DNA from: Rubripirellula sp.
Lineage (GTDB): Bacteria; Planctomycetota; Planctomycetia; Pirellulales; Pirellulaceae
Reading direction: 5' to 3'
Assembly (NCBI GenBank): GCA_965216875.1
Contig: OZ244207.1
Coordinates: 8,200,644 to 8,264,643 of the forward strand
Length of the DNA: 64,000 nucleotides
Of the stretch, positions 1 to 64,000 are shown in pieces; the first letter of the stretch is position 1; each line of letters starts with the position of its first letter. The notes beneath the pieces were generated by a model that saw nothing but the letters and a program-made list of their open reading frames with translations, was not told the origin of the DNA and searched no databases. Both the position numbers and the translations under genes were made by a program.

Positions 1-195
1 GAAGATACCCCCATCAAGACAACGATTCCGTTCAAGGTGGGCGATCGCGTTCGCGTCAAGGAAGGAAACTTCGAGAACCAAGAAGGCGATGTCGATGCCG
101 TCGACGAAGCCAACGGCCGCGTGACGGTGATCATCAACATCTTCGGCCGCAGCGTGCCGATGGAACTTGATCACTGGCAGGTCGAACCGCTGTAA
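1..195 (+). CDS. nusG: Transcription termination/antitermination factor NusG, C-terminal KOW part (5'-truncated by window edge)
   Basis: Frame 1 reads ...[55 protein letters not shown], a NusG KOW domain; directly upstream of rplK. Confidence 0.95.
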
Positions 196-304
196 GAGAC
201 GACCGGCTGCCACGCCCTCGAGAAGGGCTGTGCATCAAACGCCACGTCGAATTCAGTATCCGAACAAAAATCGAAACACCCAAACATTATTCAGTAGCCC
301 AATC

Positions 305-730
305 ATGGCAAAGCAAGTTACAGGACAAGCGAAGTTTCAAGTTCCCGGTGGACAAGCAACGCCTGCTCCTCCCGTCGGTACTTCGCTCGGTAAATTCGGT
401 GTGAACCTTGGCCAGTTCGTCCAAGCGTTCAACGATCGCACCAAGGAATACAACGGCACGCCGATTCCAGTCATCGTCACGGTCTACAACGACCGTAGCT
501 TCGACTTTATCACCAAGAGCCCACCTGCAGCATCGATGCTCAAGCAAGCCGCTGGCATCGCAAAAGGCAGCGGTGTGCCGAACCGCGACAAGGTCGCCAA
601 GGTCACTCGCGCTCAATGCGAAGAGATCGCCAACAAGAAGATGGCTGACCTGAATGCTCGCAGCGTCGATCAAGCCGTTCGCATGATCGAAGGCACTGCT
701 CGCAGCATGGGCATCGAAGTCGAAGGCTAA
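305..730 (+). CDS. rplK: 50S ribosomal protein L11
   Basis: [29 protein letters not shown]...KSPPAA...[10 protein letters not shown] are L11 signature motifs; start moved to ATG 305. Confidence 0.97.
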
Positions 731-771
731 GCTTCGTTCCCTGAAGCCGCTTTGCGTTTGGTGATCGAGTC

Positions 772-1383
772 ATGCTTGTCGATATTGAATTGCCAGACGC
801 CGTCGATCTTCCCGCACCGGCCGACGAGTCGATGCGGTTGATTACCGAGGCGAACGAACGTGTGGATGCCTTCACGCGTTCGCACCGTCCGCGGATCGAC
901 AACTTTGTGGTGTGCGACTTTCCGTTGGTCGATTCTTGCCTGCAATGGATCGTCGCCGAGAACCTGCTCAGTGGTGACGCGTTCTGTGAATGGGGCAGCG
1001 GCTTTGGCGTCGTCACGCTGCTCGCTGCACTCCATGGCCTTGATGCAAGTGGCATTGAGGTCGAGCCCGATTTGATTGATCAAGCGGTGCTGCTTGCCGA
1101 GGACTTCGAGATCGAAGCTCAGTTCGGTTGCGGGAGCTTCATTCCGGATGACGATCAAGGGATGGTCGAAACGTTCTCAGAGATTGATCACGTCGATACC
1201 GAGAGCCGAAGCGGCTACGACGAAGTTGACAGCGACCTTGTCGACTTTGATCTCTTCTTTGCGTTTCCGTGGCCAGGAGAACATCATTTCTTTGAGAGTG
1301 TGTTCGAGCGGCACGCTGCTGACGGTGCGATGCTGTTGACCTTTCTAGGAATCGAGCAATTGCGTTTGCAACGCAAGGTGTAG
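772..1383 (+). CDS. Class I SAM-dependent methyltransferase
   Basis: Motif I 'FCEWGSGFGVVTLLAA', acidic 'GIE' at the end of strand 2, post-motif 'FAFPWP'. Confidence 0.75.
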   Translation: MLVDIELPDAVDLPAPADESMRLITEANERVDAFTRSHRPRIDNFVVCDFPLVDSCLQWIVAENLLSGDAFCEWGSGFGVVTLLAALHGLDASGIEVEPDLIDQAVLLAEDFEIEAQFGCGSFIPDDDQGMVETFSEIDHVDTESRSGYDEVDSDLVDFDLFFAFPWPGEHHFFESVFERHAADGAMLLTFLGIEQLRLQRKV

Positions 1384-1400
1384 GTCATGCTGTGCATGAC
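1380..1400 (+). repeat. GTAG-headed REP-like palindrome, family D (GTAGGTCATGC-tgt-GCATGAC)
   Basis: Perfect 7-bp stem; related copies at 22834-22854 and 53389-53409. Confidence 0.7.
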
Positions 1401-1439
1401 ACCACCCAGACCTGAACTGCTTTGGACGTAATACCGGCC

Positions 1440-1941
1440 GCTAGTTCGTAGTACCGAGCTTTAGCCGGAATCTTCTCATGAACCGCCCAAAGCCTGGACT
1501 GCAAACAACGCCGCAATCGCGTAAGCGGCCTAGCGTTCTACTCGTCTTGCGCAACTTTAGTGGGGCCCGGCGCTAGCGCGTACGGCTCACGGGGAAAGGC
1601 CGGATTATTTGAGCTGCTAGTTCGTAGTACCGAGCTTTAGCCGGAATCTTCTCGAAAACCGCCCAACGCCTAGACGGCAAACGGAGCCCTGATCGGGTAA
1701 GCAGTTCGGCCTATTACTGTTCTTGCGCAACTTTAGAAGGGCCCGACGCTAGCGCGTACGGCTCACGGGGAAAGGCCGTGATTATTTGAGCGGCTAGTTC
1801 GTAGTACCGAGCTTTAGCCGGAATCTTCTCACAAACCACGCAAGGCTGGACTAAAAATAACGCCGTGATCGCGTAAGCGGCCCAGCGTTTTACTCGTCTT
1901 GCGCAACTTTAGAAGGGCCCGACGCTAGCGCGTACGGCTCA
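1440..1941 (+). repeat. Composite tandem array of three ~176-bp units (REP family A + inverted pair of REP family C), BIME/REPIN-like
   Basis: GCTAGTTCGTAGTACCGAGCTTTAGCCGGAATCTTCTC starts at 1440, 1616 and 1793; each unit also has GGCCC(G/A)CGCTAGCGCGTACGGCTCA. Lies between convergent genes. Confidence 0.9.
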
Positions 1942-1984
1942 GGCCAAGAGGCCGCGAAGCGTACGTTGCGACGCGGAGTATGAG

Positions 1985-2935
1985 CTAAAGCTCGATGGTG
2001 AGTGATTGGCCGTTGGTGGTTCCGAAGACAACTCGGTTCGGCTCGGTTGGATCGACATCGACTGCGTACAACCAACCTTCACTGACCTCGATCGTCTTCA
2101 CCACATTGACGGTCGTCGGGTCGATCAACCGCGCCGATCCATCGCTGCATCCTGCGACCAACATTTCGCCTTGTTGAACCCACGCGATGCAAAGTGGGGT
2201 CGCGGGGAGACGTGCGAACCGAACCATCCGCCCGATCGTCGGTTGCCAAAACCGAACGCTGCGATCCTTTGATGCGGACGCGATCATTGGCAAGCCGTCC
2301 GTGGTTGGCCGGTTCGCCAATGCGGTGACATCACGTGAGTGGTGGTGAAGTGTTCGTTTCGTGTCGCCGTTGTCTGCGTCCCAGACTCGCAACGTTTGAT
2401 CGCGTCCGGCCGAAACGATGGTTGAGTTGTCAGCGAGCCAGACACTCGCCGTGACGGCTCGCGAATGCTTGGTGTAACGCAGCGCCGGTTGTTTGGATTC
2501 GACCAAGAAAACGCTGCACACTTCATCGCCTCCGGCGGCGACCAGACGTTTGCCATCCGTTGTGACGCATAGGTCGTACACGACATCGCTACCGAACTCG
2601 GTTCGATGAACGACTTGACGTGTCTTGGTGTCGAGCAGCGCGACGCCTCCGAATTCGCCGGGTGTGCCGCCGGCGATTGCGATGTGATTGGATTGGCCGA
2701 CGCGACTGATCGAGTGGATGTTGTCGAAATCAACGTCCTGGAGGTGAACCACGTCGCCCGACTTGGCCGACACCCATTCCAGCCCCGATTGTGAGCCACG
2801 GAAGATCGTTTCACCATCATGGCTGAACGCGACCGCGGTCACGGGAGGGTTGGTTCCCGCAGCGAAAGCCGGGCGAGAGAACGCGGTCGCGCCCATCAGG
2901 GTGATCGCCGCGCGTCGAGAGCAAGCAACACTCAC
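1985..2935 (-). CDS. WD40-repeat protein with possible Tat signal
   Basis: 'HSRAVTASVW...SAGRDQTLRVWD' and 'HSRDVTALA...SASKDRSVRFWQ' WD repeats; N-terminal SRRAAI; 4-nt overlap with the DUF1501 gene. Confidence 0.85.
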   Translation of the reverse strand: MSVACSRRAAITLMGATAFSRPAFAAGTNPPVTAVAFSHDGETIFRGSQSGLEWVSAKSGDVVHLQDVDFDNIHSISRVGQSNHIAIAGGTPGEFGGVALLDTKTRQVVHRTEFGSDVVYDLCVTTDGKRLVAAGGDEVCSVFLVESKQPALRYTKHSRAVTASVWLADNSTIVSAGRDQTLRVWDADNGDTKRTLHHHSRDVTALANRPTTDGLPMIASASKDRSVRFWQPTIGRMVRFARLPATPLCIAWVQQGEMLVAGCSDGSARLIDPTTVNVVKTIEVSEGWLYAVDVDPTEPNRVVFGTTNGQSLTIEL

Positions 2936-4260
2936 GCAATCAACTCATCAATCACGGAACCGTCGCGGTTGATTTGCACGGGGCGGCCATCGCCTGTGTG
3001 CAGTTCGTGTTCACCCGAAATGCCTAGCAGGTGATAGACCGTGTGCGCCAAGTCGGATGGTGTGACGGGGCGGTCCGCCGGGCGTTCGCCATGTGCGTCC
3101 GAACTGCCGATCACTTGCCCGCCACGAACACCACCGCCAGCCAACGCGACGCTAAAGGCACGCGGCCAGTGGTCGCGCCCGCCACGGGGATTCAACTTGG
3201 GAGTCCGACCGAATTCACCCATCACCATCACGAGCGTCGATTCGAGCAATCCACGTTGATGCAGGTCTTCAATCAACGCAGAGTAAGCGACGTCAAGTTT
3301 TGGGATCTTGCCAACGCTGCCACCGGTGTATCCCTGTCGAAGTCGTAGATCAAGTTCTTCGTGGGTGTCCCAGCCTCGATCGGTTACCGTAACAAACCCG
3401 GCGCCGGCCTCGATCAATCGCCGTGCCATCAAGCAAGACTGCCCGAGTTGGTGACGCCCATAGCGGCCGCGAGTGTCTGGTGTTTCTTTCGTCAGGTCAA
3501 ACGCATCGCGGGCTCGTGTGGATGCGAGTAATCGGTAAGCCTGTTCAAAGGAGTCGTTGGCCGGCAGTTCACTCGCTTCCATTCCTTTGGCCAATTGATC
3601 GACCGCGCGGCGCATCGATTGCCGACGTTGAAGTCGTTGCTTGGAGAGGATGCCTGCGGAGGAAAGGTCTTGGACTTGGAAGTCTGGTCTGGATGGATCG
3701 CCCTGCACAACAAATGGCGAGGTCGATTGATCAAGGTACCCTGGGCCAGCCATCGCATTGGGGCGCTGAAGTGCGATATTCACCGGCAGCGTTTTGTGAT
3801 TGCCTCGCAACTGAGTCATGACCGAAGGCATGCCGGGATAGACGAGCGCCGGCGTCGGCTTGTATCCGGTCAACAGGTAGTGACTGGCAAAGTTGTGTTC
3901 GCCAAGGGTGGACGTCATCGAGCGAACGATCGCGATCTTGTCGAGTTGTGTTGCGGTTCGCGCCAAGTGCTCGCTGATTTGAATCCCGGCCACGCTAGTC
4001 GCAATCGGTCCGAATGGACCGCGAACTTCCGTTGGCGCGTTGGGCTTGGGGTCAAACGTTTCCAAATGACTCGGGCCACCGTCAAGCCAAATCAAAATGC
4101 ACGACGTCGCTCGTGGAAGACTTGATTCCGCCCCCTGTGCCCGAAGATTGAGCCAGTCACTTAGCGTCAATCCGAAGGCAGTGAGTCCACCGACATGCAA
4201 GACGTCACGTCGAGTTACCGCGTCACAGCGACGGTTCCAATGGTTTGTACCATTCATCAC
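2932..4260 (-). CDS. DUF1501 domain-containing protein
   Basis: TRRDVL Tat-like motif, 'LDGGPSHLETFDPKP', 'GWDTH', 'GEFGRTP', 'GRDHW'. Confidence 0.93.
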   Translation of the reverse strand: MMNGTNHWNRRCDAVTRRDVLHVGGLTAFGLTLSDWLNLRAQGAESSLPRATSCILIWLDGGPSHLETFDPKPNAPTEVRGPFGPIATSVAGIQISEHLARTATQLDKIAIVRSMTSTLGEHNFASHYLLTGYKPTPALVYPGMPSVMTQLRGNHKTLPVNIALQRPNAMAGPGYLDQSTSPFVVQGDPSRPDFQVQDLSSAGILSKQRLQRRQSMRRAVDQLAKGMEASELPANDSFEQAYRLLASTRARDAFDLTKETPDTRGRYGRHQLGQSCLMARRLIEAGAGFVTVTDRGWDTHEELDLRLRQGYTGGSVGKIPKLDVAYSALIEDLHQRGLLESTLVMVMGEFGRTPKLNPRGGRDHWPRAFSVALAGGGVRGGQVIGSSDAHGERPADRPVTPSDLAHTVYHLLGISGEHELHTGDGRPVQINRDGSVIDELIA

Positions 4261-4564
4261 AAGCTCGCACGCATTGTTTGTTCACCAACCAATTGCTGCC
4301 CGCAACGGCCCAGATAGGTTGTGCCTTGACGCAGGCACACCGATCGGACCGGTCACGTCAGTCTAACCGATGCAAATTGACGAAGGTACAAGTTATGACG
4401 GTTATCCGCGGCCTACGACATCGGTTATGGCGCTCAATTAAGGGGTATAATTCATCCTAGAGTGAGCGTTGTTTGCGGGGCTCGTCGAGCTCGTTGAACT
4501 GTTGGGGCTCTTTGGACCGTTGGGGGCTTTTTGGAAAGTTTGTTTGTTTGCCGAGGTGTGATCA

Positions 4565-7500
4565 ATGACTAGTCGATCACCCAACAATTGGGTCGCGCCT
4601 GGACTTGCTCTGTTGCTCGCGCTGCTCGCGGTGACAACGTTCTTCACGACGGTTGTGTTCGAGGGGGTTACCGGCGCCGTCGGCGCTCTTCACGGTTGGC
4701 TCGCGGTTGCCACAGCCATCGTTGCAATCGTCAGCCTGGTCTATTCGCTAGCCAAACGCCATGAGATGAGCGGGGACCCGGCAAACGAAGACAAGCTTCG
4801 CGAAAAGATTGCTGCTCTCGAAGAAGCCAACCGTGCTTTGGTGGGAGACCGCTACCTACTTAACACGCTCGTCGAAAACGTTCCGGACGCTGTCTTTTTC
4901 AAGGACTTGCAAGGGCGGTTTGTTCGGGTCAACCGCGCGATGGCCAAAGATGCGGGCATCGACGATCCTGATGAGTTCATTGGCAAAACGGATGTCGAAA
5001 TTTGGTCGGGTGATTTACCCGCTGAGGCGGGTGAGGACGAGCGTCGGATCATCGAAACGGGCGTTCCGATCCTCAACAAAGAGGAGCAGCCGATCGCGCG
5101 GGGCGGGGCACCACGTTGGGTACTTGTCACGAAAATGCCGCTGCGCGACGAATCGGGAAAGATCGTCGGTACGTTTGGTGTGGCTCGCGAAATCACCAAA
5201 CAGAAACTAGCTGAACACAAGCTTCGTGACAGCGAAACTCGTTTTCGCTTGCTGGTCGAACATTCGCCTGACGCAATCGTGATGCTTGACATTGACGAGG
5301 GAGTGTTTGCCGACGCCAACGCGCAGGCCGAAGCTCTCTTCAAGATGTCTCGAGACGAAATCACGAGGTGCCACCCGGTCGACTTGAGTCCGCCGATGCA
5401 ACCCGATGGTCGCCCTTCGGTTGAGATGGCAGAGGAAATGATCACGAGCGCACTGGCCGGTCAGCGGATGGTCTTTGATTGGGTCCACCGTGATGCGGAC
5501 GGACGTGATATTCCATGCGAAGTGCGTTTGGTGCCCTTGCCCGGCGGCAAGCGAAAACTGCTTCAGGCGAGCATTGCAGATATCACGAAACGCAAGCAAG
5601 CAGAAAAAGATCTCACCGATGCGCGCGACGCTGCGCAAGAAGCCAATCGCGAACTCCGCCGCGCTCGCGATGCTGCGGAAGATGCGAACCGTGCCAAGAA
5701 TGATTTCCTGGCAAACATGAGCCACGAGATCCGTACTCCGATGAACGCCGTCATCGGAATGACCGAACTGGTTTTGGACGGGCAATTGGAACCGACCCAG
5801 CGCGACTATCTCAACACCGTCGCCGAGTCGGCTGAATCGCTGATGTCCGTCATCAACCAGGTGCTCGATTTTGCAAAAATCGAGGCGGGCAAACTCGATC
5901 TCGAGCCGGTCGACTTCGACCTTCGCGACGAAATCGGCAAGACGCTCAAGTCCCTTGGGTTGCGGGCGCAGGCGAACGAAACAGAACTGGTATGGCGCGT
6001 TGATCCGAAGGTGCCGCATTGGCTTCACGGCGATTCGGCGCGGCTGCGTCAAATGTTGGTCAACCTGGTTGGCAACGCGATCAAGTTCACCGAGGAAGGC
6101 GAAGTCTTTGTCGACGTCACGTGTGATGACCAAGCCAGCGACAAGGTGACGCTGCGAATCACGGTACGGGACACAGGTATCGGGATTCCGCAGGAGAAAA
6201 TCGACTCGATCTTTTCGGCCTTTGAGCAGGTCGATACATCCACGACGCGCGCCTACGGAGGCACTGGACTCGGGCTCGCGATCACCGCCAGGATTGCCGG
6301 TGCGATGGACGGCAATGTTTGGGTTGAGAGTACGCTCGGCGAAGGAAGCGACTTCTACTTGAAACTTCAGCTTCCAATCTCCGAGCGCGAAGACGATCTT
6401 GCGAAGTCGGAATTGGAAACCTTGCGAGCACTCGTTGTCTGTGATCGCAAACGCAACCGCATGATCCTTGGTGAACTGTTGGAGTCGCGAGGAATTGAAT
6501 TTGATGCGGCGAACTCGATCGATGCTGCGCTGGCAAAAGTGAGTGAACTTGGCAGTACGCGTACCGTCGTTGTTGCTGACTTGCACGATGGATTCGAATT
6601 GGCTGAACAATTGCGACGCGATCCCGCGGCGCCTCGAGTCCCGATCGTGTTGCTGACCACCGCGGTGCAGATCAACGACGTGCGCCGTTGTCACGAACTT
6701 GATATTGATACACAGTTGATGAAGCCAGCTCGGCACCGGGAAATCATCAATGCGATTGTACGAGCCTCAGGCATCTCGCTGAGTGATACGGCTCGCCATG
6801 ACGAAGATGGCCAGCGACTTGAACGCAAGTTGCGGGTGTTACTTGCCGAAGACGGCAAGACGAATCAAATGATGGCGACCGGCATGCTCGGTAAATGGGG
6901 ACACAATGTCGACATCGTCGAAAATGGCTTGGACGCCGTAAGGCATTGGCAGGACCATCACTACGATGTGATTTTGATGGACATTCAGATGCCGTTGCTT
7001 GATGGGCTTGATGCGACGCGGCGGATCCGACAGATGGAATCAGGCTCGCGAATCCCGATCATTGCGTTGACCGCACATGCAATGAAGGGGGACCGCCAAC
7101 GCTGCCTCGACGCGGGAATGGATGACTATGTGTCGAAGCCGGTTCGCCAAGCGGATCTCCAAGAGGCGTTGTACCGCGTGCTCACTGAGCCCGCTGATGA
7201 ATCATCCGAGCAGGAAGACGCTGCGAGTGATCCCGGTCTGCCTGAAAATCTCTCGCCAGTGATCGATTGGCAGCTGGGAGTAAGCAATCTCGGAGGAGAC
7301 GCTGATTTTCACCGCAAGTTGCTTGAGTCGGCCATTGTCGAGGTCAAAGAGCTTTATCCCAAGTTAGTCGCCGCACTCGAGAGCCGTGTCCGCGAGGAGT
7401 CGCAACGCCTGGCCCACACGATCAAAGGTGCTGCTCGCGCGGTGTCGGCAGTGCAGACGACGGAAGCGGCCTTCGAGATCGAAAAAGCCGCGGGCGAAGG

Positions 7501-7588
7501 GGACTTCGAACTTGCTGAAAGCCGGCTGCCTGCCCTGGCCGATTCGATCGAAGCGTTCGACCGCGAACTTCTCGCCCGATCGCATTGA
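4565..7588 (+). CDS. Membrane-anchored hybrid sensor histidine kinase (2 TM, 2 PAS, HisKA, HATPase, degenerate REC, REC, Hpt)
   Basis: 'FLANMSHEIRTPMN', 'NLVGNAIKFT', 'DTGIGI', 'GGTGLGL', REC 'LMDIQMP...KP', Hpt 'AHTIKGAA'. Confidence 0.95.
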   Translation: MTSRSPNNWVAPGLALLLALLAVTTFFTTVVFEGVTGAVGALHGWLAVATAIVAIVSLVYSLAKRHEMSGDPANEDKLREKIAALEEANRALVGDRYLLNTLVENVPDAVFFKDLQGRFVRVNRAMAKDAGIDDPDEFIGKTDVEIWSGDLPAEAGEDERRIIETGVPILNKEEQPIARGGAPRWVLVTKMPLRDESGKIVGTFGVAREITKQKLAEHKLRDSETRFRLLVEHSPDAIVMLDIDEGVFADANAQAEALFKMSRDEITRCHPVDLSPPMQPDGRPSVEMAEEMITSALAGQRMVFDWVHRDADGRDIPCEVRLVPLPGGKRKLLQASIADITKRKQAEKDLTDARDAAQEANRELRRARDAAEDANRAKNDFLANMSHEIRTPMNAVIGMTELVLDGQLEPTQRDYLNTVAESAESLMSVINQVLDFAKIEAGKLDLEPVDFDLRDEIGKTLKSLGLRAQANETELVWRVDPKVPHWLHGDSARLRQMLVNLVGNAIKFTEEGEVFVDVTCDDQASDKVTLRITVRDTGIGIPQEKIDSIFSAFEQVDTSTTRAYGGTGLGLAITARIAGAMDGNVWVESTLGEGSDFYLKLQLPISEREDDLAKSELETLRALVVCDRKRNRMILGELLESRGIEFDAANSIDAALAKVSELGSTRTVVVADLHDGFELAEQLRRDPAAPRVPIVLLTTAVQINDVRRCHELDIDTQLMKPARHREIINAIVRASGISLSDTARHDEDGQRLERKLRVLLAEDGKTNQMMATGMLGKWGHNVDIVENGLDAVRHWQDHHYDVILMDIQMPLLDGLDATRRIRQMESGSRIPIIALTAHAMKGDRQRCLDAGMDDYVSKPVRQADLQEALYRVLTEPADESSEQEDAASDPGLPENLSPVIDWQLGVSNLGGDADFHRKLLESAIVEVKELYPKLVAALESRVREESQRLAHTIKGAARAVSAVQTTEAAFEIEKAAGEGDFELAESRLPALADSIEAFDRELLARSH

Positions 7589-7617
7589 TCGGTGTGTGGT
7601 TTGTTTGCCGAGTGTTT

Positions 7618-7807
7618 GTAGTACCGAGCTTTAGCCGGAATCTTTCGTGTCTGCCGTCTCGTGGCGGGACGATCTAGCAGGGCGGCCCTCTGTGCCGGAT
7701 CAGCGTCGCTGTCGCTCCTTGATCCGGCCTACGTGTTTGTAGTACCGAGCTTTAGCCGGAATCTTCTTGCCGGATCAGCGTCGCTGTCGCTCCTTGATCC
7801 GGCCTAC
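7618..7807. repeat. Alternating REP array A-B-A-B
   Basis: Family A GTAGTACCGAGCTTTAGCCGGAATCTT at 7618 and 7739 (+). Family B GCCGGATCAGCGTCGCTGTCGCTCCTTGATCCGGCCTAC at 7694 and 7769 (GTAG head on the - strand). Between convergent genes. Confidence 0.9.
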
Positions 7808-7811
7808 CGAG

Positions 7812-10800
7812 CTACTCTGGCAGGTTGTTGCCAAACGCCGAGCGGAATGCTGCGAAGTCGAACAGGTTCACTGTGCCATTTCCGTCGCTGTCGAGTGCGG
7901 GCAGGAATTCAGCGTTTCCGGTCGAGCGATTGAAGGTCGAACGGAACGCGGCAAAGTCAAACAGGTTGACCGCCCGGTCGCCGGTTTCATCTCCGTAGAG
8001 TCGGAAGAAGTCGTCGTTGTTCGGCTGACCACTTGCTGTTTGACCAAAGACATAGTCGGCTGCCATGGTTGCGCCGCCTGAGCTCGCGACGACTTGCGCG
8101 GCCGCGACATCCAAACGGTAATCACCATCGGCGAGTGAGTTGGCCAATAGCCCCGGTCCCGGTCGATCGACAACCGAAGTTCCCGAGCTGAACGTCAACT
8201 CGACGCTGGTTTTGCCGTCTGCATTGACCGGGATGCCGACAACGACCGAGGTGACGACTTCCGCGGTGTCGTTGTTGGTCAACGTAAAGGCATTTGCCAA
8301 TCCGGCGTGCTCGACTTCTTCGCTAAACGTGACGAGCACCGAAGTGATCTGAGAGCGTGTGGCCGAGCCATCGTTGATCTGGACCGATTCGACGGTCGGT
8401 CCTGCCACGACAGGTTGTCCTTGCAGCCGAATGTTGTCCCATCCGGCGAAGTCGCTGCCGCCATTTTGAATTCCGTCAAGCACAAGACGAACGCCAATGT
8501 CCGTGTCGGGAATCGCAGCCGTTACCGTTGTCCAGGCATCGGTGTTCTTGTTGAGGATCACGTTGTCGTGTCCAGCAAGCGCCGAGAAGTTCACACCGTC
8601 GGAGCTTGTCAAAACGGTGTAGCGGAGTTCGTCGGATGTATCGAAGCCATCTGTGAAGTAATCAAATTTCAATTCGACGTCGTTGAAGGCGGACACATCA
8701 CCGTCGGCGAAAGTAAGCGTGTGGTCAAACGCGCCTCCACCATTGGGGTTATCCAAGTCCTGCATCCCCCAGAAGTTGGCTCCTTCCGAAGGCAAGGTCA
8801 GTGTGCCGCCAAGTGTGTCTTTCACCGCCCAAACGTCACCGCCTACCTCGTAGGACGCGGGGTCTGCAGTAAAGGCCCAGGTGTCGCTTGGAGCACTCTC
8901 GAAGGATTGGAACAGAATCTGTGTCGCTGGAGCACCATCGTTGTCTTCGACAAACACCACGACGTCAGGAGCCGTAAGGCCTTGGAAGTTGACGTCGGTC
9001 GATGCAACCGTGAATGAGATCAGCGACTGAAGCGTCCCATCTTCGACCGCATCGTCATTTGCAAGGACGGTTACGGTTTGAGCGGTGTTGGCCGTGGCTG
9101 GTGTGAAGGTCAGATCGATGGCGACACCAGCACCGGAGCCAAGGTCGATTTCAGTGTTATTGGGTGTGAGCGTGACGGTCACATCTTGACCGGGCGATCC
9201 GATCAGTTGGACGTCGATCGTGTCACCCGCGCCGCCTTCGACGACGCGCGTGTCGGCGCCGGTTTCGGTGACGAGCAATTCGGCTGCAGCTGCAACGGGG
9301 TTTTCCGACCCAATGTGGTCGAGAGCCGCGCCGCCCAAGCTTTGCGGAACGGTTTGTCCAAGCAACAGCGAGAAGTTGGGAGCAACACCTTCGATTCCGC
9401 CCGCTCCCCAATCAGCAGCCGTCGATCCGGTGGAATTCCCAAGCCGTCCGACCCAATTGGCTGCGTTGACACCCGTGTCAACAATCACCGCTCCTGCGGG
9501 CGAAAGGATCGTTTGGTTGGTCGTGTCCTCTGCAAAGACGATGTTGCTGTAAGCATATTCCGTTGCGTCGTCATCATCCAAGACGCTGACGGAGTCCAAG
9601 ATCGTCCAGCCGTCAAACACGGTTCCGTCGGGCACGCCATTGTCGTCGCTGTCGATGTCATCATCGTTCGACGGCGCGACGCCGGTCTGCACTAAGAAGA
9701 AGGTCGCACTGGTGTTTTCTTGGTCGCCATCACCCGCGTTAACTTCCGATGCTGCTGGGTCGATGGCGAACGTGTTGGCGACGTTGGTCAGAACAAGGAA
9801 CCCGTTTGAACCGAACGTCATGCCGGAGAGGTCGATGAACTCATTCACGTCACCAGGGGCAGTTGAATCGCCTTCGATGTTCACGAAGTAAGTCCCTGCT
9901 GCAACGACTGCGTTGGCAGGTCCACGAAGTTCGATGTATTCGTTTGGCTGGTCGATGCCCGGGGGATTGAAGAGCACTTCGTTGATAAACAATGGCTGCG
10001 CGGTGACGTCGTTGTCGGCGATCGAAACCGTTGCCGCAGGCACAGTGAGGGCGTTGTAGGACGCGTCCGTGCTTGATGTGGTGAAGTTGATCAGGCCAGT
10101 GTGTGGTCCTTCCGAATCCATGTCATCGACGGCCGTGACAGTGACAGTCTGAAGGACATTCCATGGCGTTGCCCCACCACTTGGCGTGAACGTAAGCGTT
10201 GGTTGGTCAACGGTCGTTTGCCCATCACTGATCGTCAACGTGACCGTGACGTCGCTGGTTGGTTCGGTCGTTAGCGAAACCTGGAACGTCGCTGTCGCTC
10301 CACCCTCTTCGGTGGCCAGCGTGCCTGTTGGAAGCGTGATGGTCACGCCAGGATCGAGGACGCCGGGATTCGCTGCGCCGATGTGATTGAGCAGTTGCCC
10401 TTCTTTGGTGGCAGGTGTGGTCGCACCCACCGCAAGGGAGAAATTGGGAGCGGTACCAGCGATCTCGGCACCCACCCAATCGCCTTGAGTCATGCCAATC
10501 GAGGTCGCGTTTCGAGCGACGTAGCCGAGCGGCGGAGTTACCGAATCGAAATAGTCGAAAACGATACTGGAATAAACCAGGTCGCTACCGTCGGTGTCTC
10601 GTACCGCGACGCTATCGAGTAGCGTCCAACTTGTCGCGAGAGCGCCGTCTGCAGTGCCATCGTTGTTCGCGTCAATGTCGTCGTTGATGTCGGGTGCGGT
10701 GTCGGAGTGGACCAGCAAAAAAGTATTGGTCGCATTCTCGATTTGGTTGGCTGCAACATCAGAGGTAAAGAAAGGCAATCCGCCAAAGTCGCCAGTCGAA

Positions 10801-12935
10801 CTTGTGATGACGTTGGCGTCCGTATCAAAGGTGTAGCTATTACCGTCTTGGGCAAAGACCAGATAGCCGTTGCTGCCGAAGGATAAGCCAGACAAATCAA
10901 AGATATTTGAGATCTTTCCGGGACCAAATCCACTAGAGAGATCACCCTCGATGTTAAGCAAGTAAGTTCCAGGGGCGATCACACTGCTGGCGTCCCCGCG
11001 AAGTTCAACATATTCACTCGGCGTGTCGGTGCCGGCGGTGTCAAACAGGATTTCGTTGATCAAGACCAGGGATGAAAAAACGAAATCGGTCCCCGGTGTC
11101 GCACCGCCAACGTTCCACGTCGCTGAGAGGTTTTCGGAGGTCTCGTCCGATCCGCCGACGCCATTGCCACCCGTGGTGGTCTGAGCGCCCTCGGTGAAAT
11201 CGATGCGCTGGTAGGAGGATCCACCGTCATGGGTGACGGCTGAAATGATCTCTTGGCTTGCGATCGGAGTGTCAGCGGCGTAGGCGGTCGTCGCCGAGTC
11301 AGCGTCGGGGCCATCGATGGCAACACCGGTTTTATCGACCGCTTCATTTGTGTCGCCCCAGAGTGCGTAGTCGACATCGGTCACGGTGTCTGCGATGCCG
11401 TTCCAGTGGTAGAGCGCGACCATCTCGCCGCCGTTGCTTAAGCCGCCTTGGTTGTTGATTGAGCCAGGCAACGCTTCACGCATGACGGATTCAGAGCCAT
11501 TGATGCCGTCGTCAAACAACTCGTAGGTCGGCGAGACGCTGTAGATCGTTTCAAACGCGTCCGAGCCCCCTAGCGCAATCGTTTGGTATTGGCCCGGCGC
11601 GATCGACGCTCCGATGGGGAACCGTGCATGGAAGTCACCAGCGAGACCGCCGCCTGCATTCGATCCTGTAACGATGTGCTGATAGAACGTGCTCGAGGAG
11701 GCAAACGTTGCATCTGTGATGTAGTAGTCATCGAGGCTGATCGAGCTCGATCCAGGGTTGTAGATTTCGATGAACTCACCATCGCCCGGCGTGACGGCGA
11801 TTTCGGTGAGCAGCAGTTTTTCAGGTGTGCTGACCGACGCAAGGATTTCCGCAGAGAGATCAAACGTGTAAGGGTTTTCGTTGGCGTCGTCGTTGGCGAT
11901 TGAAATGGTTGCCGTCTGCAATCCGGCAGTGGTTGGGTCAACGGTAACACCGAACGTGGTGAACGTTGATGGGCTTATCGAATTACCGAAAGGCTGCGCT
12001 GTGATCGAAAAGTCGCTTGATCCGCTAATCGTGACAATTGGAGTGCCTGTCAGATTAAGCAGGTTGACGCCGTTGTTTTCAATCTCGAAGGTGAACGACT
12101 TGTTTGCGTCGCCGGCGAGGAACGTTCCAAAGTTCGTCCCGTCAGCAAGGCTGGGCGTGGTGTCGCCAGAAAGGATGTCGACACTGTTGCCGGTGATGTT
12201 GATCTCGGGGCCCGTTGGTGTGCCCGCGGTAAAGGCCGTTGCATTGAACGGCAAGACGGCTTCCCCGTCCGTTGCCTCTGTTGTCCAGTTGGCCAGCGTT
12301 GCGATCTCGGCGAGGTAGTCCGCAAACGCCGCTGCACTACCACGCGAACCAGAGTATTGACCGCCGTCATCGTTCGCGCCGTTGGTGATCGTGATCGCAG
12401 TTGAACCTGCGACAAGCCCGGATCCGGTCAAGTCGCCAAGGTTTCCAACTTCGTTCTCGAGTGCGTGAAGGAATGTTAGCGATGAACCGGTGTCTTGGTA
12501 GGCGATCAAACCATCGCCGCCAGCTGCAAGGTTCATGCTTCCGGATACCGAACTGAGCGATCCAGAACTTGCCGTTCGCGCAGAGGTGGATGTGTCGGTG
12601 AAGACAACAACGGTCCCCGCGGCAATCAATCCGGCACCGCTATCCCATTCGATGATCCCTTCGCTGTCGACCAGCCCACCGGCGCCATCGAGTTCGGTGT
12701 CGGTGAATCGAATCTGTTGGTCGACAATATCGGTCAACGCAACGATGGCAAAGTCATCGCCGCCGTCAACGTTGTAGCCGATGAACGCGATGTCGCCCGT
12801 GGCCAAGTCGGTCGCAAGCAATCGGCGGCGCTCAAGCACTTCGACTTGGTGGCGTCGCCGAAGGCGGGCGGTGTTGTGTCGGCGGCGGGGGGAAACGGAC
12901 TTCAAGACAGACCGTCGGATTCGATCCAAACGCAT
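7812..12935 (-). CDS. Large secreted planctomycete protein (extracellular N-terminal motif, lamin-tail-like and Ig/Calx-like modules, C-terminal dockerin-like repeat)
   Basis: 'VEVLERRRLLA' N-motif; 'LTEIAV..GEFIEIYN', 'INEILF..EYVELRG' and 'INEVLF..EYIELRG' LTD-like modules; 'PEINITGN...ISIANDDANENPYTF' choice-of-anchor-D-like; duplicated 'D..G..VNLFDFAAFRS' at the C-terminus. Start moved to ATG 12935. Confidence 0.8.
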   Translation of the reverse strand: MRLDRIRRSVLKSVSPRRRHNTARLRRRHQVEVLERRRLLATDLATGDIAFIGYNVDGGDDFAIVALTDIVDQQIRFTDTELDGAGGLVDSEGIIEWDSGAGLIAAGTVVVFTDTSTSARTASSGSLSSVSGSMNLAAGGDGLIAYQDTGSSLTFLHALENEVGNLGDLTGSGLVAGSTAITITNGANDDGGQYSGSRGSAAAFADYLAEIATLANWTTEATDGEAVLPFNATAFTAGTPTGPEINITGNSVDILSGDTTPSLADGTNFGTFLAGDANKSFTFEIENNGVNLLNLTGTPIVTISGSSDFSITAQPFGNSISPSTFTTFGVTVDPTTAGLQTATISIANDDANENPYTFDLSAEILASVSTPEKLLLTEIAVTPGDGEFIEIYNPGSSSISLDDYYITDATFASSSTFYQHIVTGSNAGGGLAGDFHARFPIGASIAPGQYQTIALGGSDAFETIYSVSPTYELFDDGINGSESVMREALPGSINNQGGLSNGGEMVALYHWNGIADTVTDVDYALWGDTNEAVDKTGVAIDGPDADSATTAYAADTPIASQEIISAVTHDGGSSYQRIDFTEGAQTTTGGNGVGGSDETSENLSATWNVGGATPGTDFVFSSLVLINEILFDTAGTDTPSEYVELRGDASSVIAPGTYLLNIEGDLSSGFGPGKISNIFDLSGLSFGSNGYLVFAQDGNSYTFDTDANVITSSTGDFGGLPFFTSDVAANQIENATNTFLLVHSDTAPDINDDIDANNDGTADGALATSWTLLDSVAVRDTDGSDLVYSSIVFDYFDSVTPPLGYVARNATSIGMTQGDWVGAEIAGTAPNFSLAVGATTPATKEGQLLNHIGAANPGVLDPGVTITLPTGTLATEEGGATATFQVSLTTEPTSDVTVTLTISDGQTTVDQPTLTFTPSGGATPWNVLQTVTVTAVDDMDSEGPHTGLINFTTSSTDASYNALTVPAATVSIADNDVTAQPLFINEVLFNPPGIDQPNEYIELRGPANAVVAAGTYFVNIEGDSTAPGDVNEFIDLSGMTFGSNGFLVLTNVANTFAIDPAASEVNAGDGDQENTSATFFLVQTGVAPSNDDDIDSDDNGVPDGTVFDGWTILDSVSVLDDDDATEYAYSNIVFAEDTTNQTILSPAGAVIVDTGVNAANWVGRLGNSTGSTAADWGAGGIEGVAPNFSLLLGQTVPQSLGGAALDHIGSENPVAAAAELLVTETGADTRVVEGGAGDTIDVQLIGSPGQDVTVTLTPNNTEIDLGSGAGVAIDLTFTPATANTAQTVTVLANDDAVEDGTLQSLISFTVASTDVNFQGLTAPDVVVFVEDNDGAPATQILFQSFESAPSDTWAFTADPASYEVGGDVWAVKDTLGGTLTLPSEGANFWGMQDLDNPNGGGAFDHTLTFADGDVSAFNDVELKFDYFTDGFDTSDELRYTVLTSSDGVNFSALAGHDNVILNKNTDAWTTVTAAIPDTDIGVRLVLDGIQNGGSDFAGWDNIRLQGQPVVAGPTVESVQINDGSATRSQITSVLVTFSEEVEHAGLANAFTLTNNDTAEVVTSVVVGIPVNADGKTSVELTFSSGTSVVDRPGPGLLANSLADGDYRLDVAAAQVVASSGGATMAADYVFGQTASGQPNNDDFFRLYGDETGDRAVNLFDFAAFRSTFNRSTGNAEFLPALDSDGNGTVNLFDFAAFRSAFGNNLPE

Positions 12936-13156
12936 GCGAAATCTTTCCGAAAACTCGTGGTGAAAAACATGTGCCGGTAGCGCCCCAGGGTCCAGACGTT
13001 TTAACCATAGAAGCTGGGCGGCCAATCGTAAATCATGCGGTTAACACAATCTTCAACGCAACCGGTGACGCGTTCACTTACGGACGCTTCCTGTGTGATC
13101 CGATCGACCTCGGTTGGGCGTGCGACAGTTCGACACGGTGGTCGCCTGTAGTGGTG

Positions 13157-14581
13157 TCAATCTCGCTCGAATTGCCAGCCGATGGGCAAGTCATCGACCA
13201 TCGCCTCCAAGCTGGCATGACAATGATCCAACGAGTCGCCGATTGCAAGGAATTGTCCCTTTTGAACCAGGTCCCCCGCACCAAAATTGAAATTCAGTGG
13301 CAGGACACCTGAGGTGACCCCCGATCGATACAGGTGTGACGCCTGATTCATTTTGCCGATCAGTGCTTTTCCAGAGATCGGATCGTGTATCCGAATGTTT
13401 CGAAGGAGCCAAGCTCCGGATGGGTGAAAGTGGTTGGCAAGAATGGATGGATAAGTTGCGCCAGTCACTCGCGCGTTGATTTCGCAGACATAGACTTCGA
13501 CGCGGTTATCATCCTTTTGCACGACCAAGAAATCGGTGCTCGCAGTTCCCCGATAGCCAACCGAATGGAGCCAACGACCCGCTTGGCTTGCTTGGCACAA
13601 TAGTTCGTCGCGCACACTCGGCATCGAGTCCAAGTAACGCGGCGGTGATTCGTTGCCTTCGTGAATGCTCTGGCTGGAAAGGATTTGTTCGGTAAGATCG
13701 AACAGGTAGACCGACGATTCGTCGAGGAACATCTGAACGCTTGGGCTCAAGATGTTCGTGATGTTTTGGATTCCAGGCTCAAGCCAGCCTTGAACCATTG
13801 CGGCACCTTCATAGAAGTAGTGTTCGGGGATTTCAGGCAACGCGTTTTCGTCATCGATGGAAGACAACTTCATGATGCCGATACCGGAAGCTCCAATTTG
13901 CGACTTGAGCACCGCCGATCGGTAACCTTTTCCAGACAGCTCCTTCACCGCCGTGGGGACGTCCTTTGCGGCATCGGCCATCACCGTTGTGAAATGAGGA
14001 AGGCCCGCTTCGCACAAGAATTGGTGTAGAAGGTATTTGTTGTTTCCGCGGTGGCTTCCCTCCGGCGTGGTGACGGTTTGCTTGCCCAAATGTTGAGCGA
14101 TCTTGTGCAACGTTTCGTCCGTGACGTAACCGTCCATTCGCGACGGTGTGCAACCGGCGACCTGTCCCAGGAAGTGGTTGGCTTGGTCAGCGTCACCTGC
14201 GCTGGCCGCGCGACCAGCGTTGACGTAGTTGGCATGAGTCAGGATCTCGATTTCTGGAAGATCGAGACCGAGGTCGTTGGCAAAGTACTCGCAGAGCGTC
14301 TCGTCTGGGCGGCGCTCAAGAATCAACAGGTTGTTTCCACCCCGAAACAGAATGTTGAGAATGGGAATGAGCCGCCCACCGTAGGAATCGATTTCGCCGA
14401 CTTGCTTGGAAAGGCAATCGGTTTCATTTTCGTTTCCGAAGAAAAGGGCGAGCAGGTTGGCGACAAAGGCCACACTGTCATCCCAGAACGGCGGCAGCTC
14501 GCCGTCACAAATCCGTACGTCAATCTCACTGGGCATTGGTCGCGTCGTTGACTGCGTCGCAGGCACCAAGCGGGACATCAT
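13157..14581 (-). CDS. ATP-grasp fold ligase (pre-ATP-grasp / PGM1-like architecture)
   Basis: 'LKSQIGASGIG' loop, 'VQGW', 'SPSVQ', 'STDFLV', 'CEINARVTG' (E-x-N-x-R). Confidence 0.7.
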   Translation of the reverse strand: MMSRLVPATQSTTRPMPSEIDVRICDGELPPFWDDSVAFVANLLALFFGNENETDCLSKQVGEIDSYGGRLIPILNILFRGGNNLLILERRPDETLCEYFANDLGLDLPEIEILTHANYVNAGRAASAGDADQANHFLGQVAGCTPSRMDGYVTDETLHKIAQHLGKQTVTTPEGSHRGNNKYLLHQFLCEAGLPHFTTVMADAAKDVPTAVKELSGKGYRSAVLKSQIGASGIGIMKLSSIDDENALPEIPEHYFYEGAAMVQGWLEPGIQNITNILSPSVQMFLDESSVYLFDLTEQILSSQSIHEGNESPPRYLDSMPSVRDELLCQASQAGRWLHSVGYRGTASTDFLVVQKDDNRVEVYVCEINARVTGATYPSILANHFHPSGAWLLRNIRIHDPISGKALIGKMNQASHLYRSGVTSGVLPLNFNFGAGDLVQKGQFLAIGDSLDHCHASLEAMVDDLPIGWQFERD

Positions 14582-14638
14582 GATGCTTGGTTAGTGGACA
14601 TAGTTTATCACAACGCCAACGGGGGTGATCGGCTGTAG

Positions 14639-15703
14639 CTACTGATTCAGTTGCTCCTCGATTTCTTCATTGGCTGCCGCCGTTCCCAATGCGCCCCAAA
14701 GTCCGTAGGGGCTTTCGGCCGAAGTCAGATTTGGATCGGTTGCGTCATAGGGTTGGTGCGATGAATCACCGCAATCGATGGAGTCGGAGACGAAGATGAC
14801 CGCTCCACTGGTCATCAAGATGTGACAACCACCGGCATGAAAACTACCCGCGCTGTAGATTCCATCGACCGCCTCCAGGCCACCGACGGCACAGCTCGGA
14901 GAATTGGGTGGCAAGATCGTATTGACCAAGGAGTGGCCCGCTGCGCCATCGGCCCAACGGCCGCCGCGTCCAAGAACGCTCAGAGGCACCGAGTCGCTGT
15001 AGAAACTCGGGCGCTGCGGATCGACAACGTCTCGGCAGTGAATGGGTGAATCGAGTATCGCCTCGGCTTGAGTCACCGCAAACTGTCCCTTGATCGAATG
15101 GTCGACCTTGTTACCAATCTCGGTCATCGCGATCGTGTTGGCGAGTCCGTCGATGATGTCGCGAAAGCGGGTGATTTTGGCACCGGCCAAGGCACCGCGA
15201 ATTTCTTTGGGGTGATGCAGATCACGTGTAACGTCACCAATCGAAAAGGCATAACTTGTCAGTCCGAAGTCTTTGGGGTTCGCCGGCGAACTTGGGCAAA
15301 TCAATGTCGGGATCTGGGTCCTCCAGGGATCGAATCTGCTTTCTGCGATTGGTACCTGCAACGGACCATATCCAATACCGCCAACGTAGTTTGGCGAGTT
15401 GACCTCCGACCAAAGCGAGGTTGCCTCCATGTAGGGAACCAGCCACACCAATCCTGAGAGTCGATCTGCGATTTGCGGCGTCGTCTGAATCGACGCCATC
15501 GCGGGCGGCATCGCTTTGTAGGTGGAATGATAGTTGTGAATTGCCAAGCCAATTTGCTTGAAGTTGTTCGAGCAAGACATACGTCTGGCTGCTTCGCGCG
15601 CACCGCGGGTCGCAGGCAAGAGCAAACCTAGAAGCACTGCGATGATCGCGGTCACGACCAACAGTTCCAGGATCGTTAGTCCGGCGAATCTGTGACGTTT
15701 CAT
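14639..15703 (-). CDS. DUF1559 family prepilin-like protein
   Basis: '[24 protein letters not shown]...[25 protein letters not shown]', 'DGLANTI', 'SFHAGG'. Start moved to ATG 15703. Confidence 0.93.
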
Positions 15704-16407
15704 TCTCCGACTCCCTCGAGAGGAATACCCTTGGCCGATCGAATTTGCCCAGGTGCCAAACCCGACAATCGCAGCTCGTAGCACAGGATTGGAATCAGCC
15801 AGCAACCCCATACGGTTGCTTGATAGGTGATGTCGTTGTCAATTCCAGCCACGATCGTGGCCCCCGAGACGATTCGCAGTAGCAGTGGGGCCGACAACAA
15901 AATGTACGTTCGAGTTGCCCAGCGCCGGTGCTTTGCGAAACGTCGCCTCATCGCCGTGCGAACGGTTGCGACCGCGGCAAGGCCTGTGGCGATCGAATGC
16001 AACGCGAACCCGGTCGCAGCAACACCGCCGGTGTAAGCCTGTGTGGCCATCACCAAACCACTCGGCACGATCAACGCCACGAGCAGGATTTGCGAGCGGC
16101 CAGCGAGGCGATGCAGTGTGCCGAACCGGGGACGACCGCCAGTCAGCATCAACGCCGCGCCAAGCAAAATGGTCAGTGGACCGACCGCAATATGAACGTA
16201 AAACGCTGCTCGGTAGAGACCAAAGAACGTTGGCTCACGCCCAATCAGAAACGAGGAGGTGAAGTCAGCGGGAAAGTAAAAGCGATACTCGAAGACGATT
16301 TCCCAAAGGACTTCGATCATCAACAGGCCGCAGACCAGTGCAAACAGCATTCGCAATCGGTCGACCCGGTCGACTTGCGCAGCTTGAACGATCCGCTCTC
16401 GTAGCAT
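15700..16407 (-). CDS. DUF2306-like integral membrane protein
   Basis: Multiple TM segments with 'FYVHI', 'LHRLAGR', 'HRRWATR'; ATGA overlap with the DUF1559 gene. Confidence 0.7.
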
Positions 16408-16512
16408 TTCGGGATTCTCCCCGTCGGTCGAATGGGTGCGATACCTCCATCGAGTCCATCGTTATCTACGAGCGATTCCAAAAAGAGTTCACGGTTTGTG
16501 AGCCGGCTGTTC

Positions 16513-16706
16513 GTAGTACCGAGCCTTAGCCGGAATCTTCTCACAGGCCGCAGAACGACTGGACTACAAAGGGCGTTAGCGCGTGATTCTGATTGTCGCC
16601 TTTTGCTCCGCAAAAGTTGCGTTGGTGGACGCTGCTTTCGCGGAGGGAAAGGCGACGATCGAAGACACGGAAGCTCGGGGGCGGGACTCGTTGCCTCGTC
16701 CACTAC
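16513..16706. repeat. Mixed repeat island: REP A (16513-16539), 62-bp inverted-repeat element F (16595-16656), REP G (16684-16706, GTAGTGGACGAGGCAACGAGTCC on - strand)
   Basis: Direct matches to other copies in the window for A (1448 etc.) and F (39833-39894); G is a single GTAG-headed imperfect palindrome. Confidence 0.75.
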
Positions 16707-16715
16707 GGGAGAACG

Positions 16716-17783
16716 CTAGAAGAGATCTGAATCGTCGTCGAGGTCGTGGCCGAAGCCGCCTTCGTCGAGATCATCATCCATGTCGTCGCTATCATCGATC
16801 TCGGAATCCTCGTCGACGTCCTCGCTGCCGCGATCGAGCAACTCGGCCGGCGGCGTGGTGCCATCTTGAGGCAACCAGCGAATGGTTGGGCGTGGCGGGT
16901 CGGTCAAAGAGTCGTAGCATTCCATGACCATCCAAGCGACATCGCCGGGACCGTCGGCCAGTTCGCCCTCTTGAAAATCCTCTTCGTTCCGAAGCAGGTA
17001 AAGCGACGACATGCGCAACAATCTTTCGACGTCGCGCGGTTGATATTTGTTGGTGTCGTAAATCGCTTCCATGTCGGGAAGGTCGAATTGACCGTTGCCA
17101 ACCGTATCCATCAACACCCACGGTTCGTCTGCGGGAAAGATTCGCACATTGGTGTACATGTCTAACGGTGGCAGTTCGTGTCGCCAAGCGTAGTTGAGCC
17201 CCTCACGTAGTCCGGTTTCGTCTCGAAGGACTTCGCCACCTGGATTGAAGTAACAGATCGCTTCGGGGGCTTCCAACACATCGCTTACGGCGCGGGTCAG
17301 AAACTTGAGCTCATCCATCGGATCATAGTCCTCTGGAATCAGCGGCACTTCGTCGTCGCTTTCGTCCTCTTCCGGTTCGTTGGCACCCAGGACGTAACTG
17401 ACCAACAGACGAACATGCGCGGTATGCGTTTCCGATTCGCTGGCACCTTCTTCCCAGCCCCATGACTGTTCACCGGCACGTTGCAAACAACCTGGAAAGG
17501 CCAAGGGTCCAAACTGTCCAAGCGACCAGGCAACGAAACGTTCGGGCGCAAGTTCGGGATCGCCCATGTCGTCGGGCCATTGAGCCGATGAAGGTGTGAC
17601 CAACAGGTGGCCGTTCACTTCGGGACGATATTCAAAGACGAGTGTTTGCCGAGCGTCATCATCTTCGATCGATTCGTGCAAACCGACGTACGAAAAGGCC
17701 TTCAAGCGTTGCTTGATATCGGCTGTTGAAAGGGGACGCCGAAGCAGAACGCACATCCCTTGAGTGAACAATCCTTTTGCCAT
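16716..17783 (-). CDS. DUF4261-like protein with acidic C-terminal tail
   Basis: 'MDTVGNGQFDLPDME' resembles the DUF4261 'T.G...F.LPD.E' motif; D/E-rich tail. Confidence 0.6.
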   Translation of the reverse strand: MAKGLFTQGMCVLLRRPLSTADIKQRLKAFSYVGLHESIEDDDARQTLVFEYRPEVNGHLLVTPSSAQWPDDMGDPELAPERFVAWSLGQFGPLAFPGCLQRAGEQSWGWEEGASESETHTAHVRLLVSYVLGANEPEEDESDDEVPLIPEDYDPMDELKFLTRAVSDVLEAPEAICYFNPGGEVLRDETGLREGLNYAWRHELPPLDMYTNVRIFPADEPWVLMDTVGNGQFDLPDMEAIYDTNKYQPRDVERLLRMSSLYLLRNEEDFQEGELADGPGDVAWMVMECYDSLTDPPRPTIRWLPQDGTTPPAELLDRGSEDVDEDSEIDDSDDMDDDLDEGGFGHDLDDDSDLF

Positions 17784-17893
17784 GCCGCCAGTCTCATTGT
17801 CTCCAAAACGAAGCTCGCTGATCCCTCGTCAGGTGAGAAAACCTCAATGCCGCCGTGAAGTTGTACTTCAGATCCTTCGCCGCCACGAGAGCT

Positions 17894-19237
17894 CTATTTT
17901 GGATCTGCCTTTTCTTGTCCTGCCTTTTCAATGACGGTCAACGTCACTCGTTTTGTTTCCCCTTCAGCCACTCGAACCGTCTTGGTCGAGCCAACAATGG
18001 TGTCGCCGTAGATCGAGACCTTTACATCGACATCCGGCACGACCTCTTGAAACACATGCAATCCCGGATGCCGACGGGGGACGGTGTGCGCGGGCTGTGG
18101 TGCGACGGTTGACCGATTCGAGGGAGAAAGGGAGGCCGGATGCTTGACGTCGACCCCAATCCTTTCGTTGGCGTATGGTTTTCCATCGGCATGAACCAGT
18201 TGGACTTCGATCCGCCCTGCTTTGCGAAGTGTGACTTTGATTCCCGAGATGTCCTTGTTCGCCTTGCCAAGGACAATCGCCTCGGCGGGCAACGGCTTTT
18301 CGTTAGCCGTCTCTTGGTAATAGGCAATCTCGTCCCAAGAATGCCGAAGTGCGATGTCACGTATGTATCGCCCTTTGGGAAACTTGAATTCATAGACGCC
18401 AGGTTTTCCCTTCACTTCCTTGGCGATGATCGCGTTGACGTAGTCACCGATGTCGCCGATGGACAGGCGTTGCCCCGTCAACGGCTTGCCTGATCCGTCG
18501 ACCACATCAACGCGGATCTTGACCGTTTCGGGGGCGGTGATGGTCGCCGGTGGAAGTCCGCCACGATCGCTCAGGACGTATTCGACCGCATTGAAAGGAA
18601 AGGGCAACGATTCGAACGTCATTTTGCCATCGGTGGCGCTATGGAATGTCCGCACTGGACGAAGGAAGTATTTGCCTGGCGGGAGCGGACGAAACTCAAA
18701 CGCACCTGTCTCGTCGGTTCGGGCCCAAGTCATCGGAGTCCGTGCCGCTCCATTTGCTTGAACCATGATGTCGGTCACCGGCGTGCCATCCCGTTCAACG
18801 ACTCGCCCGCGAATGACGGGCGCCTCACGCAGTTGAATCACCGCTTGCTCGCCGCCCTTGCCGGTGACGGCGCGCGAGTTGTTTTCGTAGTCATCGGGCA
18901 GCCAAAAGATCCGTTGCGGAAACCACTTCTTGCTGACGATCTTGTACCGCCCTTGTTCGTCAGTTTTGGTGTAGTTGCCGTTCGTAAACCCTTCGCCCCA
19001 ACCGTGTTTATCGGTGGCGGTCATGACGACAATCCCGACGGCGGGTGAACCGTCGGGCAAAACGACCTTGCCCGTCACGAGCGGAGCGTTGGGATCAACT
19101 TTGGGCTTGGCCGCGCCCGCGTTCGTTGTTTGAGCGTAGGCCGAATCGAGAACGCACGACATGCCGAACAAAGAGGCGAACAATGCGACGCATGAAACAA
19201 AGCGTTTGGGAAGCTGCGAACCGCGGCCGGACATCAC
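17894..19237 (-). CDS. Secreted protein with carboxypeptidase-regulatory-like beta-sandwich repeats
   Basis: Signal peptide ending AYA-Q; repeats 'GKVVLPDGSPAVG...TKTDEQGRY' and 'GRVVERDGTPV...ARTDETGAFEF'. Confidence 0.7.
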   Translation of the reverse strand: MMSGRGSQLPKRFVSCVALFASLFGMSCVLDSAYAQTTNAGAAKPKVDPNAPLVTGKVVLPDGSPAVGIVVMTATDKHGWGEGFTNGNYTKTDEQGRYKIVSKKWFPQRIFWLPDDYENNSRAVTGKGGEQAVIQLREAPVIRGRVVERDGTPVTDIMVQANGAARTPMTWARTDETGAFEFRPLPPGKYFLRPVRTFHSATDGKMTFESLPFPFNAVEYVLSDRGGLPPATITAPETVKIRVDVVDGSGKPLTGQRLSIGDIGDYVNAIIAKEVKGKPGVYEFKFPKGRYIRDIALRHSWDEIAYYQETANEKPLPAEAIVLGKANKDISGIKVTLRKAGRIEVQLVHADGKPYANERIGVDVKHPASLSPSNRSTVAPQPAHTVPRRHPGLHVFQEVVPDVDVKVSIYGDTIVGSTKTVRVAEGETKRVTLTVIEKAGQEKADPK

Positions 19238-20004
19238 GGTGCCTTTTCTTCTGAAGATTCTGTGTTGTCGGAATTCTTCGCGTCGGAATCGGGGGCTGCC
19301 TTGGCGGCTTCATCAAGTGCAGCGACAACGTGCACGTGGTTCTTTTCAACGGCGAAGTCGCGTGCGGAATCTCCATCCTTCGTATCACGCAACGTCAGGT
19401 CCGCGCCAGCCTCGAGCAACAGTTTGACCACTTCGAGCTGGCCTTCACCAGCAGCGAACATGAGCGCGGTAAACCCATCGGCTGTGGTGTCGCGTTCATT
19501 GACGACGGCGCCCGAGTCCAACAATAGCTTGACGGTATCGGCAAACGGGCCGGTTGATGCAAACATGATCGCGGTGCGCCCGCTCATGTCCTTTAGTTGG
19601 ATGTCGGCGCCTGCCTTGAGCAAGCGTTTGACCACGGCGGTCTTGCCCTCGAAGGATGCCAAGTGCAAGGCCGTCCGTCCGTCGAGGTCGGCATCATTGA
19701 CGTCGGCACCGGAGGCGATCACCGACTCGACAATCTCAAGTTTGCCCTGCATGGCCGCGTTGCGGAAAGCGCCCATGCTGTACGTTCGGACCGGCTTTTC
19801 TGAGGCTTTCGTTTCGTCCTCTGCAGCGGTTTGCTTGTCCGCTTCCGTGTCGGAGGACGAGTCATCGCCCGATTCGGTCGCGGATGGTTTGCTAGCCAGC
19901 GAGTCGTCGGAAGAGGAGCTGCATCCAGCGTGCGCCATGATGACGCACAGGCAAGTCAAAATAGGAAGGATGCGTAGTGGAGTTTTGCGATTCAGAGTGT
20001 TCAT
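19234..20004 (-). CDS. Ankyrin-repeat lipoprotein
   Basis: Lipobox 'HAGC'; 'GRTALHLAS', 'GRTAIMFAS', 'GFTALMFAA' ankyrin repeats. Confidence 0.9.
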   Translation of the reverse strand: MNTLNRKTPLRILPILTCLCVIMAHAGCSSSSDDSLASKPSATESGDDSSSDTEADKQTAAEDETKASEKPVRTYSMGAFRNAAMQGKLEIVESVIASGADVNDADLDGRTALHLASFEGKTAVVKRLLKAGADIQLKDMSGRTAIMFASTGPFADTVKLLLDSGAVVNERDTTADGFTALMFAAGEGQLEVVKLLLEAGADLTLRDTKDGDSARDFAVEKNHVHVVAALDEAAKAAPDSDAKNSDNTESSEEKAP

Positions 20005-20121
20005 CCCGGTAGTTTACTTGATTCCAGGAGGGGTCGCGACGGAGCGACACTTGGCTGAGCCCCCGCTCCAGAGGTTGCTGGGCTTTTATGAGACGTCGCG
20101 ACTTTGGTATTTGGTAGCCTC

Positions 20122-21378
20122 ATGAATGTGATTGCAATCGATACGAACGAGCCACAGACGTCACCGGCTAAACCGCTGGCCGGTCTCGACGCCGTTCGCG
20201 TCTGCGCTGCCTTCGCCGTCGTGATGCTTCATGCGACCGTGCCCTATCTGCAACATCGGATGCCAGGCCTCGCGTGGTCGACTCACGATGCGCCGAGTCC
20301 CTTGGTCGACGTGATCTCATGGACCATCGAGCTTTTTGTGATGCCTTTGTTCCTCGTGATCGCTGGCATCTTGGCATGGCGTACGCTCTCTCGTCGTGGC
20401 GCATCCGCACTAGTCACGAGCCGCGCCAAACGCCTTCTGGTTCCATTCCTTTTCGGATGCGTTGTGATCCTACCGCTTGACCTTCATGTTTGGGTCTTGG
20501 GCTGGGTGCTCGACGGAGAGGTGCCATTGGTGAAGCTTCGCAGCTTCAAGTTTGATCCGAGTGTTGACAAGCACCTTTGGGGAACGAGCCACCTTTGGTT
20601 CTTGCAGTACTTGTTTCTGTATGTCGCCGCATTGGCTGGATGTGCGTTGATCGGCTGTGAACGGATTGCACGAAAAATCTCTTGGCCGGTGAGACGCCCC
20701 GTGATCGGATGGTTGATGCTGCTTGCGGCAACCGCAATCGTAACCGCTTCGGTGTCACCTGAAGTGGTTTGGGGATTTCAGCATTCCTTCTTGCCCGTTC
20801 CGAGCAAGTTCATCTATTCGGCGACCTTCTTTGCATTGGGCGTCTTGATCGCGGTAAACGACCCGGAATTGAATTGGCTGCGTGTCAACGCGCACCGGTT
20901 AACTTGGTTCGCCGTGCCAGCCACCTTCGTCGCGGTCACCGCGGGACGGGCTTACCTTGGCGGTGTGCAGTGGGCGTCCAATGAAATGGTCGGATTGGCC
21001 ACCGTCACGGGCGCTGTCGCCGCCACGCTTGCGACCATCTCGCTGGCGCTTCGGCATGTCGAGCGGCTACCGCTCACGTTTCAATACTTGGCGGCCGCTT
21101 CGTTTTGGGTCTACCTGATTCATCACCCCTTTGTCGGCCTGATCCACATCGATCTCAAGCTGCTGTTGCCTGAGACGCCACCGGAACTCAAGTTCGTGCT
21201 GACGATGCTGATTGCTTCGGTCTTTTCAGTCGCCACCTACGAAGCCTTCGTGCGCAAGAGCTGGCTCGGCCGATTTCTCGGCATGAATTGGCAATTTCCG
21301 CGGGAGTGCGAGCGGGAACCGGGCAATCAAAAAGAGCGGGAAAAAGCGTGTGAAACGGGCGAGAACGTGGCTGCGTAG
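20122..21378 (+). CDS. Acyltransferase family 3 (OpgC/MdoC-like) membrane protein
   Basis: 'LDAVR...VVMLH', 'MPLFLVIAG', 'RAKRLLVP', 'HLWFL', 'SFWVYLIH'. Confidence 0.85.
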   Translation: MNVIAIDTNEPQTSPAKPLAGLDAVRVCAAFAVVMLHATVPYLQHRMPGLAWSTHDAPSPLVDVISWTIELFVMPLFLVIAGILAWRTLSRRGASALVTSRAKRLLVPFLFGCVVILPLDLHVWVLGWVLDGEVPLVKLRSFKFDPSVDKHLWGTSHLWFLQYLFLYVAALAGCALIGCERIARKISWPVRRPVIGWLMLLAATAIVTASVSPEVVWGFQHSFLPVPSKFIYSATFFALGVLIAVNDPELNWLRVNAHRLTWFAVPATFVAVTAGRAYLGGVQWASNEMVGLATVTGAVAATLATISLALRHVERLPLTFQYLAAASFWVYLIHHPFVGLIHIDLKLLLPETPPELKFVLTMLIASVFSVATYEAFVRKSWLGRFLGMNWQFPRECEREPGNQKEREKACETGENVAA

Positions 21379-21532
21379 CCACGCAGGCGAACTCGGACGG
21401 TTTGTCGACCCGCCAAATCGTGGGTATTTTAATAGTCCCGCCTGCATTCATTAGAGGATGCCCCATCCCTATTGGCTTACCGCGTGCACTCGCTCCACCT
21501 TGCACGTTTTTCGATTCGCCGTTTGAGCTTCC

Positions 21533-22837
21533 ATGACCGCTTCGAAACCCGTCAACGAAGGCAACCGGAAAGGTGCCAGCCGTCGCAACTTCATCAAAGG
21601 AAGTGGCATGATGTTGGCCGGGGGCGCGATGGCAAGCAACCTCCCGGTGGCGCGAGCCGCACACGCATTCGGAAGTGATGTCATTCGCATTGGTTTGGTC
21701 GGATGCGGCCAGCGCGGAACGGCTGCCGCATCCGAAGCGTTGTCGACCGCTGGTGGTGAGGTCCACTTGGTGGCCATGGCCGACGCGTTCAACAATCAGA
21801 TTCATTCGTCGTTTCGATCGCTGAAAGGCCGGCATCGCGATCGCGTTCGTGTTGATCAGAATCGGTTCGTCGGTATCGACGCCTACAAGCAGGTGATGTC
21901 GGCCGATGTTGACTTGGTGATCCTCGCAACGCCACCGGCGTTTCGCCCCATGCAATTCGAAGCTGCGGTCAACGCTGGCAAACACGTCTTCATGGAAAAG
22001 CCAGTCGCCGTTGATGCTGCTGGCGTGCAACGAGTCCTCGCTGCGGGAAAGGTGGCCCAAGAGAATTCGCTTACGGTTCAGGTCGGCCTGCAACGACGTC
22101 ACCAGATTCGCTATCAGGAGTGCATCGAGCAGTTGCAAGGCGATGCGATTGGCAAGCTGATCTTTGGACGCGCCTACTGGAACGGAAGCGCGAACAAGGC
22201 ACTGCCAGGACGCAAAGGTGAATCGATCTTGGCGTCCCAGCTGCGAAATTGGCATCAACACGCTTGGCTCGGTGGCGACCAGATTGATGAACGCCACATT
22301 CACAATCTTGATGTTTTCAATTGGCTGCTGCGATCACACCCGATCGAAGCGAACGGCCAGGGTGGACGCAATCCAGAGAGCCATCATTGGAAACGGACGC
22401 TCGGTCGAGTGCCGACCGCGGGCCAAGGCGAAGTGTTCGATCACCACATGGTCGAATTCACCTATCCGGGTGGCTTCAAGCTTTTTAGCCAGTGTCGTCA
22501 AATCCAAGGTTGCTGGAACCACATCGGCGAACACGTTCACGGCGCATCGGGATCATGTGACATTAGCCGAGCCACCATTACCGGGGCCGATGGCAAACGC
22601 CGTTGGAAGTCGTCAAGCCAGGAAATCAAAGGCAAGGGTTGGCAACAAGAGCAGCATGATTTGTTTGCCGCGCTCCGCAGTGGAGAGGTGGTGAACGAAG
22701 TCGAGTATGCTGCGACGAGTACGATGACCGCGATTCTAGGGCGGAATGCAACCTACAGCGGACAAGTCGTTCGTTGGGACGAGGCGGCTACCGACATGAC
22801 GCCCGCAGTCGATGTGGAATCGTTGACGCTCTCGTAG
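21533..22837 (+). CDS. Tat-exported Gfo/Idh/MocA oxidoreductase
   Basis: 'SRRNFIK' Tat motif, 'IGLVGCGQRG', 'HVFMEKP', 'HIHNLD'. Confidence 0.9.
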   Translation: MTASKPVNEGNRKGASRRNFIKGSGMMLAGGAMASNLPVARAAHAFGSDVIRIGLVGCGQRGTAAASEALSTAGGEVHLVAMADAFNNQIHSSFRSLKGRHRDRVRVDQNRFVGIDAYKQVMSADVDLVILATPPAFRPMQFEAAVNAGKHVFMEKPVAVDAAGVQRVLAAGKVAQENSLTVQVGLQRRHQIRYQECIEQLQGDAIGKLIFGRAYWNGSANKALPGRKGESILASQLRNWHQHAWLGGDQIDERHIHNLDVFNWLLRSHPIEANGQGGRNPESHHWKRTLGRVPTAGQGEVFDHHMVEFTYPGGFKLFSQCRQIQGCWNHIGEHVHGASGSCDISRATITGADGKRRWKSSSQEIKGKGWQQEQHDLFAALRSGEVVNEVEYAATSTMTAILGRNATYSGQVVRWDEAATDMTPAVDVESLTLS

Positions 22838-23048
22838 GTCATGCTCTGCATGACACCTGCCATCCGCAGCTTCACTTGTGGGCCGAACGCGCTAGCGGCC
22901 GGGCCTTGCACTCTTTCGCGCATCTCGAGTGGCCCGAGGCTAGCGCCTACGGCTCACGGGCGATTCCTTGTGAGCCGAACGCGCTAGCGTCGGGCCTTGC
23001 ACTCTCTTGCGCATCTCGAAAGGCCCGGCGCCATCGCGTACGGCTCAT
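22834..23048. repeat. REP D (22834-22854) followed by two tandem family-C REPINs (22878-22957, 22970-23048)
   Basis: GTG(A/G)GCCGAACGCGCTAGCG..GGGCC, a ~25-nt spacer, then the inverted copy GGCCCG...ACGGCTCA(C); period 92 bp; between convergent genes. Confidence 0.85.
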
Positions 23049-23061
23049 GGGCATTGAGCAC

Positions 23062-23829
23062 CTAGAGCGTTTGGCCGCCGTCGACGCTTAGCAGTTGGCC
23101 GGTCGCCATCGTTGTGCCGAGAGCAAAGAACAAAACAGCATCGGCGATGTCAGCCGGTTCCGACGCACGTGGCAACGGGTAGTTGGCCACCATTTCGTTG
23201 ATGTCCCAGTCGGGGTTTCCCTGTTTGATCCAGCGGCTGTTGATGGGGCCAGGCAATACCGCGTTGACCCGTACTTCGGGGGCGAGCACGCGGGCCAGTG
23301 ATTTCGTCATCGTGTTCAAGCCCGCTTTTGAAGCGCAGTAGGCGATCGACGAACCTGACCCCGTCTCACCCGCGACTGAGCTGACGTTCACAACGCTCCC
23401 CTTTCCACCAGCAGCTCTCAAGAGGTCGGCGGCAGCGCGTGTGACAAAGAAGGCTCCCTTCAAGTTGACCGCCAACATGCGATCCCACATTTCTTCGGTC
23501 AAACCTTCCAGGTCCTGGTGTTCGACAAAGGAGGTCGTGGCAGCGTTATTGACCAAAACATCGAGCCGCCCGAAGCGATCGGCGGTCGCTGCAATCATCG
23601 ATCGCGCGTCTTGGTCGGAAGAGACGTCGCATTGATAAAGCAAGACTTCTGCACCCGCTGCTTCGGCGTCCGCTACAGTCGCCTTGGCGTCTTCTTCACT
23701 GCGCGAATAGTTGACGACAACGTTGTAGCCTTGCTTTGCGAGCTGAAGCACACAGGCACGACCAACACCGGTTGCCGAACCCGTCACGAGTGCGACGGGT
23801 TTGGTAGAAGTCGATCCGTTATCCGGCAT
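23062..23829 (-). CDS. Short-chain dehydrogenase/reductase (SDR)
   Basis: 'TGSATGVG', 'NNAA', 'YCASK', 'VDGG'. Confidence 0.93.
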   Translation of the reverse strand: MPDNGSTSTKPVALVTGSATGVGRACVLQLAKQGYNVVVNYSRSEEDAKATVADAEAAGAEVLLYQCDVSSDQDARSMIAATADRFGRLDVLVNNAATTSFVEHQDLEGLTEEMWDRMLAVNLKGAFFVTRAAADLLRAAGGKGSVVNVSSVAGETGSGSSIAYCASKAGLNTMTKSLARVLAPEVRVNAVLPGPINSRWIKQGNPDWDINEMVANYPLPRASEPADIADAVLFFALGTTMATGQLLSVDGGQTL

Positions 23830-25556
23830 TACTTGTGAGCCTTTGTCTTGTTGGCGTTGTTTTTCTTTTTGGCATTGGGGTTGAGCGGCAAGACGTTAGC
23901 ACGTTCTGCGTAGGCCTGCCACATGTCAGCAAGCTTTTTCGTCCGCTCCGGTTCGGAACCCGCCAGATCGTTTTGCTCGCTACGATCTTTGGCAATGTTG
24001 TAGAGTTCCCATTTACCTCGGGCTCCTTTGGCAACCAATTTGTAGTTGCCGGCGCGAACCGCACGGTTCCCTTCGTGTTCCCAGTAGATCGCCTCGCGGT
24101 CGATTGCCTTTCCTTCAAAGACAGGCATAAGGCTCGTGCCTTCCATTGGTTTGATCGCTTGCCCGTCATGGAAAGTCTTTGGGTATTCGGCCGAACCAAC
24201 ATCAACCGCTGTGGCCATCAAGTCGATAAGATGGCTTGGTGTTGATTCAAGTTCACCATGACGGGTGACTTTGTCTGGCCAATGGACGATCAGTGGCGTT
24301 GAAATACCACCTTCGTGTGTCCAGTGTTTGTATTCGCGAAACGGCGTGTTTGATACGGTCGCCCAGCCGCGGCCGTAGCCGATCGCGGTGTCAGGTCCGC
24401 CTGCCATCGATCCCTTGCCAGTTCGCATGGGATACCCATCACGCGATTGCTTGGGCGTCATGTCGGGTTGAAGGTAGTCGGCTGGTAGGGGATCAAGTGT
24501 TGGAGCGGCAGCGCGCGGCTTGCCTTCTCCGCCTCGTCCGTAACCTTCGGCACAGCCACCATTGTCTTGGAAGAAACAAATCAAAGTGTTTTCGAACTGG
24601 CCCGTGTCTTTGAGGGATTCAACGATGCGTCCAATTCCCTGGTCCATGCTGTCGACCATCGCAGCGTACACTTCCATGTTCCGCTTGTCCCATTCCCAGT
24701 GCTTGGTCTCTTTCCACTCTGGTTTGATTGGCCAATTGACCGTGGTCTTGGGATCGATCACGCCGAGTTCAACCATGCGTTTGTAGCGTGCATCGCGAAT
24801 CGCATCGTAGCCGGCGTCGTATTTGCCTTCGTATTTCTTGATGTCCTTTTCCAACGCATGCATGGGCCAGTGAGCAGCGGTGAAGCTGACGTACATAAAG
24901 AACGGTTTGTCGTCTGATTCGTAGTGGTGCTCGGTGATGTAGCGAACGGCGTGATCCGCGATTGCGTCCGTGTAATAGAATTCGCCGTTGGCCATCTTCT
25001 CGGCCGGATACTCTTCGTCGGTCAATGGCGACACGTATTCGTTTTCTCGGGTCAACGTGTTGGGGTCAAAGAAGCTCCCGGCGCCGTGGATCGTTCCGTA
25101 GAAACGGTCGAAGCCCCGCTGCCGAGGCCAGTTATGTTTGTCGGCATCGCTTTGTGGCTTGATCACTTTGGTCACATGCCACTTGCCAGCCATGTACGTT
25201 CGATAGCCAGCGGTGCGCAGGACCTCGGCGATCGTGACACAGTTCCGATTGAGGTCACCGCGGTAACCGTCGTGCCCTCGGTCGTTCATCATGTGACCAA
25301 TTCCCGCTTGATGCGGGTAAAGGCCTGTCAACAAACTTGCTCGCGTTGGGCAGCAGCGCGCCGTGTTGTAGAACTGAGTGAAGCGAAGTCCCGAAGCGGC
25401 GAGCAGGTCGAGATTGGGGGTTTCGATTTCGCTACCGTAACAGCCGATGTCGGAATACCCCATGTCATCCGACATGATGTAGATGATGTTGGGGCGATCT
25501 TGGGCGAAGGCGGTGCAAGCGAAACAAGCGAGCAGAAGTGTGGTGGCAATACGCAT
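23829..25556 (-). CDS. Arylsulfatase (Cys-type, formylglycine-dependent)
   Basis: Signal peptide, 'PNIIYIMSDDMG', 'CCPTRASLLTG', 'GKWH', 'DNG'. Confidence 0.95.
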   Translation of the reverse strand: MRIATTLLLACFACTAFAQDRPNIIYIMSDDMGYSDIGCYGSEIETPNLDLLAASGLRFTQFYNTARCCPTRASLLTGLYPHQAGIGHMMNDRGHDGYRGDLNRNCVTIAEVLRTAGYRTYMAGKWHVTKVIKPQSDADKHNWPRQRGFDRFYGTIHGAGSFFDPNTLTRENEYVSPLTDEEYPAEKMANGEFYYTDAIADHAVRYITEHHYESDDKPFFMYVSFTAAHWPMHALEKDIKKYEGKYDAGYDAIRDARYKRMVELGVIDPKTTVNWPIKPEWKETKHWEWDKRNMEVYAAMVDSMDQGIGRIVESLKDTGQFENTLICFFQDNGGCAEGYGRGGEGKPRAAAPTLDPLPADYLQPDMTPKQSRDGYPMRTGKGSMAGGPDTAIGYGRGWATVSNTPFREYKHWTHEGGISTPLIVHWPDKVTRHGELESTPSHLIDLMATAVDVGSAEYPKTFHDGQAIKPMEGTSLMPVFEGKAIDREAIYWEHEGNRAVRAGNYKLVAKGARGKWELYNIAKDRSEQNDLAGSEPERTKKLADMWQAYAERANVLPLNPNAKKKNNANKTKAHK

Positions 25557-25790
25557 TTGCAAACGCTAGAGCGGGGTGAGGTGGAGGGGAAAGAGGGCAG
25601 TCTATCCCAAACCCCACGTGTTCGCTTCCCTTTCGCGGATGAAACGACGCGTTTGCCGCTCGCGCTCGAATGAATTCACTCCATTCACAAGCGACTTGAG
25701 ATTTGCACCATCGCCTTGAGATTCTTGACGCCGATGCCCCCGATGCCGATGACCCCGACGCAAAATCCTGCTCGACATCCGGCGTCCGCG

Positions 25791-26102
25791 CTACTCCAGC
25801 AAGTCGGTCTCGGCCGTTTCAACAACTTCGCTCATCAAACCAGCAGAAACCTCCGTCGCTTCCACCACGTTTTCTTGCTGGTCTTGGTTCGGCAGCCAAC
25901 CGTTCTTCTTGGCGATCCGTTTCATTTCTTCCGTGCGTTCCTTGGCGTACTGCGACTGGATCAGCATGCGGTCGATGTCTTCTTGGCTGGTTCGAAATGG
26001 TGCGTATTCTTCTTCGGTCGCAACGATCTCCGGCTCCGGCGGTCGTTCGCATCCAACAAAGAACAACGCCCCCATTACAAACATCCATCCAAACCGTGTC
26101 AT
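25791..26102 (-). CDS. Small hypothetical lipoprotein
   Basis: MTRFGWMFVMGALFFVGC has a hydrophobic stretch and lipobox; fills the gap between flanking minus-strand genes. Confidence 0.55.
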   Translation of the reverse strand: MTRFGWMFVMGALFFVGCERPPEPEIVATEEEYAPFRTSQEDIDRMLIQSQYAKERTEEMKRIAKKNGWLPNQDQQENVVEATEVSAGLMSEVVETAETDLLE

Positions 26103-26209
26103 GAAAGGTCTCACTTAGTTGTAGGCTCCGCCCCGGATACAAATCTGATCAAACGTCAGTCACATGAAAAGTGAACATATGCAAGCTAGCACCTGAACAA
26201 ACGATCGCT

Positions 26210-26623
26210 CTACGACGACATTCTGCGAAGTCGGTGCAGTTCGCCGCGATTGGGTTTGGCAAGTCGATTGCTCTTTAAAAACAGGAGAAAGCGATAGGCA
26301 TCAATGGGGTGTCGGCGATGGGTTGTTGGCCATTCGTTAGTGGCAAAATACCGGAACGTTTCTAACCCTTGGTCGCCAAGAGCGGCTGTGCTTTCTGGTG
26401 CCAATTCACACACTTCATGCCATCGTTTCACGAGCAGTGTTTCGGCTTGCTCTTCAAGTTGTGCGTGATCGATTGCAAGAAATGCCGGAATTGAATTCGT
26501 GTCGACACGCAAATGTTTGGCAACGAATTCTGGGGATTCAGCAAATTCGTCTCTTAGAGTCTGGCTTGAAAGCAGTCGTGCAAGTGCTGTCACAAAGTCG
26601 ATTGGCGCCTCGGAATCATCCAC
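26210..26623 (-). CDS. Putative MNIO partner protein (small helical protein downstream of DUF692)
   Basis: 8-nt overlap with the DUF692 stop; 'LEEQAETLLVKRWHEVCELAPES...F..FA...P......DAYRF' pattern resembles proteins encoded after DUF692 genes (from recall). Confidence 0.6.
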   Translation of the reverse strand: MDDSEAPIDFVTALARLLSSQTLRDEFAESPEFVAKHLRVDTNSIPAFLAIDHAQLEEQAETLLVKRWHEVCELAPESTAALGDQGLETFRYFATNEWPTTHRRHPIDAYRFLLFLKSNRLAKPNRGELHRLRRMSS

Positions 26624-27401
26624 GCAGATTCTCCAGGGCCTTCAAGTCTGCTTCGATTTCGTCCAACGCATCCAGTCGCAGGTCTCGTTCAAGCGTCACG
26701 GCTTCAACGCCACTGTATTGGATGACTTCAGCGACCAATTCCAGCAGGTCGTCCTGGATGCGGGCCGAATGATGATCGTGGTAGCGTCCGTTGCGAATGC
26801 TGTAACCGACGACGTGCAATTGTCTGATGCTTTTGCGGTCAACCTCGTGAAGCCATGCGATCGGATCATAGCCATGGTTCTTGGCGTTGATAAAGAGGTT
26901 GGTGACATCGAGCAACAGGCCGCAACCCGCACGATCGCACAGTCGATTGAGGTACTCGGTTTCACTGAAGTCGCCGGCCAACTCGAGCGAGGTTGTGATG
27001 TTTTCAAGAATGATCGGTTTTTCACACCGTTGGGCAACTTCCACTGCGTGGTCGACCAGAACAGAAAGTGATGATTCGTCGCGTTGCACGGGATTCAGGT
27101 GGCCCAAATCGACTTCGTGAGAGCGCGTGAACGCGACGTGTTCGCTAACCCAATCGGCATCTGCAGTCTTGGCCACGTGTGTGAACTTTTCGAGCGTTTG
27201 TTCGCAAAGCGGCCCCGGAGTTCCAAGGGAAAGACCGAGTCCGTGCACAAAGATCGGGAATTGCTGTGTCAATTCACGTAGCGTTTCGTCATGTCCGTCG
27301 AAGAAATGTTCCGCGGTCACCTCGAGGCTTCGCACCAAATCGGCGCTGTCGAGGATCCACTCGTGCAATGCTGGTCGGTAACCGACACCTAGCTGCCGCA
27401 T
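26616..27401 (-). CDS. DUF692 family multinuclear non-heme iron-dependent oxidative enzyme (MNIO)
   Basis: 'LGVGYR', 'EVTAEHF', 'HGLGLSLG', 'SEHVAF', 'ILENI', 'LLLDVTNLFINAKN', 'LHVVG', 'DHH', 'LERD'. Start moved to ATG 27401. Confidence 0.93.
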   Translation of the reverse strand: MRQLGVGYRPALHEWILDSADLVRSLEVTAEHFFDGHDETLRELTQQFPIFVHGLGLSLGTPGPLCEQTLEKFTHVAKTADADWVSEHVAFTRSHEVDLGHLNPVQRDESSLSVLVDHAVEVAQRCEKPIILENITTSLELAGDFSETEYLNRLCDRAGCGLLLDVTNLFINAKNHGYDPIAWLHEVDRKSIRQLHVVGYSIRNGRYHDHHSARIQDDLLELVAEVIQYSGVEAVTLERDLRLDALDEIEADLKALENLRG

Positions 27402-28450
27402 CCGCCACAACCTCCTCCGCCGCCACATCCCCCGCCGCAACTGCTGCAGCTACTGCACCCGCTACAGCTCGAGAATCCAGATGACCCACAACTTCCGCCG
27501 GACGAGCGGGGCAGTTCGCCGGTCACCTTGTAGTACACCAAAATCCCAACAAAGAAGAATCCAAAGTAAAGCAGAGCCCCCATTTTGACAACGATTCGTC
27601 CCATGTCTTCTACGTAGAAGACGGACCAGATCGCAAGTCCGGCCAGTGAGTACAAGACGACCGCTGGGATCAACGCCATTCCTCCGAGGTCGTTTCGAAA
27701 CACCTCGCCCTCGTCTGGCGTGTCGGTCTGTGTGAACACCAGTGTTGCCGTTGAAACGAGCAAACCGAACACCAGGAAGCCGACTCGGGTGTGGCCGTTT
27801 GCGAGGGAGTCGATCAACTGGGCGATTCCCGTTCCGCTAACAACAATCAAGGCGGCGTGGTTGATGATGTCGGCGTCGATCCAAAGGGCGCGCACGACGA
27901 GATTGGCGACACATGCAACGACAAAGGCGGCAAAAAAGAAATTCAAGAACGTTCGCCCGTCGACATCACGCAATGCCAGGAACGAGACCGTCGCAACGGC
28001 CGCGGCACCAACGTAGATCGCACCAGCAACCACATACTCGTTCGACAACAGACTCAGGCTCTTTCGCTCGGGGCGAGAGACATCCAGTTTTCGCCCCAGC
28101 TTTTTGTGGTAGCCACAGTGGATGCAAACAACAGCACCTTCGGCAATCTTTTTGCCGCAGGTTTCGCACGGCACTTTTTTCTCGGGGTGAGACTTGAGCG
28201 CAGGTGCCGAGGCCGCGGCCAAGAATGCGCCTGCAGTTGCCGCCGCCGATTGCGCCGGCGTGCTTTGCGAAGGATCGCGTTTGAGTCCTGTGGTTTTCTT
28301 TTCCGTCTGGGGCGTTTCGCTTTGTCCTTTGATCTTTGGAACAGAAAACGATTCACCACACCCGGGGCATTTCGCTCGCTTTCCCGAATGGTGCGCGGGA
28401 ACGCGAAGTTTCTTGCCGCACTTGCATCGAAGTTTCAACATTCCGCTCAT
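27389..28450 (-). CDS. Zinc-ribbon membrane protein with C-terminal Cys/Ser/Gly-rich tail (TIGR04222-like putative MNIO substrate)
   Basis: N-terminal CKCG..CPGCG and CETCG..CIHCG; about six hydrophobic segments; ends SGGSCGSSGFSSCSGCSSCSSCGGGCGGGGGCGGCGS*; overlaps the DUF692 start by 13 nt. Confidence 0.8.
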   Translation of the reverse strand: MSGMLKLRCKCGKKLRVPAHHSGKRAKCPGCGESFSVPKIKGQSETPQTEKKTTGLKRDPSQSTPAQSAAATAGAFLAAASAPALKSHPEKKVPCETCGKKIAEGAVVCIHCGYHKKLGRKLDVSRPERKSLSLLSNEYVVAGAIYVGAAAVATVSFLALRDVDGRTFLNFFFAAFVVACVANLVVRALWIDADIINHAALIVVSGTGIAQLIDSLANGHTRVGFLVFGLLVSTATLVFTQTDTPDEGEVFRNDLGGMALIPAVVLYSLAGLAIWSVFYVEDMGRIVVKMGALLYFGFFFVGILVYYKVTGELPRSSGGSCGSSGFSSCSGCSSCSSCGGGCGGGGGCGGCGS

Positions 28451-29226
28451 TCGTCCTCCCCGGTGACTTCGAGCAATGTGACCTCTTCGGGAATCGCGTC
28501 GATCGCTGCGGCGGCTTCGGCAACCCACTGAATCATCGTCGCATAGATCGTTCGAACGGCATCGACGTTCGCGAGATCGCTTTCGGCAACATCGCAGATC
28601 CGTTCGATTGAATCTTGTTCAAGATCGAATCGGCTTGCTGCTTCGATTAAGGTTTCACGCGCACCCTCAGGCCGTGCGACGGGATCGGACTTCAATGCCA
28701 GAGCTGCGCCCAGCGTTCGAGCCAACGCGGCGTGATCGCGTTTGAATTTAGGCATCAGGTCGCGTGCACGCTTGTGTCGAGTCAGGTACGCGCTTTGCAT
28801 TCGCAGCAACAGGTTCTTTAGCTCCTGCTCACACCTTAGCCTGAGGTGGCTCGAATCGATTTGAAGACCTTCCAGTACATCCTCACCAGTAATCAGCTGG
28901 TGGCAGCGTTTCATTTCCAAAAACGTAATAGGGAAAACGTCGGTTGAGGCCCGCATCTCTTCGGGAGAGTGCACCATTGGCGTGATGCGTTCGCTCCCCT
29001 GGACGAGGTCGTAGGCAGACGCCAATTTCTCGAGCGTGCTTGAATGAACGTTGTCGATGACGATCAACACATGAATTGGAATTGATTCGTCAGCGACCAC
29101 ATTCTGCTGAGCATGCGGTCCGTGAAGGATGATGGAAACGAGCGAGGGGCCCATCGCTGTCGGAATCGTTTCCTTGAGCGATTGGATCACCGTGGCTTTC
29201 GATGCCGGTCGTCTACGAAAAAACAT
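28447..29226 (-). CDS. Nucleotidyltransferase-fold protein with degenerate catalytic motif
   Basis: 'SLVSIILHG...IHVLIVID', 'DVFPITFLEMK..H..I.GED', 'LRLRCEQELK..LLRM'; GAGAGG RBS; ATGA overlap with the next gene. Confidence 0.6.
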   Translation of the reverse strand: MFFRRRPASKATVIQSLKETIPTAMGPSLVSIILHGPHAQQNVVADESIPIHVLIVIDNVHSSTLEKLASAYDLVQGSERITPMVHSPEEMRASTDVFPITFLEMKRCHQLITGEDVLEGLQIDSSHLRLRCEQELKNLLLRMQSAYLTRHKRARDLMPKFKRDHAALARTLGAALALKSDPVARPEGARETLIEAASRFDLEQDSIERICDVAESDLANVDAVRTIYATMIQWVAEAAAAIDAIPEEVTLLEVTGEDE

Positions 29227-29340
29227 ATTGCCTCTCAGTTGGAGAATCCCTCTCTACTGGACAAGGCAATGATCGTAGCGTTTCAGGGCGCGCAACACCA
29301 AAGTGCGCAAATCGCCGACGGGGACGTCCCGAAACGAGAA

Positions 29341-31743
<2,403 letters not shown>

Positions 31744-31788
31744 GACATTCTTCTCGGTAGGGAAGGCTGGAGGGGGAGTGATCGAGGA

Positions 31789-32925
31789 TCACTCAGGTAG
31801 GAGTTCTTTGCGTGACCGTTTTGAGATCGGGCCGCAGAGGACCAACAGCAAAGCAGCGAGCGCGCCGATTCCACCAACGGTTAGCAATACCGGCACGATG
31901 CCCCGGCGTCGACGCTGCGGTTGGGGTGTCTTCACTTCGGGATCACTGCGATAGGTTTTGTTGTACATCTGGTCCACGGCGGCACCCTCGGCGATCCACC
32001 GTTTTTCGTTGGTCGCCAACTCGTCATACCAAACGCTGGCATCTTTCAATTCAGCCTGCAACTTTTTCTCGACGAACAACACGCTGATGGATTTGGTCGA
32101 ACCTGACTTGGCGACCTGCAGCGCAAGTGCCTTTTTGGCGTGCGACTGATAGCCTGCCTTAGCTTCGTCGTCTTCGACTTGGTAGGAAGCGATCAAAAAG
32201 CAACGGGCCGCCATGCGTTTGGCATCGACTTCGGGGTCATGGCTCGACAGCAAGAGTTGGCCCAGTACTTCTAGCAAAATCGGATGATCATGTTTCGAAA
32301 AACGCATCATGCCCGTGACACCCTTGATCGCTGCGTCGCGTTGATCATCACTGATCGCGTCCTGGTCTGATCGTGCGGCGATGAATCTTGGAAAGCTGTC
32401 CGCCGTCATGACACCGCGGGCGAGCGGCAGCTTCAGTTCACCGTCTTGCTTGAGTGTCAGGATGTATTCGACCAACATCTTTTGATACTTCTCGCGTCCG
32501 AAGTGAGCATCGGGGTTCACTTCGAGTGCCTTGTCGATGTAGACCAAGCCCTCATCGTGCTGGCCAGCGTGGATCAAGAAGGTGCCGAGATTGGCCAGCG
32601 ATTCATAGCGGTTCGGCGTTCGCTCAAGCTGCTCGTTGGCAATCTCGATCGCTTCTTCGAAACGTTGCAACTTTTCATACGAGACAGCGACATCGTCCAG
32701 CAGTCGGTCGTCCGTTGGATTGGCTTTGAGTTTCTCGAGTCGGTCCTCGAGCCGCCATTGGTAATAGTCGCTCGAGTGGCGGAGGAACTTGCCCGTAATC
32801 AGCTCGAGGATGTTTGGGAACTTCTCGCGTTCTTGGGCCAGTGTTTCCGAATCCCAAAGGCAGGCAAACAGTCGACCGTTGGTGACCACCACAAACAGGC
32901 AAACGAAAAGAAGAGTGTTTCGCAC
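31789..32925 (-). CDS. TPR-repeat protein with signal peptide and C-terminal TM anchor
   Basis: TPR-like 'ANLGTFLIHAG..EGLVYIDKALEVNPDAHFGRE'; C-terminal hydrophobic helix plus basic tail; start uncertain (GTG 32925 chosen). Confidence 0.65.
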   Translation of the reverse strand: MRNTLLFVCLFVVVTNGRLFACLWDSETLAQEREKFPNILELITGKFLRHSSDYYQWRLEDRLEKLKANPTDDRLLDDVAVSYEKLQRFEEAIEIANEQLERTPNRYESLANLGTFLIHAGQHDEGLVYIDKALEVNPDAHFGREKYQKMLVEYILTLKQDGELKLPLARGVMTADSFPRFIAARSDQDAISDDQRDAAIKGVTGMMRFSKHDHPILLEVLGQLLLSSHDPEVDAKRMAARCFLIASYQVEDDEAKAGYQSHAKKALALQVAKSGSTKSISVLFVEKKLQAELKDASVWYDELATNEKRWIAEGAAVDQMYNKTYRSDPEVKTPQPQRRRRGIVPVLLTVGGIGALAALLLVLCGPISKRSRKELLPE

Positions 32926-33110
32926 GTTTGGACCGGCAATGACAGGAAGTGAATGGCCACCGGCAAACTTGGTCGCCGCCGGATGACCTCTTTCGAAGTC
33001 GAGCTCAACGTGTATTGTAACCATCCGAGGTGTCGCAGCGCCAGCTCACGTTGCTTGGTAAAAACACGCCGGTTACCCCGTTCGATTTCACCGCATTCCG
33101 CGAATTCATC

Positions 33111-33554
33111 ATGTTTTTTATCGATGTACTGTCACGAGTCGTACACGTTGGGACTGCCATCACGTTGGTGGGCGGAAGCCTGTTCATGTTGCTCGTGCTG
33201 ATGCCATCCGCAAAAGAGCTCGATGAATCACCACACAAACAGCTCGCCGCTGCTGTGGGTGGGCGTTGGAAGCGATTCGTTCACCTCGGCATCCTGTTGT
33301 TTCTCATCAGCGGGTTTTACAACTACTTTCGCGCGATGCCCAAGCACGAGGGCGATTCGCTTTACCACGCGTTGGTCGGTACCAAGATCTTGATCGCGAT
33401 GGTTGTTTTCTTCTTCGCATCAGCCTTGGTTGGCCGCAGCGCCAAGTTCGAAGGAATTCGGGCCAATCGCAGCAAGTGGCTCTCGATCACGGTTGTGTTG
33501 GCAATGATCGTGGTGTGTATCTCAGGCTTCGTCAAAATCCGAGGCCTACCCTAG
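33111..33554 (+). CDS. CopD-like four-helix membrane protein
   Basis: 'SRVVHVGTAITLVGGSLF', 'LISGFYN', 'YHAL.GTKIL'; four TM segments. Confidence 0.55.
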   Translation: MFFIDVLSRVVHVGTAITLVGGSLFMLLVLMPSAKELDESPHKQLAAAVGGRWKRFVHLGILLFLISGFYNYFRAMPKHEGDSLYHALVGTKILIAMVVFFFASALVGRSAKFEGIRANRSKWLSITVVLAMIVVCISGFVKIRGLP

Positions 33555-33559
33555 GTCAT

Positions 33560-34603
33560 CTAAGCGGCAAGTGCGTTGTTGAATTTGGGATGGAGCGGTT
33601 TCTTTAACAACTCGCAGATGTCACGCAGCGTGTTGCGCCAACTTTCAGCCCCAGCCGAATCGCCCAGCTCTGAATAGAGTTTGATCAGCTCGAGAGCTCC
33701 GCAAGCCACTTCCCACGTGTAGAGTTCACGATCTCGGTCGCGTTGTTGTTCCAACAGCACGTCGATCGCCTTGTCCTTACGCCCGGAGGCCAACCAATAG
33801 TCCGAGAGAGCCTCGTAGGTTCGATCGGTCAAGGTTTCGCCCATTGGTTTTACCGCAGCTCGATAAGCGCGCTCGGCACCCGATTGATCGCCCAATCGAG
33901 CCAATGCGCTGGCTCGAATCGCATGTAAAGCGCGGTCACACTGCAGGTCTTCCGGCGCGTTTGACAATCCGAGGTCAGCAAATCGAAGCTGCAACTCATA
34001 GTTGGCGTCGAGATGTTCAATAAACGCCATCCGTGCGTATTGCCAGCAGATGTAAAAACTCGATGCCCCGCTGCAGGCTTCGGCTGCGACGAATCTGCGG
34101 TCCATGTATTCGCGGGCCAACTTGAGGTCGCCCAAATCGAGATACATTTCGCTCATCGTCGAGAGATAGATGCAGCTATGATCTGATTTTGGCTCGCAGA
34201 TCCGGTCCAAGTACTCGTAGCTCGCGATGACTTCATTTTGGTATCCGTGCGGATCGCGACTTGCCATTCGCGAAGCGAGTACGTTGTTCGACATGATGCC
34301 AACAGGCATGTGAGCGTATTTGGGATCACGTGCCAAAATCGCATTCTTGACGAGCAATGTGTTCGCTTCGGCTGCGCGGCCGATGTCCTCGAGCGATTGT
34401 GCGAGGAAGTGCCTGATCCACAGTCCGAATTCGTCCTCACCCGCCAGTTGCAGCGATTGCTCGTAGTACTGGACACTCTCTCGCGCGTTGCCGTGATGGA
34501 AACCACGCGCGAAGACTGTGAACATCTGCTCGACGACGTGGGGGCAATCGGGGGCGTTTCGTCGGCGATCACAGTATTCCTCATACCAGTCCAAAACGTT
34601 CAT
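33560..34603 (-). CDS. TPR-like helical repeat protein coupled to the HSP90 gene
   Basis: Ala/Leu/Tyr helical repeats such as 'LARLGDQSGAERAY' and 'YSELGDSAGAESW'; ATGA overlap with the HSP90 stop. Confidence 0.6.
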   Translation of the reverse strand: MNVLDWYEEYCDRRRNAPDCPHVVEQMFTVFARGFHHGNARESVQYYEQSLQLAGEDEFGLWIRHFLAQSLEDIGRAAEANTLLVKNAILARDPKYAHMPVGIMSNNVLASRMASRDPHGYQNEVIASYEYLDRICEPKSDHSCIYLSTMSEMYLDLGDLKLAREYMDRRFVAAEACSGASSFYICWQYARMAFIEHLDANYELQLRFADLGLSNAPEDLQCDRALHAIRASALARLGDQSGAERAYRAAVKPMGETLTDRTYEALSDYWLASGRKDKAIDVLLEQQRDRDRELYTWEVACGALELIKLYSELGDSAGAESWRNTLRDICELLKKPLHPKFNNALAA

Positions 34604-36429
34604 GGTTGAATCAGTTGAGTCAATGCTTGGTTGAGCGTTTTGAGAGAGTCGACTCCTTCTTTCGTGTCGAGCTTGGCTTGGCACAGCAAACGAGTCATGT
34701 GCACGAGCAAGTTCATCGGCGCATCCTCGAGCTTGCCAGACTCGGCGAGTTCGTTGAACTGTTGGATCAATGGCGACGCCGTATTGAGATAGAAGATGCC
34801 ATCGAGATCAGGAATGGTCGATTCTTTTTGGCTAACCCAGTCGGGCAATATGTCGGCGATTCCGGGCATCAACGCATCGTCCTCGATCGCTCGCTTTGCG
34901 TTTCGCAGCACTTCCGCTTCGGGCGGGTAGCTAACCACGGCACAAAGCTGCGATGGCTCGAACGAAGCGGTCACAAACCGCTCCTGCAATTCAAGCTGCC
35001 CAAATCGATCCAACAAGGCTTGGTACCGTGTACTTGGTGATCGCTTGACCAACGAATCCATCACGCTGTCACACGAAACCAATTTGGCTTGTGGATTGTG
35101 TTGAGCATATCGATGTAAAAAGGGTTGCACGCCAAACCAGCTTGCGTCGATCACTGGCGCAGGGTGGGCATTGGCAAGTAGGCGTTCGGCGGGAGAAACG
35201 ATTGATTGGGAGCGGAAGTATATTTCGCTTGAGCCGCTCAGGCATTGATCGATCGTTTTTCGTCCCTGCGAGGTTTCAAGTTCAATACTGTCGACAAGCC
35301 TTTCAAACAAACTGTCGTCGCTCGACACCCAGCCCACGATCAAGTCAGTGTGTGAGCGTACGATCTCGTTCCATAGTTCGGGCTTGCTAGTCGAGAGCTC
35401 TTCAAGCGTCTTGAGTAACTGTTCTTCGACAGCTTGGGAAACGAGTTCGAAGCCTTCGTCTTCGTGAATGCTCTCGCGCGAGGCGGTCGGTTGCAGCATC
35501 GGACTGCTGACATACGCGCGGACAAATTTCGCCCAGTTCGGCAGCAACGTCCGATGATTGCTGCAAATGAACATGTTACGGATGTAGATCGATGCGTCAC
35601 CGAACTCCTGCAGCGACGCGATGGAGCGTTGTGGAACGTAGAACGCCCCCGACAAAGGCACTTTGATCGAGTCTAAGTTCAACTGGATGGTCCAATCCCG
35701 AAGCGGGAGAACGCAGAGTGGTTTCTGAATCGATCGAGACTCCAAGAAATCGTTCATCTCTCGGTCAAATTCGTCGGCCTCCCAAGGTGCTTGGCCGCGA
35801 TTGGCGGGAACCGATTGCCCTTCGAGATAGATCGGGTGCGGAAGCAGATCGCAGTATTCCGTGATCAGGTCACCAAGGACACGCTCGTTGAGTAGATGAC
35901 GCATCGCGGGTTTGCAAAACAAGCGGATCCGCGTGCCGACGGTGTCGCGACTGCCCGGTTCCATTTCATACGAGCCGTCGCCGCGGCTGCGCCAGCGAAC
36001 CGGTTTTCCATCAGGCTTGCCGCTGAGCGTTTCAAGTTCGACCGATTCGGCGACCAAGAACGCACTGAGGAACCCGAGTCCAAACTGGCCAATCAGCTGA
36101 TCGAGTTCGCGGCTTTCCCCAAACGCATCCGATTCGCGAAGGTGCCGCGTGTAGCCGCTGCCAATGGTCGTGAGGTACTCGACAATCTCGTTCTCGGTGA
36201 GGCCGGAGCCGTTATCTTCGATCTCAAGCAGGTGAAGCGAGGCATCGATTCGCACATCGATTCGCGGTTCGTACACCTGGCCTTCGCTTTCGATTTGTCG
36301 CCGCGAGCAGGAGTCGTGGGCGTTTTGAAGCAGTTCACGGACGCCCACGCGGCGATCCGCGTAAAGATGCTCGGCGAGAACCTGAAGCAAACCGGGGAGG
36401 TGAAGTTTGAAATCGTTTTCCGTGCTCAT
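34600..36429 (-). CDS. HSP90-family ATPase (divergent HtpG paralogue)
   Basis: 'RELLQNAHDS', 'EDNGSGL', 'IGQFGLGFLSAF', 'GT', middle domain 'LLPNWAKFVR...PTASRE'. Confidence 0.9.
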   Translation of the reverse strand: MSTENDFKLHLPGLLQVLAEHLYADRRVGVRELLQNAHDSCSRRQIESEGQVYEPRIDVRIDASLHLLEIEDNGSGLTENEIVEYLTTIGSGYTRHLRESDAFGESRELDQLIGQFGLGFLSAFLVAESVELETLSGKPDGKPVRWRSRGDGSYEMEPGSRDTVGTRIRLFCKPAMRHLLNERVLGDLITEYCDLLPHPIYLEGQSVPANRGQAPWEADEFDREMNDFLESRSIQKPLCVLPLRDWTIQLNLDSIKVPLSGAFYVPQRSIASLQEFGDASIYIRNMFICSNHRTLLPNWAKFVRAYVSSPMLQPTASRESIHEDEGFELVSQAVEEQLLKTLEELSTSKPELWNEIVRSHTDLIVGWVSSDDSLFERLVDSIELETSQGRKTIDQCLSGSSEIYFRSQSIVSPAERLLANAHPAPVIDASWFGVQPFLHRYAQHNPQAKLVSCDSVMDSLVKRSPSTRYQALLDRFGQLELQERFVTASFEPSQLCAVVSYPPEAEVLRNAKRAIEDDALMPGIADILPDWVSQKESTIPDLDGIFYLNTASPLIQQFNELAESGKLEDAPMNLLVHMTRLLCQAKLDTKEGVDSLKTLNQALTQLIQP

Positions 36430-36620
36430 AAGCCCAGAGTTAGCAAAAAGGTACGATTTGCGATTCGAAGTTCATTGGAAGTGATCAGTCAGCACAGGCA
36501 AGACAAGACCGAGACCAAACGCGTTCGGGGCTGCCAACGTAAAGGCTTGCCTCTGCGACTCGCTCCGGCATCGCGAAAGGAGCAGGCCGCCACCATCGAA
36601 GCTACAAGAATGAGTGCAAG

Positions 36621-37127
36621 CTACTTACGAGTGTCGATCACGATGGTGCCCGATAGCGTGTCATGCCAACCCGTTCGATTGTCGCCGAAGAGAAACGAAA
36701 ACGGCTCAAAGGGGATCATCCGCGCGGCACTGCGTCCGAAAACTTGACCGAAGCTTGGTTTGCCACCTTCCGAGTTTGCCACCTTGGTGCCCGTGATGAA
36801 CTTGGCGATGGTGCGGCCGCAAATGGCTTCAAAGAAAACATAGTAGAAGAGGTACATCGAAATCCCGATCAAGCCACCAACAAGATTCAGCATCGTTTCG
36901 GTTTCGGGTGTGATTTCGCCGCCACGGGCTGCGACCGACATGCCGTAGGCAATGCCGATGCCAAATGCGACCACTGTAATGAAGACACGAACGAGAATGC
37001 TGTCGATGATGAAGTTCAGAAACCTCTTGTTCTGTGATGCAACATGGAACGGGCTGGTTTGAGTCGACGCGTCGAACGTTGGCTCGGAAGGTGTATCGGG
37101 CGCTGCGTAGGGGTTGTCGATAGACAT
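36621..37127 (-). CDS. RDD family membrane protein
   Basis: 'KRFLNFIID', 'GRTIAK..TG.KV', 'GWHDTLSGT'. Confidence 0.9.
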   Translation of the reverse strand: MSIDNPYAAPDTPSEPTFDASTQTSPFHVASQNKRFLNFIIDSILVRVFITVVAFGIGIAYGMSVAARGGEITPETETMLNLVGGLIGISMYLFYYVFFEAICGRTIAKFITGTKVANSEGGKPSFGQVFGRSAARMIPFEPFSFLFGDNRTGWHDTLSGTIVIDTRK

Positions 37128-37276
37128 TTAATGACTCCGGGATAAGGAACGGGCGCCGCAATGCACCTGAGTGGGGGACTGCGCACCCCGTGGGGATTAT
37201 GTCATATCCGACGTGCCGAAACAGCACTGCGGGGATCAAAAACGGTGCCGCAGGAAAGCCGATTCGCAAACCCGAT

Positions 37277-38311
37277 CTACTCGTGCGCGTGGCGGTCCAG
37301 TTTCAAACGCTCGATCGAATCCAGCTCGGGGGCACCGCCACGATTCCCACTGCCTGATGCGGTGTAGAGATAGCCGTCAATCACCGCCAACCCGCTCCCG
37401 TGCCGACCTCGATTGAGTGACGGCCAGGTTGACCAGGTTTTGGCGACTGGATCGTAGGCTTCAACTTCGCTATGGGCCGTCTTGCGATTGCCGCTTTCGC
37501 CGCCCACGACAACCAGCTTTCCATCCAAGTCAATCGACATCGATCCCGCGCGCTGGGTCGGTAGCTTGGGAGACGCTTCATCGGTGAGCCAACGTTCCGT
37601 TTCAAAATCGAAAACGTCGATGTCATCGATCGTCAAACTAAAGACCTCGCCGGTCTTGTGCGACGTGCGGCGTCCGCCGGCCGCGTAAAGTTTGTTGTCG
37701 ATGACAACGGCTTGAAAGTGGTCACGTGCGTTTGGTGCGTCTTCCAGAACATCCCATGCGCCTGTTTTCGGGTCGTACACATCGAACCAGTTCTGGCAAC
37801 CATCCATGTGACCGTTTGTGATACCGCCGATCAAATAGATCTTTCCGTTGTGGTAGACCGCGCCGGCGCCACCGCGGCGACGTTGCTCGGGAATGGAATG
37901 AACGAACTCGAAGGTATCCGTCTTCGGATGATAAACGACAATCTTCTCAAGTGGTGTTTCGGTCGGGAAACGTCCCGTCATCGCGCCCATCAAATAGATC
38001 TTGTCACCGACCACAACGCCTTGGAAGTGATGCAGTTCAAGAGGCGTCGGGCTCTTTGATGTCCACGCATTGGTTTGTGGGTCGAAGACGTCGACTGGGT
38101 TGATGCGTCTGCCACCGAGCAGAAAGAGTTTGCCTTCGAACCCCACCAAAGCGGCCTCGTGACGTGCGGTGGGCTCGCCCTTGCACTCGACTGTTTTCCA
38201 CTGCCAAGCGTTCTCGTGTGCATGCTCGTCACCGGTGGCGTCGAACGAAATAAGGCTCAGATGAGATGCGAAAAGACAGCAAGTGAGCAAGTATGTGGAG
38301 CAGCGTTTCAT
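37277..38311 (-). CDS. Secreted Kelch-repeat beta-propeller
   Basis: Repeated 'LFLLGG', 'IYLIGG', 'LYAAGG', 'LVVVGG', each followed by YDP...W. Confidence 0.9.
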   Translation of the reverse strand: MKRCSTYLLTCCLFASHLSLISFDATGDEHAHENAWQWKTVECKGEPTARHEAALVGFEGKLFLLGGRRINPVDVFDPQTNAWTSKSPTPLELHHFQGVVVGDKIYLMGAMTGRFPTETPLEKIVVYHPKTDTFEFVHSIPEQRRRGGAGAVYHNGKIYLIGGITNGHMDGCQNWFDVYDPKTGAWDVLEDAPNARDHFQAVVIDNKLYAAGGRRTSHKTGEVFSLTIDDIDVFDFETERWLTDEASPKLPTQRAGSMSIDLDGKLVVVGGESGNRKTAHSEVEAYDPVAKTWSTWPSLNRGRHGSGLAVIDGYLYTASGSGNRGGAPELDSIERLKLDRHAHE

Positions 38312-38583
38312 CGATCGATGACTTGAGAAAAGGAGGAGGAAGCTGAGCAGACGTCCCTATTTGAATCGGCGGCGCTACGTTTGAACACTCCCGACGTCAG
38401 ACGAGTGAGGAAACAACGCAGGCGATCGCAGGGACCACGGATTGGACGAACCACACGGATTGGCGGATCTGCCGGTCAGCTTCATCGGGCTCACCGTTCC
38501 CGTTAGGATTTGTGCTTCACAGAATCAATCGAGCAAGTTCCGCATCGTCGTATGCATGCGGGCCTCATCGCCGCCTCTTTGAG

Positions 38584-39804
38584 ATGTCCAAACACGCCAT
38601 GTCCACGGACTCCGTCACTCTTTATCCCCAGTACTCCGAACCGTTGACGATCGAACAGATTGAGCAACTCGCCGAGGGTGCAGAAGTTCACGTGGCCGAT
38701 GATGGTGCGGTCACGATTGCGTGGGATGATGTTTCCATCGAGCTCCGCTTCTTTCCGCAGGGCGATGTGCTTGTCGATGATCTGGCTGAATTTCGAAAGT
38801 TCGTCCGTGATCGCTCGGGATCAGATGATGAGGCTTCAGGATTGATCGAGGAGATCAATCGAACCGAAATGCTGGTTGATTGTGAGGTCTCGCCTGGTTT
38901 CGACCAAGACAACAAGGCAAAGAGTTTTGTCGTCTCGATGGCCGTCTCCTTCGAACGCTGTTTGCTGCTTTGCGACGGAGCGGTGTTCTCGCCCTTTGGC
39001 GAACTCTGGTTTGGGCCGCACGGCACGGAGCCTTTCGGAAATCTTGAGGACCTGCGCGTTCGGAAGCTACCGCTGGTCGATTTTCCAACAATGTCGGATG
39101 ACCAAAAGGAACGCTTCGAGCGGGTTGGCAAAAAGCTTGAAACACGCGGTGTGCCGGAGTTGATGAAACGCAGCTGGGTTCCCGATGCTGGGCAGGTCGA
39201 GCTTAGGAGCCCAGAGGAAATCGCGCAGCGCGCGTTTGCATTGCATGCGGTCATCTGTATTGCACGGGGCCGACCGCGCGAGGAAGCGATGCAGGAGCTT
39301 CGAGAAGCGGGGGCCGAAACATGGCTAACCCCTTTGGAAGCCGAGTTTCTTGCGATTGAAGATCCGAGCGAAGAACAACGGGGCGGCATGATCTGGAAGC
39401 TCGAGGCTCTTTGGACCTTGATGTGGGCTCTCCATCACATCGAAGCGTTTTCATGGCCAAACGACATGTGCGATGTCGACGGGTTGCATGAACTGGTGTT
39501 TGAAAAGGCAAAGGACGCCGCTCTCTTTGTCTCGCAGGCCCAGTGCCGGACAAAAGAGTGTTTGCTCGACACGACGCAACTGGTGGTTCAGCTGCAAGCG
39601 GTCCTCCGGTCGGCGATGATCGACGAGGAGCCGATTCCATCGAACCTTGATTGGAATCATCCTGCCGAAAGCGTTTTGGTGTACGAGTGCCCCGCCCACG
39701 CCGTGGTGACGGAGCGTCACTTGGCTTTGAATTGGTTGATCCGGCATGGCGACGCGGACTGGGACGATGTGGATGTCCCGACGGTGCCGTTCGCAGTGGA
39801 GTGA
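38584..39804 (+). CDS. DUF4272 domain protein
   Basis: 'LRSPEEIAQRA', 'WKLEALWTLMWAL', 'ERHLALNWL.....WDDV..PT'; start uncertain. Confidence 0.75.
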   Translation: MSKHAMSTDSVTLYPQYSEPLTIEQIEQLAEGAEVHVADDGAVTIAWDDVSIELRFFPQGDVLVDDLAEFRKFVRDRSGSDDEASGLIEEINRTEMLVDCEVSPGFDQDNKAKSFVVSMAVSFERCLLLCDGAVFSPFGELWFGPHGTEPFGNLEDLRVRKLPLVDFPTMSDDQKERFERVGKKLETRGVPELMKRSWVPDAGQVELRSPEEIAQRAFALHAVICIARGRPREEAMQELREAGAETWLTPLEAEFLAIEDPSEEQRGGMIWKLEALWTLMWALHHIEAFSWPNDMCDVDGLHELVFEKAKDAALFVSQAQCRTKECLLDTTQLVVQLQAVLRSAMIDEEPIPSNLDWNHPAESVLVYECPAHAVVTERHLALNWLIRHGDADWDDVDVPTVPFAVE

Positions 39805-39832
39805 TCGCGATCCACGCTTGCATTCTTTGAAT

Positions 39833-40024
39833 GTCGCCTTTCGCTCCGCGAAAGTAGCGTGCGCAACCGCAACTTTTGCGGAGCAAAAGGCGACTATGTT
39901 GAAGCTGGGCTAACATGCCGGATCTGCGTCGCTGTCGCTCCTTGATCCGGCCTACCTCTTTATTCGGATGCTCATCCTCGCTGCACGTTGGCACGGGCCC
40001 GAGGCCTCACGGCCAGCGGCTCAC
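39833..40024. repeat. Mixed repeat island: element F (39833-39894), REP B (39917-39955), family-C-like REP (39996-40024)
   Basis: F is a close reverse complement of 16595-16656; B matches 7694/7769 with one substitution. Confidence 0.8.
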
Positions 40025-40607
40025 AGGCTACTCGCTTAGCATGCGTGGGCCTCCCCACAAACGAAGAACGGGATTCCCTGGAAGAAATTTTGGAAATCAG
40101 GGAATTCTTTAGCCGCCTCGAGTTCAAAATGGAGCTAGTCCCGCAGCGTCTTTTGGGGGCACCCAAGGGCGATTCAGGAGGAATAAGCGACCGAATTGAG
40201 GTTTCGAACCCCCATTCGGGACGGTTTGGAAGGCCGGATTACGCCGAACGAAACGATTTTCGGACCGTCGAGGGAACTTTGGAGGGCCCGAAACGTCCGA
40301 AACACTGCGTTTCGTTGACACCCTTCGGGGTGCAATTAGAATCGCAAATCGCTCCTTGTCCATTCAATTTATCTAGTTCCTATACCCCCAAAGCTGGATG
40401 GGCCGGTGCCAGCGAATTGGCGAACGAAAGCGTTTCTAATTACCGATGCTAGACATACGCCAATAGCCGCAGAGCTCCCATGACACCTAACTTCACTGTC
40501 AATCGGAATCTTCGGCGCCACTATCGGAACCAGACTACCGTAGCGACCCGCACCGGCTCGAAGAGGCACCCCGTCTCTTCGCCGTCGCCCGTTTGTTGAG
40601 ACCCTCG

Positions 40608-43600
40608 ATGTTCAAACGAAACGAATCGAAACCAGAGTCATCCCGCCGCCGCGATCGTAAAGATCGAGTGAATAAGAAACGGCGTCTGCTGATGGAGGAC
40701 TTGGAAGCACGTCGTCTGTTGGCCACTCTGAATCTGCCGACCTACGACGGCCCACGCAATGTTGGCACCGTCCAAGCGACGCAATTCCTTGAGTCGGAAA
40801 CGATTTTGGAAGTCGGACGCAATGACGCGTTTGCCAACGCCGATGTCGTTCCGTTGGGCACTGGCCCTGGGCAAGACAACACCATCGACGTGATTGGTAC
40901 GTTGCCTTTCCAGCAAACGACCCAATTCCCACCTCGCTTCACGGTCGACCTTGATACCTATGCGGTTGATCTGCGAGCTGGTGACATTCTCGACATCTCG
41001 GCCCAGGGGGCGGCCGGCGAATACAGTGTGTTCTTCGAGGACGGAACACTTTGGTTTGGCGTCAACGACAACCAAGCGATTGGTGCCTACCCTGTTGATT
41101 CGCCGTTGCAGGATTTTGGTAACGCGGTCTTTGCTCAAACCGTTCCGCGAGATGGCCGCTACTTCATCACCGTTTCGCCGTTTGACACTTCGAACACTTA
41201 CACACTTGGTTTGCGAGCCTATCGTCCGTCGATCGAATCGGCTCCGATCGGAACTCGGCAAATCATCTTTGTCGACTTTGATGGCGGAACCTATCCCCGA
41301 GCCATCTTTAACGACTTCGCTCCGACGCCAGGTATCATTCGCTTGCCTTCGTTGCGAGAGTCGCTGCCACTCCTCGGCATTCAAGCCGTTGACGACGCTT
41401 CGTTTAATCGTCTGATCGATTTGACGATGGCCGAAACGGAGCGAATGTTCAATCACCTCGGTATTAGCGGGACCAATGGTGACTTCAATTCAACGGGCAA
41501 TCCGGGCGACTTTGGGGTTACGATCCTGAACAGCCGCGATCATGCGGACCCGGGTCTGAACAATCCGCTGGTCACGCGTGTGATCATCGGTGGTACCGTT
41601 GCCGATTCGGAAATCGCCACGATCGGTATCTCATCAACGCTTGACGTTGGTAACTTCAGCATGGACGACATCGTGATCGGCCTGTTGGACGGTGTGCTTG
41701 GCGTTGTTGGGGGTGTCCCATTAGCTCCGACCGCGTCGATCATTGACCAGATGGGTGACTTCCTAGCCTTCTTGGTCGCGCACGAAGCAGCCCACTCGTT
41801 TGGTATGCGGCACACGGCATCGGCCATGTCGCCTGCACCTTTCCCCGACAATGAAATCACCAACATCATTGACGAAGGTCCTGGTGCTGACTTCGGCCAA
41901 GTGATCGGTGCGGGGCCTGACGGTATCTTCGGGACGATCGACGACGTCGACGTCAACTTTGTTGAAGACCGCTTCTCGTATCGGGAAGGTTTGGTTGGGC
42001 AAAATCACACCGATGACAGCCTTTCGCAAACGCTCGCAACCGGTACTCGCGGTGGTGGGATCACAGGTTTTGTCTTTAACGACAGTAACTCCGATGGCCG
42101 CAGCGACAACGATGACGGCATTGCCGGCGTCTCGGTCTTTGCTGACATCAACGGCAACGGTGTTCGTGACAGCGACGAGCCTTTCTCGGTCACCGCAGAA
42201 GGCGGTATTTACACGCTGATCGCGACTCCTGGCGACTACAACATCGTCGTCAACGTGCCGCCAAACGTGACTCCCACGACCCCATCGATCGTGCCCGTTT
42301 CGGTTTCCGACAACCAACAATCGAGCGTTGTTGTCGACTTTGGTCTGACCTCGATCCTTGGCGGAACCACCGGTTTTGCCTTCAGCGATAACAACGGAAA
42401 CGGCACTCGCGAAGCGGGTGAAGTTGGCGTTGCAGGTATCTACCACTACATCGACCTTGATCGCGACAACCGACCTGACCTTGGTGAACCAAGTGCAGTC
42501 AGTGGCGCCGACGGCAGCTACAACATCGACTTCCCAGGTGCAGGTAACTACACGGTCCGCCAAGTCGTCCCACCTGGATTCACTCAAACCTCACCCGTTT
42601 CAGGCGAACACACTTTCCAATTCGATGGTGTTTCGCTGACGCAGAACTACAACTTCGGCTTGCTCCCATCGCGAGACTTTGGTGACGCTCCCGATACCTA
42701 TGGCACCACCATCGCCGCCGATGGTGCGAGCCACGGCATCACCGATGGACTCTACATCGGACTTGTTGATCCCGATCGTGACAGCGATGGTCAACCAAGC
42801 GATGACGCTCGAGGTGACGATGACAACGGACGCATCTTGCAAACAGGTGCGATCGAAGATGATGAAGACGGCGTCTTCCAGGTCGATCCACTCGGCCCAG
42901 GTGCGCGAGCTGAATTCCGCATCACCGTCACCAACACCAGCGGAAGCCCTGGCTACCTGCAAGGCTTCATGGACTTCAACGATGACGGTGACTTCGAAGA
43001 TGCTGGCGAACAATTCCTGACCGACATCTTCATCCCCGTCGGAACGCAAGACCGCGTGCTCGACGCGAGTGACGGAATCTTCGTCGACGTCCCAGCCGAT
43101 GCGGCAACGGGCTCGGTATACGCTCGCTTCCGATTGGCTCAAGAATCAGGATTGGGACCAAAGGGCAGCACGGACACCGGTGAAGTGGAAGATTATCGCT
43201 TTACCGTTTTGGACGAAGCCTCGATCGTTGTTGACGACAACTTCTCCGTCTCGCGTAACAGCCTCGCCAATCGCCTCGATATTCTCGGCAACGACTTCCA
43301 AACCGATGACTTCGAGCTGTTCATCAATGCAACCAGCCAACCGATCGGTGAAGTTGTCATTGCTCAAGACGAAGGCTCGATCTTCTACACCCCACCAAAC
43401 GGCTTCACTGGCCGAGACGCGTTCACTTACTCGGTGAAAGATGCTTCTGGCAACGTCATCCTTGACGACAACAACCAGCCTTTGGAAGCGTTGGTCATTG
43501 TAAATGTCAACTTCCAATCGGCTGTGCCAATCGCTCTGGACGACTCGTTCGAGGTTCCAGAAAACGCCGTCAACCGTGCGTTGAACGTCTTGGACAACGA

Positions 43601-45665
43601 CGTTCCAAGTACCTCCGGTGGCCTTTCGATCATCAGCGTGACGCCCGGCAGTGCGGGAGGCACCATCCGCATCATCGGTGGTGGCCAATCGCTTCGATAC
43701 ACACCACTGCCAGGCTTCAACGGTACTGAGCAATTCACCTACGCCGTTCAGGATTCGGCTGGTTTGACGAGCACGGCTCAAGTGACCGTCAACCTGTTGC
43801 CTGGCACGCGAAACGACGACGTTGTTGATTTCGACGTCTCGGTTCTCAGCCCATTGAACACCAATCAAGAATTGGACAACGTTCAAGTTGGCGACAAGTT
43901 CCTTGTTCGGATCACGGTCGACCACATCGAAGCATTCGCCAACCCACGTGGCGTTGCCTCGGCATTCCTTGACCTGCTTTACAGCGATCAACTGGTTGGT
44001 GTTTCGACCACGGGTCAAAACGTCAACTTCCCATTCGACATCGCCTTCGGTGACCAATTCTCTGGTGCTGGCACACTGCAAAGTGGTAACGCCGACATCC
44101 CAGGTTTGATCGACGAGGTCGGTGGTATCCAGTCGATCAACGCAAGCATTGGCGACAAGGCTCATGACGAACCGATCGTCTTGTTCGACCTGATGATGGA
44201 AGCACTCAGCCCGGGTGTTGCTGTCTTCTCGGCTGACCCCGCCGATAGCAACATCAGCGAAACGACCACGCTCGGATCGGACACGGCATTGCCAGTGAAC
44301 GCCCTGCGACTGGGGTCGACTGAGCTGTTGATCGTGCCACGAACCGATAACTTCGCCTCAGCGATCGATGATTCCTTCGCCGACGGAAACGATTCCAACG
44401 GTAACCCATTCTCAAGTGGCGTTGCTTCGACCCTCGATGTTCTCGAAAACGACATTCTTGGTCCAACTGGCATCGTCCGCGAGTTTGGCTTGGTGACGAA
44501 CCCATCGAAGGGCTCGGTAACCATCAACACCAACGGCACGACGACGCTGAACGATGACACGTTCACCTACACGCCAGGCTTGAACCAAAGCGGACTCGAT
44601 TCCTTCACCTACGTGCTTGTCACGGATGATGGAATCCGCAGCACCGCGGAAGTGACCATTCCACTTGGTGGTGGTGTCGCTCAGGATGTTGAAATCAGCT
44701 ACCGATTGGTTGACGAAAGTGGCAACCCGATCCCAAGCAACACCGTCAACGTTGGACAACGCTTCGGCGTCGAAGTGGTGCTGGAAGATACCCGCTTCAA
44801 TCCAAGCTTTGTCTTCGCCGCCTTCCACGACTTGACCTACACCTCGAGCGTGATTTCGACCACCGACACGGTTTCAACCGATGGGTTTGACTTCGATGTC
44901 GACATTGAAAACGGGTACAGCGAAAACGCAGCGGTTGGCACCAACGCACGCGTTGGCCTGATCGACGAGTTTGGAACCCTGTTCTCGCAGGCGACGTTCC
45001 CAAGTAGCGATGTCAGCCACTTGAACCCAATCACGATGGCGACCATCTTCTTCGAAGCGACCACAACGGGTACGGCTCGCATCGTTGGTGGCCCAGCCGA
45101 TACGTTCCCAGCACACGAAACGTTGCTGCTGCGTGAAGACGATCCTGTGGCAATCGAGAACATCAAGTACAACGTTCTTGAGATCAACGTCGAGGGTGCA
45201 CTTGGACCACAGCAGAACCTTGCCTTGCCGCAAGACGTGAATGCTGACGGTGAAGTCACGCCACGTGACGCCTTGATCGTTATCAACGCCATGGAACGTC
45301 AATCGAACTTGTTCCAAGGCGACTCGCCAGGTGCTCCGCTTGCCAGCGAGTTCTACACGGACGTCAATGGCGACACCCGCTTGTCGGCTCTGGACGCGTT
45401 GCAAGTGATCAATTACTTGGCGATTCAGTCCAACCTGCAAACCGTTCAAGCGGAGCAGGTTGAGACGGGTACCGATCTTGGTTCGTCGTCCAACGCGGAT
45501 GCAGCCTTCGCGATCCTCAACGATTCGGACCTGGTCGTCGACGCTTCGGCCCCATCGTCTGACGCGGTGGTCGAGTCGAGCACCGGCAGCGATGCTGGAG
45601 ACGACGATGAAGACGATGACGTCCTCGCACTGTTGGCAAATGATGTTGCCGACGCTTGGAACTAG
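40608..45665 (+). CDS. Large secreted multidomain zinc metallopeptidase (metzincin motif, SdrD-B-like, GEVED, cadherin-like Ig repeats, two cohesin-like domains, dockerin)
   Basis: 'MEDLEARRLLA' N-motif; HEAAHSFGMRH at 41781-41813; 'GFVFNDSN.DG' SdrD-B-like; 'GEVEDY'; 'YTPPNGFTGRDAFTY' Ig repeats; 'DVNADGEVTPRDALIVIN...DVNGDTRLSALDALQVIN' dockerin. Confidence 0.85.
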   Translation: MFKRNESKPESSRRRDRKDRVNKKRRLLMEDLEARRLLATLNLPTYDGPRNVGTVQATQFLESETILEVGRNDAFANADVVPLGTGPGQDNTIDVIGTLPFQQTTQFPPRFTVDLDTYAVDLRAGDILDISAQGAAGEYSVFFEDGTLWFGVNDNQAIGAYPVDSPLQDFGNAVFAQTVPRDGRYFITVSPFDTSNTYTLGLRAYRPSIESAPIGTRQIIFVDFDGGTYPRAIFNDFAPTPGIIRLPSLRESLPLLGIQAVDDASFNRLIDLTMAETERMFNHLGISGTNGDFNSTGNPGDFGVTILNSRDHADPGLNNPLVTRVIIGGTVADSEIATIGISSTLDVGNFSMDDIVIGLLDGVLGVVGGVPLAPTASIIDQMGDFLAFLVAHEAAHSFGMRHTASAMSPAPFPDNEITNIIDEGPGADFGQVIGAGPDGIFGTIDDVDVNFVEDRFSYREGLVGQNHTDDSLSQTLATGTRGGGITGFVFNDSNSDGRSDNDDGIAGVSVFADINGNGVRDSDEPFSVTAEGGIYTLIATPGDYNIVVNVPPNVTPTTPSIVPVSVSDNQQSSVVVDFGLTSILGGTTGFAFSDNNGNGTREAGEVGVAGIYHYIDLDRDNRPDLGEPSAVSGADGSYNIDFPGAGNYTVRQVVPPGFTQTSPVSGEHTFQFDGVSLTQNYNFGLLPSRDFGDAPDTYGTTIAADGASHGITDGLYIGLVDPDRDSDGQPSDDARGDDDNGRILQTGAIEDDEDGVFQVDPLGPGARAEFRITVTNTSGSPGYLQGFMDFNDDGDFEDAGEQFLTDIFIPVGTQDRVLDASDGIFVDVPADAATGSVYARFRLAQESGLGPKGSTDTGEVEDYRFTVLDEASIVVDDNFSVSRNSLANRLDILGNDFQTDDFELFINATSQPIGEVVIAQDEGSIFYTPPNGFTGRDAFTYSVKDASGNVILDDNNQPLEALVIVNVNFQSAVPIALDDSFEVPENAVNRALNVLDNDVPSTSGGLSIISVTPGSAGGTIRIIGGGQSLRYTPLPGFNGTEQFTYAVQDSAGLTSTAQVTVNLLPGTRNDDVVDFDVSVLSPLNTNQELDNVQVGDKFLVRITVDHIEAFANPRGVASAFLDLLYSDQLVGVSTTGQNVNFPFDIAFGDQFSGAGTLQSGNADIPGLIDEVGGIQSINASIGDKAHDEPIVLFDLMMEALSPGVAVFSADPADSNISETTTLGSDTALPVNALRLGSTELLIVPRTDNFASAIDDSFADGNDSNGNPFSSGVASTLDVLENDILGPTGIVREFGLVTNPSKGSVTINTNGTTTLNDDTFTYTPGLNQSGLDSFTYVLVTDDGIRSTAEVTIPLGGGVAQDVEISYRLVDESGNPIPSNTVNVGQRFGVEVVLEDTRFNPSFVFAAFHDLTYTSSVISTTDTVSTDGFDFDVDIENGYSENAAVGTNARVGLIDEFGTLFSQATFPSSDVSHLNPITMATIFFEATTTGTARIVGGPADTFPAHETLLLREDDPVAIENIKYNVLEINVEGALGPQQNLALPQDVNADGEVTPRDALIVINAMERQSNLFQGDSPGAPLASEFYTDVNGDTRLSALDALQVINYLAIQSNLQTVQAEQVETGTDLGSSSNADAAFAILNDSDLVVDASAPSSDAVVESSTGSDAGDDDEDDDVLALLANDVADAWN

Positions 45666-45696
45666 TCTCCCGTTCACTGAGAACCCGATTTCCCAC

Positions 45697-45731
45697 AAAA
45701 CACCGATGGCAATTGTCATCGGTGTTTTTTT
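45697..45731 (+). terminator. Intrinsic (likely bidirectional) terminator
   Basis: AAAACACCGATG-gcaattgt-CATCGGTGTTTT stem with a T7 run, about 30 nt after the stop codon. Confidence 0.85.
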
Positions 45732-45782
45732 GTTGGGGTGGTGACTTGGTTTGTCGACCCAAATCTCGGGCCGAAAAGTGTG

Positions 45783-45809
45783 AAGATTCCGGCTAAAGCT
45801 CGGTACTAC
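45783..45809 (-). repeat. REP family A, reverse orientation
   Basis: AAGATTCCGGCTAAAGCTCGGTACTAC is the exact reverse complement of the family A core. Confidence 0.85.
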
Positions 45810-45875
45810 AGACGTGAGTGGCAGGTGAGCGGCAAGGCGATGGCCGCCGGGGCATCGATCGCAGCGGGGTTTATC

Positions 45876-45946
45876 GAGCACGAGCACCGCTTTGCTGAGC
45901 ACGAGAACGAGAACGAGAACGGGCACGAGCACGAGAACGAGAACGG
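45876..45946 (+). repeat. Hexanucleotide (ACGAG[A/C]) microsatellite-like repeat
   Basis: CGAGCACGAGCAC...GAGCACGAGAACGAGAACGAGAACGGGCACGAGCACGAGAACGAGAACGG. Confidence 0.7.
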
Positions 45947-46094
45947 GTTGATGCGTTAACGCTCTGTGCTCCCCGTGCCCTCTGTGGCTTTCCCCGTGAG
46001 TCTTGCAAGGCCCGGCAGTCGGACGCGGCACATTCTCCGCTAAGATGAACCGGAGGATGATCCGCTGTGTCTATCAGGAAGCTGGCTTTCGCCA

Positions 46095-46556
46095 ATGAAG
46101 TACACCTTTGAATTCGAGATTGAAGCCCCCTGTGATTTTGTGGTCAAGCTGCACTCCGATCGCCAGACGCTCAAGGATTGGCAGCCTGAGTTGACCGAGG
46201 TCATTGCCGATGACGACGAGCGGCGTGAGGGAGGTGAGTGCACGCTGATCTACCACCTTAACGGGCGACGCGTTGAGATTCGGGAGCGAGTGGTTCGCTA
46301 CGATCCGCCCCACGAGTTATCGGCGGTCTACCACACGCAAGGCATGCAGAACCATGTTGTCAATCGGTTTGCTGAGATCAATCCAGATGTCACCTACTGG
46401 CAGCACGATTGCCGCTGGGAGTTTCCGGGGTTCCTGCTGAAGATCGTCGGCTGGTTCGCACCTCAAGCTTTTCGCAATCAGTCTTGGCGCTACTGCAATC
46501 TATTCAAGGCTTACGTCGAACGGGCCTATCGCGAGCACGCGGATGATGGTGGATGA
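46095..46556 (+). CDS. SRPBCC (START-like) family protein
   Basis: 'MKYTFEFEIEAP...V.KL......LKDWQP', 'YDPP', 'NRF'; size fits. Confidence 0.7.
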   Translation: MKYTFEFEIEAPCDFVVKLHSDRQTLKDWQPELTEVIADDDERREGGECTLIYHLNGRRVEIRERVVRYDPPHELSAVYHTQGMQNHVVNRFAEINPDVTYWQHDCRWEFPGFLLKIVGWFAPQAFRNQSWRYCNLFKAYVERAYREHADDGG

Positions 46557-47242
46557 ACTCGGGGCATCCGGTCGACGACCGCCAGCGGGCTCTGTGGATG
46601 GCGCTGGACGAATGCCAAGACGCCGAGCAGCGGAGCCAATGTCTTGGGATACTGGCAGACCACTACGACGATCTTGGTGACAGTCGCGCGGCCGAGTACC
46701 TGCGGTTGCGACTCTCCGGAAGCCAGGGCGGCTCAGGCTACCTCGACAATGTGCGGCTCCGTGCGCTCTTGAACGAGTTGGACAAGCGGTCCTTGCGATT
46801 GTTCGCATGCGACTGCGTGGATCAAGTCGACGCAGCCGTCGACGATGAATTGACGGCCGCGACGTTGCGGATTGTCCGGCGACATGCGTTCGGATTGGTG
46901 AGCGACCAAACGCTTCACCGTGCACAAGAATTGACCTACGAGCGTTGGGAAGGTGCCGCCAATGGTGTCGACTACGAGGCTGGCCTCTCCAAACGCGCGC
47001 GGCTTTGGGCGTTGACCCGCGCGACGGGACTGGTTTCACGCCGCCGCAGGACGTCCAATCCAGTGGCGGATGCGTTCTACACGGCAAACGGCGCCGCTGC
47101 AGGGCACCTTGTTGCCGTTCCGAATGTCAAACAGCGACGCGAGGACCAGATTGTCCTGGCACGCGAATACGTTTTGCTTGGCCGGTCGTACGATGCATGC
47201 GCCGATATCATCGAAATCAATCGCGAGCTGCTCAAGCGTTAA
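46553..47242 (+). CDS. Hypothetical protein with divergent TIGR02996-like N-terminus
   Basis: 'ILADHYDDLGDSRAAEYLRL' resembles the TIGR02996 'YADWL.E.GD.RAEFIR' motif; 'LRLFACDC'; ATGA overlap with the SRPBCC gene. Confidence 0.5.
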   Translation: MNSGHPVDDRQRALWMALDECQDAEQRSQCLGILADHYDDLGDSRAAEYLRLRLSGSQGGSGYLDNVRLRALLNELDKRSLRLFACDCVDQVDAAVDDELTAATLRIVRRHAFGLVSDQTLHRAQELTYERWEGAANGVDYEAGLSKRARLWALTRATGLVSRRRRTSNPVADAFYTANGAAAGHLVAVPNVKQRREDQIVLAREYVLLGRSYDACADIIEINRELLKR

Positions 47243-47247
47243 CGCGA

Positions 47248-48249
47248 TCACATTTGCATTTCGCAAATTTTGATCGCGTCGGCTGCGTTGTTAGCATCGA
47301 GAATGGGTGAAAGCGTTCCGTCGTCGACACACGCGGCGGCAGCATCGATTTCGGCGATGAAGGAAGCAACGGGATCACCATCCCCGCAATCTGGTTTCTC
47401 AATCGAACCGTCATTGTGAAAGATCGTGACAGGGATCAAGGAAGTCGAGCCATCGGCGTAGGCTGCAAAGTCAAACTGCACGGTCGCCTTTTCGAAGGAG
47501 ACCTCGTAGCCATGGGTGAATGGTCGGGCACCAGAATCGATCACACCGCCGGCGGCCGACACGATCAGGTCAGGATCGTCGAAGCGAAAAATCGTTTCGT
47601 AGTACATCGGCACACCCTCTTTCTTGCGACTGACCGAGTCGACTGAGTTTGGCATTCCAAACAAGAGTCGAATCAGGTGGGCGTCGTGCACGTGAAGATC
47701 GATCAGTGGGCCACCAACGGTGTCGCGGTTGTAAAAGTCGGGGATCCAATCGGGCGGGCCAATCGTTCGCTTGAAACGCCCCGAGATGACCTTGCCCCAC
47801 CGTCCGTCTGCGTTTGCTTGGGCAAGCAACGAGAACTCAGGCATCAGTGGCAAGATGTGGGCCACCATCAGTTGTCCCGGTTCGGCTTCGGCGGCGAGGG
47901 CGGCGGCCGTTTCGCCATCGAGCGCAAGCGGCTTTTCGCAGAGTACTTTTTTGCCGGCCGCAAAACAGGCTCGAATCGCATCGGCATGCAACGCAGGTGG
48001 CAAACAAATGTCGATCAAATCGATCGAATCGTCGGCCAGCATTTCGTCAAGGGTTTCGTAGACGTTGAGCCCGGCGACATCGATCTGTTCGCCCGGAGGT
48101 CCGAAATTTCCGCGAATTTCTCGCCAGTCACCGGCACGTTTCTTGGGATCACGGCTGCAGAACGACACCAACTCGGCTTTCTCGCTTCGCTGGTATGCGA
48201 GATAGTGAATCCAGCTCATGAAGCCAACGCCTACAATCCCGGCTCGCAT
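47248..48249 (-). CDS. Gfo/Idh/MocA oxidoreductase
   Basis: 'AGIVGVGFMS', 'VLCEKPLA', 'DLHVHD'; start moved to ATG 48249. Confidence 0.9.
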   Translation of the reverse strand: MRAGIVGVGFMSWIHYLAYQRSEKAELVSFCSRDPKKRAGDWREIRGNFGPPGEQIDVAGLNVYETLDEMLADDSIDLIDICLPPALHADAIRACFAAGKKVLCEKPLALDGETAAALAAEAEPGQLMVAHILPLMPEFSLLAQANADGRWGKVISGRFKRTIGPPDWIPDFYNRDTVGGPLIDLHVHDAHLIRLLFGMPNSVDSVSRKKEGVPMYYETIFRFDDPDLIVSAAGGVIDSGARPFTHGYEVSFEKATVQFDFAAYADGSTSLIPVTIFHNDGSIEKPDCGDGDPVASFIAEIDAAAACVDDGTLSPILDANNAADAIKICEMQM

Positions 48250-48408
48250 TCGACCCTCCGCCCTTTTCGCTAAACGCGTGTTTTGTGTGCAACGACGTCG
48301 GGTATGATCGTCGATCGGCGGCGGGTAAGAAAGACGGCACCAAAGAAAACGTCTGCCAGCCGCGACAACGATTGGGGCCACGAACGACACACAACACTGC
48401 GATTCATC

Positions 48409-49713
48409 ATGCTCCCTGAATACCTCGTCCGCTCGAAAGTCCCGATGGGGCTGTTCTTTTGCATTGTCGCCAGCGTGATTGCGATCCCAGCCCTTGCCGA
48501 CTGGCCAAATTGGCGTGGGCCCAACGGCGACAACCACGCCAGCGATCAGACCATCGCGCCGCTACGTTGGGACCTCGATTCGGGATTGAACGTTATTTGG
48601 AAGACGCCTTTGCCGGGGCGTGGCCATTCGACCCCCGTCGTGATCGAGGACATGGTTTTCTTGACGACCAGTGACACCGAAAAGCAAACCCAGTCGCTGC
48701 TGAAGTTCAATCGAACCAATGGAAGGTTGGTCGATCAGTGGGTCCTTCATCGCGGCACCTTGCCCGAACGCATTCACTACAACAATTCACATGCTTCGCC
48801 GACTCCTGCCTACGACGGCGAAAAACTTTTCGTCGTCTTTCACACAGCGGATGCGATTTGGTTGACGGCCGTGACGACGAGCGGTCGCGAAGTGTGGAAG
48901 AAAAAGGTATGCGACTTCAAACCATCGGCGTTTCAATTCGGTTACGGCGCAAGCCCTTTGATTGAAGACGACCTTGTGATCGTTGCGGGCGAATACGACG
49001 GCGCGGCGAGTGGGCTGTACGCTCTCGACCGCAGCACCGGTAAACCGGTTTGGAACGTGCCGCGTCCCGAGAACCTTAACTTTGCTTCTCCGATCGCGGC
49101 CACGATCGCGGGGCAGCGTCAGTTGCTATTGGCGGGTGCGGACACCGTCAACGCGTATGACCCAACCACGGGGCGCAAGCTCTGGAGTGTTCGCGCTGCG
49201 ACCGAAGCGATGTGTGGCACCGCGGTCTGGGATGACCGTCGCGTTTTTGTCAGTGGCGGTAATCCGGTTGCTGGTACATGGTGCGTCGCGGCCGATGGCT
49301 CGGAGCAACTCCTTTGGGAAAAGCGGGTGATGTGCTACGAGCAATCGTTGCTGGCCTTCGACGGCTTCGTCTATGCGATTGCCGATAACGGTGTCGCCTA
49401 CTGCTGGCGAGGTCACGATGGTGTGGAAATGTGGAGCAAGCGTCTTTTCGGTGGTCGCGTCAGCGCGTCGCCGCTGCTGGTCGGTAAGCGGCTTTACATT
49501 GCTAGTGAATCGGGAACGGTGTTTGTGGTTGCCGCCTCGCCCGATCGGTTCGACTTGATTGCGGAAAACCCCTCGGGGGATTCGGTATTTGCGACTCCCG
49601 TTGCAGTGGATGACCGCCTTTATCTGCGTACAGGGGTGGGGAAAGGAGCACAGAGGCAGGAGTTCCTCGTATCGATCGGTCAGGTGAACGACCGTAGCGG
49701 GAACACCGATTGA
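48409..49713 (+). CDS. PQQ-binding-like (BamB family) beta-propeller protein
   Basis: Signal peptide then 'DWPNWRGP', 'WKTPLPGRGHSTPVV', 'ASPL', 'ATPVAV'. Confidence 0.88.
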   Translation: MLPEYLVRSKVPMGLFFCIVASVIAIPALADWPNWRGPNGDNHASDQTIAPLRWDLDSGLNVIWKTPLPGRGHSTPVVIEDMVFLTTSDTEKQTQSLLKFNRTNGRLVDQWVLHRGTLPERIHYNNSHASPTPAYDGEKLFVVFHTADAIWLTAVTTSGREVWKKKVCDFKPSAFQFGYGASPLIEDDLVIVAGEYDGAASGLYALDRSTGKPVWNVPRPENLNFASPIAATIAGQRQLLLAGADTVNAYDPTTGRKLWSVRAATEAMCGTAVWDDRRVFVSGGNPVAGTWCVAADGSEQLLWEKRVMCYEQSLLAFDGFVYAIADNGVAYCWRGHDGVEMWSKRLFGGRVSASPLLVGKRLYIASESGTVFVVAASPDRFDLIAENPSGDSVFATPVAVDDRLYLRTGVGKGAQRQEFLVSIGQVNDRSGNTD

Positions 49714-49804
49714 CTTGGGCCGGACGCTCCAAGAGATTGGGCAATTCTCCAAAGAAGAGATTTGCCTCTCGGCTGCCCCAATTGCCCTCGTCGCAGGACG
49801 GTTC

Positions 49805-51436
49805 ATGCTCGTTCGAATTGCTTGTCTTATCTTGACGCTGTTGCTCGGTTCATCGGTTGCTCTGCGAGCAGCGGACCCGGTTCACGATCCGATTCGTGCC
49901 ATGCAAAGCTTGGGGCATCAGAGCGGTAAGTCGTCTGGTGTGCACTGGGGAACGAGCAAGAAGAAATACAGCTCGTGGACCGACCATAGCAACCGATTGG
50001 TTCCGATGTACACGTTCGGAATCAATCTCGATTCACTGCGCGACGAAGGCAGTGTTTACAGCGACCCAAAGCGTCTGCAAAAGCTGTACGGGCACGTTCC
50101 CGAGGGAACGGTCAATCCGACAGCGGTCTACTACGACCAAACCGATATCTACCGCTTGCAGATGGCCGCGGTGGAGGCTGGTTATAGCAACATCATCTTG
50201 ATGGTCTTTGACGGCATGGATTGGCAGACCACTCGGGCTGCAGCGCTCTACAACAAAGGCAAGAACTACCAGAGCGGTCGTGGCACCGGCCTTTCCTTTC
50301 TTGACGAACGGCGCACCTACACTGATTTCGGTTTAGTCGTGACGAGTCCGCGATCGGACACACCGAAGTTAGACGTTGATGCACAGATGGTGCTTGATCC
50401 GCCGGCTTTGACAGGAGGCTACGACTTCCTCCGTGGTGGCGAGGCTCCATGGCATGAACGTGTGGACCACAAGTATTTGATCGGCGAAGACCGCGAGCGA
50501 CCGCACACCGTAACCGACTCGGCTGCGTCGGGGACAAGTTTGACCACCGGTATCAAGACTTACCGCGGCGCAATCAACGTCTCGCTTGATGGCCGCCACG
50601 TCATTCCGATTGCGCGTCAATTGCAAGACGAACAGGAGTTTCGGGTTGGCATCGTCACCAGTGTTCCAGTCAGTCACGCCACCACCGCGTCAGGTTACGC
50701 AAACAATGTCTTGCGAAAAGACTATCAAGACATTTCACGTGACATGCTGGGCTTGCCTTCGTCATCGCATCGCAGCAACCCACTTGCGGGTGTCGATGTT
50801 TTGATTGGAGGTGGCTGGGGCGAACATGCCGACAAGGATGAACTACAAGGCAACAACTTCCAGCCTGGCAACAAGTACCTGCATAAGAACGACATTGCTC
50901 GAGTCGACGCGAACACGGGCGGCGACTATGTCGTTGTGCAACGAAAGTCAGGTCGGTCGGGAAAAGAGCGTTTGCTTGCTGCAGCCCAGAAGGCAGCCGA
51001 TGAAGACTACCGACTACTCGGGTTCTTTGGCGCTGACGGAGGTCATCTTCCCTATCGAACCGCGAACGGCGATTACCTGCCCGCAGAGGATGGTGCTGGG
51101 CAAGAGGGCTATACCGAAGCCGACGTGATCGAGAATCCAACACTTGCCGAAATGACCCAGGCGGCATTGTTGGTGCTCGAGCAGTCGATCGAGGGCTTTT
51201 GGTTGATGGTCGAGGCAGGAGATGTTGATTGGGCAAACCATGCCAACAACATCGACAACAGCATTGGAGCTGTGCTCAGCGGCGACGAAGCGTTTCGCGT
51301 GGTGATGGATTGGATCGACGAAAACAACGCGTGGGGATACACCGCTGTCATCGTGACGGCCGACCACGGGCACTTCTTGGTGATCGATGACGCCGACAAA
51401 ATCATCGAATCGGGGGCCGCGGATCGCCGCAAATAG
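49805..51436 (+). CDS. Alkaline phosphatase (PhoA-type) with N-terminal extension
   Basis: 'ILMVFDGM', active-site 'VTDSAAS', 'SHATTA', 'MVEAGDVDWANH', 'VTADH'. Confidence 0.9.
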   Translation: MLVRIACLILTLLLGSSVALRAADPVHDPIRAMQSLGHQSGKSSGVHWGTSKKKYSSWTDHSNRLVPMYTFGINLDSLRDEGSVYSDPKRLQKLYGHVPEGTVNPTAVYYDQTDIYRLQMAAVEAGYSNIILMVFDGMDWQTTRAAALYNKGKNYQSGRGTGLSFLDERRTYTDFGLVVTSPRSDTPKLDVDAQMVLDPPALTGGYDFLRGGEAPWHERVDHKYLIGEDRERPHTVTDSAASGTSLTTGIKTYRGAINVSLDGRHVIPIARQLQDEQEFRVGIVTSVPVSHATTASGYANNVLRKDYQDISRDMLGLPSSSHRSNPLAGVDVLIGGGWGEHADKDELQGNNFQPGNKYLHKNDIARVDANTGGDYVVVQRKSGRSGKERLLAAAQKAADEDYRLLGFFGADGGHLPYRTANGDYLPAEDGAGQEGYTEADVIENPTLAEMTQAALLVLEQSIEGFWLMVEAGDVDWANHANNIDNSIGAVLSGDEAFRVVMDWIDENNAWGYTAVIVTADHGHFLVIDDADKIIESGAADRRK

Positions 51437-51704
51437 GTGATGCCCCTCGAAAACTCGACAAGCATTGCTGGCCAATGGTGCGACCAAACGTTACGCTAGA
51501 ACGGTCGTCGCACACCGGCGGTCGGGAGTTGCTTCACCGAAGAGTAACCCATGTGCCCGATCGCCGGCGTGTGACAGGTATCTGATCAAGATTTGTCACC
51601 GCGACTCTTACCACACCAAACAACCTGGGGGACGCTATTATGCGCCGCAGGTCTGTCGTGTGATGGGTTGGTGACTTGTCGAACCATTACCCACCAACCA
51701 CACC

Positions 51705-52517
51705 GTGAACTCTTCCGAGTTGCCTCCTCCAGGCCACGCAGACGCAACCGAAATCCGACTTGTCGACGATGTTGACGCCGGTGATCAAGCCGCCAAGCTG
51801 ATTCGCTGCCAGCAGATCATCGACTACGAATTCAAAGACGATGCTCTGTTGCTTGCTGCTTTGACCCATGCCTCGGGCGCTTCGCACCGCTTGGCGAGTA
51901 ACGAACGTCTCGAGTTCCTTGGCGACGCCGTGCTCGGCCTCGTCGTCTGCAAATGGCTCTACGAAGAGTATCCCGAGTACAACGAAGGTGATTTGACCAA
52001 GATCAAGTCGTCGGTTGTTAGCCGTCGCTCATGCGGCAAGGTTGCCTGCCAACTTGGGCTGGATGCCTGTCTGATCGTCGGTCGCGGAGTGACTCGCAAT
52101 CGCAGCTTCCCAAGGTCGCTTGTCAGCGATGTGTTTGAGTCCGTTGTCGCGGCGATGTACCTCGACAGTGGCTCGGAGTTGGTGACCGACCGCATCAAAC
52201 GCTGGCTCGCCGCCGAAGTTCGGTTGGCGGTCGAGAGTCAGGGGGCGGGCAACTACAAGTCGTCGCTGCAACAATATGCCCAACGTGAACTGGCAAATAC
52301 GCCGATCTACCGACTCGTTCGCGAGCAAGGGCCGGACCATCGAAAGTCCTTTTTGATCGCGGCGGTCATTGGCGACCGTCACTTTGCGCCGGCTTGGGGC
52401 AGTAACAAGAAAGATGCCGAACAGCGGGCTGCGTCCAATGCGTTGGCCGAGCTTCATGAAGAACCGCTGCCCTATCCCGAGCAGCCCGAAACCGATCCGG
52501 ACCCCGACGCAGAGTAG
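51705..52517 (+). CDS. rnc: Ribonuclease III
   Basis: 'ALTHAS', 'NERLEFLGDAVL', 'SDVFES', dsRBD 'NYKSSLQ...GPDH...KKDAEQ.AA'. Confidence 0.96.
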   Translation: MNSSELPPPGHADATEIRLVDDVDAGDQAAKLIRCQQIIDYEFKDDALLLAALTHASGASHRLASNERLEFLGDAVLGLVVCKWLYEEYPEYNEGDLTKIKSSVVSRRSCGKVACQLGLDACLIVGRGVTRNRSFPRSLVSDVFESVVAAMYLDSGSELVTDRIKRWLAAEVRLAVESQGAGNYKSSLQQYAQRELANTPIYRLVREQGPDHRKSFLIAAVIGDRHFAPAWGSNKKDAEQRAASNALAELHEEPLPYPEQPETDPDPDAE

Positions 52518-52536
52518 GGTCCGTTCACCGGACTTG

Positions 52537-52616
52537 GTTCAAAGGACGCCCCGCATCGTTCAAAGGACGCCCCGCATCGTTCAAAGGACGCCCCGCATCG
52601 TTCAAAGGACGCCCCG
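52537..52616 (+). repeat. 21-bp perfect tandem repeat (VNTR), GTTCAAAGGACGCCCCGCATC x3.8
   Basis: Copies at 52537, 52558, 52579 and 52600, between convergent rnc and trxA. Confidence 0.9.
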
Positions 52617-52740
52617 TGTCTTGGAAAGGCAGCCGGGTGAATCGTAGCTGCCTTTGCCTCGAGATGGTCTGCGAGAGTCATCGCGGTACGCCGCGTTGGT
52701 GCGGCGTCGCGACGGATTGGTTTCACGCAGTGATTGCGAA

Positions 52741-53067
52741 TCAGCCAGCCGAATCGAGGGCTTCTTGAAGGGCCGATTTCGGGCGAACACCAACAAAGCT
52801 CTCGGTCACTTCGCCACCTTTGAACACCAACAGGGTTGGGATGCTGTTGATGCCAAAGCGTTGGGCAACGCCTGGGTTGTCGTCGATGTTGACTTTGCCA
52901 ATGGTTGCGTTGGGGTTTTCACTTGCCAGCTCATCAATCATGGGAGCGATCTGGCGGCAAGGTCCGCACCAAGGTGCCCAGAAGTCAACCAAGACAGCGC
53001 CGTCGGCTTGCAGTACATCGCTGTCAAAGTTCTCGTCGTTAAACTCTTTTACGGCATCAGAAGCCAT
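52741..53067 (-). CDS. trxA: Thioredoxin
   Basis: 'VDFWAPWCGPC', 'SIPTL'; 108 aa from ATG 53067. Confidence 0.95.
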   Translation of the reverse strand: MASDAVKEFNDENFDSDVLQADGAVLVDFWAPWCGPCRQIAPMIDELASENPNATIGKVNIDDNPGVAQRFGINSIPTLLVFKGGEVTESFVGVRPKSALQEALDSAG

Positions 53068-53332
53068 TTCGAAGGTCCTTACTATGCAAAGGTTGGGTTG
53101 TTTTTGGGCATCAAATGGGGCTGTTGCGGTGAACCTCCCCTGCACTGACGCTGGGCTGCCCCGCGTCTGACAGGACATTGCCCCCGTGCTGACACTGCGT
53201 CGGAATTGTAGAACCGACTCCCGCCGTGTCAATTTGCAGGCCACAAGGGTAACGCGATCGTGCCGTTTCCAGTACCCCACGCCTAAAATGCCCCGCCGTT
53301 GACGGTGGAATCTGTCACCCCCGACTCCCACC

Positions 53333-53537
53333 CTCGTTACCCCGCTCCGCGTGGTAACGCACTCCTCCGGACGCTCCGCGTCCTCTTCGTAGGTTATGCT
53401 CCGCATGACGGGCGTCCGCGGTACGCGTCGCGCCAAGAGCCCGGCCGCTTACGCGATCGCGGCTCACAGGTGAGCCGATGGCCGGCTGGCCACGGCGTGA
53501 AAGAGCGCAAGGCCTGACGCAATCGCGTGCGGCTCAC
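53333..53537. repeat. Mixed repeat island: palindrome H (CTCGTTACCCCGCTCCGCGTGGTAACG...GGACGCTCCGCGTCC), degenerate REP D (53389-53409), family-C REPs (53443-53537)
   Basis: Visible palindromes, plus matches to D (1380, 22834) and to C-type '...CGGCTCAC' / 'GTGAGCCG' ends. Confidence 0.65.
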
Positions 53538-53558
53538 GGGAATTCTCAGCCCGGCTGC

Positions 53559-54227
53559 TTACGCCGTTTCGGCGAGCGCCGGCGCGGCGATTTCGGCAAG
53601 TTCATCCAGGATCATCGCCGTGGCTCCCCAGATTCGATGCGACCCACATTGAATCGCACTGGCTGAAAAGGCAATTTCGTCAACAAGCTGTTCGTCTTTC
53701 CGCAACGCCTTGCGTTGTGTCATGACGTGTCGATGGCGCGGATCGCACAACGTTTCCAGTGGCAACATCACCACCTCGGCAACCTCGGTCGGGTCGGGAT
53801 GCCACGGTTGGGCCGGTGCCTCGATCTCGACCACAAACGAATAAACCACGTTGTTGCTGGCGTAAACGTACTGCTTCGAAAGCTCGCCAAGTTCACGTTG
53901 GACATTTGCCACAACGCCAAGCTCTTCGTGAAATTCTCGGAGCGCTGCCTGCATCGGCGACTCGCCCGATTCAATGCGCCCGCCCGGCAATGAGATTTGC
54001 CCGCCATGATGCTGCAGCACAAATGGCCGTAGCGTCAGAGGAATCACCCATTCACCGTCTGGGTCGCGGAACATGGCGATCACAACGGCGGCATGCCTCG
54101 CATCGGACCTTTCCGGGCCTCGGTGCCGGCCATAAGAAAGCGCGGGCGATAGACGGCAAGACCGTGCCGCGTGCACCTGCGGGCGCTGGCGAGGCATTCG
54201 GTCCGCCAACCGATCAATGAACGTCAT
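53559..54227 (-). CDS. Nudix hydrolase, CoA pyrophosphatase type
   Basis: 'AAVVI', 'HGGQISLPGGRIESGE....AALREFHEELG' Nudix box, 'IWGATA'. Confidence 0.9.
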   Translation of the reverse strand: MTFIDRLADRMPRQRPQVHAARSCRLSPALSYGRHRGPERSDARHAAVVIAMFRDPDGEWVIPLTLRPFVLQHHGGQISLPGGRIESGESPMQAALREFHEELGVVANVQRELGELSKQYVYASNNVVYSFVVEIEAPAQPWHPDPTEVAEVVMLPLETLCDPRHRHVMTQRKALRKDEQLVDEIAFSASAIQCGSHRIWGATAMILDELAEIAAPALAETA

Positions 54228-54332
54228 CGTGATTCACGCTCGATCACCTCCACACTTCCAGGCTTCGTCACGCTGCCACAACCGCGTGGCAGTTAGGCTC
54301 CGTGGGATCGACCCTGGTTGTAGAGCGGCATG

Positions 54333-55082
54333 CTAGAACAAGGTTTCAAGCAGCCGTCGCAGCTTGCGCAGTTCGACACGGTGGTCGAGCCCTTCCATCG
54401 GCGTCATGTGCACCGTCAATGCGCGGTCGTATTTGTCCCGCTCGAGCTGAGTCACAAGTTTGCCGTAGTCGACTTCACCTTGGCCAACGCTGACTTGAAA
54501 CGCGTCGGGACGTGAATCGCGCAAATGACAGTTGCAAACAAACTTTAGGATCTTGTCGAGGCTTTTGCCATTGGCTTGACCGGTGATGTAAACGCTCGGG
54601 TCGAGCGTGATGCCCAGGCCGTCGACGTTGTTGCAAAGGACCATCAAGGTGTCAGGGTCCTCGCTCAAGCAACCCAGTTGGCTGCGAACGGCGACGCGAA
54701 TCCCTTCCGACTCGGCGATGCTCACTAGCTGCTGGAGCCGTTCAACTTCTTCATTAAAAGGGGTGCCCTGTTCGGCCGAAGGCACCGTCAAGTTGACCAC
54801 TTTGGTCGCTTTGGCGATGCGACAAATCCCTTTGAAGTCCTCGTAGTATTGGTCGCCAGTCGAACCAAGCTCGACGCTGTATCCCGAGATATCGAGACGA
54901 TGCGTGTGTCGCAAGAGCTGGATGCCGCGATCTGGATCGGCCAACAAGTCACTTGGTTTGACGTGCGGTGCCGACTCGTGCATCGCAATTTCCACCGCGC
55001 GAAAATCGAGGTCCTGCAGGATCTCGATCGCCTCACGCAGTTCAGTGCCGGGAAAACATTCCGTCGAAGCGGCAACAAACAC
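54333..55082 (-). CDS. Sugar phosphate isomerase/epimerase (AP endonuclease 2 TIM barrel) family
   Basis: 'GITLDPS', 'HLRD', 'GQGEVDY'. Confidence 0.7.
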   Translation of the reverse strand: MFVAASTECFPGTELREAIEILQDLDFRAVEIAMHESAPHVKPSDLLADPDRGIQLLRHTHRLDISGYSVELGSTGDQYYEDFKGICRIAKATKVVNLTVPSAEQGTPFNEEVERLQQLVSIAESEGIRVAVRSQLGCLSEDPDTLMVLCNNVDGLGITLDPSVYITGQANGKSLDKILKFVCNCHLRDSRPDAFQVSVGQGEVDYGKLVTQLERDKYDRALTVHMTPMEGLDHRVELRKLRRLLETLF

Positions 55083-55209
55083 CTTGGATTCCTTTCTTTT
55101 ACAACTCGCTGAAAAACCACTCGTTTACCAGGATCGCCACAGCTTACCGAGATACCGCGGTGCCGAAAATCCCGATTGATTTCATTAACCCGATTTCATC
55201 TTCCGTTCA

Positions 55210-55737
55210 TCACTCGCGATTGCTAGCAAACGCGACGATCCTCTTGGCCACTTCCTCGATACCAAGGGTTGCGGTGTCGATCCGCAGGTCGGCGACCTCA
55301 TCGTAAAACGGACGGCGCTGGCTCATCAGGCTTTCAATCTCGGACTCGAAATCAAGGTCGGTCAGTGCGGGCCGTCGCGACGCGGTCGAAGCGTCCGCGA
55401 GCAGGCGCTTGGCAACGGTGGCAGGATCGGCGTCAAGCCAAACGCAGGTACCGTGTTGCTTGATCCATTTGCGGTTTTCCTCTCTTAGGATGGCACCACC
55501 GCCGAGAGAGACGACTTGACCGGGCGGTGCCGTGGTTGCTTGAAGCACCTGGGTTTCGAGCTTTCGAAACGCTTCTTCGCCGCCATCGCGAAAGATCTGG
55601 TCAATCGAAATCCCAGCCTCGTGTTCAACCAAGTCATCCAAATCGACGAAATCGCACTCGAGCGATCTGGCAACAAAACTTGCCACAGACGTTTTTCCCG
55701 TCCCTCGGTAGCCGGTCAAGTAAATATGCTGGTTCAA
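55210..55737 (-). CDS. aroK: Shikimate kinase
   Basis: 'GYRGTGKTS', 'DLD', 'GEEAFR..E', 'SLGGG', 'RP.L', 'R..FY'; TTG start. Confidence 0.93.
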   Translation of the reverse strand: MNQHIYLTGYRGTGKTSVASFVARSLECDFVDLDDLVEHEAGISIDQIFRDGGEEAFRKLETQVLQATTAPPGQVVSLGGGAILREENRKWIKQHGTCVWLDADPATVAKRLLADASTASRRPALTDLDFESEIESLMSQRRPFYDEVADLRIDTATLGIEEVAKRIVAFASNRE

Positions 55738-55772
55738 TTCGAGCTTCTGAGTTCGCTGGGTTACCTTGCACC

Positions 55773-57305
55773 ATGCAAAACGAGTTTGCTGGCGACAATG
55801 CCGTCGATGCTACACGAAACGCTTCGCCAACGCGACGCTGGTCGATGCGTCTGCTGGCGATTGGCCTGAGTCTTGCTCCGCTTGTCGTGATCGAACTTTG
55901 TCTGCGTCAATTTGCGACGCTGCCGACGGTCGAGGCGGTTGATGATTCGCCGCTCGTGGACCTGCACCAGTTGCGACCTCTTTTTGTTCTCGATGAAACG
56001 GGCGAACGCTGGCAGATCCCCGAAGAACGTTTCAACTATTTCCAGCCGGCTTCTTTTTCCGCGCGCAAGCCCGCCAACGGCAAGCGGATCTTTGTCCTTG
56101 GCGGTTCGACGGTGCAAGGACGCCCCTACTCCACCGAGTCGTCCTTTTCCGCGTGGCTCAAGTTGAGGCTCGAGGCTTCCTGTCCCGCGCTCGACTATGA
56201 AGTTGTCAATTGTGGCGGTGTTTCCTATGCCAGTTACCGGGTCGCAAAGATTCTCGATGAAGTGCTCCAGTACGAGCCGGATGCGATCGTGATCTACACC
56301 GGACACAACGAATTCTTGGAAGACCGCACCTACGCCGACGTGAAAAACATGAGCACGACGCGCAAGGCGGCGACGCGACTTGGTGACCATTTGCACCTCG
56401 TTCGATGGCTCAGGCGATTGGGCAGTGATCGTTCGGCCCGGAAAGAAAGCCGTTCTGGGGCTGGTCCGCAGCAGGGCACGGTCATGGCCGAGGAAGTGGA
56501 TGCGATGCTTGATCACGAAGGCGGACTCGAGCGGTACCAGCGCGATGCTTCATGGAAAAAGGACGTTGAAGACCACTTTGCCAAAACGTTTCGCTCGATG
56601 ATCCTTCGTTGCAAAGAGGCAAAGGTTCCGCTGGTGGTCTGCGTACCGGTGAGCGATTTAATGGAGACGCCTCCCTTCAAGTCGGTCCTGGCGACGTCGA
56701 TTGCGTCGGATGAGTCACAACGTTTTGAACGCGAATGGAAGAGGGCCATTGATTCCGAGGTTGATTCCGCTGCCCGATTGATGGCGGCCGAGGCATGCCT
56801 GCAACTCGATTCGCAACATGCGGGCGCGCACTACCTTGCTGGTCGATTGGCCTATGAACTTGGCCAAAACGAAAAAGCGCTCAAGCATTTGATCGCAGCA
56901 CGTGATCATGATGTTTGTCCGCTTCGCGCCACCACAACCATCGTCAATGCCGTCGTCGACACCTCGAGCGAATTCGACGTTCCCGTCGTCGACGTGCGCG
57001 GAGAATTCGATCGTCGCAATCGGAATCAGTTGGCGATCCCCGATGGTCTCGTCGACCGCGAGATGTTTTTGGATCACGTTCACCCGACGATTGCGGGGCA
57101 CCAACGAATCGCAACGCAAATCTCCAAAACCCTGATGCAGCTGTCGTGGTGCGACGCGACCGGCGACGCGGCCCAGCGCTACCGGTCGGCAGCGACCGAG
57201 CACGCGAAAACACTTGATGAAACCTATCGCCAAGAGGGGCGTCAACGGTTGCAGGGCCTCAAACAATGGGCCGCCGGCCGAGCTGGCAAGCTCGGAATCG
57301 ACTGA
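55773..57305 (+). CDS. Membrane-anchored SGNH/GDSL hydrolase-like protein with TPR
   Basis: 'VLGGST', 'NCGGVSYAS', 'YTGHNE', 'DHVHP'; TPR 'AHYLAGRLAY'. Confidence 0.8.
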   Translation: MQNEFAGDNAVDATRNASPTRRWSMRLLAIGLSLAPLVVIELCLRQFATLPTVEAVDDSPLVDLHQLRPLFVLDETGERWQIPEERFNYFQPASFSARKPANGKRIFVLGGSTVQGRPYSTESSFSAWLKLRLEASCPALDYEVVNCGGVSYASYRVAKILDEVLQYEPDAIVIYTGHNEFLEDRTYADVKNMSTTRKAATRLGDHLHLVRWLRRLGSDRSARKESRSGAGPQQGTVMAEEVDAMLDHEGGLERYQRDASWKKDVEDHFAKTFRSMILRCKEAKVPLVVCVPVSDLMETPPFKSVLATSIASDESQRFEREWKRAIDSEVDSAARLMAAEACLQLDSQHAGAHYLAGRLAYELGQNEKALKHLIAARDHDVCPLRATTTIVNAVVDTSSEFDVPVVDVRGEFDRRNRNQLAIPDGLVDREMFLDHVHPTIAGHQRIATQISKTLMQLSWCDATGDAAQRYRSAATEHAKTLDETYRQEGRQRLQGLKQWAAGRAGKLGID

Positions 57306-57328
57306 TGCAAAGTGAATCGCGCATGCGA

Positions 57329-57685
57329 CTGGCCTTTATCCTTCACCGTAGCTACGCTCGCCAGAGCGTGGCGTGGTGGGCAGCGGCCAGCCAAAGCATC
57401 CACCTTCTGGCGAAGGTAGCTACGAATGTCAAACAGTGTGCCGGGAACCACACAAGCGGCTGGCCTTTATCCTTCACCGTAGCTACGCTCGCCAGAGCGT
57501 GGGGTGGTGGGCAGCGGTCAGCCGAAGCATCCACCTTCTGGCGAAGGTAGCTACGAATGTCAAACAGTGTGCCGGGGACCACGCAAGCGGCTGGCCCTTA
57601 CCCTTACCGCAGCTACGCTCGCCAGAGCGTGGGGTGGTGGGCAGCGGTCAGCCAAAGCATCCACCTTCTGGCGAAGGTAGCTACG
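57329..57685. repeat. Three tandem ~131-bp units, each containing a family-E REPIN (GTAGCTACGCTCGCCAGAGCGTGG...CCACCTTCTGGCGAAGGTAGCTAC)
   Basis: Heads at 57348, 57479 and 57609; inverted partners end near 57423, 57554 and 57684; linkers nearly identical. Confidence 0.92.
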
Positions 57686-57766
57686 ACTGACGCTCCATCC
57701 CGCCGGCGAAACCCATTAAATTGGCACGCTCATCCTCTGATCCAAAACATGCATCCTGAGAGTCCA

Positions 57767-59884
57767 ATGAAGTATTCCATCGCCACCCTCTTCCTGCTTG
57801 TCGTCGTTGGCGGTTTGGCCCGGGCCGAAGAGGGGATGTATCCGATCAGCGAATTGAGTGGATTGGGATTAGCCGACAAGGGCCTCAAGCTGAGTGCCGA
57901 GGAAGTCTTCAGCGCTGATCAAACCTGTCTGGTCGATGGCATCTGCAAGGTCAACGGATGCACCGGTTCGTTTGTATCGGGCCAAGGCTTGATCATTACC
58001 AACCACCACTGTGCTTATCGCGCGATTCAAAGTTCGAGTTCCACAAGCAACGACTACTTGCGCGACGGTTTTCAAGCACAGAATCTGAGTGAAGAACTGC
58101 CGGCCCAGGGATACACGGTTCGGATCACTGAGTCGTTTGAAGATGTTTCCGATCAAGTCCTGTCGGCAATCACCGACGAAATGACCTACACCGAGCGGAC
58201 CAAAGCAATTGAGCAACGCCAAAAAGAGTTGGAGAAAGCGGCCGAGCAAAAAAACGTTGGGCAGCGCGCCGAGGTTGCCGAAATGTTTGCGGGCAAGACG
58301 TACGTGCTTTTTCTTTACACCTACATCAAAGACGTGCGACTGGTCTTTGCACCACCCGCTTCGGTCGGAAACTTTGGGGGAGAAATCGACAACTGGGAGT
58401 GGCCGCGTCACACCGGCGACTTTTCCTTCATGCGAGCTTACGTGGCACCGGATGGTTCCACCGCTGAATACGCCAAAGAAAACGTGCCCTATCGCCCAAA
58501 GCGATTCATCCAGGTCGAACCCAAAGGCGTCGACGAAGGTGACTATGTGATGTTGATCGGCTACCCCGGACGCACGTCGAGGCACCGAACTGCGAGTTTT
58601 CTTGAGTACGAGCAAAAGGTTCGCTTGCCTTACGTCGTGGATCTTTACCAATGGCAGATCGAGCAGATGCGTCAAGCCGGTATAGAAGATCGAGCCATTG
58701 CACTGAAGCATTCGTCGCGCATGAAGGGACTGGCAAACGTCGAGAAACGATCACGAGGTCAACTCAAGGGATTGGTGCGAAAGAAGATCGTGGCCGCGCG
58801 AGCGGACGGCGAATCGAAACTGCAGGCCTTCATCGATTCGGACAACAAGCGACGAGAAAAATATGGCACGTTGCTGAGTGAGATCGCCGATGTTTATGCA
58901 GAGATGGAATCCAATCGACACGAATTGGATCTCCAGAATCTCCGTTCCGCGAGCCGGTTGATGTATTTCGCTTTCACGGTGTACGACTGCGCCGTCGAAC
59001 GCCAGAAAGCGGATCTGCAACGAGAAACACCCTACATGGATCGGAACATTGAACTGACGCGACGTCGGCTCATGCTTGCGGTCAAGGATTACCACGCTCC
59101 GACCGATCGCCACATCCTGGCGGGGATGCTGACGCGCGTTCGATCCGCAGGTGACAAGGTAAGTGACATCGTCGAACGCTTACCGACAGAGGAACCGCTT
59201 GATGATCTCTATGCCCGCTCATCGCTTGGCAACCCCGAGTTCATTCAGGCCTGTTTCGAGAAGAGTCCTGAGCAGCTCGAGGCGATGAAGGATCCAGCGC
59301 TCGCGATCATCATTGGGCTCTACCCGAAGTACATGGAACTGCGCGAGGAATCGAAGGCACGCGAGGGCAAGCTCGATCAACTTTACGGCAACCTCGTCAC
59401 GGTCAAGCAAGACTATTTGAAGCAGCGTTTTGTGCCCGATGCGAATGCGACGTTGCGATTGACCTACGGCCATATCAAGGGCTATTCGCCTGAGGACGCG
59501 GTCTACAAATCGCCCATCACCACCTTGGGCGGCGCGGTTGCCAAAGCGACTGGTGTCGAGCCCTTTGTGTTGCCTCAAGCGATCATCGACAAACATCAGC
59601 AGCGGGACTTCGGGCAGTTCATGCATCCCAAACTCAAGGATGTGCCGACGGCGATCCTGTACGACACCGACACCACCGGCGGAAATTCAGGCAGCCCGAT
59701 TTTGAATGGGCAGGGTCGACTCGTTGGCGTCAATTTTGATCGTGCCTTCGAGGCCACCATCAACGACTTTGCCTGGAACGAATCGTACAGCCGGTCGATT
59801 GGAGTCGATATTCGTTACGCGTTGTGGATCACCGGCAACGTCTTTGGCGCCGGCCACTTGTTGGAGGAAATGGGCGTCGAATGA
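57767..59884 (+). CDS. S46 family dipeptidyl peptidase
   Basis: Signal peptide then 'EEGMY', 'GCTGSFVS..GLIITNHHC', 'DNWEWPRHTGDF', 'TTGGNSGSP', 'NFDR'. Confidence 0.95.
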   Translation: MKYSIATLFLLVVVGGLARAEEGMYPISELSGLGLADKGLKLSAEEVFSADQTCLVDGICKVNGCTGSFVSGQGLIITNHHCAYRAIQSSSSTSNDYLRDGFQAQNLSEELPAQGYTVRITESFEDVSDQVLSAITDEMTYTERTKAIEQRQKELEKAAEQKNVGQRAEVAEMFAGKTYVLFLYTYIKDVRLVFAPPASVGNFGGEIDNWEWPRHTGDFSFMRAYVAPDGSTAEYAKENVPYRPKRFIQVEPKGVDEGDYVMLIGYPGRTSRHRTASFLEYEQKVRLPYVVDLYQWQIEQMRQAGIEDRAIALKHSSRMKGLANVEKRSRGQLKGLVRKKIVAARADGESKLQAFIDSDNKRREKYGTLLSEIADVYAEMESNRHELDLQNLRSASRLMYFAFTVYDCAVERQKADLQRETPYMDRNIELTRRRLMLAVKDYHAPTDRHILAGMLTRVRSAGDKVSDIVERLPTEEPLDDLYARSSLGNPEFIQACFEKSPEQLEAMKDPALAIIIGLYPKYMELREESKAREGKLDQLYGNLVTVKQDYLKQRFVPDANATLRLTYGHIKGYSPEDAVYKSPITTLGGAVAKATGVEPFVLPQAIIDKHQQRDFGQFMHPKLKDVPTAILYDTDTTGGNSGSPILNGQGRLVGVNFDRAFEATINDFAWNESYSRSIGVDIRYALWITGNVFGAGHLLEEMGVE

Positions 59885-59933
59885 TGCGGGATACGGCCTG
59901 TTGTGTTTTCGGTGGGCCGTCGTTTCCCGGCAT

Positions 59934-60365
59934 CTACTTGCAATCGTTGCAGCGTCCTCGCAACAAGATCTCAAAGGCGTCACCAACTTTCATGCACTCG
60001 CGAAGGCTCTCTGGTGTCAGCTCGACATTGGTTAGGCACGAGACGGCGCCACAGATGGTGCAGAGAAAATGAGGGTGGGCCCCGTTCTCTTTTTCGTCGG
60101 GACGAATCTCTTCGAAACGATAGACGTGATCACCCAGCTCGGTACGCCGAAGCAATCCGGCATCAGTTAGATCGTTCAAGTTGCGAAACGCCGTCGCTCT
60201 ATCGATGCCGTTGCGATCGAGTTGGTCCGCCACATCGGCATGAGTCAGCGGCGATGTCGCTTCACGAAGCAGCTTCAAGGTCGCGACGCGCGCTGGAGTT
60301 GCCCGTAGACCTGTCGTGCGAATGTCTTCGCGAATGGTAGAGATTGTCCCGGTAGGTATGCCCAT
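59934..60365 (-). CDS. Fur family transcriptional regulator (Zur-like by context)
   Basis: 'GLRATPARV..L', 'DRATAFRNL', 'HPHFLCTICG', terminal 'CNDC'; start moved to ATG 60365. Confidence 0.88.
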   Translation of the reverse strand: MGIPTGTISTIREDIRTTGLRATPARVATLKLLREATSPLTHADVADQLDRNGIDRATAFRNLNDLTDAGLLRRTELGDHVYRFEEIRPDEKENGAHPHFLCTICGAVSCLTNVELTPESLRECMKVGDAFEILLRGRCNDCK

Positions 60366-60429
60366 ATTTCTCTCTGGGCATGATCCAATGCCACGCCGCG
60401 ATAACAAGTGGTCGCTGAAACGTTGCGGT

Positions 60430-60948
60430 TCAGCGGACGAAAATCCCCTCGGCGTCGATCTGGATGGTATTGACTGGCTCCAAGTAGGTGGCCAGTCCTC
60501 GAACGACCACCACGTCACCCTTGGAAACACCAAGCAACTCCCGTGCGTCGACCGCCATGACGTTTCCACCATCATCCAAGATGCGAACGATCGCTTTGGG
60601 AGCGTTCTTTAATTTGCGTTTGCAGAACGGGCAATTGTCCGCGTGGTCGGGATCGTCTTTGGCGTGCGCGTCATCCGGCAGCTGCGAAATGATGAAAGAC
60701 GCCGTGCCACCTTGAAACGGTTCGTTGTCCCCAGCGTCAATGCGTCCGGCGACAGCGATCAGGGTTGGCTCGGTGATCGACTCTTTGACGTCGGTCGGTG
60801 TCTGCGGGTCAGCAGGCTCGGTTGCCAAGACGTACTTGGCTCCCGCGGCGTGCGGGCTGTCCGAATCGATCCCTGACTGCTCGGCGCTACAGCCGATGGC
60901 GACGACCCCAAGCATCGCGAGCAACCAGGCCAGCTTCTTGTTCGACAT
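60430..60948 (-). CDS. Lipoprotein with H/C-rich motif (HAKDDPDHADNCPFC)
   Basis: Lipobox 'AIGC'; candidate metal-ligand cluster; co-oriented between the His-rich lipoprotein and Fur genes. Confidence 0.7.
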   Translation of the reverse strand: MSNKKLAWLLAMLGVVAIGCSAEQSGIDSDSPHAAGAKYVLATEPADPQTPTDVKESITEPTLIAVAGRIDAGDNEPFQGGTASFIISQLPDDAHAKDDPDHADNCPFCKRKLKNAPKAIVRILDDGGNVMAVDARELLGVSKGDVVVVRGLATYLEPVNTIQIDAEGIFVR

Positions 60949-60954
60949 GAGACG

Positions 60955-61545
60955 CTATTCCTTTGAAGGTTGGGACTGTGCCGTCAGCGTGGACATTGCG
61001 GTTTCGATTTGTTCGGCAACGTCCGCGTAGTCTTTGCCCTCGTCCGCATCATGCATCTTGTCATCGACGGCTCCATAAGCTTCGAACAGCTGCTCGATCG
61101 CAGAATAGAGCTTCTTTTTGGTGGCGTCATCCATGTCCGATTCCTTCACCAGTGTTTCGGTGTTGTCGAGCAGGTGACCGACATCGTGGAGAGGGCCGTG
61201 AGCGTCATCCGGTTTGTCGTCAGCGAAGGCGTCGGCGATTGTTTTATGCATCGCGCTAAGCTCTCCGACCGCCTCGTCGTACGTCTTGGCGTGCTTGTGG
61301 TCGTCATCGTGGGCGTGTTCGTGGTGCTCCTCGCCATCGTGGTCATGCCCGTGTTCGTCGTGGTCATGCCCGTGCCCGTCGTGGTCGTGCCCGTCGTGGT
61401 CATGCCCATGTTCGCCTTCAGAGGTTTCCGATTGGGCAACCGGATCGCTACCAGCATCGTTACAGCCGGTCGTGGCGATCAAAAGAGGGGCGATCAAGAG
61501 AAGGGCGAGAGGGGCAGCAAGTGTGAGTTGAATGAACCAGCGCAT
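60955..61545 (-). CDS. His-rich lipoprotein (candidate metal-binding)
   Basis: Lipobox 'TTGC'; tract HGHDHDGHDHDGHGHDHDEHGHDHDGEEHHEHAHDDDHKH, then a helical domain with 'AHGPLHDVGH'. Confidence 0.75.
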   Translation of the reverse strand: MRWFIQLTLAAPLALLLIAPLLIATTGCNDAGSDPVAQSETSEGEHGHDHDGHDHDGHGHDHDEHGHDHDGEEHHEHAHDDDHKHAKTYDEAVGELSAMHKTIADAFADDKPDDAHGPLHDVGHLLDNTETLVKESDMDDATKKKLYSAIEQLFEAYGAVDDKMHDADEGKDYADVAEQIETAMSTLTAQSQPSKE

Positions 61546-61705
61546 TGGGACGTCGCAAATGGAAATGGAGGGTTTGGGTTTCAATTTCGATTTCTTCAGG
61601 CCGGAAAAACCTGTGAGCTCGGCTCCGGTGATGAGCCTGTTGCTCGAGTGTTCCTCGGCTGCGGAATCTTCGCAAAAGTGAAGTCTAATGCGAAACGACT
61701 GCTTT

Positions 61706-61720
61706 TGCAATTCCATTGCA
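61706..61720. promoter_or_regulatory. Candidate Fur/Zur-family operator TGCAAT-N3-ATTGCA
   Basis: Perfect 6-3-6 palindrome in the divergent intergenic region between the Fur-regulator operon and the COG0523 operon. Confidence 0.55.
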
Positions 61721-61881
61721 TTTGTTAGCTTGCCTGCTTGCCAACGGTGCGGCTTTCGAGTCGTCGGAACACCCCGGAGGGCAGAGAATTGCCTCAAACC
61801 GCACGATCACGTCCGAGCCCTTCTGGCTCCAATCATGCTTCGGTCCCCCAGCGCGGGTCACGCGCGGGCCAAGGTTGGTGC

Positions 61882-62463
61882 ATGCCGCAACCCATTCTCC
61901 GGTTCGGCCGGAGGCTGATGGAGCAGCAGGTGTGGTGCTGGGGCAGGGACGTGGAATGCTCCGAGGGCAACCTGCTGATGGAGTTTGGGTTTCAGCGGCA
62001 TCGTGATCGAGCGACCGTGGACCGTGCCACCTGCTATCGCTTGGACGAGGGCGAGCTTCATGTCGGTCTTTGGGGATTCGGCATGTTCTTTGGAAGTCGC
62101 CAGCTGGGCGGCCTCTATCTTGATCGATTCGACTTTCGTCCCGGGTGGGCTCCGATCGAATCGCTCTCACTCGCGATTCATTTCCCTGACGAGCTTCCCG
62201 TTTTTGCTCGGCCACGCGGTCAGTCGCAATGGCAGCGGGCTCGGAAGCTTTGGAAGATGGCTTTGAACTGGATTGCTGACTACGAGTCCTGGGTGCGGGC
62301 CAACCTTGGCGTTGTTTATCGCCGTCATTGCGTTGAATCTTGGCTGCGGCCGTTCGTGCGAGCAGAGAAGAACGCAGCCGCTTGGCGTTTCCTCGGTCGC
62401 CAGGGGTGGGAGCAACAAGGCCAGCCGCTCAAACAAACACTTGATCAGTACACCCTTTCTTAG
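61882..62463 (+). CDS. Hypothetical Trp-rich protein (QQVWCWGRD motif)
   Basis: Open frame ending 5 nt before the COG0523 gene; start uncertain (ATG 61882 or 61918). Confidence 0.65.
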
Positions 62464-62468
62464 AAGCA

Positions 62469-63692
62469 ATGATGAAGAAACTGCCCGTCTCTGTGCTTTC
62501 GGGATTCCTCGGCGCAGGCAAAACGACCTTGCTCAACCATGTACTCAGCAATCGCCAGGGGCTTCGTGTCGCTGTGATTGTGAACGACATGAGTGAAGTG
62601 AACATTGATGCCCAGCTCGTCGCGGGCGGCGATGCCGCGCTTAGTCGAACCGACGAGAAACTTGTCGAGATGACCAACGGCTGCATTTGCTGCACGCTAC
62701 GCGAAGACCTGCTACTGGAGGTGGCGAATTTGGCCAGGGAAGGCCGTTTCGATTACTTGCTCATCGAATCGACCGGTATCTCGGAACCGGCGCCGGTTGC
62801 CGACACCTTTACGTTTGCCATTGGCGATGACATTTCGCTTTCGGAAATCGCGGAACTTGACACGATGATTACGGTCGTGGATGCAGCAAATTTCCTTGAG
62901 GACCTGCGTGTTGGAAAGGACCTTCACAGCGTTGGTCAGGCGGCAGGCGAAGACGACCCGCGAACGGTTGCCGACTTGTTGACCGAGCAAGTTGAATTCG
63001 CAAATGTGATTGTTCTCAACAAAACCGATCTGGTCGACGACGAGGACTTGGGGGCGATCGAAGCGTTCATCGAACAACTCAACCCTCACGCGCTCAAGCT
63101 GCGATCGTCCTTTGGTCAGGTTGATCCCGCGAAGGTCATGGGCACGGGGCGATTCGATTTTGAGATCGCGAAGCAAAGCAAGGGATGGCAGTTGACACTT
63201 CGCGGCGATGGGGCAAGTGAAGTTGAAGAGTACGGTGTCAACAGTTTCGTGTATCGAGCGAGACGCCCGTTCCACCCGCAACGATTCTACGATCGGCTGA
63301 GTCAGGATTGGAACGGCGTGTTGCGGAGCAAGGGGTTCTTTTGGCTGGCAAGCCGCCTCGACAAAATCGGTGTTTGGTCTCAAGCCGGACGCGTCGCCCG
63401 GCTCGACTTTGGCGGATTCTGGTGGGCGGCCATTCCGAAAATGCACTGGCCCGAAGTCGATGCCTTTCGAGCCGAAATCGAGCGGCGATGGAACGATGAG
63501 GTGGGTGATTGTCGTCAGGAGCTGGTTTTCATCGGGATCGGAATGGACGAGATCGAACTCTACGACTCGCTGCAAGACTGCTTGCTGACGGACGAAGAAA
63601 TGGCGTTGGGAATCGAGGCTTGGAAAGAGCTGGACGATCCTTTCCCGCAGTGGAACGTCAGCATCGAAGACGTCCTCGCAGCGCAAGTGTGA
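62469..63692 (+). CDS. zigA: COG0523 (CobW-family) zinc metallochaperone GTPase, ZigA/YciC-like
   Basis: '[10 protein letters not shown]', 'NDMSE', 'GCICC', 'ESTGISEP', 'NKTD', CobW_C 'RPFHP.R...RSKGFFW...RQELVFIG'. Confidence 0.88.
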
Positions 63693-64000
63693 ATCGATGC
63701 GTTGGGAGGGCGACGCTCCCGCGGAGCCGGATGGTCGGCTGTTGAGCAGTCGGGCATCGCCGAATGACCGATTTCGGCTCGTTGCTGGCGGCGGAGTGTC
63801 GCATCGGAGGCGTCGAAAAGTACCAGCGTGAAATGCGCGAATTCCCGATGAATGCCGTGGTTTTTCTGTTTCTTCGCCGCTGTCATTCCCAGGGGCGCGT
63901 CGGCAAAACGTACAAAAACGTGCTTGGGGCGTACAATAACTCTCGGGCCTGGTGGACGACAATCAGAAGGTGGATTCCAAGATCCTCTGATTCCCAACAC

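Follow-up and report, generated by a model that had tools for sequence, protein, structure and literature searches.

A four-gene MNIO cassette of Rubripirellula sp. with a zinc-ribbon membrane protein as probable substrate

Described MNIO systems and the cassette of the window

The closest described relatives of the locus analysed here are gene clusters in which an MNIO (DUF692 enzyme) with a PME-type 2 partner has been proposed, in silico, to modify the C-terminal Ser/Gly/Cys tail of a membrane protein (Antoine et al., Microb Genom 2025, PMC12452194). For the clusters with TIGR04222 proteins the modification was stated to be unknown, the tail was predicted to be periplasmic, and one third of the genomes with TIGR04222 genes were without an MNIO (PMC12452194). 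The Adjamnio-I precursors, also encoded before an MNIO and a PME-type 2 protein, have 122-293 aa and 8-21 Cys in the part of that source covered here (PMC12452194). MNIOs related to the enzyme of our locus make 5-thiooxazoles, one of them preferring a small residue after the Cys, and the characterised thiooxazole MNIOs pair with PME-type 1 partners bearing an RRE (PMC13097082). Thiooxazoles are formed at Gly-Cys also by SbtM (PMC9204691), the radical SAM enzyme of a thio(seleno)oxazole system (TIGR04082), which belongs to a different enzyme class and is absent from the window, that is, from the 64,000 nucleotides of Rubripirellula sp. DNA that were analysed.

The cassette of the window shares with the TIGR04222-MNIO-PME-type 2 clusters a membrane protein without signal peptide and with a Ser/Gly/Cys tail, encoded before the MNIO, and a short DUF2063-like partner encoded after it; the hairpin and the tail of the membrane proteins can be aligned. 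It differs in that the large soluble domain of the TIGR04222 proteins is missing, two zinc ribbons and extra helices are added, the tail is predicted to be cytoplasmic instead of periplasmic, and the operon is led by an NTase-fold gene, which is unmentioned in the main text and two supplements of PMC12452194. With 353 aa and 17 Cys, the membrane protein exceeds the Adjamnio-I precursors described in the covered part of that source in length but not in Cys number. An earlier, sequence-only reading had proposed that the MNIO acts on a membrane-protein tail in an uncharacterised arrangement; the tail-linked MNIO group, the iron ligands and the partner fold speak for the first part, but the idea had already been predicted in PMC12452194. 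The cassette departs from it in the zinc-ribbon form outside the TIGR04222 HMM, the prediction of a cytoplasmic tail and the NTase-fold gene, and for the published prediction the locus offers a self-contained set of one MNIO, one partner and one probable substrate.

The locus, the MNIO and its partner

The four genes lie on the minus strand and overlap. The first, the NTase-fold gene (P0001, 259 aa; 28447..29226), shares 4 nt (ATGA) with the membrane protein gene (P0002, 353 aa; 27389..28450), which shares 13 nt with the MNIO gene (P0003, 261 aa; 26616..27401), and the latter 8 nt with the partner gene (P0004, 137 aa; 26210..26623); the coupling had been described in the same way before. Since P0003 is the sole PF05114 gene of the genome, it is its only MNIO that overlaps the stop codon of the tail gene. 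The tail gene stands directly before the MNIO gene and the PME-type 2 gene after it, which is the order that defines the clusters of PMC12452194. The four-gene order recurs in two genomes (G007, G026) and three metagenome loci (L068, L095, L100), and the cassette genes are present in shuffled order in a further metagenome locus (L066). Among the ten neighbouring proteins scanned there is no short precursor, protease or exporter, as had been claimed, and no other candidate precursor was found at the locus. The block is absent from two genomes of the same genus (G001, G002), in which the flanking genes abut, and for this reason the upstream metallohydrolase and the downstream sulfatase were rejected as cassette parts. 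A lipoprotein-like ORF of 107 aa (25791..26114, minus strand), located in the block missing from these two genomes, has no match in the other fetched loci and does not belong to the conserved cassette. The GC content is unremarkable (54.8% vs 56.3%, 12th percentile), and searches of the locus for a promoter, a terminator or boundary repeats gave nothing convincing.

The assignment of P0003 to the DUF692 enzymes is secured by PF05114 (MbnB_TglH_ChrH), which scores 222 bits against a gathering cut-off of 25. When TglH, whose iron ligands served as reference (PMC10880893), is aligned, all nine are kept in P0003 (H53, H88, E133, D165, N168, H196, D209, H211 and E238), so that the loss of ligands named as a possible refutation did not occur, and all 50 aligned MNIOs have the same nine residues. 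In the tree, P0003 belongs to a set of ten MNIOs (SH-aLRT 98), every one encoded beside a gene for a Cys/Gly tail ending in CGGCG, in line with the co-occurrence that had been expected. This set is separate from the MNIO type with signal-peptide precursors of the same order, and tail-linked MNIOs in general form groups of their own apart from bufferin-type enzymes. The best NCBIfam model is the bufferin maturase BufB (NF050167; 185 bits, cut-off 310), HvfB (NF003818) scores 152 bits (cut-off 360), and P0003 stays under every NCBIfam equivalog cut-off; the type of product is therefore extrapolated. With the bufferins and captophorins (5-thiooxazole copper metallophores; BufB, HvfB, FonB) the cassette has in common the enzyme family, the best-scoring curated model and small residues after Cys, but it differs in its separate tree group and in having no Sec signal peptide, DUF2063/RRE partner or DoxX; membership of the bufferins was rejected on the maturase scores and the absence of the DUF2063 partner and the Sec signal peptide. 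TglHI and MbnBC share the nine iron ligands and the partner fold, but their substrate is a short soluble peptide, whereas the probable one here is membrane-embedded and rich in internal Cys, and the cassette has neither a PEARL ligase nor a transporter. A pattern scan of genome contigs for the MNIO gave two distant loci only and was uninformative.

The partner P0004 is all-helical in its AF2 model (pLDDT 94.3), and in a structure ranking against 48,161 chains NGO1945 (3dee) came first (Z 7.2, rmsd 3.0 over 79), followed by TglI (Z 5.8) and MbnC (Z 5.7) at ranks 2 and 3; the Z values are modest, and it is the rank order that constitutes the evidence. The proposal that the 137-aa protein is a partner of the MNIO is thereby strengthened, its fold being that of known MNIO partners. 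A DUF2063 match was found neither in P0004 nor in any of 16 aligned partners, and the modelled likeness to NGO1945 and TglI without this signature marks P0004 as a PME-type 2 partner, without the RRE of the PME-type 1 partners of characterised thiooxazole MNIOs. Foldseek gave nothing under E 0.001 for P0004 (TglI at rank 3, E 1.6), and a PDB sequence search with the partner profile gave weak nitrile-hydratase matches only.

The membrane protein and its tail relatives

P0002 is a modular protein composed of two N-terminal zinc ribbons, a membrane part and a C-terminal tail, as had been recognised from the sequence. The ribbons, each a CxC/CxxC-type pair (residues 9-31 and 95-112), comprise C9, C11, C28 and C31 (28358..28426, minus strand) and C95, C98, C109 and C112 (28115..28168, minus strand; PF13240 E 4e-4, below cut-off), and both are invariant in nine of nine aligned homologues. 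Six membrane helices are predicted by hydropathy at residues 140-304 (27539..28033, minus strand); simple hydropathy gives five or six in homologues. The Gly/Ser tail (27392..27505, minus strand) contains eight Cys (321, 329, 332, 335, 338, 342, 348 and 351), each directly followed by Gly or Ser, and ends in CGGCGS; C332, C342, C348 and C351 lie in Gly-Cys pairs. Across eight full-length homologues with 26-33% identity, all eight zinc-ribbon Cys and five of the eight tail Cys are invariant; this conservation and the recurring four-gene order exceed what chance would give. The N-terminus is a charged zinc ribbon and the first hydrophobic segment starts only at residue 140, which does not correspond to a Sec signal peptide. 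From the N-terminal position of the ribbons and the six helices, the tail is predicted to face the cytoplasm, and with this topology it would no longer be puzzling that an enzyme of the cytoplasm gains access to a tail that had been placed in the periplasm for TIGR04222 proteins.

The suggestion that P0002 might be found with the TIGR04222 HMM failed: there is no match at E 0.1, and membership was rejected on these grounds. The same model (cut-off 43 bits) matched neither P0005 nor P0012 at 0.01, nor anything else in the genome. Nevertheless, P0002 resembles TIGR04222-type proteins in being an integral membrane protein with a low-complexity Ser/Gly tail carrying Cys, its helices 3-4 match their membrane hairpin, and hhalign of the two profiles gives 99.6% over hairpin and tail, a score that derives in part from the low-complexity tail. 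The ESM Atlas contained no usable match for the membrane part, and a metagenome pattern scan for the protein was uninformative.

What the relatives share is a single membrane helix followed by a ...CGGCG tail. Among 84 distinct tail proteins with unrelated N-terminal parts, 81 carry CGG(G)CG at the C-terminus with no more than three residues behind it, and many are peptides of 48-113 aa with a single helix and the same tail. The membrane part is an exchangeable anchor, for which a single helix, a TIGR04222 domain and the six-helix form with zinc ribbons are all in use, and the earlier statement that the substrate is a membrane protein instead of a short peptide applies here but not to many relatives. 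Of 44 single-helix relatives, which represent few independent lineages, 38 are richer in Lys and Arg behind the helix than ahead of it and none shows the opposite bias, in agreement with a cytoplasmic tail. In one locus (L195), an SbtM-family radical SAM enzyme (TIGR04082; 459 bits, cut-off 350) replaces the MNIO behind a TIGR04222 tail gene, and in five of 20 TIGR04222 loci of the same phylum (L216, L217, L219, L221 and the broken L236) neither an MNIO nor a radical SAM gene occurs within 1.5 kb. No copper gene was conserved across the loci seen.

Tail modification and the NTase-fold protein

Taken as a whole, we lean towards the explanation that the MNIO and its partner turn the tail of the membrane protein into a membrane-tethered metal binder via thiooxazoles. 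The MNIO with its 137-aa partner would oxidise Cys residues of the cytoplasm-facing Gly/Ser/Cys tail to 5-thiooxazoles, the modified tail would stay tethered and bind copper or another thiophilic metal, and the NTase-fold protein is likely an accessory factor, non-catalytic or non-canonical, for binding or handling C-terminal tails rich in Gly. That the P0002 tail is the MNIO substrate is quite probable, the chances of a thiooxazole as product appear evenly balanced, and a role as a metal buffer or sensor of the inner membrane is put forward tentatively. Other chemistry on the same substrate, such as oxazolone/thioamide pairs, Cys cross-links or the removal of a carbon from the last Cys in the manner of TglH, would suit the TglI/MbnC-like partner without RRE, the separate grouping of tail-linked MNIOs and the low equivalog scores of P0003, but is rather unlikely in view of the bufferin maturase as closest curated model and of the thiooxazole enzyme in the MNIO slot of L195; in addition, the P0002 tail lacks a terminal Cys, which TglA-Cys has, and no residue of P0003 corresponds to TglH Asn73. 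A still lower probability is assigned to the tail being an unmodified metal- or Fe-S-binding segment with the MNIO substrate elsewhere: a flexible tail with eight unaltered Cys could itself bind metal, and TIGR04222 tail genes occur without MNIO, but tail and MNIO are tightly coupled with congruent trees, a second class of Cys-modifying enzyme substitutes in L195, and the locus holds no other candidate precursor.

The NTase-fold gene is the least described part of the cassette. No Pfam or NCBIfam family matches P0001, so that the fold, as called earlier from the sequence, now rests on the structure model (AF2, pLDDT 93.7), which has the architecture of kanamycin nucleotidyltransferase (KNTase) with a polbeta-like domain and a helical bundle. 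It shares this two-domain fold with ANT(4'), ANT(9) and AadA (Z 12-13.4, 10-13% identity), the match to ANT(4') having a VIA-align Z of 13.4 (rmsd 3.9, 219 aligned; Foldseek E 1e-4), but not the metal triad: the motif is lost in P0001 (G36-P37, P50-x-H52, acid absent at 83-85). A role in aminoglycoside resistance was rejected; nothing suggests antibiotic resistance. A PDB sequence search with the family profile gave one weak match (E 0.002), the ESM Atlas only unnamed clusters (PF01909 14% in the best), and 171 genomes from the phylum to which genome G830 belongs contained no match to the profile.

The possibility that the protein is an active, non-canonical nucleotidyltransferase which adenylylates the tail (Ser/Tyr or C-terminus) before or after oxidation has points in its favour. 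D96, E/D104, R129, C132, E133 and E135 are conserved family-wide, partly within the motifs STDVFP (94-99) and RLRCEQE (129-135); G-S/G...S-D-x-N is kept in many members; and RLRCEQELK sits in the helical domain, which in KNTase supplies the base Glu145 and Lys149 (PMC4631478), the equivalence being putative. However, the family mostly has D-x-N, with Asn in place of the second metal-binding acid in 33 of the 48 labelled representatives and only a single Asp, the third site has no acid, P0001 lacks both (P50, H52), and tail-MNIO pairs exist without the gene (L226, L229, L232, G040), so that this activity is improbable. The MNIO-tail pair can likely do without the NTase-fold protein, which probably is an accessory tail reader; complex prediction of the latter with P0002 residues 284-353 was uninformative (score 0.00).

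The family comprises 2,717 clusters at 50% identity (E <= 1e-10), and a quick tree splits it into a Cys-tail/MNIO part with RCEQE and a clade with QCERE beside TPM proteins (PF04536) whose Gly-rich C-terminal tail ends in Trp and has few or no Cys, often together with LemA (PF04011). Among the 48 NTase loci whose flanks are long enough, 23 have a Cys-tail gene, 21 of these also an MNIO, and MNIOs are found in none of 12 W-tail loci (17, 2 and 12 after clustering at 70%). LemA has no match in the genome of the window. It is possible, although doubtful, that the family is dedicated to reading or processing the Gly-rich tails at the C-termini of inner-membrane proteins, linking TPM/LemA to Cys-tail MNIO and radical SAM cassettes, and that the membrane-anchored 'RiPPs' would represent a Gly-tail envelope module which gained Cys and a thiooxazole-forming enzyme, the cytoplasm-facing tail becoming a switch that responds to metal, whatever its anchor, from a lone helix up to a zinc-ribbon protein. 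The shared family would then offer a handle on the role of the TPM/LemA tails.

The least likely reading, in which the membrane part is a mere leader and the modified tail is cleaved to act as a free peptide, would fit the exchangeable anchors, of which a single helix suffices in some relatives, but no protease or exporter is present in the block or recurs among the neighbours read, and no conserved cleavage motif was found ahead of the tail in the P0002 alignment or the tail relatives. The locus broadens the predicted substrate class from TIGR04222 to 'any anchor plus CGGCG tail', and the relatives supply easily expressed versions of 50-100 residues.

The accessory cassette and its enzymes

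The four minus-strand genes are coupled by overlaps of 4, 13 and 8 nt, as the sequence-only reading had stated, and encode an NTase-fold protein (P0001), a membrane protein (P0002), an MNIO (DUF692) enzyme (P0003) and a partner protein (P0004). In two congeneric genomes no more than 80 nt separate the metallohydrolase gene on one flank from the sulfatase gene on the other, and the block absent there (25563-29340) is therefore an accessory cassette; it also holds a 107-aa lipoprotein-like ORF (25791-26114, minus strand), which had no homologue among the fetched loci and a single weak paralogue-like match elsewhere in the genome (E 0.037). All four genes occur in the same order in the genomes G007 and G026, and three of them in G040, which has no adjacent NTase match. 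Genes 1, 2 and 4 gave no match above cut-off to Pfam and NCBIfam models. Outside the inserted block, 3.8 kb from the cassette, a four-helix membrane protein is encoded (33030-33554, plus strand) with a weak CopD-like match (NF033808, E 0.001, far below cut-off). An HSP90/HtpG-like protein (33560-36429, minus strand; NF010683, 300 bits, cut-off 455) is encoded by a gene overlapping that of a TPR protein.

Gene 3, already assigned to DUF692, matches PF05114 with 222 bits and is the only such gene found by a whole-genome search of the 8.26-Mb genome. It scores below all NCBIfam equivalog cut-offs, the nearest being bufferin maturase (185 bits vs. 310). The nine iron ligands named for TglH in passages of PMC10880893 are all kept in the alignment (H53, H88, E133, D165, N168, H196, D209, H211 and E238 in P0003), so that a loss of ligands is not seen. 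MNIOs are present in 22 of 61 related genomes, three being 58-64% identical to P0003, which in a tree of 50 MNIOs falls within a starred set of 10, each encoded beside a CGGCG-tail gene. The proposed co-occurrence of DUF692 and Cys-tail genes is seen throughout this set; 2 of 23 Cys-tail NTase loci lack an MNIO.

The top three matches of the P0004 model (pLDDT 94.3) among 48,161 chains were NGO1945 (Z 7.2), TglI (Z 5.8) and MbnC (Z 5.7), and none of 16 aligned relatives matched DUF2063. Judged by its model, P0004 is a partner of PME-type 2, a class defined in passages of PMC12452194 by an NGO1945/TglI-like structure without DUF2063. Its N-terminal helices (residues ~10-60; window 26500-26600) show a weak resemblance to leader peptides of the nitrile-hydratase-like kind (NF038399, E 0.013, and 1.6e-6 for one relative), and Os1348 and SonA are among its fold matches; the partner may itself contribute a leader.

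The membrane anchor and its cysteine tail

P0002 is a zinc-ribbon membrane protein with eight tail cysteines, as first described; it carries two such ribbons and six hydrophobic segments (residues 140-304), and the tail comprises 38 Gly/Ser-rich residues including the eight Cys. The 33 proteins matched include 8 full-length homologues (26-33% identity), the others being weak matches, many labelled TIGR04222 at source. The nine-row alignment shows no variation at the eight ribbon Cys or at tail Cys 332, 338, 342, 348 and 351. The TIGR04222 model, suggested earlier for an HMM search, does not match P0002; hairpin and tail align with a profile of 22 TIGR04222-like proteins (99.6%, a score partly derived from the low-complexity tail). 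Across 401 genomes of the order the full-length form is rare, occurring in 2, whereas 123 give a match to at least the zinc-ribbon part. This double zinc-ribbon N-terminus (28115-28426; also G000:C1:3382558-3382923), for which no fitting Pfam family scored above cut-off in P0002, is a common membrane-protein module in this order. P0002 is therefore an anchor related to TIGR04222 proteins that lacks their soluble domain and has gained the common zinc-ribbon module.

Among 84 distinct tail proteins, 81 end in CGG(G)CG plus at most three residues; 44 are single-helix peptides of less than 130 aa, the others TIGR04222 or zinc-ribbon forms. By the positive-inside rule, the Lys/Arg-rich side of a membrane helix is cytoplasmic. 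In 38 of the 44 single-helix peptides more Lys/Arg follow the helix than precede it, and the reverse occurs in none, which argues for a cytoplasmic tail, as do the zinc ribbons and six helices in the case of P0002. The Cys tail is predicted here to face the cytoplasm, whereas passages of PMC12452194 predict the tails of TIGR04222 clusters to be periplasmic and leave the type of modification unspecified.

Marine metagenome cassettes (L070, L081, L083, L102, L117, L132, L143) contain one to three genes for single-helix Cys/Gly-tail proteins of 48-113 aa, which annotation would miss, adjoining NTase, MNIO and partner genes; often there is also a conserved lipoprotein of 178 aa or a channel, either a potassium channel (PF00520) or a ligand-gated one. 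At L094:2319-4087 DUF350 and a Ser/Gly-tailed protein come after a Cys-tail peptide, and passages of PMC11237479 place DUF350 and Ser/Gly-tail proteins in PspA-linked operons. L030 / L188 (G305:C967) has a 123-aa minimal hairpin-plus-tail protein and an MNIO gene with an in-frame TAG.

The NTase-fold protein and Gly-rich tails

The NTase fold claimed for P0001 is supported by its model (pLDDT 93.7), which resembles ANT(4')/KNTase (Z 13.4 over 219 aligned residues) and further ANT(9) and HEPN-type bundles. The family comprises 2,717 clusters at E <= 1e-10; no curated model was found for it, PF01909 being weakly touched by 4 of 37 members. The metal-binding acids Asp50/Glu52 of KNTase (passages of PMC4631478) correspond to D-x-N in most members and P-x-H in P0001, which by these residues is a degenerate NTase-fold protein.

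We classified 138 NTase loci, namely genome loci and the best 80 of 157 metagenome loci, a redundant set whose search patterns favour the window subgroup. Flanks of 2.8 kb or more upstream and 2.5 kb or more downstream were available for 48 loci: 21 of these had a Cys tail and an MNIO, 2 a Cys tail without MNIO, 12 a Gly tail ending in Trp (W tail) without MNIO, and 13 no tail by the filter. Three of the latter have tail genes on the opposite strand (L132), a broken TIGR04222 gene (L181) or a TPM protein ending in GSW (L202); the remaining ten are exceptions to the tail association. Within 1.5 kb of 20 TIGR04222 loci (three without flank), MNIO was present at 13, a radical SAM gene at 2 and NTase at only 9, which shows that the NTase is optional for the tail cassette.

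A quickly computed tree of 72 representatives gathers the 18 W-tail members on one starred branch (97), from which all 30 Cys-tail members are absent. The W-tail proteins encoded beside these NTases belong to TPM, with an adjoining LemA in both loci checked. Site 134 is Q in 30/30 Cys-tail and R in 17/18 W-tail NTases, and site 138 is N in 28/30 vs. 0/18, differences that amount to one split in the tree rather than a series of independent changes. The NTase gene is present in 31 of 151 genomes from a second phylum, and an adjacent Gly-tailed gene accompanies it at 27 of these 31 loci (one with a Cys tail, 26 W-ending, mostly from one group of small genomes). In a group of small genomes there (L254-L279) a TPM-like protein precedes the NTase, and its Gly tail, which ends in W and has one or two Cys close to the terminus (…GCSGSW), is intermediate between the two types. 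TIGR04222 proteins also match the C-terminal domain of DUF2207, a W-ending Gly-tailed family, which would fit a hypothetical common origin.

The simplest reading is a predicted association in which the NTase-fold protein tracks Gly-rich tails, not the oxidase. That it is a Gly-tail reader linking Cys-tail cassettes to TPM/LemA is a tentative and rather doubtful proposal; if true, this link is possibly the new part of the finding. No publication connecting the NTase with MNIO or TPM/LemA was found by a search mostly outside subscription papers, and nucleotidyltransferases do not figure in passages from PMC11237479, a survey of PSP, or from the LemA preprint 10.64898/2026.10.21.759321. At L206, L208 and L211, with no Gly-tail gene nearby, an NTase-family gene lies directly 5' of a gene whose product of ~1,150 aa gives SurA/PrsA-like as well as BamA-like matches.

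Proposed chemistry of the tail

At L195:7025-8158 a radical SAM/SPASM gene of the SbtM family (459 bits, cut-off 350) replaces the MNIO behind NTase and TIGR04222 tail genes. According to passages of the respective papers, SbtM converts Gly-Cys to a thiooxazole with loss of 4 Da (PMC9204691), and bufferin-type MNIOs form a copper-binding thiooxazole ring (PMC13097082). Since two unrelated enzyme classes with this one common product occupy the same slot, the Cys-tail product may be a thiooxazole; this is the best argument, and an indirect one.

TIGR04222 membrane proteins with Ser/Gly/Cys tails have been proposed as substrates of MNIOs with PME-type 2 partners (passages of PMC12452194), and the arrangement, earlier not recognised as characterised, is of a kind already predicted. 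The cassette is real and a variant form of that kind, differing by its non-TIGR04222 anchor and a degenerate NTase-fold leader gene. 'Nucleotidyltransferase', 'LemA' and 'TPM' are absent from the main text of PMC12452194, and beyond that paper the term TIGR04222 was found only in its preprint and in an unrelated publication on a genome, again mostly outside subscription literature. The MNIO would form thiooxazoles on a cytoplasm-facing, membrane-tethered Cys tail, which would then bind metal; we slightly favour this account as a whole as the most likely function. At L109:1574-2767, where the enzyme passes no family cut-off, and at L231, a radical SAM/SPASM gene likewise occupies the MNIO slot.
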